Positions 1 through 64,000 of a DNA stretch of 64,000 nucleotides are shown in pieces; the stretch's first letter is position 1; each line of letters begins with the position of its first letter. The stretch lies in NCBI GenBank assembly GCA_963839955.1, contig CAWIXB010000001.1, forward strand, positions 469,629-533,628, in the 5' to 3' direction. Made by a program: the position numbers and the translations under genes. The stretch is from an uncultured Actinomycetota bacterium (GTDB taxonomy: Bacteria > Actinomycetota > Actinomycetes > JACCUZ01). Below the pieces are notes generated by a model. That model had not been told where the DNA came from and ran no database searches. It worked only from the letters and a program-made list of their open reading frames with translations.

Positions 1-2
1 CC

Positions 3-1124
3 GGCGTCGGCGACGCCACCCTCAACGGACGCGAGCTCGCGGTCGAGGCCTACCTGCGCGAGCATGTCGTCCCGCTGCTCATCGGCCGCGATCCGGCGCG
101 CATCGAGGACACCTGGCAGTACCTCTACCAGGGTGCCTACTGGCGACGCGGCCCGGTGACGATGAGCGCCATCGCCGCCGTCGACACGGCGCTCTGGGAC
201 ATCAAGGGCAAGGTGGCGGGCCTGCCCGTCTACCAGCTGCTGGGCGGACGTTCTCGCGACGGCGTCACCGTTTACGGCCACGCCAACGGCGAGACCGTCG
301 ACGCCGTGCTCGGCGAGGTCGCCCGCTTCGTGGGCCTGGGCTACCGCGCGGTGCGAGTGCAGACCGGCGTCCCGGGTCTGACCAAGACCTACGGCGTGAG
401 CAGCGACAAGATGTTCTACGAGCCGGCCGACGCGGCTCGCCCTACCGAGACCGTGTGGTCGACGCCGCGCTACCTCGCGCACGTCCCGGGTGTGTTCGCC
501 CGGGTGCGCGAGGAGTTCGGGCCGGAGCTGCGCCTGCTCCACGACGTGCACCATCGGCTCACCCCCATCGAGGCGGCGCGTCTGGGCAAGAGCCTCGAGC
601 CCCACGACCTGACGTGGATGGAAGACCCGGTGCGCGCTGAGCTGCAGGAGGGCTTCCGGCTCATCCGCGCACACACGACCACGCCGATCGCGGTGGGTGA
701 GGTCTTCAACAGCATCTGGGACTGCGCCACGCTTATCCGGGAACAGCTCATCGACTACATCCGCGCGAGTGTCGTGCACGCCGGCGGCATCACGCACCTG
801 CGGCGCATCTTCGATCTCGCGGCTCTGCACCACGTGCGCAGCGGCTCGCACGGTGCCACCGACCTCTCGCCCGTGTGCATGGCGGCGGCGCTGCACCTCG
901 ACGTCGCGATCCCGAACTTCGGTCTGCAGGAGTACATGCGCCACACGCCCGAGACCCAGGACGTGTTCCCGCACGGCTACCAGTTCGACGACGGCTACCT
1001 GCACCCGGCCGAGACGCCTGGGCTCGGGGTCGACATCGACGAGGAGGCGGCGGCGCGCTATCCCTACAACCCGGCGTACCTGCCGGTGAACCGGCTCGAG
1101 GACGGGACGCTGCAACCGTGGTGA
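3..1124 (+). CDS. manD: D-mannonate dehydratase / RspA-type enolase-superfamily dehydratase (5' truncated by window edge)
   Basis: Frame is open from base 3 ([14 protein letters not shown]...[25 protein letters not shown]). Contains [25 protein letters not shown] and a C-terminal PVNRLEDGT, all typical of the ManD/RspA subgroup. Confidence 0.88.
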
Positions 1125-2077
1125 GTACCTCCGACGTCCTCGTGCTGGGCGAGGTGCTCGTCGAGCTCACGTCGCGGGAGCCGTTGCGCAACGGCGCCAC
1201 ACTGCGACTCTCCTTCTCCGGCGACGCGCTCAACGCCGCTGCCGCCTCCGCCGCCGCGGGCGCAGCGACGGCGCTCGTCGCGCGGGTGCCCGACGACGAC
1301 CTCGGCGACGACCTGGTGGCTCGGGCCGAGGCGCTCGGCGTCGACACGTCGCTCGTACGCCGGGTGCCGGGCCAGCACGGGCTCTACCTGCAGCACGCCG
1401 ATCCGTCCGGAGCGCGCGAGTTCGTGTACGCGCGGTCCGGCAGCGCAGGTTCGGGCCTGCACCCCGACGACGTGCCCGAGTCGGCGCTGACTTCCGCGCG
1501 CGCGGTGCTCGCCAGCGGCATCGCGTGTGCAGTGTCGGCGACGGCGCGCGCGGCCGTCGAGCGCGCCGCCTTGCTTGCCGACCTCTTCGTCTACGACCCG
1601 AACTGGCGTCCGCGGCTCGTAACTGCAGAGACGGCGGCCGAGCACCTGCGTGCCCTGGCGCCGCACGCGCGCCTGGTCACGCCGGCGTGGCCGCAGGAGG
1701 CAAAGGCACTGCTCGGCGCGGCGGACGCCGTGCCCGAGGACGCGGCGTCCGCAGCGAAGATCCTGCGCCACTGGGGCGCGGGCGCCGTGGCGGTCACGCT
1801 CGGCAGTGAGGGCGTGCTCGTCGACGACGCGGGCAGACTCACCCATGTGCCTGCTTTCGCGCCGGAGCGCCTGGTGGACCAGACAGGTGCCGGCGACGTG
1901 CTCGCGGGCACGGTGACTGCACGGCTTGCGCTCGGTGACCCACTGCTCGCGGCGGTGCGGCTCGGCGCCGCAGCCGCGTCGCTGTCGTTGCAGGGTGAGG
2001 GTGGCACCGGCCACCTTCCCACCCTCGCGGAGACGAGAAGGCTGACCGAGAGCAGAACCGAGGAGGCGACAAGATGA
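1121..2077 (+). CDS. PfkB-family sugar kinase, probable 2-keto-3-deoxygluconate kinase
   Basis: GTG overlaps the upstream TGA. Motifs [24 protein letters not shown] and the PfkB signature DQTGAGD; uronate-operon context. Confidence 0.8.
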
Positions 2078-3597
2078 GTCTGGTACGGCTGCACGACGGC
2101 GACGACGTGGCGATCGCGACCGTCGCCATGCCGGCGGGCTCCTCGGACCGCCCGCTCGGTGGCGACGAGGTGCGACTGGGTGCCGGCGTGCCCGCCGGTC
2201 ACAAGGTGGCACTGCGCGCCCTTCGGGAGGGCGACCTGGTGCGCAAGTACGGCCAGGTCATCGGCCGAGCGCTCACCGACATCGCGGTCGGCGACCACGT
2301 CCACTCGCACAACCTCGGCATGCCCGAGGACGCCGCGGCGCGCACGCCCAACCCGGCTGGGGAGGTCGTCCTTCCTGACCTGCCGGCCGACCTACGTCGC
2401 ACCTTCCAGGGCATCCGCCGCCCAGACGGCCGGGTGGCCACCCGCAACTTCATCGGCGTGCTCACCACAGTCAACTGCTCGGCCACCGTCGCGCGCAAGG
2501 TCGCGCGCATGACCGAGGACGAGGCCGCGGAGGTCGACGGTGTCGACGGTGTCGTCGCACTCACGCACGGCACCGGCTGTGGCATGGCGGCCGAGGGTGA
2601 GGGCTGGGACCTGTTGCGGCGCACGCTCGCCGGCTACGCGCGTCATCCCAACATCGGCGGACTCGTCGTCGTCGGTCTCGGTTGCGAGGTCAACGCGGTC
2701 GCCGGGTTCATGGGCGACCTCGGTGTGGCCGACCACGTGCCGGTCGCGTCGTACACGATCCAGGACCTCGGCGGCACGCGCACCGCGGTCGACAACGGCG
2801 TCGAGCTCGTGCGGGGCATGGTCGACCAGCTCGCCGGCACGGCGCGCACCGAGGTCGGCGTCGAGGAGATGGTGCTCGGCCTGCAGTGCGGAGGCTCGGA
2901 CGGCTGGTCAGGTCTGACCGCCAACCCCGCACTCGGTGTCGCGTCCGACCTGCTCGTCGCCGCCGGTGCGACGTCGGTGCTGGGGGAGACCCCCGAGGTC
3001 TACGGCGCGGAGCACCTGCTCGCCGCGCGCGCCGACGACCCCAAGGTCGCGGACGCGTTGATGGACCGCATCAGGTGGTGGGAGGAGTACACCCACGGCC
3101 AGGGCACGACCATCGACGGCAACCCGTCGCCGGGCAACAAGGAAGGCGGCATCACCACCATCCTCGAGAAGTCGCTGGGCGCGGTGGCGAAGGCCGGGCA
3201 CGGTCCGCTCTCGGCCGTGTGCAGCTACGCCGAGGACGTGCCGCGTCCGGGACTGGTGTTCATGGACACGCCCGGCTACGACCCCGTTTCCGTCACCGGC
3301 ATGGTCGCCGGCGGCGCCACGATGATCTGCTTCACGACCGGGCGCGGCTCGGTCTTCGGCAGCCGTCCCGTGCCCACGGTCAAGCTGGCCAGCAACGCCG
3401 AGATGGCGCGCCGCATGGTCGGCGACATCGATCTCGACTGCTCGCCGGTGATCGAGAACGACCTGCCGATGCACGAGATGGGCCGACAGGTCTACGACCT
3501 CCTGCTCGACGTCGCCTCCGGGCAGCTCAGCGCCAGCGAGGAGATGGGACTCGGCGGCGAGGAGATCGTGCCCTGGCAGCTCGGCGCGGTGCTGTGA
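2074..3597 (+). CDS. uxaA: UxaA/GarD-family dehydratase (altronate or galactarate dehydratase) with N-terminal SAF domain
   Basis: GHKVAL...KYGQVIG...HVHSHN, TVNCSATV, HGTGCG, GLGCE, LQCGGSDG, GNPSPGNKEGG, MDTPGYDP, FTTGRGS; ATGA overlap with the kinase gene. Confidence 0.85.
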   Translation: MSLVRLHDGDDVAIATVAMPAGSSDRPLGGDEVRLGAGVPAGHKVALRALREGDLVRKYGQVIGRALTDIAVGDHVHSHNLGMPEDAAARTPNPAGEVVLPDLPADLRRTFQGIRRPDGRVATRNFIGVLTTVNCSATVARKVARMTEDEAAEVDGVDGVVALTHGTGCGMAAEGEGWDLLRRTLAGYARHPNIGGLVVVGLGCEVNAVAGFMGDLGVADHVPVASYTIQDLGGTRTAVDNGVELVRGMVDQLAGTARTEVGVEEMVLGLQCGGSDGWSGLTANPALGVASDLLVAAGATSVLGETPEVYGAEHLLAARADDPKVADALMDRIRWWEEYTHGQGTTIDGNPSPGNKEGGITTILEKSLGAVAKAGHGPLSAVCSYAEDVPRPGLVFMDTPGYDPVSVTGMVAGGATMICFTTGRGSVFGSRPVPTVKLASNAEMARRMVGDIDLDCSPVIENDLPMHEMGRQVYDLLLDVASGQLSASEEMGLGGEEIVPWQLGAVL

Positions 3598-5078
3598 CGG
3601 CGGAGGCAACCCCCGTCTCGACCGGCACGCAACGACTGGGGCTCGGCGCGCTCGACCAGCTGCGGCGCGACGGCTCGTGGACACCACCGGCCGTCGACCC
3701 GCGTGCGGTCCGCGTGGGCGTCGTTCATCTCGGCCTCGGCGCCTTCGCCCGCGCGCACCAGGCGGTGCACACCGAGCTCGCGGCAGCCGCGACCGGCGAC
3801 GAGTCGTGGGGCATCGCCGGCGTCACTCAGCGCTCGGCGTCGGTGCGCGACCAGCTCGTCCCGCAGGACGGGCTCTACACCGTTCTCGAGCGCGGACCGG
3901 GTGCGACCCCGCTGCGCGTGGTTGGCAGCGTGCGCGACGTCGTCGACGGGTCCGGTTCGCCCGAGACCGTCGTCGCGCGGCTGGCCGACTCCGAGGTACG
4001 CCTGGTGACCCTCACGGTCACCGAGAAGGGCTACCGTCGCCGGGCCGACGGCGCGCTCGACCTGGCCGACACCGACGTCGCGGCCGACATCGCGGGCCGT
4101 CTGCCGGTCACCGTCGTCGGGCGCCTGGTGCGCGGGCTGCGGCGCAGGTACGACGAGTCACGGGCGCCCGTCACGGTGCTGTCCTGCGACAACCTCGTCG
4201 CGAACGGCACGGTGTTGCGTGACCTCGTCTCCGACTTCTGCGACGCCCTCCCGGCCGCGCGGTCCGCCGGTCTGCAGGAGTGGCTGGCCGAGTCGGTGCG
4301 GTTCCCGTCGTGCATGGTCGACCGCATCGTGCCGCGCACCACCGATGCCGATCGCGCGACCGTCCGTGACCTCCTGGGACTCGACGACCACGGCCTCGTG
4401 GTCACCGAGCCGTTCTCCCAGTGGGTGGTGGAGGACGACTTCGCGACGAGCCGGCCCGCGTGGGAGCGCGCGGGTGTGGTGCTCACCGACGACGTCGCTC
4501 CCTGGGAGACCGTCAAGCTGCGCACACTCAACTCGACTCACTCGTTGCTCGCCTACCTCGGCGCGCTGCGCGGCTACCGGACCATCGCCGAGGCCATGCA
4601 CGACGACGACCTGGTCGCCGCGGCGCAGGCCTTGATGGTCGACGACGTCGCGCCCACCCTGCAGGTGCCGGCCGGGCTCGACCTCGCCGACTACCAGCGT
4701 TCGGTCCTCGAGCGCTTCGCCAACCCGGCGCTGGCGCACACCACGACACAGGTGGCGATGGACGGATCGCAGAAGCTCCCGGTGCGCCTGCTCGGCACCG
4801 TGCGCGACCGGCTGGCCGAGGGCGCCGTGCCGCAGTGGGCCTCGCTGGCGGTGGCCGGCTGGATGGCGTACGTCGTCCGCTGCTGTGCCGACGGCGGGCC
4901 CGGTGGACTCGACGACCCGCTGGCCGTGCGTCTCTGCGCGGCGGTGGACAGCGCGACCGCAGCGGCCGACATCGTCGACCGCCTCCTCGGGATTCCCGAG
5001 GTCTTCGGTACGGACCTGGCCGACGAGGGTGGCCTGCGGGCAGTCCTGGTAGACCACGTTCAGCGACTGACCGGCTGA
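3594..5078 (+). CDS. Mannitol-dehydrogenase-family oxidoreductase (fructuronate reductase, UxuB-like)
   Basis: GTGA overlap start. Motifs VHLGLGAFARAHQA, LTVTEKGY, LSCDNL, MVDRIVP, EPFSQWVVED, KLRTLN, AMDGSQKLP. Confidence 0.88.
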   Translation: MTAEATPVSTGTQRLGLGALDQLRRDGSWTPPAVDPRAVRVGVVHLGLGAFARAHQAVHTELAAAATGDESWGIAGVTQRSASVRDQLVPQDGLYTVLERGPGATPLRVVGSVRDVVDGSGSPETVVARLADSEVRLVTLTVTEKGYRRRADGALDLADTDVAADIAGRLPVTVVGRLVRGLRRRYDESRAPVTVLSCDNLVANGTVLRDLVSDFCDALPAARSAGLQEWLAESVRFPSCMVDRIVPRTTDADRATVRDLLGLDDHGLVVTEPFSQWVVEDDFATSRPAWERAGVVLTDDVAPWETVKLRTLNSTHSLLAYLGALRGYRTIAEAMHDDDLVAAAQALMVDDVAPTLQVPAGLDLADYQRSVLERFANPALAHTTTQVAMDGSQKLPVRLLGTVRDRLAEGAVPQWASLAVAGWMAYVVRCCADGGPGGLDDPLAVRLCAAVDSATAAADIVDRLLGIPEVFGTDLADEGGLRAVLVDHVQRLTG

Positions 5079-5103
5079 GCCGGCAATAGCCGGCTCAGCC
5101 GGT
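5070..5103. terminator. Perfect 15-bp inverted repeat over the reductase stop codon; likely terminator between convergent genes
   Basis: ACCGGCTGAGCCGGC-AATA-GCCGGCTCAGCCGGT, read directly from the sequence. Confidence 0.6.
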
Positions 5104-5283
5104 AGACATCAAGCGCTGCGACGCTGCGCGGTGCACCGCAGGTCAGGGGGTCGGCACGATGAAACGAGTTTCATCGGGCGCTGGTTGTCCACCGCCGACG
5201 TCTCCGCGGAAACGTCCTCACCTACGGCGGCCTAGCGGACGTCGTGCGCCATCAGGTTTTCAGGACCAGAGTTCGAGAGACAG

Positions 5284-6936
5284 TCAGCTGGCGTCGAGGG
5301 ACGGGAGGTCGTCGGCGTCGACGATCCGGTAGGCGTAGCCCTGCTCGGCGAGGAAGCGCTGCCGGTGGGCGGCGTACTCCTGGTCGAGCGTGTCGCGCGC
5401 GGTCACGGCGTAGAAGCGCGCGGACCGGCCGTCGGCCTTCGGGCGCAGCACCCGGCCCAGCCGTTGCGCCTCTTCCTGGCGTGACCCGAAGGTCCCCGAC
5501 ACCTGGATGGCCACCGTGGCCTCGGGCAGGTCGATGGAGAAGTTCGCGACCTTCGAGACGACGAGCAACGAGATCTCGCCGGAGCGGAAGGCGTCGTAGA
5601 GCCGCTCGCGTTCCTTCACGGTCGTCTCGCCCTTGATGACCGGCGCGTCGAGCCGAACGCCTAGGTCGTCGAGCTGGTCGAGGTACTGCCCGATGACGAG
5701 CATCTGCTCGCTACGGTGTCGCTCGACGAGCCCCAGCACGACGCGGGTCTTCGTCGGCGACGACGACGCGAAGCGGTAGCGGTCCTCCGGCTCGGCGGTG
5801 GCGTAGGCCAGCCGCTCGGAGTCGGTGAGGGTCACCCGCACCTCGACGCAGTCGGCGGGCGCGATGTAGCCCTGCGTCTCGATGTCCTTCCACGGAGCGT
5901 CATAGCGCTTCGGTCCGATCAGCGAGAAGACGTCGCCCTCACGGCCGTCCTCACGCACCAGCGTCGCGGTGAGCCCGAGCCGGCGGCGGGCCTGGAGATC
6001 GGCGGTCATCCGGAAGATCGGCGCAGGCAGCAAGTGCACCTCGTCGTAGATGACGAGCCCCCAGTCGCGCGCGTCGAGCAGCTCGAGGTGGCGGTAGACG
6101 CCCTTCCGTCGCGTCGTCATCACCTGGTACGTCGCGATGGTGACCGGCCGGATCTCCTTGCGCGCGCCGGAGTACTCACCTATCTCGTCCTCGGTGAGCG
6201 AGGTCCGCTTCAGCAGCTCGTGACGCCACTGCCGCGCGGCGACGGTGTTGGTCACCAGGATGAGGGTGGTGGCCTGTGCGCGCGCCATCGCCGCCGTGCC
6301 GACGATCGTCTTTCCCGCGCCGCAGGGCAGCACCACGACGCCGGAGCCGCCGTGCCAGAAACCCTCGACCGCCTCCGACTGGTAGGGCCGCATCATCCAG
6401 TCGTCCTGGACCAGCGTGATCGCGTGGGCCTCGCCGTCGACGTAGCCCGCCAGGTCCTCCGCGGGCCACCCGAGCTTGAGCAGGATCTGCTTGAGGTGGC
6501 CGCGCTCGGACGGGTGGACGACGAGGGTGTCAGGGTCGACGCGCGCGCCGACGAGGGGCTGCACCTTCTTGGCCCGCACGACCTCTTCGAGGACAGCACG
6601 GTCGCTGGTGACCAGGACGAGGCCGTGGACGGGGTGCTTCTCCAGCCGGAGCCGGCCGTAGCGCGCCATCGTCTCCGCCACGTCGACCAGCAGGGTGTGC
6701 GGCACGGCGTAGCGGCTGTACTTGAGCAGCACGTCGACGACCTGCTCGGCGTCGTGGCCCGCCGCACGCGCGTTCCACAGGCCCAGCGGGGTCAGCCGGT
6801 AGGTGTGGACGTGCTCTGGTGAGCGCTCGAGCTCGGCGAACGGGGCGATCTCGCGCCGGCACTCCGTGGCCTGCTCGTGGTCGACCTCGAGGAGAAGGGT
6901 CTTGTCGGACTGGACGATGAGAGGGCCGTCGGTCAC
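5284..6936 (-). CDS. DNA repair helicase XPB (ERCC3/Rad25 family, SF2)
   Basis: Start (V)TDGPLIVQSDKTLLLE is typical of actinobacterial XPB. Walker A LPCGAGKT, DEVH box, GLTAT, motif VI QRLGRVLR. Confidence 0.93.
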   Translation of the reverse strand: MTDGPLIVQSDKTLLLEVDHEQATECRREIAPFAELERSPEHVHTYRLTPLGLWNARAAGHDAEQVVDVLLKYSRYAVPHTLLVDVAETMARYGRLRLEKHPVHGLVLVTSDRAVLEEVVRAKKVQPLVGARVDPDTLVVHPSERGHLKQILLKLGWPAEDLAGYVDGEAHAITLVQDDWMMRPYQSEAVEGFWHGGSGVVVLPCGAGKTIVGTAAMARAQATTLILVTNTVAARQWRHELLKRTSLTEDEIGEYSGARKEIRPVTIATYQVMTTRRKGVYRHLELLDARDWGLVIYDEVHLLPAPIFRMTADLQARRRLGLTATLVREDGREGDVFSLIGPKRYDAPWKDIETQGYIAPADCVEVRVTLTDSERLAYATAEPEDRYRFASSSPTKTRVVLGLVERHRSEQMLVIGQYLDQLDDLGVRLDAPVIKGETTVKERERLYDAFRSGEISLLVVSKVANFSIDLPEATVAIQVSGTFGSRQEEAQRLGRVLRPKADGRSARFYAVTARDTLDQEYAAHRQRFLAEQGYAYRIVDADDLPSLDAS

Positions 6937-7000
6937 AGTCCAGTGTCCCTCATCTGGATACCCTGGCGCGAACGGGGCTTTGCGGCGGAACGGAGCAAGC

Positions 7001-8035
7001 GTGGCGTCTGATCGGCCCGTGTTCGTGATGGGCTGCCCGAGGTCTGGCACCACCCTGGTGACGCTCATGCTGCACGCGCACTCGCGGATCGCGATGCCTC
7101 CCGAGACGCGTTTCCTGCTCGACGTCTACCGCCGTAGGGGGGAGTTCGGCGACCTGACAGTGCGCGCCAACCGGCGACGGCTCGCCAAGGCCATCGTCCG
7201 CAACAGGGGCAACAGGTTCCTGCACCTCGGCCTCGAGCGGCTTCCGGTACGCAAGGCGATCGTGCGAGGGGCGCCTACCGTGGGGTCGGCGCTGGGCACC
7301 GTCTTCCGGTCCTACGCCGCGAGGTTCGGCAAGCCGCGGTGGGGCGACAAGCTGCCGACTTACTTCCGCAACGTCGAGGCTATCCGGGCCATGTTCCCCG
7401 ACGCGCAGTTCGTTCACGTCGTCCGCGACGGACGTGACTGCGTCGCCTCCCTCAAGACGATGACGTGGTGGCAGCGGCGGGCCGACTCCGTCGACGCGAT
7501 GGCCCTGTGGGTGCACTCCGTCGACTGTGTACGGCGGGCGGCCAAATCCCTGCCGTCGGACGCCTTGTGGGAGCTGCGCTACGAGGACCTGGTGGTCGAT
7601 CCGGAGCGCGAGCTTCGCGCGTTGTGCGACTTCCTCGGCGAGGAGTTCGAGGAGGACATGCTCACCCCGCGTCGCGTCGTCGAGCAGTCGCTGCCGACCC
7701 GTGAGCGGGAGGGCTGGCACGCCAACACGCTCAACGACGTCAGTGCGTCCCGGGTGGGCGGGCATCGCGAGGTGCTCGATCCCTGGGAGCTGCGGCTGAT
7801 GGAGCGGGTGGCCGGGTCCAGGATGCGCCGCCTCGGCTACGACGTCGTGCCGGCGCAGGGGCGGCCCCCGTTCTGGCAATGGCTGCGCTATGCCGTCAAG
7901 CTCACCTCGCTGCGCATTCGTACGAGGGTGCTGGCTCACAAGGACCGCAAGGTGGCCCGGCCGCCTGGGTCGATGGCCGACCGCGGGCGGCGGGTCCGGG
8001 CTGCCAAGAAGGCGCAAGCACCCAGGGCCACTTAG
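7001..8035 (+). CDS. PAPS-dependent sulfotransferase family protein (Sulfotransfer_3-like)
   Basis: GGAG then GTG at 7001. 5'-PSB loop GCPRSGTT, PPET, WGDKLP, 3'-PB RDGRDCVAS, RYEDLVVDP. Confidence 0.85.
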   Translation: MASDRPVFVMGCPRSGTTLVTLMLHAHSRIAMPPETRFLLDVYRRRGEFGDLTVRANRRRLAKAIVRNRGNRFLHLGLERLPVRKAIVRGAPTVGSALGTVFRSYAARFGKPRWGDKLPTYFRNVEAIRAMFPDAQFVHVVRDGRDCVASLKTMTWWQRRADSVDAMALWVHSVDCVRRAAKSLPSDALWELRYEDLVVDPERELRALCDFLGEEFEEDMLTPRRVVEQSLPTREREGWHANTLNDVSASRVGGHREVLDPWELRLMERVAGSRMRRLGYDVVPAQGRPPFWQWLRYAVKLTSLRIRTRVLAHKDRKVARPPGSMADRGRRVRAAKKAQAPRAT

Positions 8036-8048
8036 AACCAGGGCCCAC

Positions 8049-10427
8049 CTAGGACACCGGCTCGTCCACCTCCGAGACGCCCGTGATGCGATGCACGGCG
8101 AACGTGCGCACCTCGTCGCGCAGATGGTCGAACGCGCTCACGTAACCGCCGTCGACGCTGATCGGCTCGATGACGCGGTTGCTGGCGTGGCCTTCGGCGC
8201 TCACGTAGCCGATGTAGAGCGGGGTGCGCCCGACCGCGGCCTGGCTCAGCATCGCCAGGATGTCGACCGTCGGTCGCCGCAACGGCCGGCCACTGCGGCC
8301 GGCGTCGCCCCCACCGGACCGGGCGCCTGCCAGGGCGCGGTCGCCGACACGCAACGCGCGCACGGCCGCCGCGAGCATGGCGGGCCTCGGGCTCGTCTGC
8401 TCCGCCACCAGGCGTGGCGGACGGCGAAGAGTGGTGGCCCGCCGCGCGTCGGGCCGGCGCACGACGACGTCGCCTGCCGGTCCTTCCGCCGCGGGAGCGA
8501 AACCCATCTCCCGCAGGCGGGCGAGCACCGTCTCCGCTGTCGCGTCGGCCGCCAGGACGGTGTCGGTCAGTCGCCGCAGCCGCAGACTGGCGGCGCGCTT
8601 GTCGGCCACGATCTCGCTCAGGGTCGCTCCGTCGTCGCAGCGCACGTAGGACGAGGCGGCGCCGACCCGGATGCGCCCGTGGCGGCGCGCGACGTCCTCG
8701 ACGAGGTAGGTCAGCGGCTGGGGGACGGGAGTGCTCGAGTGCCGGCCCAGCAGGTCGAGCAGCTCGGCAGCCGTCCAGCCGGCGTCGAGCGCCCGGCGTA
8801 CAGAGTGCGGGCTGAACCGGTAGACGGTGGCGCCGCCGGTTGACTCCACATCGGCGAGCAGGCGCAGGAGGCGAGCCAGCTCGGCCGCCAGCGGACCGGG
8901 GGCGACGGCGGTGAGGTCGGCCTGCAGGAGGACCTGGTCGAGCGGCGCGGGGAGCAGCGTGGCCATGAGGCGTGTGGCACCTGACGCGTCACCGGCGAGG
9001 AGGAGCCGTCCGGGTGCAGGCATCGCCCCGCGGCCGGTGACCCCGAGAGCCTCGGCCTCGCGCAGGGTCCAGCCGACCAGGTCGTCGCGCAGGTGGGGGG
9101 AGCGGCGCGGCGCGTGCCACCTCAGCCGCGCCACGAGCGACTCCGCGGTCGGCGCGGCATCGGCGACGGCGGCCACGGCATCGAGGACCGTCTTCCTGAC
9201 CTGGGGCGCGGCGATGCGGTCCAGCCCTGGCCCGAGGGGCGCAAGCACCCGGTCACGGTCGTCACGCCGGCCCGCCAGGCCCGCGACGCGGGTGGTCGGC
9301 AGCCAGGCGTCGACGAGGTCGAGCCACCGATCGGCCGGTGCCTTGCCCAGCCACCGGTCATAGGCCGTGGTCGGCAGCCACACCTCGTCCGGTTCCTCGG
9401 CCGCCGACACCAGGCCGCCGGCGTGCGCGGTCTCCACCAGCAGGGCGAGCAGGTGTTCGTCGACCTCGAGGGCGGACGCCGTCCGCGTCCGGTCGCGGAC
9501 CCCGAGCCCGCCGGCCCGCAGGATCCGCGGCGGATCGTTGCCCCAGAGCTCGAGGAGGTCCTCGACCAGGCGTACGGCGTCCAGGGCGGCCGCTGCGGCG
9601 GTGCGGTCGACGTCACCTGCGGCTCGGCGCACGAGCTCGAGGGCGGGCGGCTCCGGGATCGGGCGTTCGTGCACGCGGCCGCCGCGCAGGTGCAGGCCAA
9701 CCTCGCGGGGCAGGACCACGGTGTCCCCGTCGGCGGCCACCAGCAGGCCGCGCGCCAGCAACCACTCGACCGGTGTCCGGGCGGTGTCGGTGTCCACCTC
9801 GCGGTGGGCGCGTCCGAGCCGGCCCACCGCGGGGCCCCAGGTCATGGTCGCCAGTGCGTCTCGCGCCTCGGCCGGCGCGTCGGCAAGCAGCCCGTCGACC
9901 CACGAGCGGTCGGCGAGCCGGGCGGCGACCTCCGCCGCCGCGGCCACAGGGTCGCCGGTCGGGCCGAGCCCCAGGTCGGTCAGCAACCGCTCGAGACGGG
10001 CCGGGCCGTAGCTGCGCAGTGCCTCCTCGGCCGGGGGACCCAGCCCAGCCGGTGCGCCGACGATCTCGCGGACCGCGCGGACGACGAACAGTTGGTCGCC
10101 GTCGTCGTCGGCGCCGAAGACCAGACCCGCGGCGTGCAGGGTTGCGAGCGGCCGGTCGGGATCGGCGCCGAGCAGCCGGCGTACGTCCTCGCGACGCAGC
10201 GGGTCCGACAGGGCGCAGATCACCTCGACGACCTGCACCGTGAACTGGTCGAGCTGATCGAGCGCGCGCTGCACCGAGGACCGCGTCGTTGCGCGGGCCG
10301 CCAATGACACGAGATCAGCCGGCACCGGGTTGAGCAGGTCGGGCCGGGCGAGCAGCATCGACGCCAACGCGTCGTCGTCGCGTGCGCGCAGGTCCTCGGT
10401 GAGGCTGCGGGGTCGGTCGCCAGGCAT
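8049..10427 (-). CDS. XPB-associated protein with helicase-associated (Helicase_C_3-like) domain and C-terminal WYL-like domain (Rv0862c-like)
   Basis: LLARPDL near the N-terminus; LQADLTAVAPGPL, ES-GGATVYRF, SVRRALDAG, PVPQPLTYLV; C-terminal IGYV...RVIEP...RTFAVHRI. Near XPB, as in other actinobacteria. Confidence 0.85.
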   Translation of the reverse strand: MPGDRPRSLTEDLRARDDDALASMLLARPDLLNPVPADLVSLAARATTRSSVQRALDQLDQFTVQVVEVICALSDPLRREDVRRLLGADPDRPLATLHAAGLVFGADDDGDQLFVVRAVREIVGAPAGLGPPAEEALRSYGPARLERLLTDLGLGPTGDPVAAAAEVAARLADRSWVDGLLADAPAEARDALATMTWGPAVGRLGRAHREVDTDTARTPVEWLLARGLLVAADGDTVVLPREVGLHLRGGRVHERPIPEPPALELVRRAAGDVDRTAAAAALDAVRLVEDLLELWGNDPPRILRAGGLGVRDRTRTASALEVDEHLLALLVETAHAGGLVSAAEEPDEVWLPTTAYDRWLGKAPADRWLDLVDAWLPTTRVAGLAGRRDDRDRVLAPLGPGLDRIAAPQVRKTVLDAVAAVADAAPTAESLVARLRWHAPRRSPHLRDDLVGWTLREAEALGVTGRGAMPAPGRLLLAGDASGATRLMATLLPAPLDQVLLQADLTAVAPGPLAAELARLLRLLADVESTGGATVYRFSPHSVRRALDAGWTAAELLDLLGRHSSTPVPQPLTYLVEDVARRHGRIRVGAASSYVRCDDGATLSEIVADKRAASLRLRRLTDTVLAADATAETVLARLREMGFAPAAEGPAGDVVVRRPDARRATTLRRPPRLVAEQTSPRPAMLAAAVRALRVGDRALAGARSGGGDAGRSGRPLRRPTVDILAMLSQAAVGRTPLYIGYVSAEGHASNRVIEPISVDGGYVSAFDHLRDEVRTFAVHRITGVSEVDEPVS

Positions 10428-10580
10428 CTGACCAATCATCCTCCGTCCTCGCCCTGGGCCGGACCTGGCGCCAGGAGCCGCTGGTCGATTCTGCCGGTAT
10501 GTGACCGCTCCGCTACGATGCTTCGCTTGCGCCAGCGGCTCAGCGCTGAGCGTGACAGCCGTCGAGGAGGTGTCGAACTG

Positions 10581-11546
10581 GTGTCGCCAGGCGGACCGAT
10601 CTTCATCGTCGGCGCCATGGGGTCGGGAACGACCTTGATGCGCCTCATGCTCGACAGCCACGACGACATCGCGGTCCCCCAGGAGACCGGCATCATGCGG
10701 GCGGTCCAGGCGCAGAAGTGGATCCCTTACTGGAACTTCGGCGACAAGTGGTATCCCCGGCTCGGGGTCGATGAGAAGCAGCTCGACGTCATGCTGGGCG
10801 AGTTCTACGGGCAGATGTTCGAGCGCTACGCCGCCGAGCGAGGCAAGGTGCGATGGGGTGAGAAGACCCCGTGGCACGTCTGGCACATGCAGCAGATCAC
10901 CCAGCTCTGGCCGGACGCGGTCTTCGTCGCCATGGTGCGCCACCCCGGTGGCAACGTCGGCTCACTGATGACGCGCTTCACCTACGAGACCGACCCGGCC
11001 GTCTACCACTGGGCTCGCTACAACCGTGAGCTGCTGCGTCAGGCAGGAGCGCTGGGCAAGCGGTTCGCCCTCTGCCGCTACGAGGACCTCGTGCTCGACC
11101 CGCAGCGGACGATGCGCGAGCTGCTGGACTGGCTGGGCGAGCCATGGTCTCCGAAGGTGCTCGAGCACCACAATGTCCAGAAGGACCAGGGCGGGCCGAG
11201 CAAGGTGGAGGGCCGCACCCGTTCCGATGACCCCATCGACGTGGACCGCGTGCTCAAGTGGACCTCGGTGCTCGACGGCGACAGTCGCCGGTCGGTCTCC
11301 GACAAGGCCGGGCCGCTGATGCGGTTCTTCGGCTACTCGATGGACGACCCCGAGCGACTCACCCCGCTGGCAGAGTCCGGGTCCGGTCCGCAGGCCGTGG
11401 TGGACGGGCCGGCGCTGACGTCCCGGCTCCGTGACTTCTCCGACGTGGACCTCAGCGACCCGGCGGAGACGCCGCTCGCCGACGGGCCCCTGAACCCACG
11501 CAAGGTGACGCTGCGCCGCAAGCCTCCCGCGGCCCCGAAGAGCTAG
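10581..11546 (+). CDS. Sulfotransferase-family protein with variant PSB loop
   Basis: GAGGAGG RBS. PIFIVGAMGSGTTLMRL, PQET, WGEKTP, RHPGGNVGS, RYEDLVLDP. Confidence 0.8.
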   Translation: MSPGGPIFIVGAMGSGTTLMRLMLDSHDDIAVPQETGIMRAVQAQKWIPYWNFGDKWYPRLGVDEKQLDVMLGEFYGQMFERYAAERGKVRWGEKTPWHVWHMQQITQLWPDAVFVAMVRHPGGNVGSLMTRFTYETDPAVYHWARYNRELLRQAGALGKRFALCRYEDLVLDPQRTMRELLDWLGEPWSPKVLEHHNVQKDQGGPSKVEGRTRSDDPIDVDRVLKWTSVLDGDSRRSVSDKAGPLMRFFGYSMDDPERLTPLAESGSGPQAVVDGPALTSRLRDFSDVDLSDPAETPLADGPLNPRKVTLRRKPPAAPKS

Positions 11547-12868
11547 CTCTTCTTCGCTGCCTTCTGCCGAGCGATCCGCCTCTTGCGCTTCTTCCGGGGT
11601 GCGAGCTTCTTCCGCGGGACGTTGTCGGCGTTGTGCGGCACGTCATTCCAGTCCAGCCGACCTGGGTCGTCGCGTCGTCGCTCGCCGCGGGGCATTTCGT
11701 CGATCTCGGCGAGCAGCTCCTCCCAGCGCGCGCTGACGGCCTCGGCGCTGTACTGCTGCGACTTGCGCAACGCCGCCTCGCCCATCTTGCGGCGCCGCTC
11801 GGGGTCGACGATCAGGCTCTCGATCGCAGCCGCGAGACCGTCGATGTCGTGGTTGGTCACCAGCAGCCCGTCGACGTCGTGCTCGATGATGTCTGCCGGC
11901 CCGTGCTTGCAGTCGAAGCTCACCACCGGAAGCCCGCAGCCCATCGCCTCGATCAGCACGAGACCGAAGCCCTCGAAGCGGGAGCTGAGCGCGAAGATCG
12001 ACCCCTCGGAGAGCTTCTGCGGCAGCTGGTCGGTGAAGCCCATCAGGTGCATGTTGTCGGGCGCTGCCGACCGGGTGATGCGACCGCGGAGGCGCTTGCG
12101 CAGCTCTCCCTGGCCGTAGATGCGCAGGTGCCAGTCGGGGTGCTTCTGCGCCACCTTCTCGAACGCGTCGATCAACCGGTCGTAGCCCTTCTGGCGGACC
12201 AGCCGTCCGCCGGCGACCACGACCTTGTCCTCCGTCGTCGACCTCGCACCCCCGAGGTCGGTCACGGCGTTCGGCATCCAGCGGATCGGCACCGAGTGAC
12301 CCATGACCCGTTCCCAGTTGGCGGTGTCGGTCGGCGTCAGCGCGGTGACCATGTCGAGTCGCGGGAAGTAGTCCTCGATCGACTTGCGGAGGTTGGGGCC
12401 GTAGAGGTCGAGATGCAGGTGCTCCTGGCCGATGGCGAACACAGACGGCCGGGCGAGCCGGGCGACCGCAAGGTTGAGGCCCGACCGGGTGCCGATCAGC
12501 ACGCCGTCGTGCACCGATCGGATGTACTTCTGGATGGCGATGTCGGTGAGCCGGGAGAAGTGACGCCACCTGTTGTCATAGGGGTGGATCAGCTTGCTGC
12601 CCGTGTGGAAGCGGTACTGCTCGGTGCCGGGGATCCAACGGGTGCCCCGCGTCGGCCACTTCAACGACCGGTCGCGCACCGCGGGTGTGTCGATGAGAAG
12701 CCGCACCTTCACCCGCGGGTCGTGGGGGAAGACCGGCTCGGCATGGTTGCTGCCGACGCTGATGATCTCGACGTCGTGGTGGTCAGCCAACCGCGCGGTG
12801 GTGTCGACCGTGGTGCGAATGGTCCCGCCGGAGCCGAATGCGTTCATCATCAGAAATCGAATCTTCAA
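11543..12868 (-). CDS. GT4 (GT-B) glycosyltransferase
   Basis: GGTIRT, GQEH, GRLVRQKGYD, and SSRFEGFGLVLIEAMGCG (EX7E motif); TTG start; Lys/Arg-rich tail. Confidence 0.88.
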   Translation of the reverse strand: MKIRFLMMNAFGSGGTIRTTVDTTARLADHHDVEIISVGSNHAEPVFPHDPRVKVRLLIDTPAVRDRSLKWPTRGTRWIPGTEQYRFHTGSKLIHPYDNRWRHFSRLTDIAIQKYIRSVHDGVLIGTRSGLNLAVARLARPSVFAIGQEHLHLDLYGPNLRKSIEDYFPRLDMVTALTPTDTANWERVMGHSVPIRWMPNAVTDLGGARSTTEDKVVVAGGRLVRQKGYDRLIDAFEKVAQKHPDWHLRIYGQGELRKRLRGRITRSAAPDNMHLMGFTDQLPQKLSEGSIFALSSRFEGFGLVLIEAMGCGLPVVSFDCKHGPADIIEHDVDGLLVTNHDIDGLAAAIESLIVDPERRRKMGEAALRKSQQYSAEAVSARWEELLAEIDEMPRGERRRDDPGRLDWNDVPHNADNVPRKKLAPRKKRKRRIARQKAAKKS

Positions 12869-12983
12869 CGCGAGGGGCCTCCCAGCTCCGAGTGGCCACC
12901 AAGCCTACCGGCGGCCACCCCCCGCAGGGACGAGGCCCAGATGGGCCGGCGGCTATCCTTCCCCGAGCCATCGAGGAGGGTGT

Positions 12984-14054
12984 GTGGACGTCGCGAAGGA
13001 TGCCGGGTCGAACTCGGGACCCGTCTTCATCGTCGGATCGATGGGGTCGGGGACCACGTTGATGCGGCTGGTGATCGACAGCCACGAGAACATCGCCATC
13101 GCCCAGGAGACGGGGTTCGCCCGAGCGCTGCTGGCGCAGAAGTGGATCCCCTACTGGAAGCACGGCGGCGAGTGGTACGGCCGCATCGGCTACTCAGAGG
13201 CGCAGCTCGAGGAAGAGATGCGCGACTACTTCGACCACATGTTCCGCCGGTTCGCCGAGTCCCAGGGCAAGCCGCGCTGGGGCGACAAGACGCCGTGGCA
13301 CCTGTGGCACATGGAGATGCTCGCGTCGGTGTTTCCCGACGCGGCGTTCATCGGCACGTTGCGCCACCCCGGTGCCGTCGCGTCCTCACAGCGCAACAGG
13401 TTCGGCTGGGACTGGCACCGTTCGGTGCGCCACTGGGTGCGCTCCAACATCGAGCTCGCCTACACCGGCGCACGGCTCGGCAATCGCTTCAGCCTCTGTC
13501 GCTACGAGGACCTCGTCCTCGAGCCCGAGCGCACCATGCGTCCGGTGTTCGAGTGGCTCGGCGAGCCGTGGTCACCGCGCGTTCTCGAGCACCACGTCGT
13601 CCAGGGTCAGCGTGGCACTCGTCTCGAGGTCGAGGGCAACACTCGCGTCGACGACCCGATCGATCCCTCGCGCGTCGCCAAGTGGACGCAGTCGATGGAC
13701 GAGGAGGGCTGGTCCGAGCTGCGCAACCAGACGACGCACCTCTCCGATCTGTTCGGCTACCACGCGAACGACCCGATGGCGCTGGAGCCGTTGCTGCCCG
13801 GCGCTGGTGACGCGCTGGTCACCGGCGGGCCGCTGCAGGCACGCCTCGACGAGTTCGCCGACCGGGTCGACTGGGTGCACCGTCCGAAGCCCATCCCCGA
13901 GGACCGGCTGCTGAAGAAGATGCGACCGACGGTCGTGCAGGCCGCGCCTGACGGGTCGGTCGCCGCACTCGGGAGGCGAGCCGCCCGACGGCTGCCCGCA
14001 CCGGTGCGCGACCGGTTGCGTCGGCTGCGCGGCACCGTCCGTGCCCGCGGCTGA
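12984..14054 (+). CDS. Sulfotransferase-family protein with variant PSB loop (paralog of 10581-11546)
   Basis: GAGGAGG RBS. PVFIVGSMGSGTTLMRL, QETG, WGDKTPWH, RHPGAVASS, RYEDLVLEP. Confidence 0.8.
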   Translation: MDVAKDAGSNSGPVFIVGSMGSGTTLMRLVIDSHENIAIAQETGFARALLAQKWIPYWKHGGEWYGRIGYSEAQLEEEMRDYFDHMFRRFAESQGKPRWGDKTPWHLWHMEMLASVFPDAAFIGTLRHPGAVASSQRNRFGWDWHRSVRHWVRSNIELAYTGARLGNRFSLCRYEDLVLEPERTMRPVFEWLGEPWSPRVLEHHVVQGQRGTRLEVEGNTRVDDPIDPSRVAKWTQSMDEEGWSELRNQTTHLSDLFGYHANDPMALEPLLPGAGDALVTGGPLQARLDEFADRVDWVHRPKPIPEDRLLKKMRPTVVQAAPDGSVAALGRRAARRLPAPVRDRLRRLRGTVRARG

Positions 14055-14694
14055 CCTGCAGTTCCCGACCGTGGACACGCGTGCCGGGCCCCTCGTCGTG
14101 GGGTTCGACCTCGACATGACACTGATCGACACGCGCCCCGGCATCGCCGCGGTATGGGACGCGCTGTCGGCGGAGACGGGCGTGGCCATCGACAGCGCCG
14201 CGGCCGTGAGCCGGCTCGGCCCGCCGCTGGACACCGAGCTCGCGCACTGGTTCCCGGCGGACGCCCTGCCCGCCATGGGCGATCGCTTCCGCGCGCTCTA
14301 CCCGGGCCTGGCCGTCGAGCCGACGCCGCTGCTGCCCGGCGCGCGCGAGGCCGTCGACGCCGTGCACCATCACGACGGGCGGGTCGTGGTGGTCACCGGG
14401 AAGTACGCGCCCAACGCCCTGCTGCACCTCGAGCACCTCGGGCTGGACATCGACGAGGTCGTCGGCTGGTTGTGGGGGCCGGAGAAGGGCGAGGCGCTGC
14501 GCGAGCACGGCGCGTCGATCTACGTCGGTGATCATGTCGGTGACGTCGCCGGCGCCCACGCCGCCGGGTCGCTCAGCGTGGCTGTCGCCACCGGCCCGGT
14601 CTCGGCCGAGGCCCTCCGCGAGGCCGGCGCCGATGTCGTGCTCGACGACCTGCGCGGCTTCCCGACCTGGCTGGACGGCCACCTGCAGCCCTGA
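14041..14694 (+). CDS. HAD-family hydrolase (phosphoglycolate phosphatase-like)
   Basis: Motif [13 protein letters not shown], motif [10 protein letters not shown]. Confidence 0.85.
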
Positions 14695-14824
14695 GGACCG
14701 CCACGACGGGACGTTGCGGCGGCGAAACCGGCGCGAGGCTGCCCGGATCGGGCGTTATCCTGTACGGCCGCAACCACCCCGGCTGCGGGACACCATGATC
14801 GACTCGACGAGCAAGAGGTCCACC

Positions 14825-15208
14825 GTGCCTACCGGCAAGGTCAAGTGGTACGACACCGACAAGGGTTTCGGGTTCCTGACCCGCGATGACGGCGGTGACG
14901 TCTTCGTGCACTCCTCGGCCCTGCCCGAGGGCGTGCCCGCCCTCAAGCCCGGCTCCCGGGTGGAGTTCGGCATCGTCGACGGCCGGCGCGGCGAACAGGC
15001 CCTGACCGTGAACCTGCTCGACCCGCTGCCCTCCATGGCCGCGAGCTCGCGCAAGTCGGCCGACGAGATGTCGATCATCGTCGAGGACGTGATCAAGCTC
15101 CTCGACGGCGTGGGCAACACCCTTCGCCGGGGCCGCTACCCGGACAAGACCGTGGCCAAGAAGACGGCGACGGTATTGCGCGCCGTCGCGAGCGACCTGG
15201 AGGCCTGA
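14825..15208 (+). CDS. Cold-shock domain protein with actinobacterial C-terminal extension (CspB-like)
   Basis: (V)[12 protein letters not shown]1 KGFGFL, RNP2 DVFVH; helical tail LRRGRYPD. Confidence 0.9.
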
Positions 15209-15211
15209 GCC

Positions 15212-16567
15212 TCAGGCCGGGCGCGGGTCGCGGCCGTGCGCGACCATCGCGCGGATGGTGATCACCAGCATCACGACGAGGCCGATCGCCGCGAGCCCCA
15301 GCCCGAAGTGGCCGTTGAGGGGCAGCACGATGCCGATGGCCCCGCCGATGACCCAGGAGAGCTGGAGCACGGTCTCGGACCGCGCGAACGCCGACGTGCG
15401 GATCGCCTCGGGCACCTCCCGCTGGATCACCGCGTCGAGCGAGAGCTTGCCGAGCGACTGGGCCAGTCCGGCTGCAGCAGCGACGCCGAGCACGCTCCAC
15501 AGGCCGTAGAGCAGCGCCCCGGCCACGGCGGCCACGGTGAGGATGGCGAGCACGATCACGATCACCGTCTCCGGGGCCCGGGTGCGCAGCCGTGACCCGA
15601 TGGTGGTCCCCACGGTGCTGCCCAGCCCCGCGGCGCCGACCACGATCGCGATCGCCGTCGTGTCGTCGAGCCCGCCGATGGGCTGCTCGCGGAGCAGGAA
15701 GGCCAGGAACATCGTCAGGAAGCCGGAGAACGCGCGGAGGGCGCCGTTGGCCCGCAGGGCAGCGACGACCTCCGCGCCGACGCTGGCGCTGCGCGGGATC
15801 GGCCCGGTGTTGTCGAGGGAGAGGGTGGTCCGCTCCTCACCGACGGAGGAGTCGACGCGCGCGGGCAGGCGCAGCGCCAGCACCATGCCGGTGCCGAAGA
15901 CGAGGAAGGCCGCCCGCAGGGGCCACGACGGTCCGATGGTCGACAGCGCGGCCGCGAGGCCGGCGCCGAGGGCGCCCGCGATGATGCCGGACAGCGAGAT
16001 GCGCGAGTTGACTGCCACCAGCGTGACCCCGGCGGGCAGCAGGCGCGGCACCGTCGCCGACCTGGTGACGCCATAGGCCTTGGACGAGACCAGGCAGCCG
16101 AACGCAGCGGGGTAGAGCGAGAGATCGCCGCCGTCGATCGACCCGGCCATGACCCAGACCAGGAAGCAGCGCGTCAGCATCGTGGCCGCGATCGCGTAGC
16201 GGCGGCCGTGACGGACGCGGTCGAGGAGCGGGCCGATGACCGGCGCCATGAGGGCGAACGGCGCCATCGTGATCAGCAGATAGAGGGCCACCCGGCCGCG
16301 TGCCTCACCGGTGGGCACGGAGAAGAACAGCGTGTTGGCCAGCGCAACCGCGACCATCGCGTCGCCGGCGGTGTTGACGGCGTGCAGCTCGATGAGGCGG
16401 CCGAGGCCGGACTCGCCGGCGCCGTGAGCGTGGGTGACCCGGCGTACCCGCTTGCCGGCGCCCACCGCCGTCGCACGCGAGCGACGGGCCGCGCTGCGGG
16501 TACGACGTGCGGCAGAGCGGGAGAAATCACCCAGCCGCTCCCTCCGCGTGTCACCCACGACGACCAT
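15212..16567 (-). CDS. MFS-type membrane protein (Rv0876c-like)
   Basis: GAGESGL...AVALANTLFF, VALYLLITMAPFA, AFARSET, multiple TM segments; divergent from DUF3027. Start approximate. Confidence 0.75.
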   Translation of the reverse strand: MVVVGDTRRERLGDFSRSAARRTRSAARRSRATAVGAGKRVRRVTHAHGAGESGLGRLIELHAVNTAGDAMVAVALANTLFFSVPTGEARGRVALYLLITMAPFALMAPVIGPLLDRVRHGRRYAIAATMLTRCFLVWVMAGSIDGGDLSLYPAAFGCLVSSKAYGVTRSATVPRLLPAGVTLVAVNSRISLSGIIAGALGAGLAAALSTIGPSWPLRAAFLVFGTGMVLALRLPARVDSSVGEERTTLSLDNTGPIPRSASVGAEVVAALRANGALRAFSGFLTMFLAFLLREQPIGGLDDTTAIAIVVGAAGLGSTVGTTIGSRLRTRAPETVIVIVLAILTVAAVAGALLYGLWSVLGVAAAAGLAQSLGKLSLDAVIQREVPEAIRTSAFARSETVLQLSWVIGGAIGIVLPLNGHFGLGLAAIGLVVMLVITIRAMVAHGRDPRPA

Positions 16568-16614
16568 CCTGCCGGTTCGCACGGACGGCCCTTCATGGGG
16601 GAGAATGTCGGCTC

Positions 16615-17436
16615 GTGACGACGACGACCTCCCGATCACCCGCCAAGGACGCCGTCTGCGCCGCCGCGGTCGACCTCGCCAGAGCGGTGGCCGAGGACGT
16701 CGGAGCGCCCGACGAGGTCGGCGAGCACCTCGGGAGCAAGCCCGACGGCGAGCGCATCGTCACCCACTACTTCACCTGTCTCGCGCCCGGCTACCAGGGC
16801 TGGCAGTGGGCCGTCACCGTGACCCGCGCCCCCCGCAGCAAGACCGTCACGGTCACCGAGTCGGTGCTGCTGCCGGGGGAGGGCGCACTGCTCTCGCCCA
16901 CGTGGGTGCCGTGGAGCGAGCGGCTCGAACCCGGTGACCTCGGCGTCGGCGACCTGCTGCCGACCCATGTGGACGACGAGCGCCTGGAGCCCGGCTACAC
17001 CCAGACCGACGACGAGGACGCCGACAAGGTGGCGGTCCCGGAGCTCGGCCTCGGCCGGGCGCGGGTGCTCTCCCAGATCGGTCGCGACGACGCTGCCGAC
17101 CGGTGGTACTCCGGCGACCACGGACCACACGCGCCGATCGCCGCAGCAGCGCCCGCGACCTGCGCGTCCTGCGGGTTCCTCATGCTGATGGCCGGGTCGC
17201 TGCGCCGGGCCTTCGGCGTCTGCGCCAACGAGTACTCCCCGAGCGACGGCCGGGTCGTGTCCGTCGACCACGGCTGCGGCGCGCACTCGGAGGCCGCGGT
17301 CATGCCGGGCTCGGGCCAGGCAACTGGCCCGCTCGTCGACGAGCTCGGCTACGACATGGTCGCGCTGCGTCCGACGGAGCACTCGCCCGGATCCGTCGCC
17401 GACGCGGACCCGGCCGAGGACCTCGGTCACTCCTGA
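16615..17436 (+). CDS. DUF3027 domain protein
   Basis: PGYQGWQWAVT, LLPGE-ALLSPTWVPWSERL-PGDLG-GDLL, and a Cys/His cluster CASCGF...CAN...HGCGAHS. Confidence 0.85.
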   Translation: MTTTTSRSPAKDAVCAAAVDLARAVAEDVGAPDEVGEHLGSKPDGERIVTHYFTCLAPGYQGWQWAVTVTRAPRSKTVTVTESVLLPGEGALLSPTWVPWSERLEPGDLGVGDLLPTHVDDERLEPGYTQTDDEDADKVAVPELGLGRARVLSQIGRDDAADRWYSGDHGPHAPIAAAAPATCASCGFLMLMAGSLRRAFGVCANEYSPSDGRVVSVDHGCGAHSEAAVMPGSGQATGPLVDELGYDMVALRPTEHSPGSVADADPAEDLGHS

Positions 17437-17452
17437 GGCCGGTGCGACCGGC

Positions 17453-20351
17453 GTGGACCCCTTCGGCACCGCCGACCTGCGCGCCCGGGTGCTCGACGCG
17501 TGGGCTGCCTCGCCCGCGCGCTTCCGGGAGGACGCCAACGCCGAGGAGGACCTGGCCCTCGGCGGCTACCGCGACCGCCTCGTCGTCGAGCTCGCGCAGA
17601 ACGCCGCCGACGCGGCGCTGCGCGCCGATGTTCCGGGCCGGCTGCATGCTCCGGCTTGCTGACGGCGTGCTGCGCGCGTCGAACACCGGCGCGGTGCTCG
17701 ACGCGGGAGGCGTGGCGTCGCTCTCGTCGCTTCGCGCTTCGGCCAAGCGCGACGACGCCGCGTCGATCGGGCGCTTCGGCGTCGGCTTCGCGGCCGTGCT
17801 CGCGGTCACCGACGAGCCGGCGATCGCCTCGAGCACCGGAGCCGTCCGGTGGTCGGACGAGTCAGCACGGGACGCGGTCGAGGCACGCAGCGCGGTCGAC
17901 GGGGCCGGGCTGGCCGACGAGCTGGCCCGTCGACGCGGGCACCTCCCGGCGCTGCGGCTGCCCTTCCCGGCCGACGACCAGCCCGACGAGGGATTCGCGA
18001 CGACGGTGATCCTGCCGCTGCGGGACGCCGCCGCCGAGTCGCTGGTGCGGAGCCTGCTCGACGACGTCGACGACGCGCTGCTGCTGGCCATGCCCGCGCT
18101 CACCGAGATCGTCGTCGAGGCGGACGGCGCCCGCCGGGTCGTCGAGGGCGTCGAGCGCTGGCACGCCGTACGCCGGGAGGGTCGGCTGGACCCCGCGCTC
18201 CTCGCCGGACGCCCCACGGAGGAGCGGGACCGGCCATGGTGGTCGCTGTGCTGGGCACTGCCGAACGCCGGCCAGCCGGTGCCGGCCACCGTGCACGCGC
18301 CCACGCCGACGGACGAGCCGCTCGACCTCCCGGCCCTGCTCGTCTGCTCGTTCCCGCTCGACCCGACCCGGCGCCATGTCGCGCCGGGGCCGCTCACCGA
18401 CTTCCTCGTCGGCAGGGCAGCCGAGGCCTACGTCGAGCTCGCCACGGGGGCCGCCGACCCGGTCGCGCTGGTGCCGGGCCCGGTGCCCGCAGGAGCGCTC
18501 GACGCCGCGCTGCGATCGGCCGTCGTCGCGGCGCTGGCCGACGCGCCGCTGCTGGAGGCCCGCGACGGCCGGCGGGTGCGTCCGCGGGACGCCGTGTCCG
18601 TGATCGGGGCGGACGGACGGCTGCGCACCGTGCTGGCACCGGTGCTCGACCCGCTCGTGCCCGATGCGCGCGCGCTCGACCGGCTCGGCACCCGGCGGCT
18701 CACGCTCGCCGACGTCGTCGATCGCCTCGTCGAGCTCGACCGTGAACCGTCGTGGTGGCACGGTCTCTACGACGCACTGGCCGGGCTGCCCGAGAGCGGC
18801 GACGTCCTGGCGGCGCTGCCCGTCCCGCTCGCCGACGGCCGGCTGGTGCGAGGGCCGCGTGGACTGCTGCAGCCCGTGATCCCGCTGCCGCCGGGTCTCG
18901 AGCCGCTCGGGCTGCGCGTCGTGCATCCCCAGGCTGCGCACCCCTTGCTGGTTCGGGCCGGCGCGCTCGAGGCCGACGCCCGCACCGTCCTGGAGGACCC
19001 GGCGGTCCGGGCGGTCGTCGAGGCCGACGGCGATGATGGCGAGGCCGGCGAGGTGGCGGAGGCGGTGCTCGGGCTGGTGGCGGCCGCCCACCTGCGCGTC
19101 GGCGAGCTGCCGTGGCTCGGTGACCTGCTGCTGGAGGACGAGGAGGGTGAGCCCGCCCCGGCCCGCGACCTCGTGCTGCCCGGCTCGCCGGTCGAGCAGG
19201 TCGCTGAGACCGACGCGCTCGCCCGGCCGGCACCTGCGTTGCTGGATCGGTGGGACGACGACGTGCTCGCGGCGGTGGGCGTCGTGACGACGTTCAGCAC
19301 GCTCGTCGACACCGACGTCTCGCTCGACGACTGCGACCACGACCTCGATGACGAGGACGGCTGGGTGCGTGACGCGTTCGACGGCCTTCCCGGTGAGGAC
19401 ATGCCGCCAGTGCTGCCCGAGCTGGTCGCGGTGCGCGACCTCGACGTCGTCCGCGACGACGCCTGGCCCCAGGTGCTGGGCTGGCTTGCGGCCGACCCCG
19501 CACTGCGCGCCGCAGTGATCGAGCCGGCCCGGCTGCTGCTCGGTGGCGGGCGATCGGCCGAGACCACGTCGTACACCGCCTGGTGGCTGCGGCGGCACGC
19601 GCGCATCGACGGCAAGCCGCCCACGGACCTGTCCACCCCGGCTGACCCGTTGCTCGCCGGGCTCTTCGACGTGGTTCGCACCGACGTCGACGACGCATTC
19701 CTGCGAGCTCTCGGGGTGCGCACCTCGCTCCCGGCGCTGCTGGCCGAGCGCGGCGGCGCCGAGGACCTGCTGGCGCGCCTCGCCGACGAGAGCCGCCCGG
19801 TGACCGCCGCCGCACTGAGCGAGCTCTACGACGCCCTCGCCCGGGTGGATCCCGACGACGTCGAGCCTCCCTCGCGGGTGCGCGTCGCGCCCGACCATGT
19901 CGTGGCGGCCGACGACGCGCTCGTTGTCGACGTGCCGTCGCACCTGCAGCTGCGCTGGCCTACGCCGCCGTTGGTCGTCGGGCTCTCGGGGGCGAGCGCG
20001 CTGGCCGAGGTGCTCGACCTCGCACTCACCAGCTCGCGCGTGCCGGCGACCGCCGTCCCGGGCGGAACGGCGCAGCCGGTGCCCGCATCGGCCCATGAGC
20101 TGGTCGACGGGCTGCCGGAGCAGTGGTGGGAGCACGACGACCTCGTCGTAGCGGGTACGCCGGTCGAATGGTGGACCGGCCCGGACGGCGCGGTGCACGC
20201 GTGCACCCGGGACGGCCTGGCGCGTGGCCTCGCGTGGTCGTCGGGCCGGTGGGAGCTGCGACTCCTGCTGGCGGCGGCGCTGGCCGACCCCGGACGGGTC
20301 GCGGAGCTCGACGCGGAGCGCAGGCTGGAGGACCCGCGACGGTCGTCCTAG
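17453..20351 (+). pseudogene. Sacsin-N/GHKL-type ATPase domain protein, split by a single-base frameshift near 17645
   Basis: ORF 17453-17662 has YRDRLVVELAQNAADA (GHKL N-box). The continuation LRLADGVLRASNTG...IGRFGVGF lies in another frame that is open to 20351. Confidence 0.72.
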
Positions 20352-20382
20352 TCGTCCGCGCGGGCGAGGCCACCCACCGGGG

Positions 20383-20787
20383 TCATACCTCCGCGCTCGT
20401 CCGGACGTTCTTGTCCTGGGTGAGGCCCACGCCCAGCAGCAGCAGCGCGCTCGCGAGGTGCAGGACGTTGTCCGCCCCGTTGAGCGCCAGGATGTTGGCG
20501 TCGCTGTCGAGCAGGAACAACCCCACGACGCCGACCAGCAGGTAGACGCCACCGACCAGGGTGTTCGCACCCTTGGCCGTCGTCACGGTGCGGCTCGCGA
20601 AGAGCAGCAGGGCGCCGATGAGCAGGTGGACGATGTTGTGCAGGGGGTTGACGTCGAAGATGATCAGCGACTCGCCGTCGGTGCCGGCGAAGTCGACGCC
20701 GCTCGTCACGGCGAAGCCGGCGACACCGACCAGGAGATAGACGACTCCGAACACCGTGCCGAGCAGGCGGTTCGGTGAGCTGGACAT
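20383..20787 (-). CDS. Small membrane protein, DUF4383-like
   Basis: MSSSPNRLLGTVFGVVYLLVG...FDVNPLHNIVHLLIG...NGADNVLH; GGAAGGA RBS. Confidence 0.78.
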   Translation of the reverse strand: MSSSPNRLLGTVFGVVYLLVGVAGFAVTSGVDFAGTDGESLIIFDVNPLHNIVHLLIGALLLFASRTVTTAKGANTLVGGVYLLVGVVGLFLLDSDANILALNGADNVLHLASALLLLGVGLTQDKNVRTSAEV

Positions 20788-20863
20788 GCGTGATTCCTTC
20801 CCGGGCCGCCGACCTGGCGCCCTCGTCACTGCTTGGTTCGGAGCGGCGCGGGGAGCGGATGGG

Positions 20864-21112
20864 TCAGTCGGGAGCGTGGCCGTCCCGCCGCACCGCGTTG
20901 CGGCGACGACGTACGTAACGGATGCCGGGCAGGCCGAGAAACGAGCCCGCCAGCAGCACGCCGATCCAGCTCTCGTTGCCGCCGTCGGCGAGCCGGTCAC
21001 GGAAGAGGAGAGCGAGCCCGAGACAGACGAACCACACCACGGTCCCGGCCGTGACGACCCCGACGCCGTCGGTGGAGTGTGGTGGCGGGTCGGTCCGGCG
21101 CGGCGGGGGCAT
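20864..21112 (-). CDS. DUF2530-like two-TM small protein
   Basis: Pro-rich start, VVTAGTVVW, two hydrophobic helices, basic tail; backbone position near MarR. Confidence 0.7.
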   Translation of the reverse strand: MPPPRRTDPPPHSTDGVGVVTAGTVVWFVCLGLALLFRDRLADGGNESWIGVLLAGSFLGLPGIRYVRRRRNAVRRDGHAPD

Positions 21113-21207
21113 GTCAGCAGGCTACTTCTGGCACCCTGGCCGACGAGCGTCCGACGCTCGTCCCTGTCCCCTGTCGCGACGTGTGCGACCCGGACCTGCG
21201 AGGGCCG

Positions 21208-22716
21208 ATGCCTGATTCCCCAGCCCCGACGACCAAGGCCGACCGCACCCCGACGTCGGGGTCGTCGCCGCTCGACCGCTTCTTCGACATCTCCGCGCGG
21301 GGGTCGACCGTCGCGCGGGAGGTGCGCGGTGGGCTCGCGACGTTCTTCACGATGGCCTACATCATCGTGCTCAACCCGCTCATCATCGGCACCGCGAAGG
21401 ACGCCGACGGACAGTACCTCGGTGGCGGGACCGAGGTGCCCAACCTTGCGCTGATCGCTGCCGCGACGGCCCTCGTTGCCGGTGTGGTGACGATCCTGAT
21501 GGGAGTCTTCGCGAACTTCCCCCTCGCCCTCGCGACCGGTTTGGGACTCAACGCGTTCGTCGCGTTCTCGGTGGCGTCGCAGATGAGCTGGGCCGACGCG
21601 ATGGGCCTGGTCGTCATCGAGGGCCTCATCATCCTCGTCCTGGTGCTCACCGGGCTGCGGCGCGCGGTGTTCCATGCCGTCCCATCCGCGCTCAAAACGG
21701 CGATCAGTGTCGGCATCGGCCTGTTCATCGCTCTCATCGGGCTGGTCGACGCCGGCATCGTCCGTCGCAACCCCGACGCCGCGAACACTCCCGTGCCGGT
21801 TGGCTTCGGGGTCGGCGGAGAGCTCGAAGGTTGGCCGACCTTCGTCTTCGTCGTCGGCCTGTTCGCCATCATCATCATGATGGTGCGCCGCGTGAAGGGC
21901 GCCATCCTGATCGGCATCATCGGCACGACGGCGCTCGCAGTCGTCGTCGAGGCGATGGCCGACATCGGCCCCTCGTTCACCCCTGAGGGCGTCAACCCGC
22001 ACGGCTGGGGCCTCAACGTCCCGGCCCTGCCGGACGACTGGGTGGACACGCCCGACTTCGGCCTGCTCGGCTCGTTCAGCCTGCTCGGCTCGTGGGAGCG
22101 GGTGGGCTTCGTCGCGGCCGCGCTGTTCGTCTTCACCCTGCTGCTCGCCGACTTCTTCGACACGATGGGCACGATGACGGCCATCGGCGCCGAGGCCGGC
22201 CTCCTGGACGAGAAGGGCGCGCCGCCGCACGCGCAGCGCATCCTCGTCGTCGACTCGGTCGCCGCGGCCGCGGGCGGAGCCGCCGCGGTGTCGAGCAACA
22301 CGTCGTACATCGAGTCCGCTGCCGGGGTCGGCGAGGGCGCGCGTACCGGGCTGGCCAGCGTCGTCACGGGCGTGCTGTTCCTGGCCGCGACCTTCCTCGC
22401 CCCCGTCGTGAGCATCGTGCCGTACGAGGCGGCGACACCCGCTCTGGTCGTCGTGGGCTACCTGATGATGGTGCAGGTCAAGTCGATCGCCTGGGACGAC
22501 ATCGAACTCGCGCTGCCGGCATTCCTGACGATCGTGCTGATGCCGTTCACCTACTCGATCGCCGTCGGCATCGGTGCCGGCTTCGTGACCTACGTTCTCA
22601 TCAAGGCGGTGGTCGGCAAGTCCAAGCAGGTGCACCCGCTGCTCTGGATCGTGGCCGCTCTGTTCGTCATCTACTTCGCCATCGACCCGCTCCGCCAGCT
22701 CCTCGGCGTCGACTGA
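21208..22716 (+). CDS. NCS2/AzgA-family nucleobase permease
   Basis: RGST-AREVRGG-ATFFTMAYI, GLGLNAF, DFFDTMGT, YIESAAGVGEGARTG, MPFTYSI. Confidence 0.9.
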   Translation: MPDSPAPTTKADRTPTSGSSPLDRFFDISARGSTVAREVRGGLATFFTMAYIIVLNPLIIGTAKDADGQYLGGGTEVPNLALIAAATALVAGVVTILMGVFANFPLALATGLGLNAFVAFSVASQMSWADAMGLVVIEGLIILVLVLTGLRRAVFHAVPSALKTAISVGIGLFIALIGLVDAGIVRRNPDAANTPVPVGFGVGGELEGWPTFVFVVGLFAIIIMMVRRVKGAILIGIIGTTALAVVVEAMADIGPSFTPEGVNPHGWGLNVPALPDDWVDTPDFGLLGSFSLLGSWERVGFVAAALFVFTLLLADFFDTMGTMTAIGAEAGLLDEKGAPPHAQRILVVDSVAAAAGGAAAVSSNTSYIESAAGVGEGARTGLASVVTGVLFLAATFLAPVVSIVPYEAATPALVVVGYLMMVQVKSIAWDDIELALPAFLTIVLMPFTYSIAVGIGAGFVTYVLIKAVVGKSKQVHPLLWIVAALFVIYFAIDPLRQLLGVD

Positions 22717-22720
22717 CCTC

Positions 22721-22810
22721 CAACCCCCGCGAGTCGACCAACGTTAGGTAGGCGCAGCAGTGCCTCAACAGGCGGGCAGACCTGTTGAGGCACTGCTGCG
22801 CCTGTTGCCG
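22721..22810 (+). repeat. Dispersed palindromic (REP-like) element, copy 1
   Basis: Head GAGTCGACCAACGTTAGGT, then a perfect 23-bp stem AGGCGCAGCAGTGCCTCAACAGG (22750-22772) / CCTGTTGAGGCACTGCTGCGCCT (22781-22803). Similar inverted copy at 38443-38548. Confidence 0.8.
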
Positions 22811-22849
22811 TGATTCCGATGTACGGCGGGGAATAGCCCGCATCTGACT

Positions 22850-22883
22850 ATCGTTAGCAACGTTAATGAGTTATGCTAATGAT
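22850..22883. promoter_or_regulatory. Inverted repeat overlapping the leaderless marR promoter (putative MarR operator)
   Basis: ATCGTTAGCA...TGCTAATGAT (1 mismatch), AT-rich; TATGCT -10 box lies 6 nt before ATG 22884. Confidence 0.55.
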
Positions 22884-23315
22884 ATGGCGACGATGACCCG
22901 GACCGCCGAACTGGCAAGCGTCCTGCGGGTCTCGGTCATGCGGCTGGCGCGTCGACTGCGCGCCGAGCGGCCCGACTACGGGCTCAGCCTCACCCAGGTG
23001 GCGACACTGAGCACGATCAGCCGCCACGGCCCGCTAACCCCGGGTGAGCTGGCGGCGCACGAGAAGGTCCGGCCGCCGTCCATGACCCGCGTGCTCGCCA
23101 GCCTCGAGGACCGCGGCCTCATCGTCCGCACCCCGCACGCGAGCGACGGCCGTCAGCATCTCGTCTCCCTCACTGGGGAGGCCGCCGCGCTGCTGCGCGA
23201 GGACAGCCGCCTGCGCGAGGCCTGGCTCTCGCAGCGACTGGCCGAGCTGACCCGCGAGGAGCGCGACATCCTTCGCGCCGCCGCACCCATCATCGATCGC
23301 ATCACGAGGACATGA
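22884..23315 (+). CDS. MarR-family transcriptional regulator
   Basis: RLARRLR, LTPGELAAHEKVRPPSMTRVL, DGR wing motif. Confidence 0.9.
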   Translation: MATMTRTAELASVLRVSVMRLARRLRAERPDYGLSLTQVATLSTISRHGPLTPGELAAHEKVRPPSMTRVLASLEDRGLIVRTPHASDGRQHLVSLTGEAAALLREDSRLREAWLSQRLAELTREERDILRAAAPIIDRITRT

Positions 23316-24595
23316 GCCCGACCTTCCGCTCACTGCGTAACCGCAACTACCGCCTGTACGCCGCCGGTGGCGTCATCTCCAACACCGGCACCTGGATGCA
23401 GCGCGTAGCACAGGACTGGCTCGTGCTCCGGCTCTCCGGCAACGACGGTGTCGCCCTCGGCATCACGACGGGCCTGCAGTTCCTGCCCATGCTGCTGTTC
23501 GGCCCCTGGGGCGGGACACTCGCCGACCGCTACTCCAAGCGGAAGCTGCTCATGCTCAGCCAGGGCTTCATGGCCTTCGTCGGTGCGGTGCTCGGCATGC
23601 TCGACCTTCTCGACGTCGTGCAGGTGTGGCACGTGTTCGTGCTGGCCTTTCTCCTCGGCGTCGGCACAGCCGTCGACAACCCCACCCGTCAGTCGTTCGT
23701 GATCGAGATGGTGGGCCGCGACGACGTGCCCAACGCCGTCGGGCTCAACAGCGCGTCGTTCAACCTCGGTCGCGTCACCGGCCCGGCGCTGGCCGGCCTG
23801 CTCATCGTGCTCATCGGCACCGGGCCCGTCTTCCTCATCAACGCCGTGTCGTTCGGCGCCGTCATCTTCGCGCTGAGCCGGATGCGGGTCGCCGACCTGA
23901 GCCCTGCGCCACGGGCGGCGCGAGGCCGCGGGCAGATCCTCGAAGGCATCCGCTACGTCCGGGGCCGGCCCGACCTGCTCGTGATCCTCGCCGTCGTGTT
24001 CTTCGTCGGCACCTTCGGGCTGAACTTCCAGATGACGACCGCCCTCATGGCGACCGAGGTCTTCGACAAGGGCGCCGGCCAGTACGGCCTGCTCGGTTCG
24101 ATCATGGCCATCGGCTCGCTGTCGGGAGCCCTGCTCGCGGCCCGGCGCGGCCGGCCCCGCTTGCACCTGCTCATCTTCGCCGCCGTGGCGTTCGGTTTGC
24201 TCGAGGTGATCGCCGGCTTGATGCCGACCTACCCGCTGTTCGCGATCGCGCTGATCCCGGTGGGCGTCACCTCGCTGACGTTCATCACCTCGGCCAACGC
24301 GATGATGCAGCTCGCGGTCGACCCGGTGATGCGGGGGCGGGTGATGGCGCTCTACATGGCGGTCTTCTTCGGCGGTACGCCGATCGGTGCACCCGCCGTG
24401 GGCGCCGTCGCGGAGGCCTTCGGCGCACGGTGGGCCCTCATCATCGGGGGCCTGGTGTCCGCGGTCGCCGCCGCCGTCGGCGGTGCGTTGCTCGCTCGCA
24501 ACGGCGGACACACGGTTCGTCACCACCTGCGTGAGCTGTCCCGCGACCGCGTGCGCGAGGAGGCCGAGCTGGCCCAGGTCTCGCAGGGCACCTGA
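23312..24595 (+). CDS. MFS transporter (MFS_3-like)
   Basis: FRSLRNRNYRLY, SNTGTWMQRVAQDWLVL, GTLADRY, DNPTRQSFV, RGRVMALY; ATGA overlap with marR. Confidence 0.88.
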   Translation: MSPTFRSLRNRNYRLYAAGGVISNTGTWMQRVAQDWLVLRLSGNDGVALGITTGLQFLPMLLFGPWGGTLADRYSKRKLLMLSQGFMAFVGAVLGMLDLLDVVQVWHVFVLAFLLGVGTAVDNPTRQSFVIEMVGRDDVPNAVGLNSASFNLGRVTGPALAGLLIVLIGTGPVFLINAVSFGAVIFALSRMRVADLSPAPRAARGRGQILEGIRYVRGRPDLLVILAVVFFVGTFGLNFQMTTALMATEVFDKGAGQYGLLGSIMAIGSLSGALLAARRGRPRLHLLIFAAVAFGLLEVIAGLMPTYPLFAIALIPVGVTSLTFITSANAMMQLAVDPVMRGRVMALYMAVFFGGTPIGAPAVGAVAEAFGARWALIIGGLVSAVAAAVGGALLARNGGHTVRHHLRELSRDRVREEAELAQVSQGT

Positions 24596-24677
24596 TCGGC
24601 CCGGGACGGGAAATCAAGGGACTGCCCGCGCAAACAAGGGACTGGCAGGACGCAGGGCCGGGCGTCAGGATGGCGCC

Positions 24678-25454
24678 ATGACGCCGACCGACCGCACCAC
24701 CGCTGCCGCACCGACCACCCTGACCCCCGACGCCTACCTCGCCCACCTGCGCAACGACGCCGCCCGAATGGCCGAGCTCTCCCTGCAGGGCCTGGACCGG
24801 CCGGTGCCGCCGTGCCCCGGCTGGGACGTGCGCGAGGCGCTCGTGCACACGGGCGAGGTCTTTTCGCACAAGGTCGCCTGCATGCGGCTCGGGCGGAGGC
24901 CGAAGGACGACGAGTACCTGCACGGTCCGGGTGAGAACGAGACACCCGTCGACTGGTTCCGCGCGCGACGCGACGAGCTGATCGACGAGCTCACGACCCG
25001 GGGTGCCGGCGCCCCGGCGTACAGCTGGCACGACGACCATCAGGATGTCGCGTTCTGGTACCGCCGCATGGCGCAGGAGACGGCGGTGCACCGCGTCGAC
25101 GTCGAGAGCGCGTTCGACGCGATCTCCCCGGTGGCCGACGACCTCGCAGTCGACGGCGTCGACGAGGTCCTCGACTGGTTCCTGTCCTTCCAGGCGGAGG
25201 ACGTCGGTCCTGACGGTCCGGGTCGTGGCACCGTCGCCGTTCGCACCGGCGCACACATCTGGCGCTCGACGCTGGTGCCGGACGAGGTCGAGCTCTCCCG
25301 CGAGCCCGGGCCGAGCGACGCAGTCGTGAGCGGTGAGCCCTCCGAGCTGCTGCTGTGGCTGTGGGGCCGTCGCCCCGAGTCGGCCGTGCGCATCGAGGGT
25401 GACACCGACCTGGTCAACGCCTTCCGCGAGCGGCTGCGCGTCGTCACGCAGTGA
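24678..25454 (+). CDS. Mycothiol-dependent maleylpyruvate-isomerase-family (DinB-like) enzyme
   Basis: VPPCPGWDVREALVH, RRMAQETAVHRVD, LAVDGVDE, ELLLWLWGR. Confidence 0.82.
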   Translation: MTPTDRTTAAAPTTLTPDAYLAHLRNDAARMAELSLQGLDRPVPPCPGWDVREALVHTGEVFSHKVACMRLGRRPKDDEYLHGPGENETPVDWFRARRDELIDELTTRGAGAPAYSWHDDHQDVAFWYRRMAQETAVHRVDVESAFDAISPVADDLAVDGVDEVLDWFLSFQAEDVGPDGPGRGTVAVRTGAHIWRSTLVPDEVELSREPGPSDAVVSGEPSELLLWLWGRRPESAVRIEGDTDLVNAFRERLRVVTQ

Positions 25455-25467
25455 GCGGCGCGGGCAG

Positions 25468-26583
25468 ATGACGACGTACGACGTCGTGGTGGTGGGCCTG
25501 GGCGGTTTCGGCAGCGCCACCGCCTACCACCTGGCCGCGCGCGGCCGGCGCGTCCTCGGCCTCGACCGACACCTGCCGTGCCACGCCCACGGCGCGAGCC
25601 ACGGCGAGACCCGCATCGTGCGGCAGGTCTACTTCGAGGGTGAGGCCTACGTCCCGCTTCTCCGCGGCGCCCACGAGCGCTGGGAGCGGCTCGGTCGCGA
25701 CGCCGGCGAGGCGCTGTTCACCCGCACCGGCGGGCTCTTCCTCGGTCGGCCCGACGGCCCGGTGTTCCGCGGCAGCGTGGCGACGGCACGTGCGGGCGGC
25801 ATCGCCCACGAGGTCCTCGACGCGGCCGAGGTGACGAGGCGGTTCCCCGCCGTGCGACCACCCGAGGAGACGAACGCCGTGTTCGAGCCGGATGCCGGCG
25901 TGGTGTCGCCCGAACGCGTCGTGGGTGCCCACCTGACGCTCGCGGCCCGCGCAGGTGCCGAGCTCCGGCACGAGTCGCCGGTGCAGTCGTGGACGGCGAC
26001 GTCGTCGGGGGTGCGGGTGCACGCCGCGGGCGAGACACACGATGCCGGTGCCCTGGTGCTCGCGCCGGGACGCTGGACGAGCGACCTCGCGGACGACCTC
26101 GGCGTTCCCCTGACCGTCGAGCGGCGGACGATGCACTGGTTCGAGCCGCCGGGTGGGGTCGATCAGCACGCGGTGGGACGGTTGCCGCTGTGGATCTGGG
26201 AGCGGGACGACGGTACAACCGCCTACGGAGTGCCGGCCGTGGCGGGCGAGGGTGGCGGGGTGAAGACGTCGGTGCACCACAGCATCGTGCGCCCCGCTGA
26301 CTCGTGGGAGGCCGAGGACGTGGCGGAGCTGTTGGCCGGGCTGCTGCCCGGACTCGGCCGGTCGGTCCTGCGGTCGGTCGACTGCACCTACACGTTGACG
26401 CCCGACGGCCACTTCGTCGTCGGTCGACATCCCGCGCACGAGCGGGTCTTGGTGGCGTGCGGCTTCTCGGGGCACGGCTTCAAGTTCACGCCGGTGCTGG
26501 GGGAGGCCCTGGCCGAGCTCGTCGTCGACGGTGTCTCGTCTTTCCCGCTCGCGACCTTCGACCCGCGCCGCTTCGCCGCGTGA
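25468..26583 (+). CDS. solA: Monomeric sarcosine oxidase / N-methyl-L-tryptophan oxidase family flavoprotein
   Basis: GLGGFGS FAD motif, GASHGETRIVR, CTYTLTPD (covalent-FAD Cys position), GFSGHGFKF. Confidence 0.82.
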   Translation: MTTYDVVVVGLGGFGSATAYHLAARGRRVLGLDRHLPCHAHGASHGETRIVRQVYFEGEAYVPLLRGAHERWERLGRDAGEALFTRTGGLFLGRPDGPVFRGSVATARAGGIAHEVLDAAEVTRRFPAVRPPEETNAVFEPDAGVVSPERVVGAHLTLAARAGAELRHESPVQSWTATSSGVRVHAAGETHDAGALVLAPGRWTSDLADDLGVPLTVERRTMHWFEPPGGVDQHAVGRLPLWIWERDDGTTAYGVPAVAGEGGGVKTSVHHSIVRPADSWEAEDVAELLAGLLPGLGRSVLRSVDCTYTLTPDGHFVVGRHPAHERVLVACGFSGHGFKFTPVLGEALAELVVDGVSSFPLATFDPRRFAA

Positions 26584-27101
26584 GGCTCTTCCTGGCGTTG
26601 TCACCACCGTCGGCCGTGACCGCTCACCTCGACGCCGCTGTCGAGGCGGCGCGGGCGGCCTACCCGTCGGCGGACGTGCGGTGGGTGCCCGCCGAGCGCT
26701 GGCACCTCACACTCGCCTTCTACGGCGAGGTCGCCGATCGCGACGTCGCGCGGCTGCGTCGGCGGGTCGCGCGTCTGGTGTCGGGCCAGGTCGCGCTCGA
26801 CCTCTCGTTCACCGGTGCGGGGCGGTTCGGCCACCGCGTGCTGTGGATCGGCATGGGCGGTGACGTCGACGGGCTCCGTGCGCTCGGGCAGCGCGCGAGC
26901 GTCGAGGACCGCTCGTACCGGCCGCACCTGACAGTCGCGCGCGGGCGCGGCGGGGTCGATCTCACGCCCGCTGTCGACGCACTCGCGGCGTACGCTGGCC
27001 CGCCGTGGCGAGCCGGGTCGGTGCACCTGGTGGAGTCGCACCTCGGACCCCAGCCGCGCTACGACGACGTCGAGGCCTGGCCGCTGCTTGAACCAGCCTA
27101 G
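26580..27101 (+). CDS. thpR: RNA 2',3'-cyclic phosphodiesterase (2H superfamily)
   Basis: (V)RLFLAL start overlapping the upstream stop; two HxT motifs (WHLTLAFYG, PHLTVAR). Confidence 0.87.
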   Translation: MRLFLALSPPSAVTAHLDAAVEAARAAYPSADVRWVPAERWHLTLAFYGEVADRDVARLRRRVARLVSGQVALDLSFTGAGRFGHRVLWIGMGGDVDGLRALGQRASVEDRSYRPHLTVARGRGGVDLTPAVDALAAYAGPPWRAGSVHLVESHLGPQPRYDDVEAWPLLEPA

Positions 27102-27110
27102 GCTCGCGTC

Positions 27111-27194
27111 GTGGATCCCCGGACCCGGCGGTGGGTGGTGCTGGGTGCGCTCGCGTTGATGGTGCTCGTCGTCGTCCTCGGCGCGGTCGTCTAG
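27111..27194 (+). CDS. 27-aa single-TM small protein MDPRTRRWVVLGALALMVLVVVLGAVV (not in ORF track)
   Basis: Manual translation GTG..TAG. TAGGCT -10 box at 27099-27104, 6 nt before the start (leaderless pattern); mostly G/C third codon positions. Confidence 0.6.
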   Translation: MDPRTRRWVVLGALALMVLVVVLGAVV

Positions 27195-27208
27195 CCGGTC
27201 TCGGGCGC

Positions 27209-28183
27209 CTACCAGGCGTAGGCCTCGGGCGACGGGCCACCCGGGCCGGGAAAGATCTCGTCGAGACGGGTCAGCGACTTCTCGTCGAGAGTGACGTCCA
27301 GCGCACGGAGCGAGCCGTCGAGCTGTTCCATGGTTCGCGGCCCGATGATCGGAGCGGTCACGCCGGGCTGCGCGATCAGCCAGGCGATCGCGACGTCGGC
27401 GGGCTCTTCGCCGAGGTCCTCGCAGAACGCCTCGTAGGCCTCGATCGCGTCGTGGTTGGCCTCGAGTGCATCCTTGGCGCGGCCCTTCAGGCGCCGCGCG
27501 CCGGAGCGCTCCTTGCGCAGCACGCCACCGAGCAGTCCTCCGTGCAAGGGCGACCAGGGGATGACGCCGACTCCGTAGTCGCGACAGGCCGGCAGGACCT
27601 CGAGCTCGATGTCGCGCGTGAGCAAGTTGTAGATCGACTGCTCGCTCACCAGACCGGTCGAGTGTCTGCGTCGTGCGGCCTCCATGCCCTTGGCGATGTG
27701 CCACCCGGCATGGTTGGACGAGCCGACATACAGGACCTTGCCCTGCGCGCGTAGAATGTCGAAGGCTTCCCAGATTTCGTCCCACGGCGTCGAGAGGTCG
27801 ACGTGGTGCATCTGGTAGAGGTCGATCCGGTCGGTCTGCAGGCGCTCTAGCGAAGCGTCGCATGCCGCCCGGATGTTTCTTGCCGACAGGAACGTGTCGT
27901 TGGGCCAGTCGCTCATCGAGCCGTAGAGCTTGGTGGCGATGACCGTCTTCTCGCGGCGGTCGCCACCCTGGGCGAACCACCGGCCGACGATCTGCTCGGT
28001 GACGCCCTGGCCCTTCTTCCACCCGTAGACGTTCGCGGTGTCGAAGAAGTTGATGCCGTGGTCGAGGGCGCGATCCATGATCGCGTGGGAGTCGACCTCG
28101 TTCGTCTCCGGGCCGAAGTTCATGGTGCCGAGGCAGAGAGGGCTGACTGCGAGGCCGCTGCGGCCGAGGTGGATGTAGTCCAT
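27209..28183 (-). CDS. Aldo/keto reductase
   Basis: LGRSGLAVSPLCLGTMNFG, FFDTANVYG, ATK, IDLYQMHH, WSPL-GGLL, PIIGPRT. Confidence 0.92.
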   Translation of the reverse strand: MDYIHLGRSGLAVSPLCLGTMNFGPETNEVDSHAIMDRALDHGINFFDTANVYGWKKGQGVTEQIVGRWFAQGGDRREKTVIATKLYGSMSDWPNDTFLSARNIRAACDASLERLQTDRIDLYQMHHVDLSTPWDEIWEAFDILRAQGKVLYVGSSNHAGWHIAKGMEAARRRHSTGLVSEQSIYNLLTRDIELEVLPACRDYGVGVIPWSPLHGGLLGGVLRKERSGARRLKGRAKDALEANHDAIEAYEAFCEDLGEEPADVAIAWLIAQPGVTAPIIGPRTMEQLDGSLRALDVTLDEKSLTRLDEIFPGPGGPSPEAYAW

Positions 28184-28246
28184 GCCGTTCCCCTGCCCCC
28201 GGACGGGGTGGCACCAACCCTGATCGCGGCACCTAGGCTCGAAACG

Positions 28247-29461
28247 ATGACGGAACTGTCGACTCGTGCTCCGGTGGCTCGCGAGGTGTGGGCCACCCGC
28301 GTGGTTTTCGCCGGGAACGGTGCCCTGTTCGCCACGTGGGTGTCCCGGCTCCCGGCGGTGCGCGACCGGCTCGAGGCCGACGAGCGAGGCCTGGGTTTCG
28401 CGCTCCTGTGCATCGCCGTCGGCTCGCTGATCGCGATGCCGCTGTCGAGCCGCCTCATCACCCGGTTCGGTGTCCGGGCCGTCATAGCCGCGTGTGTCCT
28501 CGCATGCATGGCCGCCTATCCCGCCTTGGCGGTGATGCCCGGGCTGGTCTCGCTCGGCGGGGTGCTCCTGGTGGTCGGCGCAGGCGTCGGTGTGTGGGAC
28601 GTGGCGATGAACGTCGCCGGCCATGAGGTCGAGGTGCACGCCGGGCGTCCGCTGATGTCCGGCTTCCACGCGTGCTGGAGCATCGGGACGGTGAGCGGTG
28701 CCGGCGCGGGTGCGCTCGCTGCGGTTGCCGGTCTGGAGCCGCTCGCGCACTTCGCCTTGGCGAGCGCGCTCGTCGGCGGCGCTTCACTTGTCGCGACACG
28801 CCGACTGCCCGAAAGCAGTGCGAGTGGTGCGGGCGCCTCGGCCGCCGACTGCGAGGGCGAGCACCACGTGCCGATGGTGTCGCCGCGACCGCTGGTCGCC
28901 GACCCACGCCTCATCGGCCTCGGCGTCATGACGTTCTGCGCCGCATGGGCGGAGGGAGCAGCCAACGACTGGCTTGCGTTGCTGCTCACCGACGAGCGCG
29001 ATGCCTCGGGCGCGCTCGCCGCGCTCGGCTTCGCTGTCTTCGCGACGGCCATGACGATCGGACGCTTCGCGGGCAACCGGGCCGTCGAGGTGCTCGGCCG
29101 GGTCCGCGCGCTTCGCTGGAGCGCGCTGCTTGCCGCGTGCGGGGTCACGCTGCTGCTGACCGTGCCGGTGCTCGCCGCCGGCTACGCGGGCAGTCTGCTC
29201 TGGGGGCTCGGCGTCGCCGTCGGCTTCCCGCTGGCGATGAGCGCGGCCGGCGAGACGCCGGGACGCGGGCCTGCGGCGATCGCGATGGTGGCGACGATCG
29301 CCTACTCCGGCTTCCTGATCGGACCACCCCTGATCGGCTCGCTCGCCCACGAGGTCGGGCTGGACAGCGCCCTGTGGGTCGTCGTCGTCCTCGCCGCCGG
29401 GATGTTCGCCCTCGCCGGCACCGCGCGAACCGTCGAGCAGACGCCCACCGTGCGAGGCTAG
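28247..29461 (+). CDS. MFS transporter
   Basis: WVSRLPAVR, DVAMN, MSGFHA, EGAANDW, MTIGRF, GFLIGPPLIG; TAGGCT box 7 nt upstream of ATG. Confidence 0.85.
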   Translation: MTELSTRAPVAREVWATRVVFAGNGALFATWVSRLPAVRDRLEADERGLGFALLCIAVGSLIAMPLSSRLITRFGVRAVIAACVLACMAAYPALAVMPGLVSLGGVLLVVGAGVGVWDVAMNVAGHEVEVHAGRPLMSGFHACWSIGTVSGAGAGALAAVAGLEPLAHFALASALVGGASLVATRRLPESSASGAGASAADCEGEHHVPMVSPRPLVADPRLIGLGVMTFCAAWAEGAANDWLALLLTDERDASGALAALGFAVFATAMTIGRFAGNRAVEVLGRVRALRWSALLAACGVTLLLTVPVLAAGYAGSLLWGLGVAVGFPLAMSAAGETPGRGPAAIAMVATIAYSGFLIGPPLIGSLAHEVGLDSALWVVVVLAAGMFALAGTARTVEQTPTVRG

Positions 29462-29465
29462 GAAG

Positions 29466-30617
29466 GTGCCCCAGCCCCTCGATGACGCGCTGGCCGAGCT
29501 GCGTCCGTTGTTGCTCGACCACGAGCGGCTCGTGCGCGCGGTCGCGGCCGGCCGCCGCCGTGGCGAGACACCACGCTGGACCCGGGTCGAGCTGCGACCG
29601 GTGGACCTCAAGCCCGGCCGCTGCCTGCAGGTCGTCACGCACGACGGGGGCGCTCCGCTGACCCGTAACCTCGGGTACGACGAGGGGGCGCCCGCCACCG
29701 TCGACGAGCTGCTCGCGGCGCCGTTCGGCAACTGGCACGTCGAGACCACCGACGAGACCGTGCAGCTGCGCGTGACCAAGAAGGGCGCCGCACAGGTGCA
29801 TCGCAGCGTGGGCGGCGCGACGCAGAACACCGAGCACGACCGGCCACCTCGCCACCTGGTCGACCCCGGCGACCCGATGTTCGACCTGCTCGCCGCGGGC
29901 GCCGACAAGCGTCGCCAGGTGGATGCCTTCGTGCGGGTGCTCGACGGAGTGGTCGTCGCCGCCGATCTCCCGACGGACCGCCCGCTGCGCGTCGTCGATC
30001 TCGGCTGCGGCAACGCCTATCTCACGTTCGCGGCCTTCCGCTACCTCGCCGTGAACCGCGCGGTCGAGATGGTCGGGGTCGACCTCCGTGACGAGGCCCG
30101 GGAGCGCAACACGCGCATCGCGGACGAGCTCGGCTGGTCACCGCGGCTGAGCTTCGTTGCGGGCTCGATCGTCGACGCGCCGGTGACCGGCGCCGACGTG
30201 GTGCTCGCACTGCACGCCTGCGACACCGCCACCGACGATGCGCTCGCCGTCGCCGTGCGGTGGCGTGCCTCGCTCGTGCTGGCCGCGCCTTGCTGCCACC
30301 ACGACGTGCAGCGACAGCTCAAGGCGGCGCCCACGCCTGCTCCGTACGCCTTGCTCCTACGGCATCCGATCCTGCGCGAGCATTTCGGCGACGTGCTCAC
30401 CGACGGCCTGCGCGCCGCACTCCTGCGGCGGCTGGGCTACCGCGTCGAGGTCCTGCAGTTCGTCGCGAGCCAGCACACCCCACGCAACACGATGATCAAG
30501 GCGGTGCGCACCGACGCGCCGGTCGATCCGGTCCTGGCTCGGCAGTACGAGGAGCTGGTCGGCGCCTGGGGTGTCACGCCGTACCTGCAGTCCGCGCTCG
30601 ATGATGTCCTTCGCTAG
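29466..30617 (+). CDS. SAM-dependent methyltransferase (Methyltransf_32-like)
   Basis: VVDLGCGNAYLTFA, ALHACDTATDDAL, PCCHH, HTPRN. Confidence 0.85.
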   Translation: MPQPLDDALAELRPLLLDHERLVRAVAAGRRRGETPRWTRVELRPVDLKPGRCLQVVTHDGGAPLTRNLGYDEGAPATVDELLAAPFGNWHVETTDETVQLRVTKKGAAQVHRSVGGATQNTEHDRPPRHLVDPGDPMFDLLAAGADKRRQVDAFVRVLDGVVVAADLPTDRPLRVVDLGCGNAYLTFAAFRYLAVNRAVEMVGVDLRDEARERNTRIADELGWSPRLSFVAGSIVDAPVTGADVVLALHACDTATDDALAVAVRWRASLVLAAPCCHHDVQRQLKAAPTPAPYALLLRHPILREHFGDVLTDGLRAALLRRLGYRVEVLQFVASQHTPRNTMIKAVRTDAPVDPVLARQYEELVGAWGVTPYLQSALDDVLR

Positions 30618-31569
30618 CGCGGGTGCGTCCGTCCTGCTCGCGGGGCTGGTCGCGTCCGGCGACCCGTCGATCGTGCTCCGGCTGCAGGACCCGGCCCTGA
30701 CCGAGTCGAGTGGGCTCACCGTGTCGCAGCGACACCCCGGTGTGCTGTGGACGCACGCCGACGGCGGTGACGCGGCCACGGTGGTCGCCGTCAACCGACG
30801 AGGGCGCAGTGTGGCGACCGTTCGCCTGCGCGGCATCGATCCTTACGATCCTGAAGCCCTCGCCCCCGGCCGCGACGGCAAGGGCAGACCAGCGTTGTTC
30901 CTCGGTGATCTCGGTGACAACCGGGTGCGCCGTCCTGATGTCTCGGTGTTCCGCTTCACTGAGCCGGCGCGGTTGCGCGACCAGACGGTCGACGCCACCT
31001 GGTGGCAGTTCACCTACCCCGACGGGCCGCGGGACGCCGAGGCGTTGCTCGTCGACCCGCGCGACGACCGGATCTACATCGCCACCAAGGACGTCTTCGG
31101 CGGCCGGCTCTACCGCGCGCCGCTTCACCCCAGGACCGACCGCACCAACCGACTCACCCGCATCGGCAAGGTGCCGCCGTTGATCACCGACGGGGCCTTC
31201 CTCCGTGACGGGCGGATGGTGCTGCGCTCCTACAGCACCGCCTACCTCTACGACCGCAACCGTGAGCTGGTCGCGCGCGAGCTCCTGCCCGAGCAACCAC
31301 AGGGCGAGTCGCTGGCCGTCGACGGCGACCGGCTGCTGGTGGGCAGCGAGGGCCGGCGCAGTGCGGTGTACGCCGTGCGGCTGCCCGTCTCCGACGAGTC
31401 ACCCTCGTCGTCGCCCTCGCCCGAGTCCTCCGAGAGTCGCGCCGCGCCGCCCAGCAACAACAACGAAAACGCGCCGGAGCGGGACCGCCCGGCCGCGTCA
31501 CGACTCGCGCTCTTCGTCGGCGTCCCCGTGTTGTTGGCCGTCTGCGCGCTGGTTCTCAGACGGAGTCGC

Positions 31570-31581
<12 letters not shown>
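30601..31581 (+). CDS. Exported beta-propeller-like protein with C-terminal membrane anchor, function unknown
   Basis: Hydrophobic N-terminus, ESSGL, GDLGDN, YPDGPRDAEALLVDP, ITDG, QGES repeats, Ser/Pro linker, TM helix and basic tail. Confidence 0.65.
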
Positions 31582-33863
<2,282 letters not shown>

Positions 33864-34958
33864 TCACTGCCAGCCTGCGACCTCCGACGGCTGGCGAGGA
33901 CCATGGCCGATGTAGCGCGCCGCCGGCCGGATGAGCCGCCCGGTGCGCTTCTGCTCGAGGATGTGCGCCGCCCAGCCCGCCGTGCGCGCGCAGGTGAACA
34001 TGGGGGTGAACATGTGCGGCGGCACCTCGGCGAAGTCGAGCACCACAGCCGCCCAGAACTCGACGTTCGTCGCGAGCACTCGGTCTGGCCGGCGGGCGCC
34101 GAGCTCGTCGAGCGCGGCCTTCTCCAGCGCGGCGGCCGCTTCCCACCGCGGCGCGCCCAGCTCCTCCGCCGTACGTCGGAGCACCCGCGCGCGCGGGTCC
34201 TCCGCCCGGTAGACGCGGTGGCCGAAGCCCATCAGCCGCTCGCCGCGGTCGAGCACGCCCTTGACGTACGCCGACGCGTCACCGGTCTCCTCGATCGCGT
34301 CGAGCATGTGCAGCACACGCGACGGAGCGCCGCCGTGCAGCGGACCTGACATCGCGCCCACCGCTCCCGACAGGCACGCCGCGACGTCGGCGCCGGTGGA
34401 GGCGATGACCCTGGCCGTGAACGTCGACGCATTCATGCCGTGCTCCGCTGCCGACGTCCAGTAGGCGTCGACGGCCTGCACGTGCCGGGGGTCGGGCTCG
34501 CCGCGCCACCGGATCATGAAGCGCTCGACGACGGTGCGCGCCTTGTCGATCTCGGCCTGCGGCACCATCGGCAGTCCGATGCCGCGGGCCGACTGGGCGA
34601 CGAACGACAAGGCCATGACCGACGCCCGGGCCAGGTTGTCGCGCGCCTCCTCCTCGTCGATGTCGAGCAGCTGCCGGAAGCCCCACGCCGGCGCGAGCAT
34701 CGCGAGGGCGCTCTGCACGTCGACGCGCACGTCGCCGGAGTGCACGGGCAACGGGAAAGGCTCGGCCGGCGGCAGCCCGGGATTGAATCGGTCGTCGACG
34801 AGCAGTCCCCACACGTTGCCGAACGACACCTGCCCCACCAGGTCCTCGATGTCGACGCCGCGATAGCGAAGCGCGCCACCCTCGCGGTCGGGCTCCGCGA
34901 TCTCGCTCTCGAAGGCAACGACTCCCTCGAGGCCGGGCTTGAAGTCGGGGTCACTCAC
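33864..34958 (-). CDS. citA: Citrate synthase 2
   Basis: PGLEGV, AEHGMNASTF, GPLHGGA, LMGFGHRVY, DPRA, TNVEFW. Confidence 0.92.
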   Translation of the reverse strand: MSDPDFKPGLEGVVAFESEIAEPDREGGALRYRGVDIEDLVGQVSFGNVWGLLVDDRFNPGLPPAEPFPLPVHSGDVRVDVQSALAMLAPAWGFRQLLDIDEEEARDNLARASVMALSFVAQSARGIGLPMVPQAEIDKARTVVERFMIRWRGEPDPRHVQAVDAYWTSAAEHGMNASTFTARVIASTGADVAACLSGAVGAMSGPLHGGAPSRVLHMLDAIEETGDASAYVKGVLDRGERLMGFGHRVYRAEDPRARVLRRTAEELGAPRWEAAAALEKAALDELGARRPDRVLATNVEFWAAVVLDFAEVPPHMFTPMFTCARTAGWAAHILEQKRTGRLIRPAARYIGHGPRQPSEVAGWQ

Positions 34959-35065
34959 GCTGGCTCCCTCGTCGGGCGGCACGGCGTCATGCCGTCGTGC
35001 GCATTCTCACCCTTGCCGGCGCACCCTGTCGCCCCGGGCTCCTGTCGCGCGTGCCAGAGTGAGAC

Positions 35066-35728
35066 GTGCCCGAGTCCGAGCCGCAGCCCTCTCATGACGT
35101 GGCCGCGATGCGCCGTGCCTACAGCGCGCGCGGTCTCGACGTACGCGACTTGGCCGGCGACCCGCTCACGCAGTTCGGCCGATGGTTCTCCGACGTGGTC
35201 ACGGCCGACCTGGCCGAGCCGAACGCCATGGTCCTGGCCACCGCCTCCGCCGACGGCCCGAGCGCGCGGATCGTGCTGCTCAAGGGCTACGACGCGAACG
35301 GCTTCGTCTTCTACACCAACCTCGGATCGGCCAAGGCGCGCGACCTCGCTGCCGACTCCCGGGCCGCCCTGCTGTTCCCCTGGCACGCGCTGGCCCGCCA
35401 GGTGCGGGTGAGCGGACCCGTCGAGGCCGTCGACCGCGACGCGGTGACGCGCTACTTCGGGTCGCGGCCGCGCGAGTCGCAGTTCGGGGCCTGGGCGAGT
35501 CCGCAGTCGGAGATGGTCGCCGACCGGGAGGCTCTCGACGCCCGCTACCAGGCGGTCGAGGCTCGCTTCGCGACCGCCGACGTGGTGCCGGCGCCGGACT
35601 TCTGGGGCGGCTACCGGGTCCGTCCCGAGACCGTGGAGTTCTGGCAGGGCCGGGAGAGGCGGATGCACGACCGGCTGCGCTACCGCCGCGCGGGCGAGGA
35701 CTGGGTCGTGGAGCGGCTGGCTCCCTGA
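35066..35728 (+). CDS. pdxH: Pyridoxamine 5'-phosphate oxidase
   Basis: EPNAMVLAT, RIVLLKG, FYTN, RQVRV, EFWQGR-RRMHDRLRY, RLAP. Confidence 0.95.
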   Translation: MPESEPQPSHDVAAMRRAYSARGLDVRDLAGDPLTQFGRWFSDVVTADLAEPNAMVLATASADGPSARIVLLKGYDANGFVFYTNLGSAKARDLAADSRAALLFPWHALARQVRVSGPVEAVDRDAVTRYFGSRPRESQFGAWASPQSEMVADREALDARYQAVEARFATADVVPAPDFWGGYRVRPETVEFWQGRERRMHDRLRYRRAGEDWVVERLAP

Positions 35729-35978
35729 TCGCGGAGCGATCCAAAGGGGGACTGATCGCGGAGCGATCCAAAGGGGGACTGATCGCGGAGCGATCCAAAG
35801 GGGGACTGATCGCGGAGCGATCCAAAGGGGGACTGATCGCGGAGCGATCCAAAGGGGGACTGATCGCGGAGCGATCCAAAGGGGGACTGATCGCGGAGCG
35901 ATCCAAAGGGGGACTGATCGCGGAGCGATCCAAAGGGGGACTGATCGCGGAGCGATCCAAAGGGGGGCTGATCCAAAG
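35725..35978. repeat. Tandem array: 9 x 27-bp CTGATCGCGGAGCGATCCAAAGGGGGA plus a degenerate partial unit
   Basis: Units start at 35725, 35752 ... 35941. The ninth ends in G instead of A; partial CTGATCCAAAGG at 35968. Each unit holds the palindrome GATCGC-GGA-GCGATC. No spacers. Confidence 0.95.
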
Positions 35979-36004
35979 GAGGGGCTGCGCCCGGCCTCGG
36001 GCAG

Positions 36005-36186
36005 CAGACGACCCGCGGGCATCGAACGTGCGAGGGGACGTTTCCTCGCGGCCCGCGGGTCGGGTGACTGCCTGGGACTTGCCGGCCGCCTTGGGCCGGT
36101 TCGCTCCGGGGTCCGGCGGCTAGCTGGCAGCCACCTCACGCGTCCTAGAAGTACTCAAATTCTCGGACCACCTCCCTTCCGTGTAC
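36005..36186 (-). ncRNA. Putative structured small RNA / leader RNA carrying a short ORF
   Basis: Upstream TTGTGC-N18-TACGGT promoter. Stem GGTGGCTGCC/GGCAGTCACC and 12-bp terminal stem CGACCCGCGGGC/GCCCGCGGGTCG enclosing an inner hairpin. Confidence 0.6.
36120..36158 (-). CDS. Putative 12-aa peptide MSTSRTREVAAS
   Basis: Very strong SD AAGGGAGGTG about 10 nt before TTG 36158; TAG at 36122-36120. Confidence 0.45.
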   Translation of the reverse strand: MSTSRTREVAAS

Positions 36187-36191
36187 CGCAA

Positions 36192-36221
36192 ACCGTACGT
36201 CGCGGATCACGGCTGGCACAA
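36192..36221 (-). promoter_or_regulatory. Sigma-A-type promoter for the putative small RNA
   Basis: -35 TTGTGC (36221-36216), 18-nt spacer, -10 TACGGT (36197-36192). Confidence 0.5.
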
Positions 36222-36241
36222 CGTCTATTCGACACCGAGGG

Positions 36242-36964
36242 CTAGACGGAGACCGAGATCCAGGTTGCCTCGGCGCGGCCGACCACGCGGCCGTCACCGT
36301 CGTACACCGTGCTCGTGGTGAACGTCTTGCGGCCCTGCTCGCCGAGCCAGCGCCCCAGTACGACGCAGCGGTCACCGACCATGAGACCGGCGGCCACCTC
36401 GGCCGTCATCCGACCGAGCACCATCGGCCGGCCGGTGAGGTCGGCCGACCAGCCGCCGGGGCAGTCGAGGGCCGCCCACACCATCTCGGGAGGCACGAAC
36501 CCGTGGGTGCCGGCCACCGAGTCGTCGGGCACCCACGTGGTGGCCACGGTGTTCATCCGGTCGGCGAGCCGCCCCGGCCGCAACCCCAGTCCGTCGGGGG
36601 CGGGACGTTCCGGGCCGCACACGAAACACCGTGGGAACGGGTGGTCGACGAGTCCGGGGTAGACGTGCATCCTCTCCGCGGCGGTGTCGAAGGGCACCGG
36701 CTCGATGGGCTCGCAGGCCAGGGTGCCGGTGTGCGCCTCGGCGATCACCGCGCCGCCGAAGGTGAGCGAGACCGTGTCGTCTGTCGGCCGTACGACGAGC
36801 AGTCGGGAGTCCAGCGGCGGCGGCTGCCGGAGGGTCACCTCGACCGGCATGGGCCTTCCGTCGAGGTTTGCGGCGAGACGCCCTGCCACGTAGCCGCCGT
36901 TGCCACTGCCCGACGGCCCGCAGAAGCGGCCGGCGATGGTGAGGGAGGGCTGTGGTCCGGACAT
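36242..36964 (-). CDS. Double hotdog-fold / thioesterase-like protein
   Basis: RFCGPSGSGNGGY, VTLRQPPPLD, HPFPRCFVCG, WAALDCPGGW, MVLGRM. Confidence 0.7.
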   Translation of the reverse strand: MSGPQPSLTIAGRFCGPSGSGNGGYVAGRLAANLDGRPMPVEVTLRQPPPLDSRLLVVRPTDDTVSLTFGGAVIAEAHTGTLACEPIEPVPFDTAAERMHVYPGLVDHPFPRCFVCGPERPAPDGLGLRPGRLADRMNTVATTWVPDDSVAGTHGFVPPEMVWAALDCPGGWSADLTGRPMVLGRMTAEVAAGLMVGDRCVVLGRWLGEQGRKTFTTSTVYDGDGRVVGRAEATWISVSV

Positions 36965-36974
36965 GGCGACCGGC

Positions 36975-37628
36975 CTAGCGCGCCGACGTCCGCTCGAGTG
37001 CGCCAGCCGCGACCCGAAGGTCCGCCACCAGCCCGACGTACGCCACGTCGCGGTTGTCGGCGCGCAGCACCGCTGACGGGTGGATCGTCGCCATGATCCA
37101 CCGGGCGTGCTCGCCGGCCTCGGCGTCGGGGGCGCGGCCCGGGGGGTTCGGGAACAGTTCGCCGCGCTGGCGGGTGACGCGGAAGGACGGGCCGAGCAGG
37201 GCCTTGGCCGCCGTCGCCCCGAGGCAGACCAGGACGTCGGGGGACAGCAGGGCCAGCTCGGCGGTCAGCCATGGGCGGCAGGCTTCCACGTGCGCGAGGT
37301 CCGGCGTCTGGTGGATGCGCCGCTTGCCCGGCCCGGACTGGCTGAAGCGGAAGTGCTTGACGACGTTGGTGCGGTAGACGGTGTCGCGCGGGATGCCGGC
37401 CTCGTCCAGGGCCTGGACGAGCAGTCGGCCGGCCGGGCCGACGAACGGCTTGCCTTGCAGGTCCTCCTGGTCGCCCGGCTGCTCACCGACCAGGACCACC
37501 TTCGAGTCGGGGGAACCCGCGGAGAAGACGGTCTGGGTGGTGCCCCGGTGCAGCTCGCAGGCCTGACAGTCCTTGGCAGCCGCACGCAGCTGGTCGAGGT
37601 CGGCGCCGACGGGGACTGGAGCGGTCAT
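36975..37628 (-). CDS. udgX: UdgX-family uracil-DNA binding protein (family-4 UDG-like, Fe-S)
   Basis: C-x2-C, GEQPG, PFVGPAG, TNVVKHF, R-loop GKRRIH (diagnostic of UdgX), HPSAVLR. Confidence 0.88.
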   Translation of the reverse strand: MTAPVPVGADLDQLRAAAKDCQACELHRGTTQTVFSAGSPDSKVVLVGEQPGDQEDLQGKPFVGPAGRLLVQALDEAGIPRDTVYRTNVVKHFRFSQSGPGKRRIHQTPDLAHVEACRPWLTAELALLSPDVLVCLGATAAKALLGPSFRVTRQRGELFPNPPGRAPDAEAGEHARWIMATIHPSAVLRADNRDVAYVGLVADLRVAAGALERTSAR

Positions 37629-37698
37629 GGCAGGTGCCTCCCGGGTGACCTGAGGGGCAAGACGGGGCAGCCTTGCATCGTTGCGCGACAATGGCATC

Positions 37699-38385
37699 GT
37701 GAGCGAGCTCATCGACACCACCGAGATGTACCTCCGCACGGTATTCGAGTTGGAGGAAGAGGGTGTGGTGCCCCTCAGAGCGCGCATCGCGGAGCGCCTC
37801 GGCCAGTCCGGCCCGACGGTCTCACAGACGGTCGCCCGCATGGAGCGCGACCGGCTACTCACCGTCGAAGGTGATCGCCACCTCGAGCTCACCGATCACG
37901 GCCGCTCGCTGGCGACCCGGGTGATGCGCAAGCACCGGCTCGCCGAGTGCCTGCTGGTCGACGTGATCGGCCTGGAGTGGGAGCTCGTCCATCCGGAAGC
38001 GTGCCGGTGGGAGCACGTCATGTCCGAGACGGTGGAGCGCCGGCTGCTCGAGGTGCTGGGGCACCCGACCGTCTCGCCGTACGGCAACCCGATCCCGGGC
38101 CTGGCCGAGCTCGGTGAGACGGCCGACGACAGCGTCTCCGACGGCAAGCTCGAGACCCTCGACCACCTGTCGCTCGACGGGGCGGCCCGGGTGGTGGTGC
38201 GACGGCTGGCCGAGCCTGCGCAGTCCGACACGGCCCTGATGTCGCGGCTCCGCCGGGCGGGCGTCCAGCCGGGTGCGTCGATCACCGTCGTCGCGACGGC
38301 CGACGGACTGCTCGTCGGCTCGGGCGGCGAGTCCACCGAGATCACCTCCGCGGTGGCGGCGCACGTGTTCGTGACCGCTGGTTGA
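37699..38385 (+). CDS. ideR: DtxR/IdeR-family metal-dependent repressor
   Basis: LIDTTEMYLRT, RARIAERLGQSGPTVSQTVARMERD, MRKHRLAE, EACRWEHVMS, SPYGNPIPGL; FeoA-like tail. Confidence 0.92.
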   Translation: MSELIDTTEMYLRTVFELEEEGVVPLRARIAERLGQSGPTVSQTVARMERDRLLTVEGDRHLELTDHGRSLATRVMRKHRLAECLLVDVIGLEWELVHPEACRWEHVMSETVERRLLEVLGHPTVSPYGNPIPGLAELGETADDSVSDGKLETLDHLSLDGAARVVVRRLAEPAQSDTALMSRLRRAGVQPGASITVVATADGLLVGSGGESTEITSAVAAHVFVTAG

Positions 38386-38442
38386 GCCGCGCCTTGCCGC
38401 CCTGACGCGACACGGTTGGCTGAGTCGCGGCTTCCTCCGGCG

Positions 38443-38548
38443 CGACAACAGGCGGGGCACTGCCTCAACAGGCCTCCCCGCCTCTTGAGGCAGTGCTGCG
38501 CCTACCTAACGTGGTCGACTCGCCCGGGTGGTGGTGGGTGGGGGGTTG
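38443..38548 (-). repeat. Dispersed palindromic (REP-like) element, copy 2 (inverted)
   Basis: Reverse complement reads CGAGTCGACCACGTTAGGTAGGCGCAGCACTGCCTCAAGAGG...CCTGTTGAGGCAGTGCCCCGCCTGTTG, matching 22730-22807. Confidence 0.8.
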
Positions 38549-38579
38549 AGCGTGCGGACACGCGGAGTTGCGCCCCCAG

Positions 38580-38609
38580 TTGAAATTCGTCCAGATCGTC
38601 CCGTAGTGT
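38580..38609 (+). promoter_or_regulatory. Promoter upstream of riboswitch
   Basis: TTGAAA-N18-TAGTGT, followed by hairpin GCGCCCCACAG-GAA-CTGTGGGGCGC. Confidence 0.5.
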
Positions 38610-38646
38610 GCACGGCGCCCCACAGGAACTGTGGGGCGCTCGCGTG

Positions 38647-38805
38647 GCCGCCTAGTCCTGCCCCGCGCGTGCAGCCGGTCGAGATCTCCGCACGGCAGGA
38701 GCGGGGGACCCACTTATGTGGGCCCCTTGGGGTCCTAGGGGTGAAGCCGCCCACCAGCGGCCGGGCATCTCCCGCCCGAACCCGACAGCTCACCCCGTAG
38801 GCGTG
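38647..38805 (+). promoter_or_regulatory. Cyclic di-AMP (ydaO/yuaA) riboswitch
   Basis: Conserved blocks GCAGGAGCGGGGGACCCA, GGGGTGAAGCC, GGCCGGGCA, CCCGAACCCGACAGCTCACC..GTAGGCG in the 5' UTR of a cell-wall hydrolase, the usual context in actinobacteria. Confidence 0.9.
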
Positions 38806-38818
38806 GGAGAGGACTCCT

Positions 38819-39616
38819 GTGTCCAAGCACCGTCGTCCGCGCCGTCTCGCGCGCGCCCGTCGTCCTGCCCACATCAGCATTGCCGCCGGCGTTGCCGGCA
38901 CCGTCGCCATCACCGGCACCGTTGTCGCCTCTGCCTCGTCCACAGTCGACGCCGCTCCCGTCGCGCACGCGGCCAAGAAGCTCAGCCCCGAGACTCTGCA
39001 GGCCATGGACATCGCGGCCCAGAGCGAGCAGGCCAACAACGACAAGAGGCTCGCCGCACTGCGCGAGGCCAAGGAGCTCGCCGCGCAGCGTCGGGCCGAG
39101 GCCCGCCGTGAGGCCGCCGAGCGCCGCAAGGCACGCCGCGAGGCCGCCGAGCGACGCGAAGCTCTCCGCAAGGCCGCCGAGGCACGGGCCGCCGCCGAGG
39201 CAGCCGAAGAGGCTCGCGAGAAGAAGGCCGCGTCGAGGGCGGCACGGTCCGACGGGCCGATGTCCGCGTCCGCGGCCAGCGTGCTTCAGATCGCCGCGGC
39301 ACAGGAGGGCGACTCCTACGTCTACGGCGCCTCCGGTCCCGACTCGTTCGACTGCTCCGGCTTCACGCAGTACGTCTTCGGCAAGGTCGGCATCTCGCTG
39401 CCCCACTCGTCCTCCGCGCAGTCCGCGCAGGTGACCCGGGTGTCCGACCCGCGTCCGGGCGACCTCGTGTTCGTCCACAACGGCGGCGGCGGAAGCGTCG
39501 GCCACGTGGCCATCTACGCCGGCAACGGCTACTGGTACGAGGCGTCCAACCCCAGCACGGGCGTCGGCAAGCACGCCGCCTGGTCGTCCAACGTCCACTA
39601 CGGCCGGGTGCTCTGA
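38819..39616 (+). CDS. Secreted NlpC/P60 (C40) peptidoglycan endopeptidase with coiled-coil linker
   Basis: SKHRRPRR N-terminus and hydrophobic signal, Ala/Glu/Arg coiled coil, YVYGASGPDSFDCSGF, PGDLVF, GHVAIYAG. Confidence 0.92.
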   Translation: MSKHRRPRRLARARRPAHISIAAGVAGTVAITGTVVASASSTVDAAPVAHAAKKLSPETLQAMDIAAQSEQANNDKRLAALREAKELAAQRRAEARREAAERRKARREAAERREALRKAAEARAAAEAAEEAREKKAASRAARSDGPMSASAASVLQIAAAQEGDSYVYGASGPDSFDCSGFTQYVFGKVGISLPHSSSAQSAQVTRVSDPRPGDLVFVHNGGGGSVGHVAIYAGNGYWYEASNPSTGVGKHAAWSSNVHYGRVL

Positions 39617-39637
39617 CCTGGTCGGCCACCTCAGGTC

Positions 39638-39706
39638 TGTGGGCTGATACCCCCCCGTCAGCCCACACCGGGACCCCGGAGCCATCCCCCCCGGCTCCGG
39701 GGTCCC
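39638..39706 (+). ncRNA. 6C-like RNA (two stem-loops, each with a C7 loop)
   Basis: TGTGGGCTGA-TACCCCCCCG-TCAGCCCACA, CC, GGGACCCCGGAGCC-ATCCCCCCC-GGCTCCGGGGTCCC. Confidence 0.7.
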
Positions 39707-39724
39707 CCCATGTCCGGGGCCCGG

Positions 39725-41032
39725 TCAGTGCCTTCGGTCCCGGCGTTTGCGTTCGATCACCTCGCGGATCGGCGGGACCACGATGCCCTGTGCCGCCATC
39801 CGCTGACGCGCCAGGCGGCGCGTGCGCACGACGCCGGTCACCCCCACCGCCCACATCAGGAACTGCACGGAGAGCGCGACGCGGAAGTCGTCCAGGCGGT
39901 AGCCCTCTCCGTCTCCTGATCGCAGGTCGAGCAGCACCCCGACGAGCAGCATGGTGACGAGCGAGGCCACGAAGCCGCCGACGTTGACGATCCCGGTGGC
40001 CGTGCCGAGCCGGTTCGGCGGGTTGAAGGTGCGCGCGAAGTCGAAGCCGATCATCGACCCGGGTCCGCTCAGCGCCAGGGTCATCACCAGCAGCGTGAGC
40101 AGCCAGAGCGGCGCGCGACCCGGCCAGCTCAGGACGACTACCCACGCGAGCACCGTCACGGCGACCACGCCGAGCACGAGCCACGACCTGCGCAGCGGGT
40201 GACGTGAGACGAGCACCCCGATCACCGGACCACTGATCACCCCGACGACGACCATCAGCGTCAGCAGCGAGCTCGCGGTGCCGCGCGAGAGGCCCTCTCC
40301 GGAGACGAGGAACGGGTAGCCCCACAGCAGCACGAAGACTGTCCCGGAGTACTGCGTCACGAAGTGGGTCCACATGCCGAGGCGCGTGCCCGGGTGTCGC
40401 CAGGCCGAGGCCAGGTCGTGGCCCACCTGTCGCAGCGTGGGTGGCGCGCCCGCCGCACCGGCACCGCGCGGCGAGTCGCGGACGCCGATCAGCGCCGCCA
40501 CCGCCACGACCGCACCGAGCGTCGCCGCCGAGATGAACGTCGTGGTCCAGCCGCTGGCGTGCAGCAGCGCGGTCAGTGGCACGGCACTGATCACCTGACC
40601 GAGCTGACCGGTCAGCCCCGTCACCTGGGTGATCACCGGGATCCGCGCCGCTGGGAACCACGCCGGCACGAGACGCAGCACGCTGATGAACGTCATGGCG
40701 TCGCCGGCACCGACGAGGATCCTCGCAAGCAGCGCTCCGGGAACGGAGGTCGTGACGGCGAGGAGCAGCTGTCCGGCCGCCATGACGACGGCGCCGAGGG
40801 CGATCAGGCGACGTGAGCCCCAGCGGTCGAGAAGCACGCCGACCGGCACCTGCAGCGCGGCGTACACGAACAGCTGGACGACCGCGAACGACGCGAGAAC
40901 GCTCGCCGAGGCGCCGAACCGGTCGGCGGTCTCCAGCCCGGTGACACCGAGGGACGTGCGGTGCACGACCGCCACGACGTACGCCGCGACGCCGGTGCCC
41001 CAGACGAGGTATGCGCGGCGCGAGGTGCCCAC
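39725..41032 (-). CDS. MFS transporter
   Basis: HRTSLGV, QLFVYAALQVPVGVLLDRWG, RILVGAGDA, LLWGYPFL, ATGIVNVGGF. Start approximate. Confidence 0.85.
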   Translation of the reverse strand: MGTSRRAYLVWGTGVAAYVVAVVHRTSLGVTGLETADRFGASASVLASFAVVQLFVYAALQVPVGVLLDRWGSRRLIALGAVVMAAGQLLLAVTTSVPGALLARILVGAGDAMTFISVLRLVPAWFPAARIPVITQVTGLTGQLGQVISAVPLTALLHASGWTTTFISAATLGAVVAVAALIGVRDSPRGAGAAGAPPTLRQVGHDLASAWRHPGTRLGMWTHFVTQYSGTVFVLLWGYPFLVSGEGLSRGTASSLLTLMVVVGVISGPVIGVLVSRHPLRRSWLVLGVVAVTVLAWVVVLSWPGRAPLWLLTLLVMTLALSGPGSMIGFDFARTFNPPNRLGTATGIVNVGGFVASLVTMLLVGVLLDLRSGDGEGYRLDDFRVALSVQFLMWAVGVTGVVRTRRLARQRMAAQGIVVPPIREVIERKRRDRRH

Positions 41033-41085
41033 GTGCACCCATCGTGCCCTGCCGCCGCGCCACGCAGGCGTGGGGGGATGACGAA

Positions 41086-41110
41086 GGGGGCCGGCTCTCG
41101 GCCGACCCCC
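41086..41110 (-). terminator. Hairpin just downstream of the beta-helix gene
   Basis: GGGGGCCGGC-TCTCG-GCCGACCCCC on the plus strand; the one mismatch is a G-U pair on the minus-strand RNA. Confidence 0.45.
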
Positions 41111-41126
41111 TCCGGACAACCGCGTC

Positions 41127-43805
41127 CTACGTGGACGCGGCGTCGACTGCCAGGGAGCTGAAGACGTTGATCGCCGACTGCGTCCTGTTGTGGGACGTGC
41201 TGAAGATGCCTCCGTCCTGCTTCGCGGTCGCTCCGGGAAGCGTCACCGATGGGCCGAACGTCACGTAGTTCACGCCGTCGTAGGAGTACGACGCCGCGTA
41301 CCGGTCACCCGTTCTGGTCAGGGCGACCCACAGCGGCCGGAACGTGTTGACGTTCGCGCCGGCACTCCTGTCGACGTGTCCGTCGCCGTCGCCGTCCCAC
41401 TGGAACACGACGCCGTTGCGGCCGGTCACGGCGACGATCCCGTAGCCGGGCGAGGCACCGGGTTTGGTCATGTCGTTGCGGACCATCACCCCGCTCTTGG
41501 CCCAGCCGTCCGAGTCGTTCAGCGAGTTCACCTGCGCCGAGACCTTGGTGCCCGGCCGCACCGCCCCGCGGCGATAGATCGCACCGAACTCGTCATCGCG
41601 CTGGCCGCCAGCGCCCCACACGTCACTGCCCGCGGCGGCGATCCCGAGATCCTCATGGGACTGCCCGAAGTACGAGCTCGCGGCCGACGCTGCCGTGACC
41701 TTCAAGTGTGGTGCGACACGCGAGTCCCGTGGGCAGGCGGTGAAGCCGAACAGGTTCGCGTTGAGCCTCGTCCGGTACTCGGGTGCAACACCGGAGCTGC
41801 AGATGACCTCCCGGGCGCCGTCCGGCCAAGCCGTCCCGTTGACGCGTACGTTGTCGATCAGCCGGTTCCGGTGCGCCTCCGCATTGGGGGTCTGCGTCGC
41901 GCCGGAGTTGTACCAGTTGCCTTGCAGCAGGTTGTCGCTGGTGTTGTTCCTCATGCTGTAGGCGTTGGTGAAGGTCCACACCCCTGCGCCCTGGAGCACG
42001 TTCTGCCGGTACGTCGTGTACCGGGTGCCCTCGTCGAGGTAGAGGGCGACGCCGGAAATGTTGTACAGGTAGTTGCGCTCCACCACGGTGCCCGGGCTGG
42101 CGGACAGGTTGTAGACCGAGCCACCGTCGGCGAATTGCGCCTTGGTGTGGTGGACCAGGTTGCCGGACACCAGGTTGTCCTTGAGCGTGGTGGGCGTCGT
42201 GTACCGCGGGTGCCAGTTGTAGTAGCCGCGGTCGAGGTAGTCGTCCGAGCCGCCCGCGTCGTTGGTGCCCCACCCGTAGCCGGTGTCGATGCCGTCGTAC
42301 GGCACGTTGGCCACCTCGTTGTGCACGATCTGCACGTTGGTCGCGTAGGTGCTCAGGATCCCGCCGTTGTCCTTGTAGTCCACGGAGACCCGGTTGACGG
42401 TGTTGTCCCTGATGAAGATGTCCTTGTTGGTCATCCGTACGTCGCTCGGGTGATGAGCGTCCTCAAGCACGCCGCCCACCGCGACGCCGTGACCGGCGTC
42501 CTCGGTGAACACGTTGCCGACGACCTTGATGTCCGAGGCACCGAGACCCACACCGGTGAGCGTCGCGTTGACGTCGTTGCCGATGCCGAGAGCGGTCGAC
42601 CCGAGGTTGCGGAAGGTGTTGCGGCTGAACGAGATGTCGCTTGCAGCCGAGACCTGCACGGCAGCCGGTTCCTGGTACCACGTGTCGTACCTGGCCCGCT
42701 CGAACATCTCACAGCCGCGGGAGCAGCTGGTGAACGCGTCGTCGGGCCGGTAGGCGAGGTCGCCTTTGATGTAGAAGCCGTTCTGCTGGTTGGCGTACCC
42801 GGAGGTCGAGGGCTCCAGCCACGATGTCCCGGTGAACTCGATCCCGCTGAAGGACAGCCCCGACACCGGCTTGTCGTAAGTTCCACCGACGCTCACGAGG
42901 GTCTCGAGCCGAGGCAGCTCGACATCGAGGCGGTTCGGGTCAACCCCGTCGGCGGGCTTGTAGTAGACCTTGCCGGCCGTCGGGTCGAGGTACCACTCTC
43001 CGGCGTCGTCCAGGAAGCTGCGCGAGTTCTCCAGGTACCACGTCGGTCCGGCGAGGAACGAGCGCTGGACGGTGTCCCAGCCCCAGGTGTTGTTGTCCCA
43101 GGCCGGCTGGGCCATGGTGATCAGCGTCGGGCTGATGCTCTCGACCGGGGAATAACGGTCGGTGAAGTCGCCGAGCGACCGGAACTCGATCCGCTGCTGG
43201 TCGGGCAGGTCCGCGAGGGAGGCCAGGTCAGGGTTCTCGATCTCGAGGCCGGTCGGTGTCACCGTGACGTCGTCGTTCGGCAGCCGCATCGCCGCCCGGG
43301 GCGCGATGACCCCGTTGACGTACAGCTGTCTCGAGTCCACACCGGTGGGCGTGTCGGCCATGTAGACGTTGGCGTCGGCGTCGTGGATGGTCCAGCCCGT
43401 GACCGGGCTGGCGCCCGAGATGACCGGCTCGGCCCGCGGGGCGGCCCGCCACGACACTGTGTGGCCGTCGCGGCCGCCGTCCTGCGCGCGGAACTCGAGC
43501 GGGTCGGAGACGCGGTAGACGCCGTCGGCCAGCTCGACGGTGACGTCGCCCTTGCCCTTGGCGTTCTCGGCACGGACCACCTTCTGGGCCCGGTCGAGGC
43601 TGCACGGCCGGCGCACGTCACAGCTGCCGGCGTCGCGGCCCTGCGGCGCTACGTGAAAGATCCGGGCCTTGTCCGGCGGCGGCGCCGCGGAGGCGGGGAC
43701 CGGGACGAGCATCGACGCGAGCAGTGTCACCGCGCCCACGGAGGCCAGCCCCAGAACCGTCTCACCCCGCTTTCCGGGTGAGTACTCCCGTGTGCGTGAC
43801 GTCAT
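41127..43805 (-). CDS. Secreted right-handed parallel beta-helix enzyme (GH141-like glycoside hydrolase) with C-terminal beta-sandwich domain
   Basis: Signal peptide ending ASA; HVAPQGRD-G, RQLYVNG, YLENS..LD..GEWYLD, Asn-ladder repeats, ADGGSVY, LYLDEG; C-terminal WAKSGVMVR module. Confidence 0.7.
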   Translation of the reverse strand: MTSRTREYSPGKRGETVLGLASVGAVTLLASMLVPVPASAAPPPDKARIFHVAPQGRDAGSCDVRRPCSLDRAQKVVRAENAKGKGDVTVELADGVYRVSDPLEFRAQDGGRDGHTVSWRAAPRAEPVISGASPVTGWTIHDADANVYMADTPTGVDSRQLYVNGVIAPRAAMRLPNDDVTVTPTGLEIENPDLASLADLPDQQRIEFRSLGDFTDRYSPVESISPTLITMAQPAWDNNTWGWDTVQRSFLAGPTWYLENSRSFLDDAGEWYLDPTAGKVYYKPADGVDPNRLDVELPRLETLVSVGGTYDKPVSGLSFSGIEFTGTSWLEPSTSGYANQQNGFYIKGDLAYRPDDAFTSCSRGCEMFERARYDTWYQEPAAVQVSAASDISFSRNTFRNLGSTALGIGNDVNATLTGVGLGASDIKVVGNVFTEDAGHGVAVGGVLEDAHHPSDVRMTNKDIFIRDNTVNRVSVDYKDNGGILSTYATNVQIVHNEVANVPYDGIDTGYGWGTNDAGGSDDYLDRGYYNWHPRYTTPTTLKDNLVSGNLVHHTKAQFADGGSVYNLSASPGTVVERNYLYNISGVALYLDEGTRYTTYRQNVLQGAGVWTFTNAYSMRNNTSDNLLQGNWYNSGATQTPNAEAHRNRLIDNVRVNGTAWPDGAREVICSSGVAPEYRTRLNANLFGFTACPRDSRVAPHLKVTAASAASSYFGQSHEDLGIAAAGSDVWGAGGQRDDEFGAIYRRGAVRPGTKVSAQVNSLNDSDGWAKSGVMVRNDMTKPGASPGYGIVAVTGRNGVVFQWDGDGDGHVDRSAGANVNTFRPLWVALTRTGDRYAASYSYDGVNYVTFGPSVTLPGATAKQDGGIFSTSHNRTQSAINVFSSLAVDAAST

Positions 43806-43865
43806 GTCTGATCGCTTTCGTGAGAGCCGAAGGGGGCGCAGCCCCGCTGACGCGACTCAGATAAG

Positions 43866-43880
43866 CATACGTATGACGTT
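43866..43880 (-). promoter_or_regulatory. Candidate FadR-type operator 1 (AACGTCATACGTATG) overlapping -10 TATGCT
   Basis: Contains the palindrome CATACGTATG; 13/15 identical to 47919-47933. Confidence 0.55.
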
Positions 43881-43930
43881 CTAACAAGAGGTGGTTCCGC
43901 CCGGAATGGGCCTTTCGCACGCGTGGGACG

Positions 43931-44710
43931 TCAGCGGTCGCGCTTCGTGCCGCGGTGGTCCGCGGGGCGGCGACGCTTCCAGGCGTCGGTGATGTGCGTG
44001 CGCATCGCTTCCTCGGCCGCATCCGGGTCGCCGGCGTCGATTGCGCCGAAGATCCGCTCATGCTCCACCAGCGTCACTTCATGGAGCGACTGCGGAACCA
44101 CTACGCCGTGGTACCGCGAGCTCTGCCGTGCCTTCTCGAACAGCACTCGGGTGATGCTCTCGGCGAGCCGGTTTCCCGAGACCGCCATGACGGTCTCGTG
44201 GAACGCCACGTCGGCGGCGTTGAACTCGGGGGTGTCGTGGACCGAGGAGCGCATCCTGTCGAGCGCGGCCCGGAGCACGTCGTTTTCGACGGGCGTGCGC
44301 ACGCGTGCCGTCTCACCCGCCATCGCGGCTTCCAGCCTGGCCCTGACGACGGTCAGCTCGTCGAGCACGCCCAGGGTCTCGTCGTGCGCGATGAGAGCAC
44401 TCAGGACGACGCGGTCCATCATGTTCCAGGCGCGGGTCGGCTGCACGACCGTTCCGCGGCCCTGTCCGACCGTCACCAGGCCCTTCTCCTCGAGGCGCTT
44501 GACGGACTCCCGGAGCACCGTGCGGCTGACGCCGAACTGCTGACTTAGGGGGAGCTCCGGAGGCAGGGAGTCGCCGGGGGGGATCTCGCCCGACACGATG
44601 ACGTTGACCAACGCCTCGACGACCGCGACGCCCAGTCGCTGCGCCGGCACGCGGTCGGGGATGGACAGGATCCGGGGCATCCCTCTGCCCGGGCTGGCCC
44701 CGCTCGTCAT
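43931..44710 (-). CDS. GntR/FadR-family regulator (wHTH + FCD)
   Basis: LPPE..LSQQFGVSRTVLRE, GRGTVV, R..LE, ADVAFHE, EH..I..AI; TATACT 7 nt before ATG 44710. Confidence 0.9.
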   Translation of the reverse strand: MTSGASPGRGMPRILSIPDRVPAQRLGVAVVEALVNVIVSGEIPPGDSLPPELPLSQQFGVSRTVLRESVKRLEEKGLVTVGQGRGTVVQPTRAWNMMDRVVLSALIAHDETLGVLDELTVVRARLEAAMAGETARVRTPVENDVLRAALDRMRSSVHDTPEFNAADVAFHETVMAVSGNRLAESITRVLFEKARQSSRYHGVVVPQSLHEVTLVEHERIFGAIDAGDPDAAEEAMRTHITDAWKRRRPADHRGTKRDR

Positions 44711-44847
44711 GGGCAGCAGTATAGGCATCGGTCATCGAACCTAGGAGGTGTGATGTATGTTGTTTCCAGACGTCATCATCGACCGTGCCGGACGTCGTCA
44801 ACGACCGCGACTGCGTCGGGCGAGCGGCCGAAGGACTAGGGACACCT

Positions 44848-46020
44848 ATGAAGATCAGCGGACTGCGCACCCTGACCAGCCTCCAGGACTGGGGGAGGCC
44901 GGTGGGCGACGTCAACGGAGTCATCCGGGACGGCGTCACCGAGGTGCCCCTCCTGGTCGTCGAGACGGACGGAGGCCTCGAGGGGGTAGGGATCGGCTCG
45001 CACGCCGACGTGGAGCGGCTCTTCCCGGCGATCGAGGGGCAGGACCCCCGTGCCACCGGCGCGCTGTACGACAGGATGCTCGCGCACGTGTTCAAGAGCG
45101 GGCACAGCGGTGCGACGTTCGGCGGCGTCGGCGCTCTGGACATGGCCCTGTGGGACCTCAAGGCCAAGATGGCGGAGGAGCCCCTGTGGCGGACTCTCGG
45201 CGCTGCGGACCGCTTCGTGCCCGGCTACGCGTCGGCGCTGGAGATCGCGATCGAGGACGACCGCCTCGAGGATCTCTACGCCGGGTGGGTCGCCCGTGGC
45301 TTCACCAGCGTCAAGCTCAAGGGTGGACGTGACCTCGCGCGGGACCTGGCGCGGCTCACCATTGCCCGGGACATCTTCAGCGCGAACACGCCCCGGCCGG
45401 CCCTGATGCTGGACGCCAACGAGTCGTGGAACCGCAAGCAGGCCATCCGGCACATCGCCGCGCTCGAAGAGGAGATCGACCTCGTCTGGGTCGAGGAGCC
45501 GCTGCGCCGTTGGGACGCCGAGGGCATGGCGATGATCAGTCGGTCGGTGCGCGCGGCCGTGGCCACGGGGGAGAACCTCACGGGTCTCGAGCAGTTCAAG
45601 CCGCTTCTCGACGCCGGGGCGGTCGACATCGTCCAGACGGGCAGCATGTGGGGCATCACCAACTTCCTCCGCGTCGCCACCGTGGCCCACAGCCGCGACC
45701 TGCCGGTCAGCCCCGTCGGTTCCGCGGCGAGCCCCGTCTGGCACGCCGCAGCGGCGGTCCCGAACCACCTCGCCCTCGAGCTGCAGGATCTCGGGTCGCC
45801 GATCGGCGTGAGCACGGCCCACGAGATCGTCGACGGCGGCGTCGTCCTGAGCGAGGATCCCGGGCACGGCCTGTCGCTCGACGAGGCGCTGATAGCGCAA
45901 ACCCACGTGGACCAGGGCTGGGCGTCGTCCGCGGGTCCCCACGTGCGGCCCCCTCGGGCCGGGCTGAGCCTCGTGTCCGACGAGCCGGTACGCGGACGCC
46001 TTACCGAGGCGGGTCCATGA
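44848..46020 (+). CDS. Mandelate racemase-like enolase-superfamily enzyme (acid-sugar dehydratase)
   Basis: ALDMALWDLKAK, KLK, LMLDANESW, WVEEP, ATGENL. Confidence 0.83.
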   Translation: MKISGLRTLTSLQDWGRPVGDVNGVIRDGVTEVPLLVVETDGGLEGVGIGSHADVERLFPAIEGQDPRATGALYDRMLAHVFKSGHSGATFGGVGALDMALWDLKAKMAEEPLWRTLGAADRFVPGYASALEIAIEDDRLEDLYAGWVARGFTSVKLKGGRDLARDLARLTIARDIFSANTPRPALMLDANESWNRKQAIRHIAALEEEIDLVWVEEPLRRWDAEGMAMISRSVRAAVATGENLTGLEQFKPLLDAGAVDIVQTGSMWGITNFLRVATVAHSRDLPVSPVGSAASPVWHAAAAVPNHLALELQDLGSPIGVSTAHEIVDGGVVLSEDPGHGLSLDEALIAQTHVDQGWASSAGPHVRPPRAGLSLVSDEPVRGRLTEAGP

Positions 46021-46048
46021 GCGCTGCGGCACCCCCGCACGGGCACCG

Positions 46049-46807
46049 TCAGCGCCCCAGCCAGCCTCCGTCGACGGGCAGAACGACCCCGTGCACATAG
46101 TCCGAAGCCGGCGACGCGAGGAAGACCGCCGCCCCTCCGATGTCTGACCCGTGGCCCCAACGGCCGGCGGGAATGCGTCCGAGGATCGCGCTCGAGCGCG
46201 CCGGGTCGGCACGCAGGGCGGCGGTGTTGTCGGTGTCGATGTAGCCCGGCGCGATGGCGTTGACGTTGACCTCTCGCGCGGCCCACTCGTTCGCCAGGGC
46301 CTTGGTCAGCCCCGCGACACCTGACTTCGACGTCGTGTAGGCCGCGACGTTGATGCCTCCCTGGAAGCTGAGCAGGCTGGCGGTGAAGATCACCTTCCCG
46401 CTGCCGCGCTCGAGCATCGGACGGGCGACGAGCCGGGTGAGCACGAACTGGCTCGACAGGTTCACTTCGAGCACCCGGTCCCAGCTGTGCAGCGGGTGAT
46501 CCGCTGCCGGAGAACGCTCGATGGTCCCCGCGTTGTTGACCAGGATGTCCGGTGCGCGTGAGGCCAGCTCCTCGCCGAGCCCCTGAACGGCTCCCCGGTC
46601 GGCGAAGTCGACCGCGCGTGCCTCGAAGCTGCGACCGTGCTGCCTCACCGTCTGCTCGACGGCACTGCCGCTGGACGGCAGGGTCGCACTGACACCGAGG
46701 ATGTCTGCGCCGGCCCGCGCCAGCGACTCGGCTATCGCGAAGCCGATCCCGCGGCTGGCCCCGGTGACGACGGCCAGGCGTCCGGTGAGGTCGAACGGGT
46801 TGCTCAT
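46049..46807 (-). CDS. SDR oxidoreductase, KduD-like 2-keto-3-deoxy sugar-acid dehydrogenase
   Basis: TGASRGIG, NNAG, ASLLSFQGG, YTTSK, IAPGY..T.NT, RIPAGRWG, VDGGWL. Confidence 0.85.
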   Translation of the reverse strand: MSNPFDLTGRLAVVTGASRGIGFAIAESLARAGADILGVSATLPSSGSAVEQTVRQHGRSFEARAVDFADRGAVQGLGEELASRAPDILVNNAGTIERSPAADHPLHSWDRVLEVNLSSQFVLTRLVARPMLERGSGKVIFTASLLSFQGGINVAAYTTSKSGVAGLTKALANEWAAREVNVNAIAPGYIDTDNTAALRADPARSSAILGRIPAGRWGHGSDIGGAAVFLASPASDYVHGVVLPVDGGWLGR

Positions 46808-47846
46808 GCCGGGACCTCGTCCACCCGACCCGCCTGCACGTCGACCAGGATCTTCATCGCGCGCCCGCCCTGCAGCTCGTCGAGGGCCGCGCCGACCTGC
46901 CCGAGGGGGGCCACGCGAGTGATGAGGGCATCGGCCGGGACCGCACCGCTCGCCACCAGGTCCACCGCGGTCTCGAAGTCATGGCGCTCGTACACGCGGG
47001 CGCCCACGACCGTGAGCTCCCGCCAGAAGACCCGATGCAGGTTCACCGGCCGTGGTTGCGCATGGATGGCCACGACCACGACCGTGCCGCGCACCTTCGC
47101 CAGGGATGTGGACAGGGCCACCGCCGCTGCCGCGCCGGACACCTCGAACACCACGTCGGCACCGGCGGCCCGGGTCCACTCCTCGACCCACGCCACCAGG
47201 TCGGTCGCGGCCGGGTCCGGAGCCAGGACCCCGAGCCTCTCAACCATGGCGCGGCGTCTGTCGTCGGGCTCGACCACGGCGACCTCGGCTCCGTGTCGGC
47301 TCGCCACCCCGGCGATGAGCGTGCCGATCGGTCCGCCGCCAAGCACGACCACCCTGTCCCCGGCGCAGACGCCACCGCGCCGGACGTCGTGCACGGCGAC
47401 CGCCACCGGCTCGATGAGCGCGCGTGCCGGAGGTCGATGCCTGAGGGGAGCCGGACCAGCGTCGAGGCCGGCACGTTCCACAGCGCCTGCAGGGCGCCGG
47501 GTGAGTCGATGCCGACGAAGATGAGGTTCTGGCAGACGTGGGTGTTGCCGGCGAGGCAGGCCGGGCATGTCTCGTCCCACTGCAGCGGCATCACCGTGAC
47601 GCCTTCGCCCGGCGACCACCCGGTCACGCCCTCTCCCACCGCCGCGACCGTCCCGCTCATCTCGTGGCCGAACACCAGGGGTGTGGTCACCCGGGTGTCC
47701 ATGTCGCCGTGCGCCAAGTGCAGGTCGGTGCCGCAGAGCCCCACGTAGGCCACGCGCACCTGGACCTCGCCGGGCGAGGGGGCCGCGGCTGGCGCCGTCT
47801 CGACCAGGTCCACTCTTCGGTTGCCTAGGTACGCAGCACTGAGCAC
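46804..47846 (-). pseudogene. Zn-dependent (MDR) sugar/sugar-acid dehydrogenase, split by a 1-nt frameshift near 47420
   Basis: N-half (GLCGTDLH, GHEMSG, C-x2-C-x7-C) is in ORF 47043-47912. C-half (ALIEPVAVAVHD, GGGPIG, FEVSG, MKILV) is in ORF 46804-47919. Confidence 0.78.
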
Positions 47847-47918
47847 GGCTTCTCCATCGACGGGGTCGGGTCGGGGATCGGTGACGATCTGGGCGGCAGA
47901 GTACCCCGCCATTGATCA

Positions 47919-47933
47919 AACGTCACATGTATG
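47919..47933 (+). promoter_or_regulatory. Candidate FadR-type operator 2 (AACGTCACATGTATG) overlapping -10 TATGAT
   Basis: Near-identical to the reverse complement of 43866-43880; lies between the divergent dehydrogenase and ABC operons. Confidence 0.55.
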
Positions 47934-48003
47934 ATCTACTGCCGTCGCCACGTTCCGCCTGAGACGTGCTTCGCATGTTCTCCGAGGAAGAAGGACACGA
48001 CAG

Positions 48004-49383
48004 ATGACCAGACTGCGCCGTCGTGCCGGGCTGACCAGGTCCCGGCGGCTCACAGTGGTGACGGCGGTCGCGGCGACGCTCGTCACCCTCACCGCCTGCT
48101 CCGCCGGCGTCCCGGACAAGAGCGGCGACGAGAGCTCGGACTCGCCGTTCGGCTTCGACACGGAGAAGCAGGACCCCAAGGCTCCCATCACCGTCTGGGT
48201 CGACGCCTCCCGCGAGCCGGCGGCACAGGCGTTCGTCAAGGCGCACCCTGACGTGAAGATCAAGATCGAGACCTACGACGGTGGCGCGGACGGCTCCGGT
48301 TCGTTCCAGACGAAGGTCGAAGCCTTCAACCAGGCAGGCCGTGGCTGGCCCGACGTGGTCTTCTCCACCCAGAACAACGACGCCGCGTGGGCGAGCCAGG
48401 GCAGCGAGCCGTTCGCCGCACCGCTCGACAAGGGCTACCTGGACACATCGTTCCTCGACGGGTTCACTCCGGGCGCTCTCGCGCCAGTGACCGTCGATGA
48501 GACCCTTTACGGCCTGCGCAACGACCTCGCGCCCACGGTCACCTGGTACGACCAGAGCCTCATGGAGAAGTTCGGGTACACGGTGCCGACCACATGGGAG
48601 GAGTACGAAGCCCTCGGGAAAAAGGTCGCCAGCGAGCACCCTGGCTACATCGTCGGTGACATCGGCGACAGCTTCGCCGAGGAGGTCTACTTCTGGGGAG
48701 CCAAGGCGCCCATCAACACGGTGCAGGGAACCGACACCTTCAGCTCCGACACGTCCGACCCGAGGTCGGTGAAGATGGCGAAGATGCTCGACAACCTCCT
48801 CGAGGCGGGGGTTCTGGCTCAGGACAGCGTGTTCAGCCCGGACTTCGTGCAGAAGTACACCGGCAAGGTGCTCATGATGCCCGGTCCGGTTTGGTACTCG
48901 GGGGCGCTGTTCGCCAACAAGGACTCTCTCAACGCCAAGCCGGGGACGATCGCCGCGGGTCCGCCACTCGGCTGGAAGGGCGAGGAGGCCGTGGCCGGCA
49001 ACGTCGGCGGCGGCACCTGGTTCGTCTCGCGCCACTCCGCCAATCTCGAAGCTGCGAAAGCGGTCGTCGAGTTCGTGACGAGCGACGACCGGTACCAGGT
49101 CGACCTGGCGCCAGGGCTGCCCGCCTACGCGTCCGCGGCCGACAAGTGGCTGGCCAACCAGGAGAAGCAGGGCTTCTTCACCGGTGACTTCGCCCAGGCT
49201 GTCTCGGCCGCGGCCTCCCAGATCTGGGATGGCTGGGGCTACCCCCGGTTCAGCCAGGAGGCTGTCTGGGCGAAGACCGTGACGCCGAAGCTCGCCGCGG
49301 GCAAGAGCCTCACATCGCTCCTGCCCACCTGGGAGAAGGCGATCAAGAACGAGGCTGAGGTAAACGGCTACACGGTCGAGTGA
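48004..49383 (+). CDS. Carbohydrate ABC transporter substrate-binding lipoprotein
   Basis: Arg-rich signal with lipobox LTAC; PDV, LYGL, VPTTWEEY, GNVGGGTW. Confidence 0.88.
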   Translation: MTRLRRRAGLTRSRRLTVVTAVAATLVTLTACSAGVPDKSGDESSDSPFGFDTEKQDPKAPITVWVDASREPAAQAFVKAHPDVKIKIETYDGGADGSGSFQTKVEAFNQAGRGWPDVVFSTQNNDAAWASQGSEPFAAPLDKGYLDTSFLDGFTPGALAPVTVDETLYGLRNDLAPTVTWYDQSLMEKFGYTVPTTWEEYEALGKKVASEHPGYIVGDIGDSFAEEVYFWGAKAPINTVQGTDTFSSDTSDPRSVKMAKMLDNLLEAGVLAQDSVFSPDFVQKYTGKVLMMPGPVWYSGALFANKDSLNAKPGTIAAGPPLGWKGEEAVAGNVGGGTWFVSRHSANLEAAKAVVEFVTSDDRYQVDLAPGLPAYASAADKWLANQEKQGFFTGDFAQAVSAAASQIWDGWGYPRFSQEAVWAKTVTPKLAAGKSLTSLLPTWEKAIKNEAEVNGYTVE

Positions 49384-50324
49384 TGCTCTCGACTGCCGAA
49401 AAGAGCCCCGCCGTCGCCGACCCCGTCCAGCGGGGTCGGCAGCGGCGGAATGGCACGGTGGCCGGCCGGTCGGCCAAGGCCTCCTACGTCTTCGTCTCCG
49501 GCTACGTGCTGCTCGCCCTCGCATTCGGCGTGCTGCCCACCTTGTACGCGCTCAACATGTCGGTGCTCGACACCGAGGGCAACTTCACCGGGCTCGGGAA
49601 CTTCACAAAGGTCGTGCAGGACTTCCGGTTCGTCCCTGCCGCGCTGCACGTCAGTGCCTTCCTCGCAGTCTGGTTGGTGTCCCTGCTGGTGCTCGTGACC
49701 CTTCTCGCCCTGATCGTGCACGGCATGAGCCGGCGGTGGCTGAGCTCGGGAGTCCGGTTCATCTACTACATCCCCGGCGCGCTTGCCGGCGCCTCGTCGG
49801 TGGTCCTGTGGCTCTTCGTCCTCAATCCCACCGTCAGCCCCGTGTCGGCCGTGCTGCACGCGTTCGGACTGCAGACGTTCATCCAGACCGTCTCGCCCGG
49901 CAACCTTCCGGTGGTCTTCGCGATCATCGCGTTCTGGACGGGCGCCGGCGGCTGGATCGTGGTCATGTACGGCGCGCTCAACAGCATCCCGCACGAGGTC
50001 CTGGAGGCGGCGCGGATGGACGGCGCGGGGGTCGTGCGCACGGCCGTGCACATCCAGCTGCCGATGCTGCGCAAGTGGATCGCGTACATGGCGATCATCT
50101 CGCTCGCAGCAGGCACCCAGCTCTTTGTTGAGCCGAAGGTGCTCTCGCAGGCCAGCCATGCCGTCGTCCCCGTCGACTACTCCCTCAACCAGCTGGCGTA
50201 TTTGTACGCGTTCAAGCAGCAGGACCTCGGAGGTTCCGCCGCAATCGCCGTCATGCTGCTCGTCGTGTCCCTGGGGCTCAGCGCGTTCTTCGTCGTCCAC
50301 GGGGGACTCTTTGACCGCGACTGA
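49383..50324 (+). CDS. Carbohydrate ABC transporter permease
   Basis: FTGLGNF, EAA loop (LEAARMDGA), about 6 TM segments. Confidence 0.88.
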   Translation: MLSTAEKSPAVADPVQRGRQRRNGTVAGRSAKASYVFVSGYVLLALAFGVLPTLYALNMSVLDTEGNFTGLGNFTKVVQDFRFVPAALHVSAFLAVWLVSLLVLVTLLALIVHGMSRRWLSSGVRFIYYIPGALAGASSVVLWLFVLNPTVSPVSAVLHAFGLQTFIQTVSPGNLPVVFAIIAFWTGAGGWIVVMYGALNSIPHEVLEAARMDGAGVVRTAVHIQLPMLRKWIAYMAIISLAAGTQLFVEPKVLSQASHAVVPVDYSLNQLAYLYAFKQQDLGGSAAIAVMLLVVSLGLSAFFVVHGGLFDRD

Positions 50325-51213
50325 CACCGGAGCCAAGTACCAGCTGACTCCCGGGGCCTGGCTGGGACGGGCGACGATCGTGGTCGTTGCCGTCTTCTTC
50401 GTCGCGTTCTTCGCGCTGCCGATCATCTGGCTGCTCATCGCGAGCGGGAAGTCCCCGCACGCACTCGTCACGACCGGACCCTTCGAGCTGGGAACCTTCA
50501 GCGACCTCGGTGCGAACTGGTCTGCCCTCGTCGACTTCCAGGATGGCGTCATCTTCCGCTGGCTCGGCAACTCCGCCTACTACTCGCTCGCCGCGCTCGT
50601 CATCACCCTGGTGACCACGATCCCCGCGGGCTACGCCCTCGCCCTCGGGGAGTTCCGCGGTCGGAAGATCCTGTTGACGACGACCTTGGTCGTCATGCTC
50701 ATCCCCAACACCGCGCTGGTGCTGCCCATCTTCCTCGAGCTGTCCGCCGTCGACCTGACCGGCAAGCCGCTCGCGGCGATCCTGCCCTTCTCGTTCCACC
50801 CGTTCGGCGTGTACCTGACCTACATCTACTTCTCGACGGCCGTGTCCCGCGATCTGCTGGCCGCCGCTCGGATCGACGGCTGCGGTGAGGTCGCCGTCTT
50901 CCTGAGGATCGCGATGCCGCTCGCCCGTCCGGTGATCGCCCTGGTGGCCTTCTTCAGCTTCGTCGCGAACTGGAACAACTTCTTCCTGCCGTTCCTCACC
51001 GTCCCGGGGCCGGGCGCGCCTGTGCAGGTGGGACTGACCGAGCTGTTGTCGAATGTTCCCGCATTCAACCCGACCGCGGCAGGTGTCACGTCGATCCAGC
51101 TGCCCACGCTCGCGCTGGCGACGCTCCTTGCGATCACTCCGGTGCTCCTGGTCTTCCTGTTCTCCCAGCGCTACCTGGTCGCGGGGCTGACGGCAGGGGG
51201 GACCAAGGAGTGA
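50311..51213 (+). CDS. Carbohydrate ABC transporter permease
   Basis: TTG start overlapping the previous gene; LGNS, AGYALA, AARIDG, F..NWNNFFLP, QRYLVAGL..G.K. Confidence 0.88.
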   Translation: MTATDTGAKYQLTPGAWLGRATIVVVAVFFVAFFALPIIWLLIASGKSPHALVTTGPFELGTFSDLGANWSALVDFQDGVIFRWLGNSAYYSLAALVITLVTTIPAGYALALGEFRGRKILLTTTLVVMLIPNTALVLPIFLELSAVDLTGKPLAAILPFSFHPFGVYLTYIYFSTAVSRDLLAAARIDGCGEVAVFLRIAMPLARPVIALVAFFSFVANWNNFFLPFLTVPGPGAPVQVGLTELLSNVPAFNPTAAGVTSIQLPTLALATLLAITPVLLVFLFSQRYLVAGLTAGGTKE

Positions 51214-51262
51214 CCGCGCCCTCCCGTCGGCCCAGGGGTTGACGTCGGGGGAGGATGGCGCG

Positions 51263-52477
51263 ATGACATCGTTCAGCACCCTGACCCATCTCGAATGCCC
51301 GCGCTGTGCGGAGGTCCACGACTCCGCCGTCCTGCAGGGTCTGTGCCGGTCGTGCTCCTCGCCGCTGCTCGCGCGCTACGACCTCGACGCTGTCTCGGTG
51401 AAGCCTGCGGACCTGGCGGACCGTGCACCCGACCTGTGGCGCTACCACGAGCTGCTGCCGGTCTCCGGACCGGACCAGGTGGTGACGCTGGGGGAGGGCA
51501 TGACGCCGTTGCTCGACGCACCGCGGCTCGGCGCCGAGCTCGACATCGAGCGGCTGCTCGTCAAGGACGAGGGACTGCTGCCTACGGCGTCGTTCAAGGC
51601 GCGTGGTGCCGCGGTCGGCGTCTCCCGTGCACGCGAGCTGGGCGCCAAGGCGCTCGCCATGCCGACCAACGGGAACGCGGGCGCGGCATGGGCGACGTAC
51701 GCGGCGCGCGCGGGCATGCCGATGCTCGTGGCGATGCCGGTCGACGCGCCCACCATCACGCGTGTCGAGTGCGTGGCCGCCGGCGCGGACCTGCGGCTGG
51801 TCGACGGGCTGATCTCCGACGCCGGCCGGCTGGTGGCTGCCGCGATCGAAGGGACGTCGTACGTCGACGTGGCGACGTTGAAGGAGCCCTACCGCATTGA
51901 GGGCAAGAAGACGATGGGCCTCGAGATCGCCGAGCAGCTCGGCTGGCGGCTGCCCGACGTCGTCGTCTACCCGACGGGCGGCGGGGTCGGCCTGATCGGG
52001 ATCTACAAGGCGTTCCGAGAGCTGATCGAGCTCGGCTGGGTCTCGGGACCGTTACCTCGGCTGGTGGCCGTGCAGGCGTCCGGGTGCGCGCCGATCGTGC
52101 GCGCCTTCGAGGACGGCGCCACCGAGTCGGAGGCCTGGGTCGACGCACGGACGGTGGCGTTCGGCATCACGGTCCCCAAGGCGCTCGGCGACTTCATCGT
52201 GCTCCACGCCCTGCGCGACACCGGCGGGACGGCCGTCGCCGTCGACGACGACGAGCTGCTCAGCGACGTCGCACTCACCGGTCGGCTGGAGGGGATGTTC
52301 ATCTGCCCCGAGGGCGCAGCGACGGTGTCCGCCGTACGCCGGCTACGGTGCTCCGGCTGGATCGGGGCGGACGACGAGGTGGTGCTGCTGAACACCGGCG
52401 CCGGCGTCATCTACCCCGACACCGTCGAGGTAAGGGCGCCGGTCGTCGCACGCGACGGTGAGCTCGTGCTGCAGTAA
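51263..52477 (+). CDS. thrC: Threonine synthase-like PLP enzyme with N-terminal Zn-ribbon
   Basis: CPRC...CRSC, LWRY.ELLP, TLGEGMTPL, PTASFKARG, GNAG, EGKKTMG.E, PTGGGVG. Confidence 0.78.
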   Translation: MTSFSTLTHLECPRCAEVHDSAVLQGLCRSCSSPLLARYDLDAVSVKPADLADRAPDLWRYHELLPVSGPDQVVTLGEGMTPLLDAPRLGAELDIERLLVKDEGLLPTASFKARGAAVGVSRARELGAKALAMPTNGNAGAAWATYAARAGMPMLVAMPVDAPTITRVECVAAGADLRLVDGLISDAGRLVAAAIEGTSYVDVATLKEPYRIEGKKTMGLEIAEQLGWRLPDVVVYPTGGGVGLIGIYKAFRELIELGWVSGPLPRLVAVQASGCAPIVRAFEDGATESEAWVDARTVAFGITVPKALGDFIVLHALRDTGGTAVAVDDDELLSDVALTGRLEGMFICPEGAATVSAVRRLRCSGWIGADDEVVLLNTGAGVIYPDTVEVRAPVVARDGELVLQ

Positions 52478-52701
52478 CGGCCCGCGGGCCCGAGCATCTT
52501 CGCGACGTCGTCGAATCGTGCCCTCGTCGCGGGGCTTGACCTCGACGCTCAGCAGCCACGCTACGGGTTACCGGCGTCACTTGCGGCTACCTCGCGGCAG
52601 ACGCATGATGTGCGTATGAGTCCGGGCCGAGACCACTGCCCTGACCTCGTGGCCTTCGTGGCCGCTTCCGGCCCTCGGGGTCGGCCCGTGTGGAGGTCGC
52701 C

Positions 52702-53055
52702 ATGTCCTTCGCCCCTGAACCCTTGCAGATCCTCACCGAGGTCACGGTCGCGTCCAGCACCATGATCGTTCGTGGCGAGGTCGACTACGCCACCGCGCCG
52801 CAGTTGCGCCACGCCCTGACCGACCGCCTCTCCCACGGGCCCTCGACAACTCTGCATCTGAATTTGGCCGGTGTGTCGTTCATGGACAGCGCCGGCCTGC
52901 AGGCTCTGCTGGTGGGGCAGCGCACAGCCAGAATCCTCGGCGGCGACTTGGTGTTGACCGGTACGTCACCCCAGGTTGCTCGACTCCTCTACATCACCGG
53001 GATCGCGTTCACGGTTGAAATTCGGGCAGGTACGGCGGCCGCCGCTTCGGGCTGA
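52702..53055 (+). CDS. STAS-domain anti-sigma-factor antagonist
   Basis: GGAGG RBS; GEVDYATAPQL, V.FMDSAGL (phosphorylatable Ser), RLL.ITG. Confidence 0.88.
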   Translation: MSFAPEPLQILTEVTVASSTMIVRGEVDYATAPQLRHALTDRLSHGPSTTLHLNLAGVSFMDSAGLQALLVGQRTARILGGDLVLTGTSPQVARLLYITGIAFTVEIRAGTAAAASG

Positions 53056-53111
53056 CGACAGCGATGCCGTCCACCCTGACCGCGGCATGATGCGGACTCG
53101 TTCTCTGCGCG

Positions 53112-54146
53112 TCACACTCCACACGGGCCCTGGGTGGCGAAGGGCAGACTCGGGTAGCGGGACACGTCGTACGAGGTGAGGGAGCCGTCCGCGGCTGCGG
53201 TGAGCAGCGCCATCGTCGGGATGCGGAACATGTTCTCGAGCTGGCCGTTGCTCTTCTGGCCCACGGAGCGCACCTCGTAGAAGATGGCACCCTGGGTCGG
53301 GGTCTGGGCCTGCGACACGGGCGTCTCGCCCACGGGCGCCGATCCGCCCATGAGCATCCGGCTCAGTACGGCGTTGGTGATGTCGATCAGCGGGTAGTGC
53401 GCAATATTGGCCGGCCCGTACTCCTCGAGGGCGTCGACGCTGACCATGGCCATCTGCCGATTGGTCTGCCACTGCTGCGCGGTCATCCGGGACGGGTCGA
53501 TGGACCGCGCGCCGATCTGGAACTGGTTCAAGTCGTCGGTGCCGTCGATCACCGGCGCCTCGCCCATGTGGTGCAGATCCAGCGCCAGCTCCGGCGCGAC
53601 CGTACGCCACAGTCTCCAGAAGTCGACTGACTCGGGCTGGGCGAAGTTCTCCCAGTCGCGGTTGAGGTCGATCCGGGTCGGTGTCGTGCTCTGGCGGATG
53701 TTCGCCTCGGCGCCGTCCGGGTTGTACATGGGGATCACGACGACGGTGAGCCTGTCGCGGATCAGCTTGGCAGCCGGCTTGCCCGAGGCGAGCAGCTTGA
53801 GGACCTGCAGCGCCGCTTCGGTGCTGTGCAGCTCGTTGCCGTGGATGCGCGCCTGCAGCCAGAAGACCGTCGGGCCGGTGCCTACGGTCGCGTAGAGCAG
53901 ATCACGGCCCTCCCCCGACTTGCCGGCAGACGCGACGTCGACCAACCCTTTGCTGGTCTGCTCGATGCGGTCGAGAGCCTTCACGACGTCGGCGTATCCC
54001 GCGACGCTTGACAGGCTGACGTTCTGGCCGTCTTGAATGCACGGGCCCCCCGGGTTGTGCGGCGGGTCGGCGAGCGCGACATTGGTGGTGCCGAGACCGG
54101 CGACAAGAAGGCCGGCGGCGGTGACGGCGACGAGTGTTCTGCGCAT
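53112..54146 (-). CDS. Secreted M14-family zinc carboxypeptidase
   Basis: Signal peptide ending ALA; GKSGEGR, IHGNE (HxxE), PMYNPDG, DLNRD, LDLH. Confidence 0.85.
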   Translation of the reverse strand: MRRTLVAVTAAGLLVAGLGTTNVALADPPHNPGGPCIQDGQNVSLSSVAGYADVVKALDRIEQTSKGLVDVASAGKSGEGRDLLYATVGTGPTVFWLQARIHGNELHSTEAALQVLKLLASGKPAAKLIRDRLTVVVIPMYNPDGAEANIRQSTTPTRIDLNRDWENFAQPESVDFWRLWRTVAPELALDLHHMGEAPVIDGTDDLNQFQIGARSIDPSRMTAQQWQTNRQMAMVSVDALEEYGPANIAHYPLIDITNAVLSRMLMGGSAPVGETPVSQAQTPTQGAIFYEVRSVGQKSNGQLENMFRIPTMALLTAAADGSLTSYDVSRYPSLPFATQGPCGV

Positions 54147-54356
54147 CGGTGCTCCCTGGCAGTTGGCTGACGGAACCGACTGGAGCGCCCGCTCGCGCAG
54201 CCCTGGCGGAGCGGACATATACCACCAATCGGGACCTGGGGTCTTCCTAGCGCAGAGAGTCGCCATTGGGCAAGGGCAGCCAAGGCCGGTCGTCGTCGGT
54301 GACTGTGTGGAGTGTCGTGGTGCGCTCGGGCGTCGCACGCCGCCACGAAACGCAGT

Positions 54357-54432
54357 TGGTGCCCCCGGCAGGAATCGAACCTGCGACACCCGCTTTAGGA
54401 GAGCGGTGCTCTATCCCCTGAGCTACGAGGGC
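54357..54432 (-). tRNA. tRNA-Arg(CCT)
   Basis: GCCCTCGTAGCTCAGGGGATAGAGCACCGCTCT-CCT-AAAGCGGGTGTCGCAGGTTCGATTCCTGCCGGGGGCACCA: cloverleaf, GTTCGA T-loop, encoded CCA. Confidence 0.97.
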
Positions 54433-54494
54433 ATGCTCGGCGGTGCCGAGGCTATCGGACCAGGGACTGCCGTCCGCTGGCTACGCTCGCGGCC

Positions 54495-54656
54495 ATGAGC
54501 GATACAGCCGCCCCCAGCAGTGATCCGGCAGAGGAACCCGCGCCGGACGCGGCGGTGCCGGAGCGGTCTGCCGACGACACCGACCTCGGCTGGGGCGACG
54601 AGGACGAGGACGACAGTGACGAGCGCCTGACGCGGGAGAAGCCGCCGCACTGGTGA
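54495..54656 (+). CDS. 53-aa acidic small protein ending ...DDTDLGWG...REKPPHW (not in ORF track)
   Basis: Manual translation ATG..TGA; TACGCT box 7 nt before ATG; fills the gap between the tRNA and mscL. Confidence 0.65.
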   Translation: MSDTAAPSSDPAEEPAPDAAVPERSADDTDLGWGDEDEDDSDERLTREKPPHW

Positions 54657-54676
54657 CGGCGAAGGCAGCGTGGAGC

Positions 54677-55066
54677 TCAGAGGTCGGTGCGGCGCACCTT
54701 GAGCAGGTCGCGGATCTCCTGGAGCAGCAGCACGTCCTCGGCCGGCGCCTCCGGCTCCGGCTCCTCGCCGGACTTTCGCATCCCGCGCAGCTTGTTCATC
54801 GGCACGACCACGACGAAGTAGATCACGGCCGCCGTCGCCACGAACGTGATGACGGCGTTGATGAAGAGCGTGAAGTTGAACGTCTGGCCGTTGACCTCGA
54901 CAGTCCCGGCTTCGACCCCGCCACCGAGGACCAGGCCCACGAGTGGGTAGATGAAGGCCTCGGTGAACGCCGTGATCAGTGCCACGAACGCGAGGCCGAT
55001 GACCAGGGCGATGGCCAGGTCGATGATGTTGCCGCGGAGCACGAACTCCTTGAAGCCCTTGAGCAT
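54677..55066 (-). CDS. mscL: Large-conductance mechanosensitive channel
   Basis: MLKGFKEFVLRGNIIDLAIALVIG.AF, FINAVITF, LLQEIRDLLK. Confidence 0.96.
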   Translation of the reverse strand: MLKGFKEFVLRGNIIDLAIALVIGLAFVALITAFTEAFIYPLVGLVLGGGVEAGTVEVNGQTFNFTLFINAVITFVATAAVIYFVVVVPMNKLRGMRKSGEEPEPEAPAEDVLLLQEIRDLLKVRRTDL

Positions 55067-55109
55067 CCCGGTCTCCTTCCAGAGGTGTCCGGGGGTCAGC
55101 CTCTCAGGT

Positions 55110-55778
55110 TCACTGGACCAGCGTCACGGTGAGCCGCGACGTCACAGCCGCCGCCGCCAGTCGCGAGGCCGTGGCCGTCGGCGTGGCCAGCACCACGAGG
55201 CCACCGTCGCCAACCTCGCCACCGAAGCCGCCGCTGTCGGCGAGCGGCACCGTCACTACGCGGACGCTGTCGGCGACGACCGAGGCTTCCGCCGTTGATG
55301 CTCCCGGCTCCGGCGCAGCGGCGGCCAGGACGTCGACGATGTCGCCGGGGCGCAGCAGTCGTGCGGCATGCGCGTCAGCGAGTCGCACTGGTGCGGCGAC
55401 GACGCCGCCGTCGAGGGTGTCGAGGTAGGACGGCCCGAGCAGCCGCACATCGGTCACGACCTCGCCGGCATTCACCGGCCCCACGAGGGTGCGGCCGTGT
55501 GCCTCGCCGACCGAGCGCAGCGCGGTCTCCGGAACCGCGTCGGTCGGCAGGCCGACGACCTCGACGTCGTCGCTGCCGACCGTGATCCCGCCGGCCAGGT
55601 CCTCGCGTGCCACCAGCACCTGCGTGGTGTCCGGCGGCGGAGGTGCCAGCGCGTGCAGGCCGACGGCAACGGCCGCGGCGAGCAGACCCGCGGAGAGCAG
55701 CCGACGGTGCCATGACGCCGCCCGTCGCAGCTCGCGCCACCACCCGGGTGCGGCACTGCGACGGTCGGGTGTGCTCAC
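55110..55778 (-). CDS. SAF-domain / CpaB-RcpC-like protein (Rv0990c-like)
   Basis: N-terminal TM, VLVAREDLAGG, GEVVTDVRL, PVRLAD, LLRPGDIVDVL. Confidence 0.78.
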   Translation of the reverse strand: MSTPDRRSAAPGWWRELRRAASWHRRLLSAGLLAAAVAVGLHALAPPPPDTTQVLVAREDLAGGITVGSDDVEVVGLPTDAVPETALRSVGEAHGRTLVGPVNAGEVVTDVRLLGPSYLDTLDGGVVAAPVRLADAHAARLLRPGDIVDVLAAAAPEPGASTAEASVVADSVRVVTVPLADSGGFGGEVGDGGLVVLATPTATASRLAAAAVTSRLTVTLVQ

Positions 55779-56605
55779 GGAAGGTCGAACGGCAGGGTGA
55801 GGCCGTCGAGCGCGTGTCGGCAGGTGCAGTCGACGTCGGTGGGAGGCAGGCCGGCGATGACGTCGACGAGGAGGTCACGCACCTTCGCGATGTTGGCCGC
55901 GAAGACGCGCAGCACCTCGTCGTGGGTGACCCCCTCGCCGTGCTCCAGACCGGCGTCGAGGTCGGTGACGAGGGCCAGCGAGGTGTAGCAGAGAGCGAGC
56001 TCGCGCGCGAGCGCAGCTTCCGGTGCGCCCGTCATGCCGACGACCGTCCAGCCCTGGCTCTGGTGCCAGAGCGACTCGGCGCGGGAGGAGAAGCGCGGGC
56101 CATTCACGACGACCAGCGTGCCGCCGTCGACGGGCGCCAGGCCACGGCGCTGCCCCGCGGTCACCGCGACGCGGCGCCCGGTCGGGCAGTAGGGGTCGGC
56201 GAAGGCCACGTGGACGACCGGCCCCGACTCGTCGTAGAAGGTGGTCTGCCGGCCCGAGGTGCGGTCGACGAGCTGGTCGGGGACGACGACCGACCCCGCG
56301 TCGTGCTCGGCGCGCAGCGAGCCGACCGCGCACGGGCCGAGCACCTGGCGCACTCCGACGTGCCGCAGGGCCCAGAGGTTCGCCCGGTAGTTGACGCGGT
56401 GCGGCGGGAACCGGTGGTCGCGGCCGTGCCGCGGCAGGAACGCGACCGCGCGGCCTGCCACGTCGCCGACCGTCAGGGGGTCACTGGGCGGGCCGAACGG
56501 CGTGTCGACCTCGACGGTCTCCGCCGCGTCAAGGAAGGCGTAGAGCCCCGACCCACCGATGACACCGATGTCGGCGCGCGGACCGTCGTACGTCGTGCTC
56601 GGCAT
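55775..56605 (-). CDS. mtnP: S-methyl-5'-thioadenosine phosphorylase
   Basis: IGVIGGSGLY, TPFG.PSD, FLPRHG, NYRANLWAL, AVGSL, GPRFSSRAES, VGMT..PE, VTDLD. Confidence 0.9.
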   Translation of the reverse strand: MPSTTYDGPRADIGVIGGSGLYAFLDAAETVEVDTPFGPPSDPLTVGDVAGRAVAFLPRHGRDHRFPPHRVNYRANLWALRHVGVRQVLGPCAVGSLRAEHDAGSVVVPDQLVDRTSGRQTTFYDESGPVVHVAFADPYCPTGRRVAVTAGQRRGLAPVDGGTLVVVNGPRFSSRAESLWHQSQGWTVVGMTGAPEAALARELALCYTSLALVTDLDAGLEHGEGVTHDEVLRVFAANIAKVRDLLVDVIAGLPPTDVDCTCRHALDGLTLPFDLP

Positions 56606-56665
56606 GGCAGGACCCTACTGACCGCACGGCCGATCGCCGGACGTGTCCACAGCCCGGCCCTCGCG

Positions 56666-57070
56666 TCAGGCAGCGCTGCCGGCTGTGGAGGACGAACCGG
56701 CCGATGCGGCCTTGCCGTTGGACTTGTCCTGGCCCGCCGAGGACCCCGTCGACGATGTCGAAGAGGTGTCTCCGGCTTTGTCCTTGCCGCCGCCGTCCTC
56801 GGCAGTGCCGGCGGACCCGCTGTCCTTGCCCGGGCCCTCCCTGCCCTGTCCGCCCTTGCCCTCGTCGTCCCGCTTGGCCCCCGCGCCGACCTTCTCGCGG
56901 CTGTCGTTGCGGTAGAACCCGGAGCCCTTGAAGACGATGCCCACCGAGTTGAAGACCTTGCGCAACGCGCCCTCGCAGACGGGGCAGACGCTCAGCGCGT
57001 CGTCGCTGAACGACTGGACGGCCTCGAACGCGTGGCCGCACTCGCGGCACGCGTACTGGTACGTCGGCAC
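56666..57070 (-). CDS. FmdB-family Zn-ribbon protein (Rv0991c-like) with low-complexity tail
   Basis: (V)PTYQYAC..CGH.FE..QSF, C..C.G.LRK, GIVFKGSGFYRNDSR; GAGGAGG RBS. Confidence 0.9.
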   Translation of the reverse strand: MPTYQYACRECGHAFEAVQSFSDDALSVCPVCEGALRKVFNSVGIVFKGSGFYRNDSREKVGAGAKRDDEGKGGQGREGPGKDSGSAGTAEDGGGKDKAGDTSSTSSTGSSAGQDKSNGKAASAGSSSTAGSAA

Positions 57071-57098
57071 GGACGTCCTCCTCGGTCTCAAAAGTGTT

Positions 57099-57127
57099 CC
57101 TGGCACTCTACGTCACCGAGTGCCAGG
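57099..57127. promoter_or_regulatory. CIRCE element (HrcA operator)
   Basis: CCTGGCACTC-N9-GAGTGCCAGG, matching the CIRCE layout TTAGCACTC-N9-GAGTGCTAA, about 30 bp upstream of the FmdB-type gene. Confidence 0.85.
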
Positions 57128-57173
57128 AGCGCGGTCAAAGGGACGCCGTTGCCTAGGTCCTACGGGCGTCCGG

Positions 57174-57716
57174 TCAGGCAGTGGCGTCGGCGTAGCGGGG
57201 CCAAGGGGTCGGCGCCTCACCCGCGGTCTGCCGGCCGAACTCGCCGAGGAACCAGCGGCGGAACCTGACCAGCGTGGGCGGCGTCGCGAGGGTCAGCAGG
57301 TGCTGGCCGTCACGGCAGTACTCGTCCGCCTCGTCGAGCAGTCCACTGAGCAGCTCCGCACCTGGGGCAAGCGAGGCGGGCACTCGGTAGCTGATCTCGT
57401 CGATGACGTCGACACCATGCTCCACCGCATCCGCGAGCCTGGCCTCCTGCTCCGCGGTGAAGCCGCCATAGGTCGCGCCCAGCGACTCGACGAGCTGGAG
57501 CAGCCGCGCCGGGACCGGCCGCGACATGGCGGGACGCGACTCACCGTCCTGCGGATGCGCGCGGTCGGCGAGCAGCGCGAACTCGCGCATCAACTCATCA
57601 CCGTGCTGCTGGGCGCGGGCGAAGACCGGGACAGGTAGCTCGAGCAACCGCACCGTGACGATCGGCCCCGACGCGTCGGCGCCTTCGGGCGTCTCGTCGG
57701 CCGGGTGGTCGTTCAC
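57174..57716 (-). CDS. Hypothetical protein translationally coupled to the anti-sigma kinase
   Basis: GTG overlaps the upstream TGA; VRLLELPV...QHGDELMREFALL...LLDEADEYCRDG..LLTL..P...FRRWFLGEF.RQ..G..P.PW. Confidence 0.7.
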   Translation of the reverse strand: MNDHPADETPEGADASGPIVTVRLLELPVPVFARAQQHGDELMREFALLADRAHPQDGESRPAMSRPVPARLLQLVESLGATYGGFTAEQEARLADAVEHGVDVIDEISYRVPASLAPGAELLSGLLDEADEYCRDGQHLLTLATPPTLVRFRRWFLGEFGRQTAGEAPTPWPRYADATA

Positions 57717-58255
57717 GCCGCGCACGCGGTGGCCGGGCCCGCGCCCAGGTCGTGCCTTGCCGCAGTGTCGTCCGACGTGGGCCCGGGTCCGCCGGGAGAC
57801 GTCGGCAGCTCGGCCAGCTGGCGGGTGCCGGTCGCCGCACCGGTCAGCTGGTCGCTGTCGACGTCGGAGCCCGCGCCGGACGAGCCGTCGGCGCGCAGCT
57901 GACACCACACCGTCTTCGTGGTGCCGGTGGCATCTACCCCGTCGGCCTCGGCGAGTGCACGGATCAGACTCAGGCCTCGCCCGGTGGTGGCGTCCGGCCC
58001 GTAGGCGCGTCGTTGGGGCATCCGGGGCGACGCGTCGGAGACCGCGATGCGCAGCAACTCGTCGCTCAGGTGCAGGCTCACGGAGTAGGGGGTTCGGGCA
58101 TGTAGCACCGCATTTGTCGCCATCTCGCTGACCACGGTGGTGGCGACCCAGTCGAACCCCTCGGCATCCCACTCCGTCAGGACAGCCGAGACGAACCGGC
58201 GCGCGGCAGCGACGCTGCGGTGCTCGTCGGAGAACTCTCGCTGCATCTCGAGCAC
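57713..58255 (-). CDS. RsbW/SpoIIAB-type anti-sigma factor (HATPase_c_2)
   Basis: SVAAARRFV, SEMATNAVLHA, IAVSD, GRGL, KTVWC; TATGCT box 6 nt upstream of GTG. Confidence 0.87.
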   Translation of the reverse strand: MLEMQREFSDEHRSVAAARRFVSAVLTEWDAEGFDWVATTVVSEMATNAVLHARTPYSVSLHLSDELLRIAVSDASPRMPQRRAYGPDATTGRGLSLIRALAEADGVDATGTTKTVWCQLRADGSSGAGSDVDSDQLTGAATGTRQLAELPTSPGGPGPTSDDTAARHDLGAGPATACAA

Positions 58256-58301
58256 CACGCGAGCATAAGCCTGGCGGCGGGCGGCGTCACTCTTGTCGGG
58301 A

Positions 58302-59240
58302 TCAGGCGTGGGTCGGGTGCTCGTGGTCGATGTGACCGGCGGCCTCGAACTGGAACGTCGAGTGCTCGACCGACACCTCGAAGTGACCGATCAGGCATGC
58401 CTGGAGCTCGTCGAGCAACTGGGGGAGGTGCCCGTTGGTGAAGCAGTCGTCGTCGACGACGACATGGGCGCTGAGCACCGGCAGGTTGCTCGCCACCTGC
58501 GACGCGTGCAGGTCGTGCACGGCGTGCACGTGCGCTACGCCGAGGAGGTGGCCCCGGACCTCGGCCAGGTCGAGACCGCGAGGCGTCGACTCCATCAGCA
58601 CGTCGACCGTCTGTCGAAGCAGCCGCCAGGTACGCGGCAGGATGAACGCCCCGATGAGCAGGGAGGCGACGGCGTCGGCACGTTGCCAGTCGAAGAGCGC
58701 GATCGAGGCCGCCGCGACAATCACCGCGACGGAGCCGACTGCGTCGGTGAGCACCTCGAGGAACGCGGCGCGCACGTTCATGTTGTAGTCACGGTGTCCG
58801 TGGAGCAGCCCGAGGCCGACGAGGTTCGCAGCGAGCCCGACCGCACCGAACACGAGCATGGGTGTCGACTCGACATCGTGCGGGTCGATCAGCCGCCCCA
58901 CGCCTTCCACGAGGATCCACACGCCGACCGCGAGCAGCACCGCCGCCTGGGCCGCGGCGCCGAGCACCTCCGCCCGGTGGTATCCCCACGTGCGCTCGGG
59001 CGTCGCGGGCCGACGTGCCAACAGCGCGGCGGCCACGGCGAGAGTCAGGCCGGCGGCGTCGGTGAGCATGTGACCTGCGTCGGCGAGCAGCGCCAGGCTG
59101 CCCGAGATGGCCGCGCCGACGAGCTCGACGACAAGGACTCCGACAGTGAGCAGCAGCACCAGCACCAGGCGCCCGAGCGAGCCGTCGGCGGCGGGTTGGT
59201 GGTGTCCGTGCGTCGCTGCGCCGGTGTCCTGCCTGCCCAA
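58302..59240 (-). CDS. Cation diffusion facilitator (CzcD/ZitB-like)
   Basis: HGHH N-terminus, SLALLADAGHMLTD, TWGY.RAEVL, N.RAAFLEVLTD, VHDLH, HSTFQFE, His-rich tail. Start approximate. Confidence 0.88.
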   Translation of the reverse strand: MGRQDTGAATHGHHQPAADGSLGRLVLVLLLTVGVLVVELVGAAISGSLALLADAGHMLTDAAGLTLAVAAALLARRPATPERTWGYHRAEVLGAAAQAAVLLAVGVWILVEGVGRLIDPHDVESTPMLVFGAVGLAANLVGLGLLHGHRDYNMNVRAAFLEVLTDAVGSVAVIVAAASIALFDWQRADAVASLLIGAFILPRTWRLLRQTVDVLMESTPRGLDLAEVRGHLLGVAHVHAVHDLHASQVASNLPVLSAHVVVDDDCFTNGHLPQLLDELQACLIGHFEVSVEHSTFQFEAAGHIDHEHPTHA

Positions 59241-59287
59241 CGGTCTCTCCCTTCGGGCGATTCGCCACGCTACGGCACGCGCGCCGT

Positions 59288-62200
59288 TCAGCGCCGTACG
59301 TCGAGCTCGAACCACACGCGCTTGCCGGCCTGCTGCGACTCGACGCCCCACCGGTCGGCGATGGCCTCGACCAGCACGAGGCCGCGTCCGCCCTCCGCGA
59401 GCTCGATCGCCGCCTGGGCACGCTCCTGGTCGGGGTCGCGCCGCGGCTGCGGAAGCGCGGCGCTGCCGTCGCCGACCGACACCTTGACCGCCGCCGGCCC
59501 GCTCATGATCTGGACGACGAGGCTCGACCTGGCATGCAGGAGGGCGTTGGTGACCAGCTCGCTGACAAGCAGCGCCGCCATGTCGGCGAGGCCGTCGAGC
59601 TCCCAGTCCTGCAGGGTGCTGGTGACGAAGCCGCGTGCCTCGGCCGCGGAGCGCGGCGAGCGCGACAGCTCACGCGAGGTCGTGCGGTGCGCGCCGCCCG
59701 GTGCGGACTCCGGTGCGGCGCACACAGCGAGCAGGGCGGTGTCGTCGTCGTGGGCGACGTCGCGGCCCATCGCGCGCAGCGCCCGGTCGCAGGCGTCGTC
59801 GGCGGAGGCCGGCGGCTCGGCCATCGCAGCAGCGAGCATCTCGAGTCCGCGTCCCACGTCCAGCTCGCGGTCCTCCACCAGACCGTCGGTGAACATCAGC
59901 AGGGTGCTGCCGGGCGGCATGCGTACCGACATCGAGGTGTAGCGGTGCACACCAGGGTCGCCGACTCCGAGCGGCAGCCCCGGGTCGAGGTCGAGCAACC
60001 GGCTCGTGCCCTCGGCCGTGGACAGCAGCGGTGGCAGATGTCCCGCCGTCGCGATGCGCAAGGTCGCGTCGGCCGGGTCGAACACGGCGTAGGCACAGGT
60101 CGTCAGCTGGGCCTCGTCGATGCTGCGGACGACGCTGTCGAGGCGGGTCAGCACATGCGCCGGGTCGAGACCTTCGAGTGCGTATCCGCGCAGCGAGGCT
60201 CGCAGCTGTCCCATCACGGCCGCGGCGTGCAGGCCACGCCCCATGACGTCACCGATCACCAGACCGGTCTTCGAACCGGGCAGCTCGATCACGTCGTACC
60301 AGTCGCCGCCGACCTGCGTTCCGGCGGCACCGGGCAGATAGCGCGCGGCAACCATCAGCCCGGTCACCGACGACGGCACCTGGGGCAGCAGGCTGCGCTG
60401 CAGCTCGACCGCGACAGCGCGCTCCCGTTCGTAGGCCTGCGCGGCCTCGAGCCGGACGGCGGCCATCTGCGCCAGCTGTACCAGCACCGACTCGTCCTCC
60501 GCGGTGAAGTCGCCCTCTTCGCGGTCGACGAGCTGGACCAGCCCGAGGTTCGAGCCGTCGCGCGCCACCATGGGCACGGCGAGCCAACCGGTGCGCGGGA
60601 GTCGGTCCGCATCGCTTCCGTCCGGGTCGCGCCACCCGGGATGCGCCTCGAGCGCCGTGCGGGTCAGCCGGAGGGGCCGGTTGGTGTGCTCGACCTCGGC
60701 GCGCAGCGCTTCACCCGCGACGCTCGCATCGATGTCGGCGAGCACGTGGTAGCCGTCGGACGCGGCGTGTCCGGACCGGGGCGGACCGGTCTGCGCGCCG
60801 GGTTCGGTGACCGAGCGCTCGTCCTCCTTGGCGAGACTCGTGACCGCGAGGTGCGCGGGGATCAAGGCCCGCGCCTGCTCGGTCAGTGTGGCCAGGATGT
60901 CGTCGACGCTCTGGGCGCTGGTGGTGAGCAGCGCGGCGCGTGCCAGGTCGTCGAGCCGTCGCGCGTGCCGGGTCGCCTCGTCGGCCGCCGATTCGCGCAA
61001 CTTGTTGAGCTGGAGGTTCGCGCGCACCCGTGCGAGCAGCTCGCGCGCGGAGAACGGCTTGACGAGGTAGTCGTCGGCCCCGCGAAGCAGTCCCTGCACG
61101 GCGGACTCCTCGCCCGCGCGGGCCGAGAGCATCACCACCGGAACGCGGGAGGTCCCCGGGAACGCCCGCAGCCGGCTCAGCAGCTCGAAGCCATCCATGC
61201 CGGGCAGGATCACGTCGGTCAGGACCAGGTCCGGCGCGTCGCGACGGGCCGCCTCCAGTGCGTCCTCGGCCGTGGCCATGACGGTGACGTCGTACGTCGG
61301 CTCGAGCAGGCGGCGCAGGTATCCCCGCATGTCGGCGTTGTCGTCGACGACGAGCACGCGGGTCCGGTCGGTCGAGGCGGCCGCAACGCTGTCCGGCACC
61401 GCCGCGCCCGGGCTGGGTGGTACGTCGAGCCAGGTCAGTGCATCGGGGAGCGTCGACGTGGTGGCCGTGGATGCGGCCCATGGACCGGTCTCCGGCATCG
61501 GCGAGCCGGCTGGCAGTGGCAGGCGCACGGTGAACGTGGTGCCGGCGCCCACGACCGTGTCGACGACGACGGTGCCGCCGTGCAGGTCGACGATCTCGCG
61601 CACCATCGCGAGGCCGATGCCGCTGCCGGCCCGGCTACGGGTGGTCGTCTCGCGCACCCGGTGGAAGCGTTCGAACAAGTGGGAGAGGTCACCCTCGGGA
61701 ATGCCTGCTCCTGTGTCACTGACCCGCAGCACGACGGTGCCCGCGTTGCCGGAGACCATTCTGTTGGTGCGCTCGTCACCGTCGTCGACCGAGAGCGACA
61801 CGGTGATGTCACCGGACAGAGTGAACTTGAAGGCGTTGGACAGGAGGTTGACGACGAGCCTCTCCCACATCTCGCGGTCGACGAGTGCTGGGCGCGGCAG
61901 CGGCGCGCAGTCGACGTGGAAGCCCATCCCGGCGCCCTCGACCGCGGAACGGAAGAGGCTCGCGACGTCGGCGGTCAGCGCGCTCACGTCGGTGGGCACG
62001 AACTGCGGGTCGGCGTTGCCGGTCTCGAGACTCGTGAAGTCGAGCAACGTGTTCACGAGGTGGAGCAGCCGATGGGCGTTTCGGGTGATCAGCTCGAGAC
62101 GTTCCCGGCGGCGCGGGTCCTCCTCCTCGCCGAGAGCCTCCATGGCTGGGCCGAGGAGCAGCGTCAGCGGGGTTCGGAGCTCGTGGCTCACGTCGGACAT

Positions 62201-63328
62201 GAACAGCGTCTTGGCCCGGTCGAGCTGGGCGAGCGACTCGGCCCGGGCCGACGCGGCGGCGAACGCGCGCGCGTCGGTCAGCGAGGTCCCGATGTGGCGC
62301 GCGAGCAGAGTCAGGAAGCTGCGGTAGTCGTCGTCCAGGCGCAGCCGAGGGCTGACGCCCGCGACGAGCACCCCTCCGGCTGCCGCCGTCCCCGCACCGA
62401 GGTCGACGTCCCGCACGGGGCCGCGGGTGTCCGTCGCCTGTCCGACGGGGAGCACCAGCGCCTCGGTGGTCACCTCCGGCCCGGTGCCGCTCGGCCATCC
62501 GCCCGTCGTGATGTCGAGTCCGCGGAGGTGGCGCACCTCGCGGTCATCGAGCGTGGTCCACAGCGCCTTGTCATCCGATCCCCTTGCCGGGTCCGGCAGG
62601 GGGATCGTCTCGCGTCGTGCCGGGTGCCCGGGGTCGAGCCCGGTGGCTGCCGTGAGGCGCAGCACGCCGCGTTCGTCGTCAGGCAGGTAGAGCAACGCGA
62701 ACGGCAGGTCGAAGACATCGGTGGCCATCACCTCGGCGACCGCCGTTGCGACCTCGTCGTCGTTGCGCGCGTGCGAGGTGCGCTCGCCGAGCTCGCGCAG
62801 CGTGCGCAGCCGGCGCTCACCGAGCACGTAGCCGGTCGTCTCGGTGACCGCGATGAAGACGCCGCCAACGACGCCCGCGTCATCGCGCACCGGACCGTAG
62901 GAGAACGTGAAGTAGCACTCCTCGGTGTAGCCGCGACGGTGCAGCAGCAGCAGCTGGTTCTCGCTCCAGGTGGCGGCTCCGCCGTCGATCACCTGCTGGA
63001 GCATCGGCCCGATGGTGTCCCACACCTCGGGCCAGATCTCGCGCGTCGGCCGGCCCAGCGCATCGGGGTGCTTGTCCCCGAGGATCGGCACGAACGCGTC
63101 GTTGTAGAAGGTGACGAAGTCGGGCCCCCAGCGCACGCACATGGGGAAGCGGGAGGCCATGCAGATGCTCAGGGCGTTGTGCAGGCTGCGCGGCCACGTC
63201 TCGGGAGGGCCGATCGGCGTGCGGCCCCAGTCGAGTTCGACGATCCGCGCTCCCGTCTCGCCGCCGGCAGCGAGGACGTCCGCGAGACCACCCCAGCTCT
63301 CGACCGGAGAAGGGCCGGGCCGGCTCAC
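59288..63328 (-). CDS. Hybrid signalling protein: PAS-like, GAF, His kinase, receiver, GAF, SpoIIE/PP2C phosphatase, RsbW-like domain
   Basis: H-box SHELRTPL, N-box NLLSNAFKFT, DTGAGI, GSGIGL; receiver VDDN...LTDV...KPF; PP2C GGDWYD, GDVMGRG, FTDGL, DDTALL; terminal SELVTNALLHA...GGRGL. Confidence 0.9.
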   Translation of the reverse strand: MSRPGPSPVESWGGLADVLAAGGETGARIVELDWGRTPIGPPETWPRSLHNALSICMASRFPMCVRWGPDFVTFYNDAFVPILGDKHPDALGRPTREIWPEVWDTIGPMLQQVIDGGAATWSENQLLLLHRRGYTEECYFTFSYGPVRDDAGVVGGVFIAVTETTGYVLGERRLRTLRELGERTSHARNDDEVATAVAEVMATDVFDLPFALLYLPDDERGVLRLTAATGLDPGHPARRETIPLPDPARGSDDKALWTTLDDREVRHLRGLDITTGGWPSGTGPEVTTEALVLPVGQATDTRGPVRDVDLGAGTAAAGGVLVAGVSPRLRLDDDYRSFLTLLARHIGTSLTDARAFAAASARAESLAQLDRAKTLFMSDVSHELRTPLTLLLGPAMEALGEEEDPRRRERLELITRNAHRLLHLVNTLLDFTSLETGNADPQFVPTDVSALTADVASLFRSAVEGAGMGFHVDCAPLPRPALVDREMWERLVVNLLSNAFKFTLSGDITVSLSVDDGDERTNRMVSGNAGTVVLRVSDTGAGIPEGDLSHLFERFHRVRETTTRSRAGSGIGLAMVREIVDLHGGTVVVDTVVGAGTTFTVRLPLPAGSPMPETGPWAASTATTSTLPDALTWLDVPPSPGAAVPDSVAAASTDRTRVLVVDDNADMRGYLRRLLEPTYDVTVMATAEDALEAARRDAPDLVLTDVILPGMDGFELLSRLRAFPGTSRVPVVMLSARAGEESAVQGLLRGADDYLVKPFSARELLARVRANLQLNKLRESAADEATRHARRLDDLARAALLTTSAQSVDDILATLTEQARALIPAHLAVTSLAKEDERSVTEPGAQTGPPRSGHAASDGYHVLADIDASVAGEALRAEVEHTNRPLRLTRTALEAHPGWRDPDGSDADRLPRTGWLAVPMVARDGSNLGLVQLVDREEGDFTAEDESVLVQLAQMAAVRLEAAQAYERERAVAVELQRSLLPQVPSSVTGLMVAARYLPGAAGTQVGGDWYDVIELPGSKTGLVIGDVMGRGLHAAAVMGQLRASLRGYALEGLDPAHVLTRLDSVVRSIDEAQLTTCAYAVFDPADATLRIATAGHLPPLLSTAEGTSRLLDLDPGLPLGVGDPGVHRYTSMSVRMPPGSTLLMFTDGLVEDRELDVGRGLEMLAAAMAEPPASADDACDRALRAMGRDVAHDDDTALLAVCAAPESAPGGAHRTTSRELSRSPRSAAEARGFVTSTLQDWELDGLADMAALLVSELVTNALLHARSSLVVQIMSGPAAVKVSVGDGSAALPQPRRDPDQERAQAAIELAEGGRGLVLVEAIADRWGVESQQAGKRVWFELDVRR

Positions 63329-63405
63329 CGGCCGCCTCGTGACGCTGCGAGTCGGGACACCTCGTCACGGTAACCGGCTGCGCCCCGTCGGTTGCCGACC
63401 ATGGG

Positions 63406-64000
63406 TCAACCGCCCTGTTCGCGGTACCAGCCGGCGAGCCTGCCGGAGCGGGACACGGCGCGGAGCCGGCGCTCCACCTGGACGCTGAGCGACTCGAGAG
63501 TCACGATGATGAGGTCGTCACCGGCGCGCAGCGGGGTCGACGGAGAAGGCACGAAGGCGCGGCCCTCGCGGACGATCAGCGTGACCGCGGCGCCGGTCGG
63601 CAGCCGGAGCTCGAACACCTCGACGCCGGCGAGGCGCGACTCGTCGTCGACGTGCACCTGGAGCAGGTCGGCATCGAGGCGCAACAACGGCGACGACTCG
63701 ATCTCGAGAGGCTGTGCGGCGCCGGCCTCGATCACGCCGAGCCGCTCGGCGACCCAGCCCAAGGTCGGCCCCTGGACGAGTGTATAGACGACGACGAGGA
63801 CGAAGACGATGTTGAAGATCTGCTCGCTGCCCGTCACGGTGGCGAAGACGATGGGCACCGCGCCGCGAAGCCCGGCCCACGACAGGAACGCCTGCTCCCG
63901 CAGCGGTGTGCGGAACGGCAGCGCAGAGGCGAGCACCGAGAGCGGGCGGGCGACCAGCAGGAGCACCAGGCCGACGCCGAGAGCGGGCAGCACGGCGCCG
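63406..64000 (-). CDS. K+/H+ antiporter (CPA1, NhaP2/CvrA-like) with C-terminal RCK_C domain (5' part outside window)
   Basis: ARPLSV, SWAGLRGAVPIVFA, FNIVFVLVV..TLVQG, LIVREG..FVP...T.L.AGD. Confidence 0.88.
   Translation of the reverse strand, partial: GAVLPALGVGLVLLLVARPLSVLASALPFRTPLREQAFLSWAGLRGAVPIVFATVTGSEQIFNIVFVLVVVYTLVQGPTLGWVAERLGVIEAGAAQPLEIESSPLLRLDADLLQVHVDDESRLAGVEVFELRLPTGAAVTLIVREGRAFVPSPSTPLRAGDDLIIVTLESLSVQVERRLRAVSRSGRLAGWYREQGG

Follow-up and report, generated by a model that had tools for sequence, protein, structure and literature searches.

The feature analysed here, which lies in a 64,000-nucleotide stretch of DNA (hereafter the window, whose numbering is used throughout), is the source genome's single copy of the catalogued actinobacterial small RNA Ms_IGR-5. 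From the anatomy of this family, we consider it probable (roughly 60%) that Ms_IGR-5 is a stand-alone RNA on which the ribosome docks and which it decodes, and that it acts through this engagement of the ribosome and not through the encoded peptide. The conserved elements, namely a complement of the full 16S tail, a frame kept for reading, and a pseudoknot that connects the frame to the 3′ domain, point to a predicted action on or by the ribosome.

The identity of the RNA was established with cmscan, which gave a match of 104.9 bits to Rfam RF02471 against a gathering score of 45 (E-values of 1.4e-22 for the window and 9e-25 locally). The match spans model positions 1-184 of 184 and is not truncated. 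The original prediction could assign the RNA to no named family and implied that it was new; instead, it is a full-length, high-scoring member of RF02471, and the novelty of the object is gone because the prediction itself had named a match to a catalogued family as its refutation. Indeed, the window copy shares the conserved boxes, the central hairpin, the terminal stem and the stand-alone arrangement of the family, and nothing distinguishes it from the other members. As an ordinary copy of a catalogued family, it adds no new kind of element; what merits attention is the family as a whole.

A search of the source genome found one copy. Among 151 genomes sampled from the window's class, 108 carried Ms_IGR-5, as did 44 of 151 sampled from the phylum, nearly always as one copy. 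Few actinobacterial small RNAs in this sample are as widespread, although C. glutamicum, used as a control genome, yielded no match. Later papers credit Li et al. 2013 with the first report of the RNA, from Mycobacterium smegmatis (IGR-5, ncMSMEG15794c), and both Rfam and the accessible parts of the papers on it treat it as a non-coding sRNA. The literature searched gave no description of the family's function, and its searchable texts described neither the mini-frame nor the 16-nt complement of the 16S rRNA nor the pseudoknot. Likewise, it returned nothing on an sRNA at Rv0812/Rv0813c, or under ncRv0812 and variant names, and only irrelevant matches to the peptide strings of the frame. A possible identity of S. 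coelicolor scr4389 with Ms_IGR-5 was considered and dropped; the literature passages available gave no confirmation.

Table 1. Features of the Ms_IGR-5 locus and its surroundings in the window.
Feature	Position	Strand	Remarks
Class-V aminotransferase gene	32727-33848	-	Window annotation
Citrate synthase gene	33864-34982	-	Window annotation
pdxH	35066-35728	+	Window annotation
27-bp repeat array	35725-35973
Ms_IGR-5 small RNA (Rfam RF02471)	36003-36184	-	~182 nt; cmscan match
12-bp terminal stem	36009-36062	-	36062-36051 with 36020-36009; encloses inner hairpin 36049-36030
Pseudoknot, 3′ strand CGUCC	36036-36040	-	Within AAACGUCC, the loop of the inner 3′ hairpin
Long-range helix, 3′ strand GGCAGUCACC	36063-36072	-	Complementary to GGUGGCUGCC
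Central hairpin domain	36081-36124	-	Stop codon in its base; length and sequence vary by lineage
12-codon frame, peptide MSTSRTREVAAS	36120-36158	-	TTG 36158-36156, 11 more codons, TAG 36122-36120
Long-range helix, 5′ strand GGUGGCUGCC	36126-36135	-	Frame codons 8-11
Pseudoknot, 5′ strand GGACG	36141-36145	-	Frame codons 5-6; pairs with 36040-36036
16-nt box GGAAGGGAGGUGGUCC	36165-36180	-	Extended Shine-Dalgarno; complementary to the entire free 16S rRNA 3′ tail
-10-like hexamer TACGGT	36192-36197	-	TANNNT type; 7 nt separate it from the A at 36184
-35-like hexamer TTGTGC	36216-36221	-	Read in the sequence; 18-nt spacer to the -10-like hexamer

In the window, Ms_IGR-5 is intergenic and is preceded by its own promoter-like hexamers, which had been proposed as a promoter and are present in the sequence where the original prediction placed them. 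An E. coli-type consensus scan of 35600-36500 returned neither a promoter nor a terminator; this consensus was judged uninformative for the organism, and promoter assessment relied instead on the positional conservation of the hexamers across 68 homologs. A TANNNT motif preceded the box by 15-17 nt in 44 of these 68, compared with 4.7% of shuffles, and in 29 of the 68 a TTG also lay 16-19 nt further upstream, counted from the -10-like hexamer, compared with 0.1% of shuffles. The positions of the hexamers are thus conserved.

The Rfam match starts at the A at 36184, and the 5′ end of the RNA is probably at 36184-36186. The metatranscriptome contigs of relatives cover only 36020-36184, the uncovered parts being uninformative; one of these contigs stops at 36184 and continues in adapter-like letters, a weak hint of the 5′ end. 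No sequencing run exceeded 0.05 of the sampled words, and none came from the source organism. In M. abscessus, a transcription start site of the homolog has been mapped 2 nt before the start of the Rfam match, and in M. smegmatis the RNA starts with A (+1A) and is NAD-capped. Expression has also been reported in S. lividans and S. avermitilis. At the other end of the RNA in the window, no T run follows the terminal stem, which is likely to be a terminator or a 3′ protective stem that works without a U-tract.

The 182-nt RNA is highly structured. It folds at -91.4 kcal/mol, compared with -77.4 ± 4.1 kcal/mol in shuffles (z = -3.4; 1 of 200 as good), and its minimum-energy fold holds exactly the stems that had been drawn from the sequence. 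Unprompted, RNAalifold recovered the same long-range helix and terminal stem from 34 class-level homologs, with the long-range helix kept in all 34 sequences. Pair counts were made on 64 homologs aligned to a shorter covariance model that begins just before GGAC; this model recovered 64 of the 68 loci at E ≤ 0.01 (L028, L030, L039 and L043 were missed and lie outside the counts). A MAFFT alignment of all 68 sequences was excluded from the counts because outgroups were 1 nt out of register around a bulge. Over all helices, 89.1% of cells paired versus 73.9% in shuffles (0 of 500 reached this value), in an alignment which for the nested helices was itself fitted to those helices, and only 31-46% of cells paired in a control with slid partners.

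The long-range helix paired in 92.5% of cells, with changes on both sides in 5 of 10 pairs, and the terminal stem in 95.9%, with such changes in 12 of 12. The corresponding values were 82.2% and 5 of 6 pairs for the base of the central hairpin, and 72.5% and 6 of 6 pairs for the inner hairpin. The long-range pairing and the terminal stem with its inner hairpin, which the original prediction had put at the right coordinates, are both present in the minimum-energy fold and supported by covariation. Its wider picture, a stand-alone structured small RNA with a 12-codon frame locked into its own fold, agrees with RNAalifold and with the pair counts. The pseudoknot, a helix absent from the covariance model used for aligning, paired in 94.3% of cells, with both-side changes in 3 of 5 pairs. 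Across the 34 class-level sequences, GUCC in the loop of the 3′ hairpin showed no or almost no variation, and in outgroups it changes together with the GGAC of the frame. The pseudoknot is also absent from the Rfam model of RF02471. In the Rfam consensus, the 5′ box pairs with GCUGCC, which competes with the long-range helix favoured by RNAalifold and the pair counts, whereas the base of the central hairpin and the terminal stem of that consensus are present and covary in the homologs. This suggests that the Rfam consensus structure should be revised.

We compared the box with the 16S rRNA of the source genome itself, which ends in GGAUCACCUCCUUUCU. An unusually strong Shine-Dalgarno sequence had been predicted here, and it is indeed present: 16 of 16 positions pair with the 16S tail, 13 as Watson-Crick and 3 as G-U pairs. 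Pairing over the full 16 positions was also found in 63 of the 68 homologs, on the assumption that all share the same 16S tail. In the window, ~4 leader bases precede the box, and the start codon follows 6 nt after it. An exposed box is not what thermodynamic folding predicts, which counts against docking: its mean unpaired probability was 0.38, and it exceeded 0.5 in only 13 of the 68 homologs, in ensemble folds that ignore the pseudoknot.

Ribosome profiling in relatives bears on this predicted docking site. In a supplementary table for M. abscessus, the Ms_IGR-5 homolog is given 70.3 RPKM in RNA-seq and 3736.6 RPKM in ribosome profiling, which puts it at the top of the 36 listed ncRNAs in both profiling value and ratio (~53, the next being F6 at ~12.5). 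The accessible text of the paper notes ribosomal reads on Ms_IGR-5 in both M. abscessus and M. smegmatis, carries no comment of the authors on this rank, groups Ms_IGR-5 with classical non-coding RNAs and warns of co-sedimentation with ribosomes. In the same M. abscessus file, tRNAs have ratios above that of Ms_IGR-5. Since non-coding RNAs can co-sediment and tRNA ratios are higher, we read the footprints as association and not as translation. The rank makes the ribosome hypothesis testable in model actinobacteria.

These data could also be explained by a decoy for the ribosome or its 30S subunit, which we regard as rather unlikely. Here the frame would stay locked, subunits that bind the putative docking site would be held or slowed, and occasional decoding would serve only to release the ribosome. 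Such an RNA would parallel, for translation, 6S and Ms1 RNA, which hold RNA polymerase. A complement of 16 positions goes far beyond the length of an ordinary Shine-Dalgarno sequence, and a profiling ratio that is the highest of the 36 ncRNAs fits long dwell times. Furthermore, the 3′ half of the frame is nearly always paired (unpaired probability 0.18, exceeding 0.5 in only 1 of 68 homologs), and in 12-codon forms the pseudoknot begins 13-14 nt after the start codon, a distance that corresponds to the edge of the initiating ribosome's footprint. However, titration of ribosomes needs a very high copy number, and the RNA-seq value in M. abscessus is only 70 RPKM. The strict conservation of frame and stop, in turn, suggests that full decoding matters beyond docking.

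That frame runs from TTG to TAG as originally read. We examined its conservation in the 68 homologs, whose counts overstate independent events because the homologs are related. None of the 68 had an internal stop in the frame, whereas the other two frames were stopped in 45 and 63. Of the 58 loci with an ATG, GTG or TTG after the box, 56 had the first of these in frame. At the expected place, 54 homologs carried ATG, GTG or TTG, 12 CTG and 2 ATA or ATT, so that a canonical start was absent there in 14. Frames were 12, 13 or 14 codons long. The spacer between box and start varied from -1 to 7 nt; the distance from the start to the conserved GAG was only 21, 24 or 27 nt. The stop was TAG, TGA or TAA and never TGG (AG 46, GA 10, AA 7 and GG 0 among 63 distinct frames; Fisher 1.5e-7, uncorrected for the relatedness of the homologs). 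Pair 28-147, at the middle base of the stop, was classed as 'other' in 38 of 64 sequences, i.e. it was mostly unpaired.

This pattern is difficult to reconcile with an ordinary base-pairing non-coding sRNA, in which the frame-like features would be by-products of constraints on the RNA and the ribosomal reads would reflect co-sedimentation. Structure alone offers no explanation for a start codon that moves with the spacer and yet stays in frame, for insertions between the start and the conserved core that occur only in threes, or for a stop that is never TGG though its middle base is mostly unpaired, and a 16-nt complement of the 16S tail that lies 1-7 nt ahead of a start codon has the make-up of a translation start. 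An unpaired conserved stretch, noticed on visual inspection between the central hairpin and the long-range helix, could serve as a seed, and conservation within the frame is at the level of nucleotides and not of amino acids. Together with the non-coding classification by Rfam and the papers, and with the caution on ncRNA footprints voiced in the accessible text of the Ribo-seq authors, these points give this explanation some standing, but we consider it unlikely.

If the frame is decoded, its peptide is probably not the reason. The original prediction had proposed conservation of RTREVAA as a check, and unlike the frame and the box, the peptide is not kept at the amino-acid level. Bases that vary freely are spread over all three codon positions (NGG, GNC, NGC, ACN), and changes at these free positions alter the amino acid (R/W/G; A/V/G/D/E; R/S/C/G). 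The third base of the Thr codon, which varies, belongs to a pseudoknot pair that covaries. In one lineage GGAC is shifted by one base relative to the frame, which turns R-T into G-P while the nucleotides are kept. A small-protein gene, whose 12-residue peptide would be the functional product, would account for the conserved start, frame and stop, for the strong ribosome-binding site and for a C-terminal half that reads x-T-R/C-E-V-A/T in most homologs. However, these conserved residues fall where RNA pairing holds the nucleotides in place, and the N-terminal half is unconserved; together with the substitutions and the one-base shift, this makes a small-protein gene very improbable. As judged from the aligned homologs, selection has preserved box, frame, stop and the position of the start, not the amino acids. 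Stand-alone sRNAs with a small ORF are known in the dual-function RNAs SgrS/SgrT, RNAIII/hld and SR1/SR1P, where the peptide is conserved and active. Ms_IGR-5, whose translation is predicted, resembles them in combining an sRNA with a frame and differs in that its peptide is not conserved.

The surroundings of the RNA were as first described, with the 27-bp array, pdxH in antisense and then citA-serC downstream. For the downstream gene, 61 Ms_IGR-5 loci were examined. In 45 of the 50 with a Pfam-annotated downstream gene, the nearest such gene was convergent, and these genes belonged to many families (pdxH 9, LmeA 9, THAP4-like 5). For the upstream gene, 31 of 65 loci gave a Pfam match, with no family represented more than 4 times. 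With neighbours varied on both sides, the claim of a stand-alone transcription unit holds, and Ms_IGR-5 is not a leader because its flanking genes vary by lineage. On this comparison it is an independent gene, with a predicted housekeeping-type promoter and a terminal stem, that is not tied to any neighbour. Frames with TREVAA-like ends and a convergent pdxH downstream were found in several relatives.

A short frame overlapping a stem, a following terminator-like hairpin and a convergent downstream pdxH in 9 of the 50 loci (from more than one family) might suggest a leader-peptide attenuator or a cis-acting read-through switch, with the 27-bp array, antisense pdxH and citA-serC as its targets. 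This explanation is largely refuted by the varied synteny and is the least credible one. The downstream gene is convergent and from many unrelated families, the terminal stem has no competing pairing (the long-range helix lies directly against it without overlap), the frame has no repeated codon and no run of regulatory codons, and in S. avermitilis Ms_IGR-5 has been mapped as an sRNA unit of its own. The distribution also lends no support to the proposed antisense switch across pdxH, with pdxH downstream in so few loci and the RNA kept phylum-wide. Attenuators of the trpL/hisL type and ribosome-sensing leaders do share with Ms_IGR-5 a short frame whose decoding melts a stem, a terminator-like hairpin and a peptide whose identity matters little. 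They differ from it in having a co-directional regulated gene downstream (in the window pdxH is on the opposite strand), in their mutually exclusive terminator and antiterminator pairings (in Ms_IGR-5 the helix ends where the terminal stem begins), and in carrying either a conserved arrest peptide or a run of codons that matches the amino acid they sense. The likeness is limited to a ribosome that remodels an RNA fold.

Such remodelling is central to the favoured reading, in which Ms_IGR-5 acts by engaging the ribosome. A 30S subunit would dock on the long 16-nt box, and the ribosome would decode the mini-frame. Because decoding would have to open both the pseudoknot and the long-range helix, the compact fold and a loaded ribosome would be mutually exclusive. 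The RNA may then serve as a gauge of translational capacity that flips between closed and open states, or else hold ribosomes. Among the options raised in the original prediction, a ribosome-sensing or ribosome-sequestering RNA best fits the box, the frame statistics and the M. abscessus profiling, and the antisense read-through switch finds no support.

A more specific version of this reading, drawn by analogy, is possible but doubtful: Ms_IGR-5 might be an mRNA mimic that reads or buffers the pool of free ribosomes. 6S RNA and Ms1 RNA mimic a substrate of RNA polymerase and hold the polymerase, and Ms_IGR-5 would be their translational counterpart. Like them, it belongs to an abundant family and is stand-alone and highly structured, with a predicted ribosome-binding site. 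They differ in that their target machine is RNA polymerase and not, as predicted here, the ribosome, and the decoding implied by the conserved frame of Ms_IGR-5 has no parallel there. The folded RNA would offer a perfect 16-nt docking site to the 16S tail, and the docked ribosome would decode a 12-codon frame of no coding value. Since it would have to melt the pseudoknot and the long-range helix in doing so, each RNA would toggle between a closed and a ribosome-opened form. If true, this could connect the supply of ribosomes with growth arrest, hibernation or RNA decay, and it would represent a 6S/Ms1-like principle for translation that extends phylum-wide.

The central domain was also searched for a segment that mimics the 16S tail internally. 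In the window the best candidate was not significant, as 24 of 100 shuffles did as well. Among the 68 loci, with the domain roughly delimited, such a mimic was significant in 21, of which 4 are from the window's own family, and it could sequester the box where it occurs.

A whole-window Rfam scan identified positions 36003-36184 of the minus strand as Ms_IGR-5 (RF02471), matched over 184 of 184 model positions at 104.9 bits (gathering score, 45), and this is the only copy in the genome. Since the match to a named family is confident, the RNA is already known as an object, and the original prediction's claims of novelty and of an unnamed family had to be given up. The model also matched 108 of the 151 genomes sampled from the window's class (E <= 0.001; 107 above the cut-off) and 44 of 151 genomes in an even sample of the phylum (20 scoring above that cut-off), nearly always once per matching genome, and none of 14 control genomes, one Corynebacterium included. 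Excerpts of published work describe Ms_IGR-5 with RNA-seq support in S. lividans, as a separate sRNA transcription unit in S. avermitilis and, in M. smegmatis, as the detected ncMSMEG15794c and as an NAD-capped RNA (+1A) termed 'validated but yet uncharacterized'. The anatomy that it conserves is striking and seems not to have been described before: no account of the frame, the long 16S complement or the pseudoknot was found in the literature searched, where the original 2013 report was known via citations only. On re-reading of the minus strand, all coordinates first proposed were correct.

Features of the Ms_IGR-5 RNA and its surroundings (window positions; RNA and promoter-like elements by sequence reading, pseudoknot by covariation)
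Feature	Position	Strand	Remark
-35-like TTGTGC	36221-36216	-	18 nt before TACGGT
TACGGT hexamer	36197-36192	-	A at 36184 stands 7 nt on
Box GGAAGGGAGGUGGUCC	36180-36165	-	6-nt spacer to start codon
Start codon TTG	36158-36156	-	11 more codons follow
Stop codon TAG	36122-36120	-	
Pseudoknot	36145-36141 with 36040-36036	-	
Central hairpin	36124-36081	-	short unpaired stretch follows
Conserved unpaired stretch	~36080-36073	-	alignment A4 columns 153-161
Long-range helix, distal strand GGCAGUCACC	36072-36063	-	
Terminal stem, 12 bp	36062-36051 with 36020-36009	-	
Inner hairpin	36049-36030	-	inside terminal stem
ORF, 240 residues	36242-36964	-	ends at 36242, 58 nt upstream of sRNA start
27-bp array	35725-35973		
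pdxH	35066-35728	+	neighbour
Citrate synthase	33864-34982	-	neighbour
Class-V aminotransferase	32727-33848	-	neighbour
c-di-AMP riboswitch	38676-38818	+	RF00379
tRNA gene	54360-54432	-	RF00005

The predicted folding energy of the 182-nt RNA is -91.4 kcal/mol versus -77.4 +/- 4.1 for shuffles (1 of 200 equalled it), and the computed fold contains all the stems originally proposed, which were also borne out across 64 homologs by an excess of paired cells and by two-sided changes. A covariance model that began shortly before GGAC and ran through the 3' end aligned 64 of 68 loci; in this alignment, which was fitted to the nested helices and is thus biased in their favour, 89.1% of cells pair, versus 73.9% when shuffled (0 of 500 as high) and 31-46% with partners slid. 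Over the 64 loci, pairing reached 95.9% of cells in the terminal stem (two-sided changes in 12 of 12 pairs), 92.5% in the long-range helix between frame codons 8-11 and the distal strand (5 of 10), 82.2% at the base of the central hairpin (5 of 6) and 72.5% in the inner hairpin (6 of 6). Examples from the long-range helix are pairs with UA 57/CG 7 and with CG 21/UG 12/GC 9/AU 5/UA 3, and RNAalifold predicted this helix and the terminal stem unprompted from 34 class-level sequences.

Outside the alignment model, a pseudoknot joins GGAC(N) of the frame to (N)GUCC in the inner-hairpin loop, with 94.3% of cells paired in the 64 loci and 3 of 5 pairs changed on both sides (GC 57/AU 2/CG 2; CG 60/UA 2/UG 1; CG 18/GC 13/UA 10/UG 5/AU 1). 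It was also seen in a class-level MAFFT alignment. In contrast, the RF02471 consensus structure pairs the box with GCUGCC. This pairing competes with the long-range helix, which has the better support: GGUGGCUGCC with distal GGCAGUCACC, plus the pseudoknot, is favoured both by RNAalifold and by the pair counts, and the family model may need revision. Judged by eye, the unpaired bases that separate the central hairpin from the distal strand of the long-range helix are conserved, being GAAUCC-like in most homologs and AAGUCC in the window.

The box, a 16-nt extended Shine-Dalgarno sequence, pairs at 16 of 16 positions (13 Watson-Crick and 3 G-U) with the genome's own 16S rRNA 3' end, GGAUCACCUCCUUUCU; so do 63 of 68 homologs, assuming that they share the tail, which was checked in this genome alone. 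Past the box, the frame holding the invariant GAG-GUG was open in all 68 loci up to a stop at a constant position, and the other two frames contained stops in 45 and 63 of them. These loci came from a phylum-wide sample (30), separate fetching (13) and a class sample (25), and the counts take in L019, L029 and L045, whose genomes are marked unpublished; every conclusion drawn from the counts has other loci behind it as well. Of the 58 loci with an ATG, GTG or TTG past the box, 56 have the first such codon, picked blind to frame, in the GAG-GUG frame. Under a rule that favours canonical starts no more than 8 nt from the box, start codons were TTG 30, ATG 19, GTG 5, CTG 12, ATA 1 and ATT 1 (n=68), and frames had 12 (35 loci), 13 (26) or 14 codons (7). 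The spacer from box to start took every value from -1 to 7 nt, and the distance from start to GAG was 21, 24 or 27 nt only. Stops among the 63 distinct frames were TAG 46, TGA 10 and TAA 7, with TGG absent from that position (Fisher 1.5e-7, kinship of loci ignored); the middle base of the stop codon is mostly unpaired in the fold.

Significant ribosomal reads are reported for MS_IGR-5 homologs in M. abscessus and M. smegmatis in an excerpt of PMC4974804, in which the M. abscessus authors group them with classical non-coding RNAs and caution about co-sedimentation. The ncRNA sheet of its supplementary file 2 gives the M. abscessus homolog ncMab10731 70.3 RPKM by RNA-seq and 3736.6 RPKM by ribosome profiling, the top profiling value of 36 ncRNA rows (tmRNA is next, 3581.0); its ratio of ~53 is also the highest, and those of riboswitches, RNase P, SRP and 6C are all <1. 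Ratios for tRNAs, on the following sheet, are higher still, so the ncMab10731 figure shows ribosome association, not translation. The F6 homolog of M. abscessus has the second-highest ratio among the 36 ncRNAs (~12.5; 382 RPKM by profiling versus 31 by RNA-seq).

We favour, with a probability of roughly 0.6, the reading that Ms_IGR-5 is a ribosome-engaging RNA which is decoded and whose peptide is irrelevant. The ribosome would be its partner: a 30S subunit could dock on the box, with the start codon then at a workable distance. Decoding of the 12 codons would require opening of the pseudoknot, which begins 13-14 nt past the start, then of the 10-bp helix and lastly of the central hairpin at its base, where the ribosome would terminate. 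Because decoding must open the pseudoknot and the helices, the loaded RNA and the compact fold would be alternative states. Candidate outputs are exposure of the unpaired stretch and the distal strand, altered RNA stability, or plain ribosome occupation. This reading is weakened by non-canonical starts in 14 of 68 loci, by the mean unpaired probability of the box (0.38 under nested folding), which does not predict its exposure, and by the presence of an internal 16S-tail copy in only 21 of 68 loci. That copy, a look-alike in the central hairpin domain that is complementary to the 5' box of the same RNA, measures 11 nt in loci L010, L014 and L038, and four relatives from the window's family have one of 10 nt; it could mask the box. 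The central domain of the window copy has none.

A pure decoy would make use of the box, and beside the universally open frame we regard it as unlikely; a plain base-pairing sRNA, which might act through the unpaired stretch, seems somewhat less likely again. A small-protein gene would account for an open frame and is improbable, because the amino acids of the frame are not conserved as such. Freely varying bases fall at codon position 1 (NGG: R, W, G; NGC: R, S, C, G), position 2 (GNC: A, V, G, D) and position 3 (ACN, whose third base belongs to a covarying RNA pair). In one lineage an additional base between GGAC and GAG changes R-T to G-P, with the nucleotides kept and the frame restored elsewhere. 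With bases free to vary at all three codon positions in a frame that is kept, selection acts on the RNA sequence and on its being read, not on the peptide.

With neighbours chosen by a third-position GC heuristic on stop-to-stop segments, which makes the counts approximate, the downstream gene was Pfam-annotated in 50 of 61 loci; 45 of these genes are convergent and 5 co-directional (L008, L011, L024, L028, L035). Its families were pdxH (9), LmeA (9), THAP4-like haem-binding (5), DNA ligase, NlpC/P60 and others. An upstream gene had a Pfam match in 31 of 65 loci, most commonly to class-IV aminotransferase (4); the 240-residue ORF of the window matched no Pfam family at E <= 0.001. In 44 of 68 loci TANNNT precedes the box by 15-17 nt (4.7% of shuffles), and in 29 of 68 TTG lies 16-19 nt upstream of TANNNT (0.1% of shuffles). 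The mixed neighbours and positioned promoter-like hexamers indicate that the RNA is an independent gene and not a leader, and a cis attenuator is the least probable reading of all. The stand-alone, ribosome-related RNA first proposed therefore stands, whereas its proposed role as a read-through switch into downstream genes does not, as neighbours vary and pdxH lies downstream in just those 9 loci.

In the window, the stop codon of pdxH is the start of an array of 9.2 copies of a 27-bp unit (99% identity), which ends ~30 nt from the sRNA 3' end. The unit is confined to this array, to which all 9 genome-wide matches belong, and every copy carries the Shine-Dalgarno-like AAAGGGGGA on the pdxH strand and CCCCCUUUGGAUC on the sRNA strand. 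Further along, the c-di-AMP riboswitch is of the ydaO/yuaA type and full length (63.5 bits; cut-off, 38), and the tRNA gene scores 66.4 bits.
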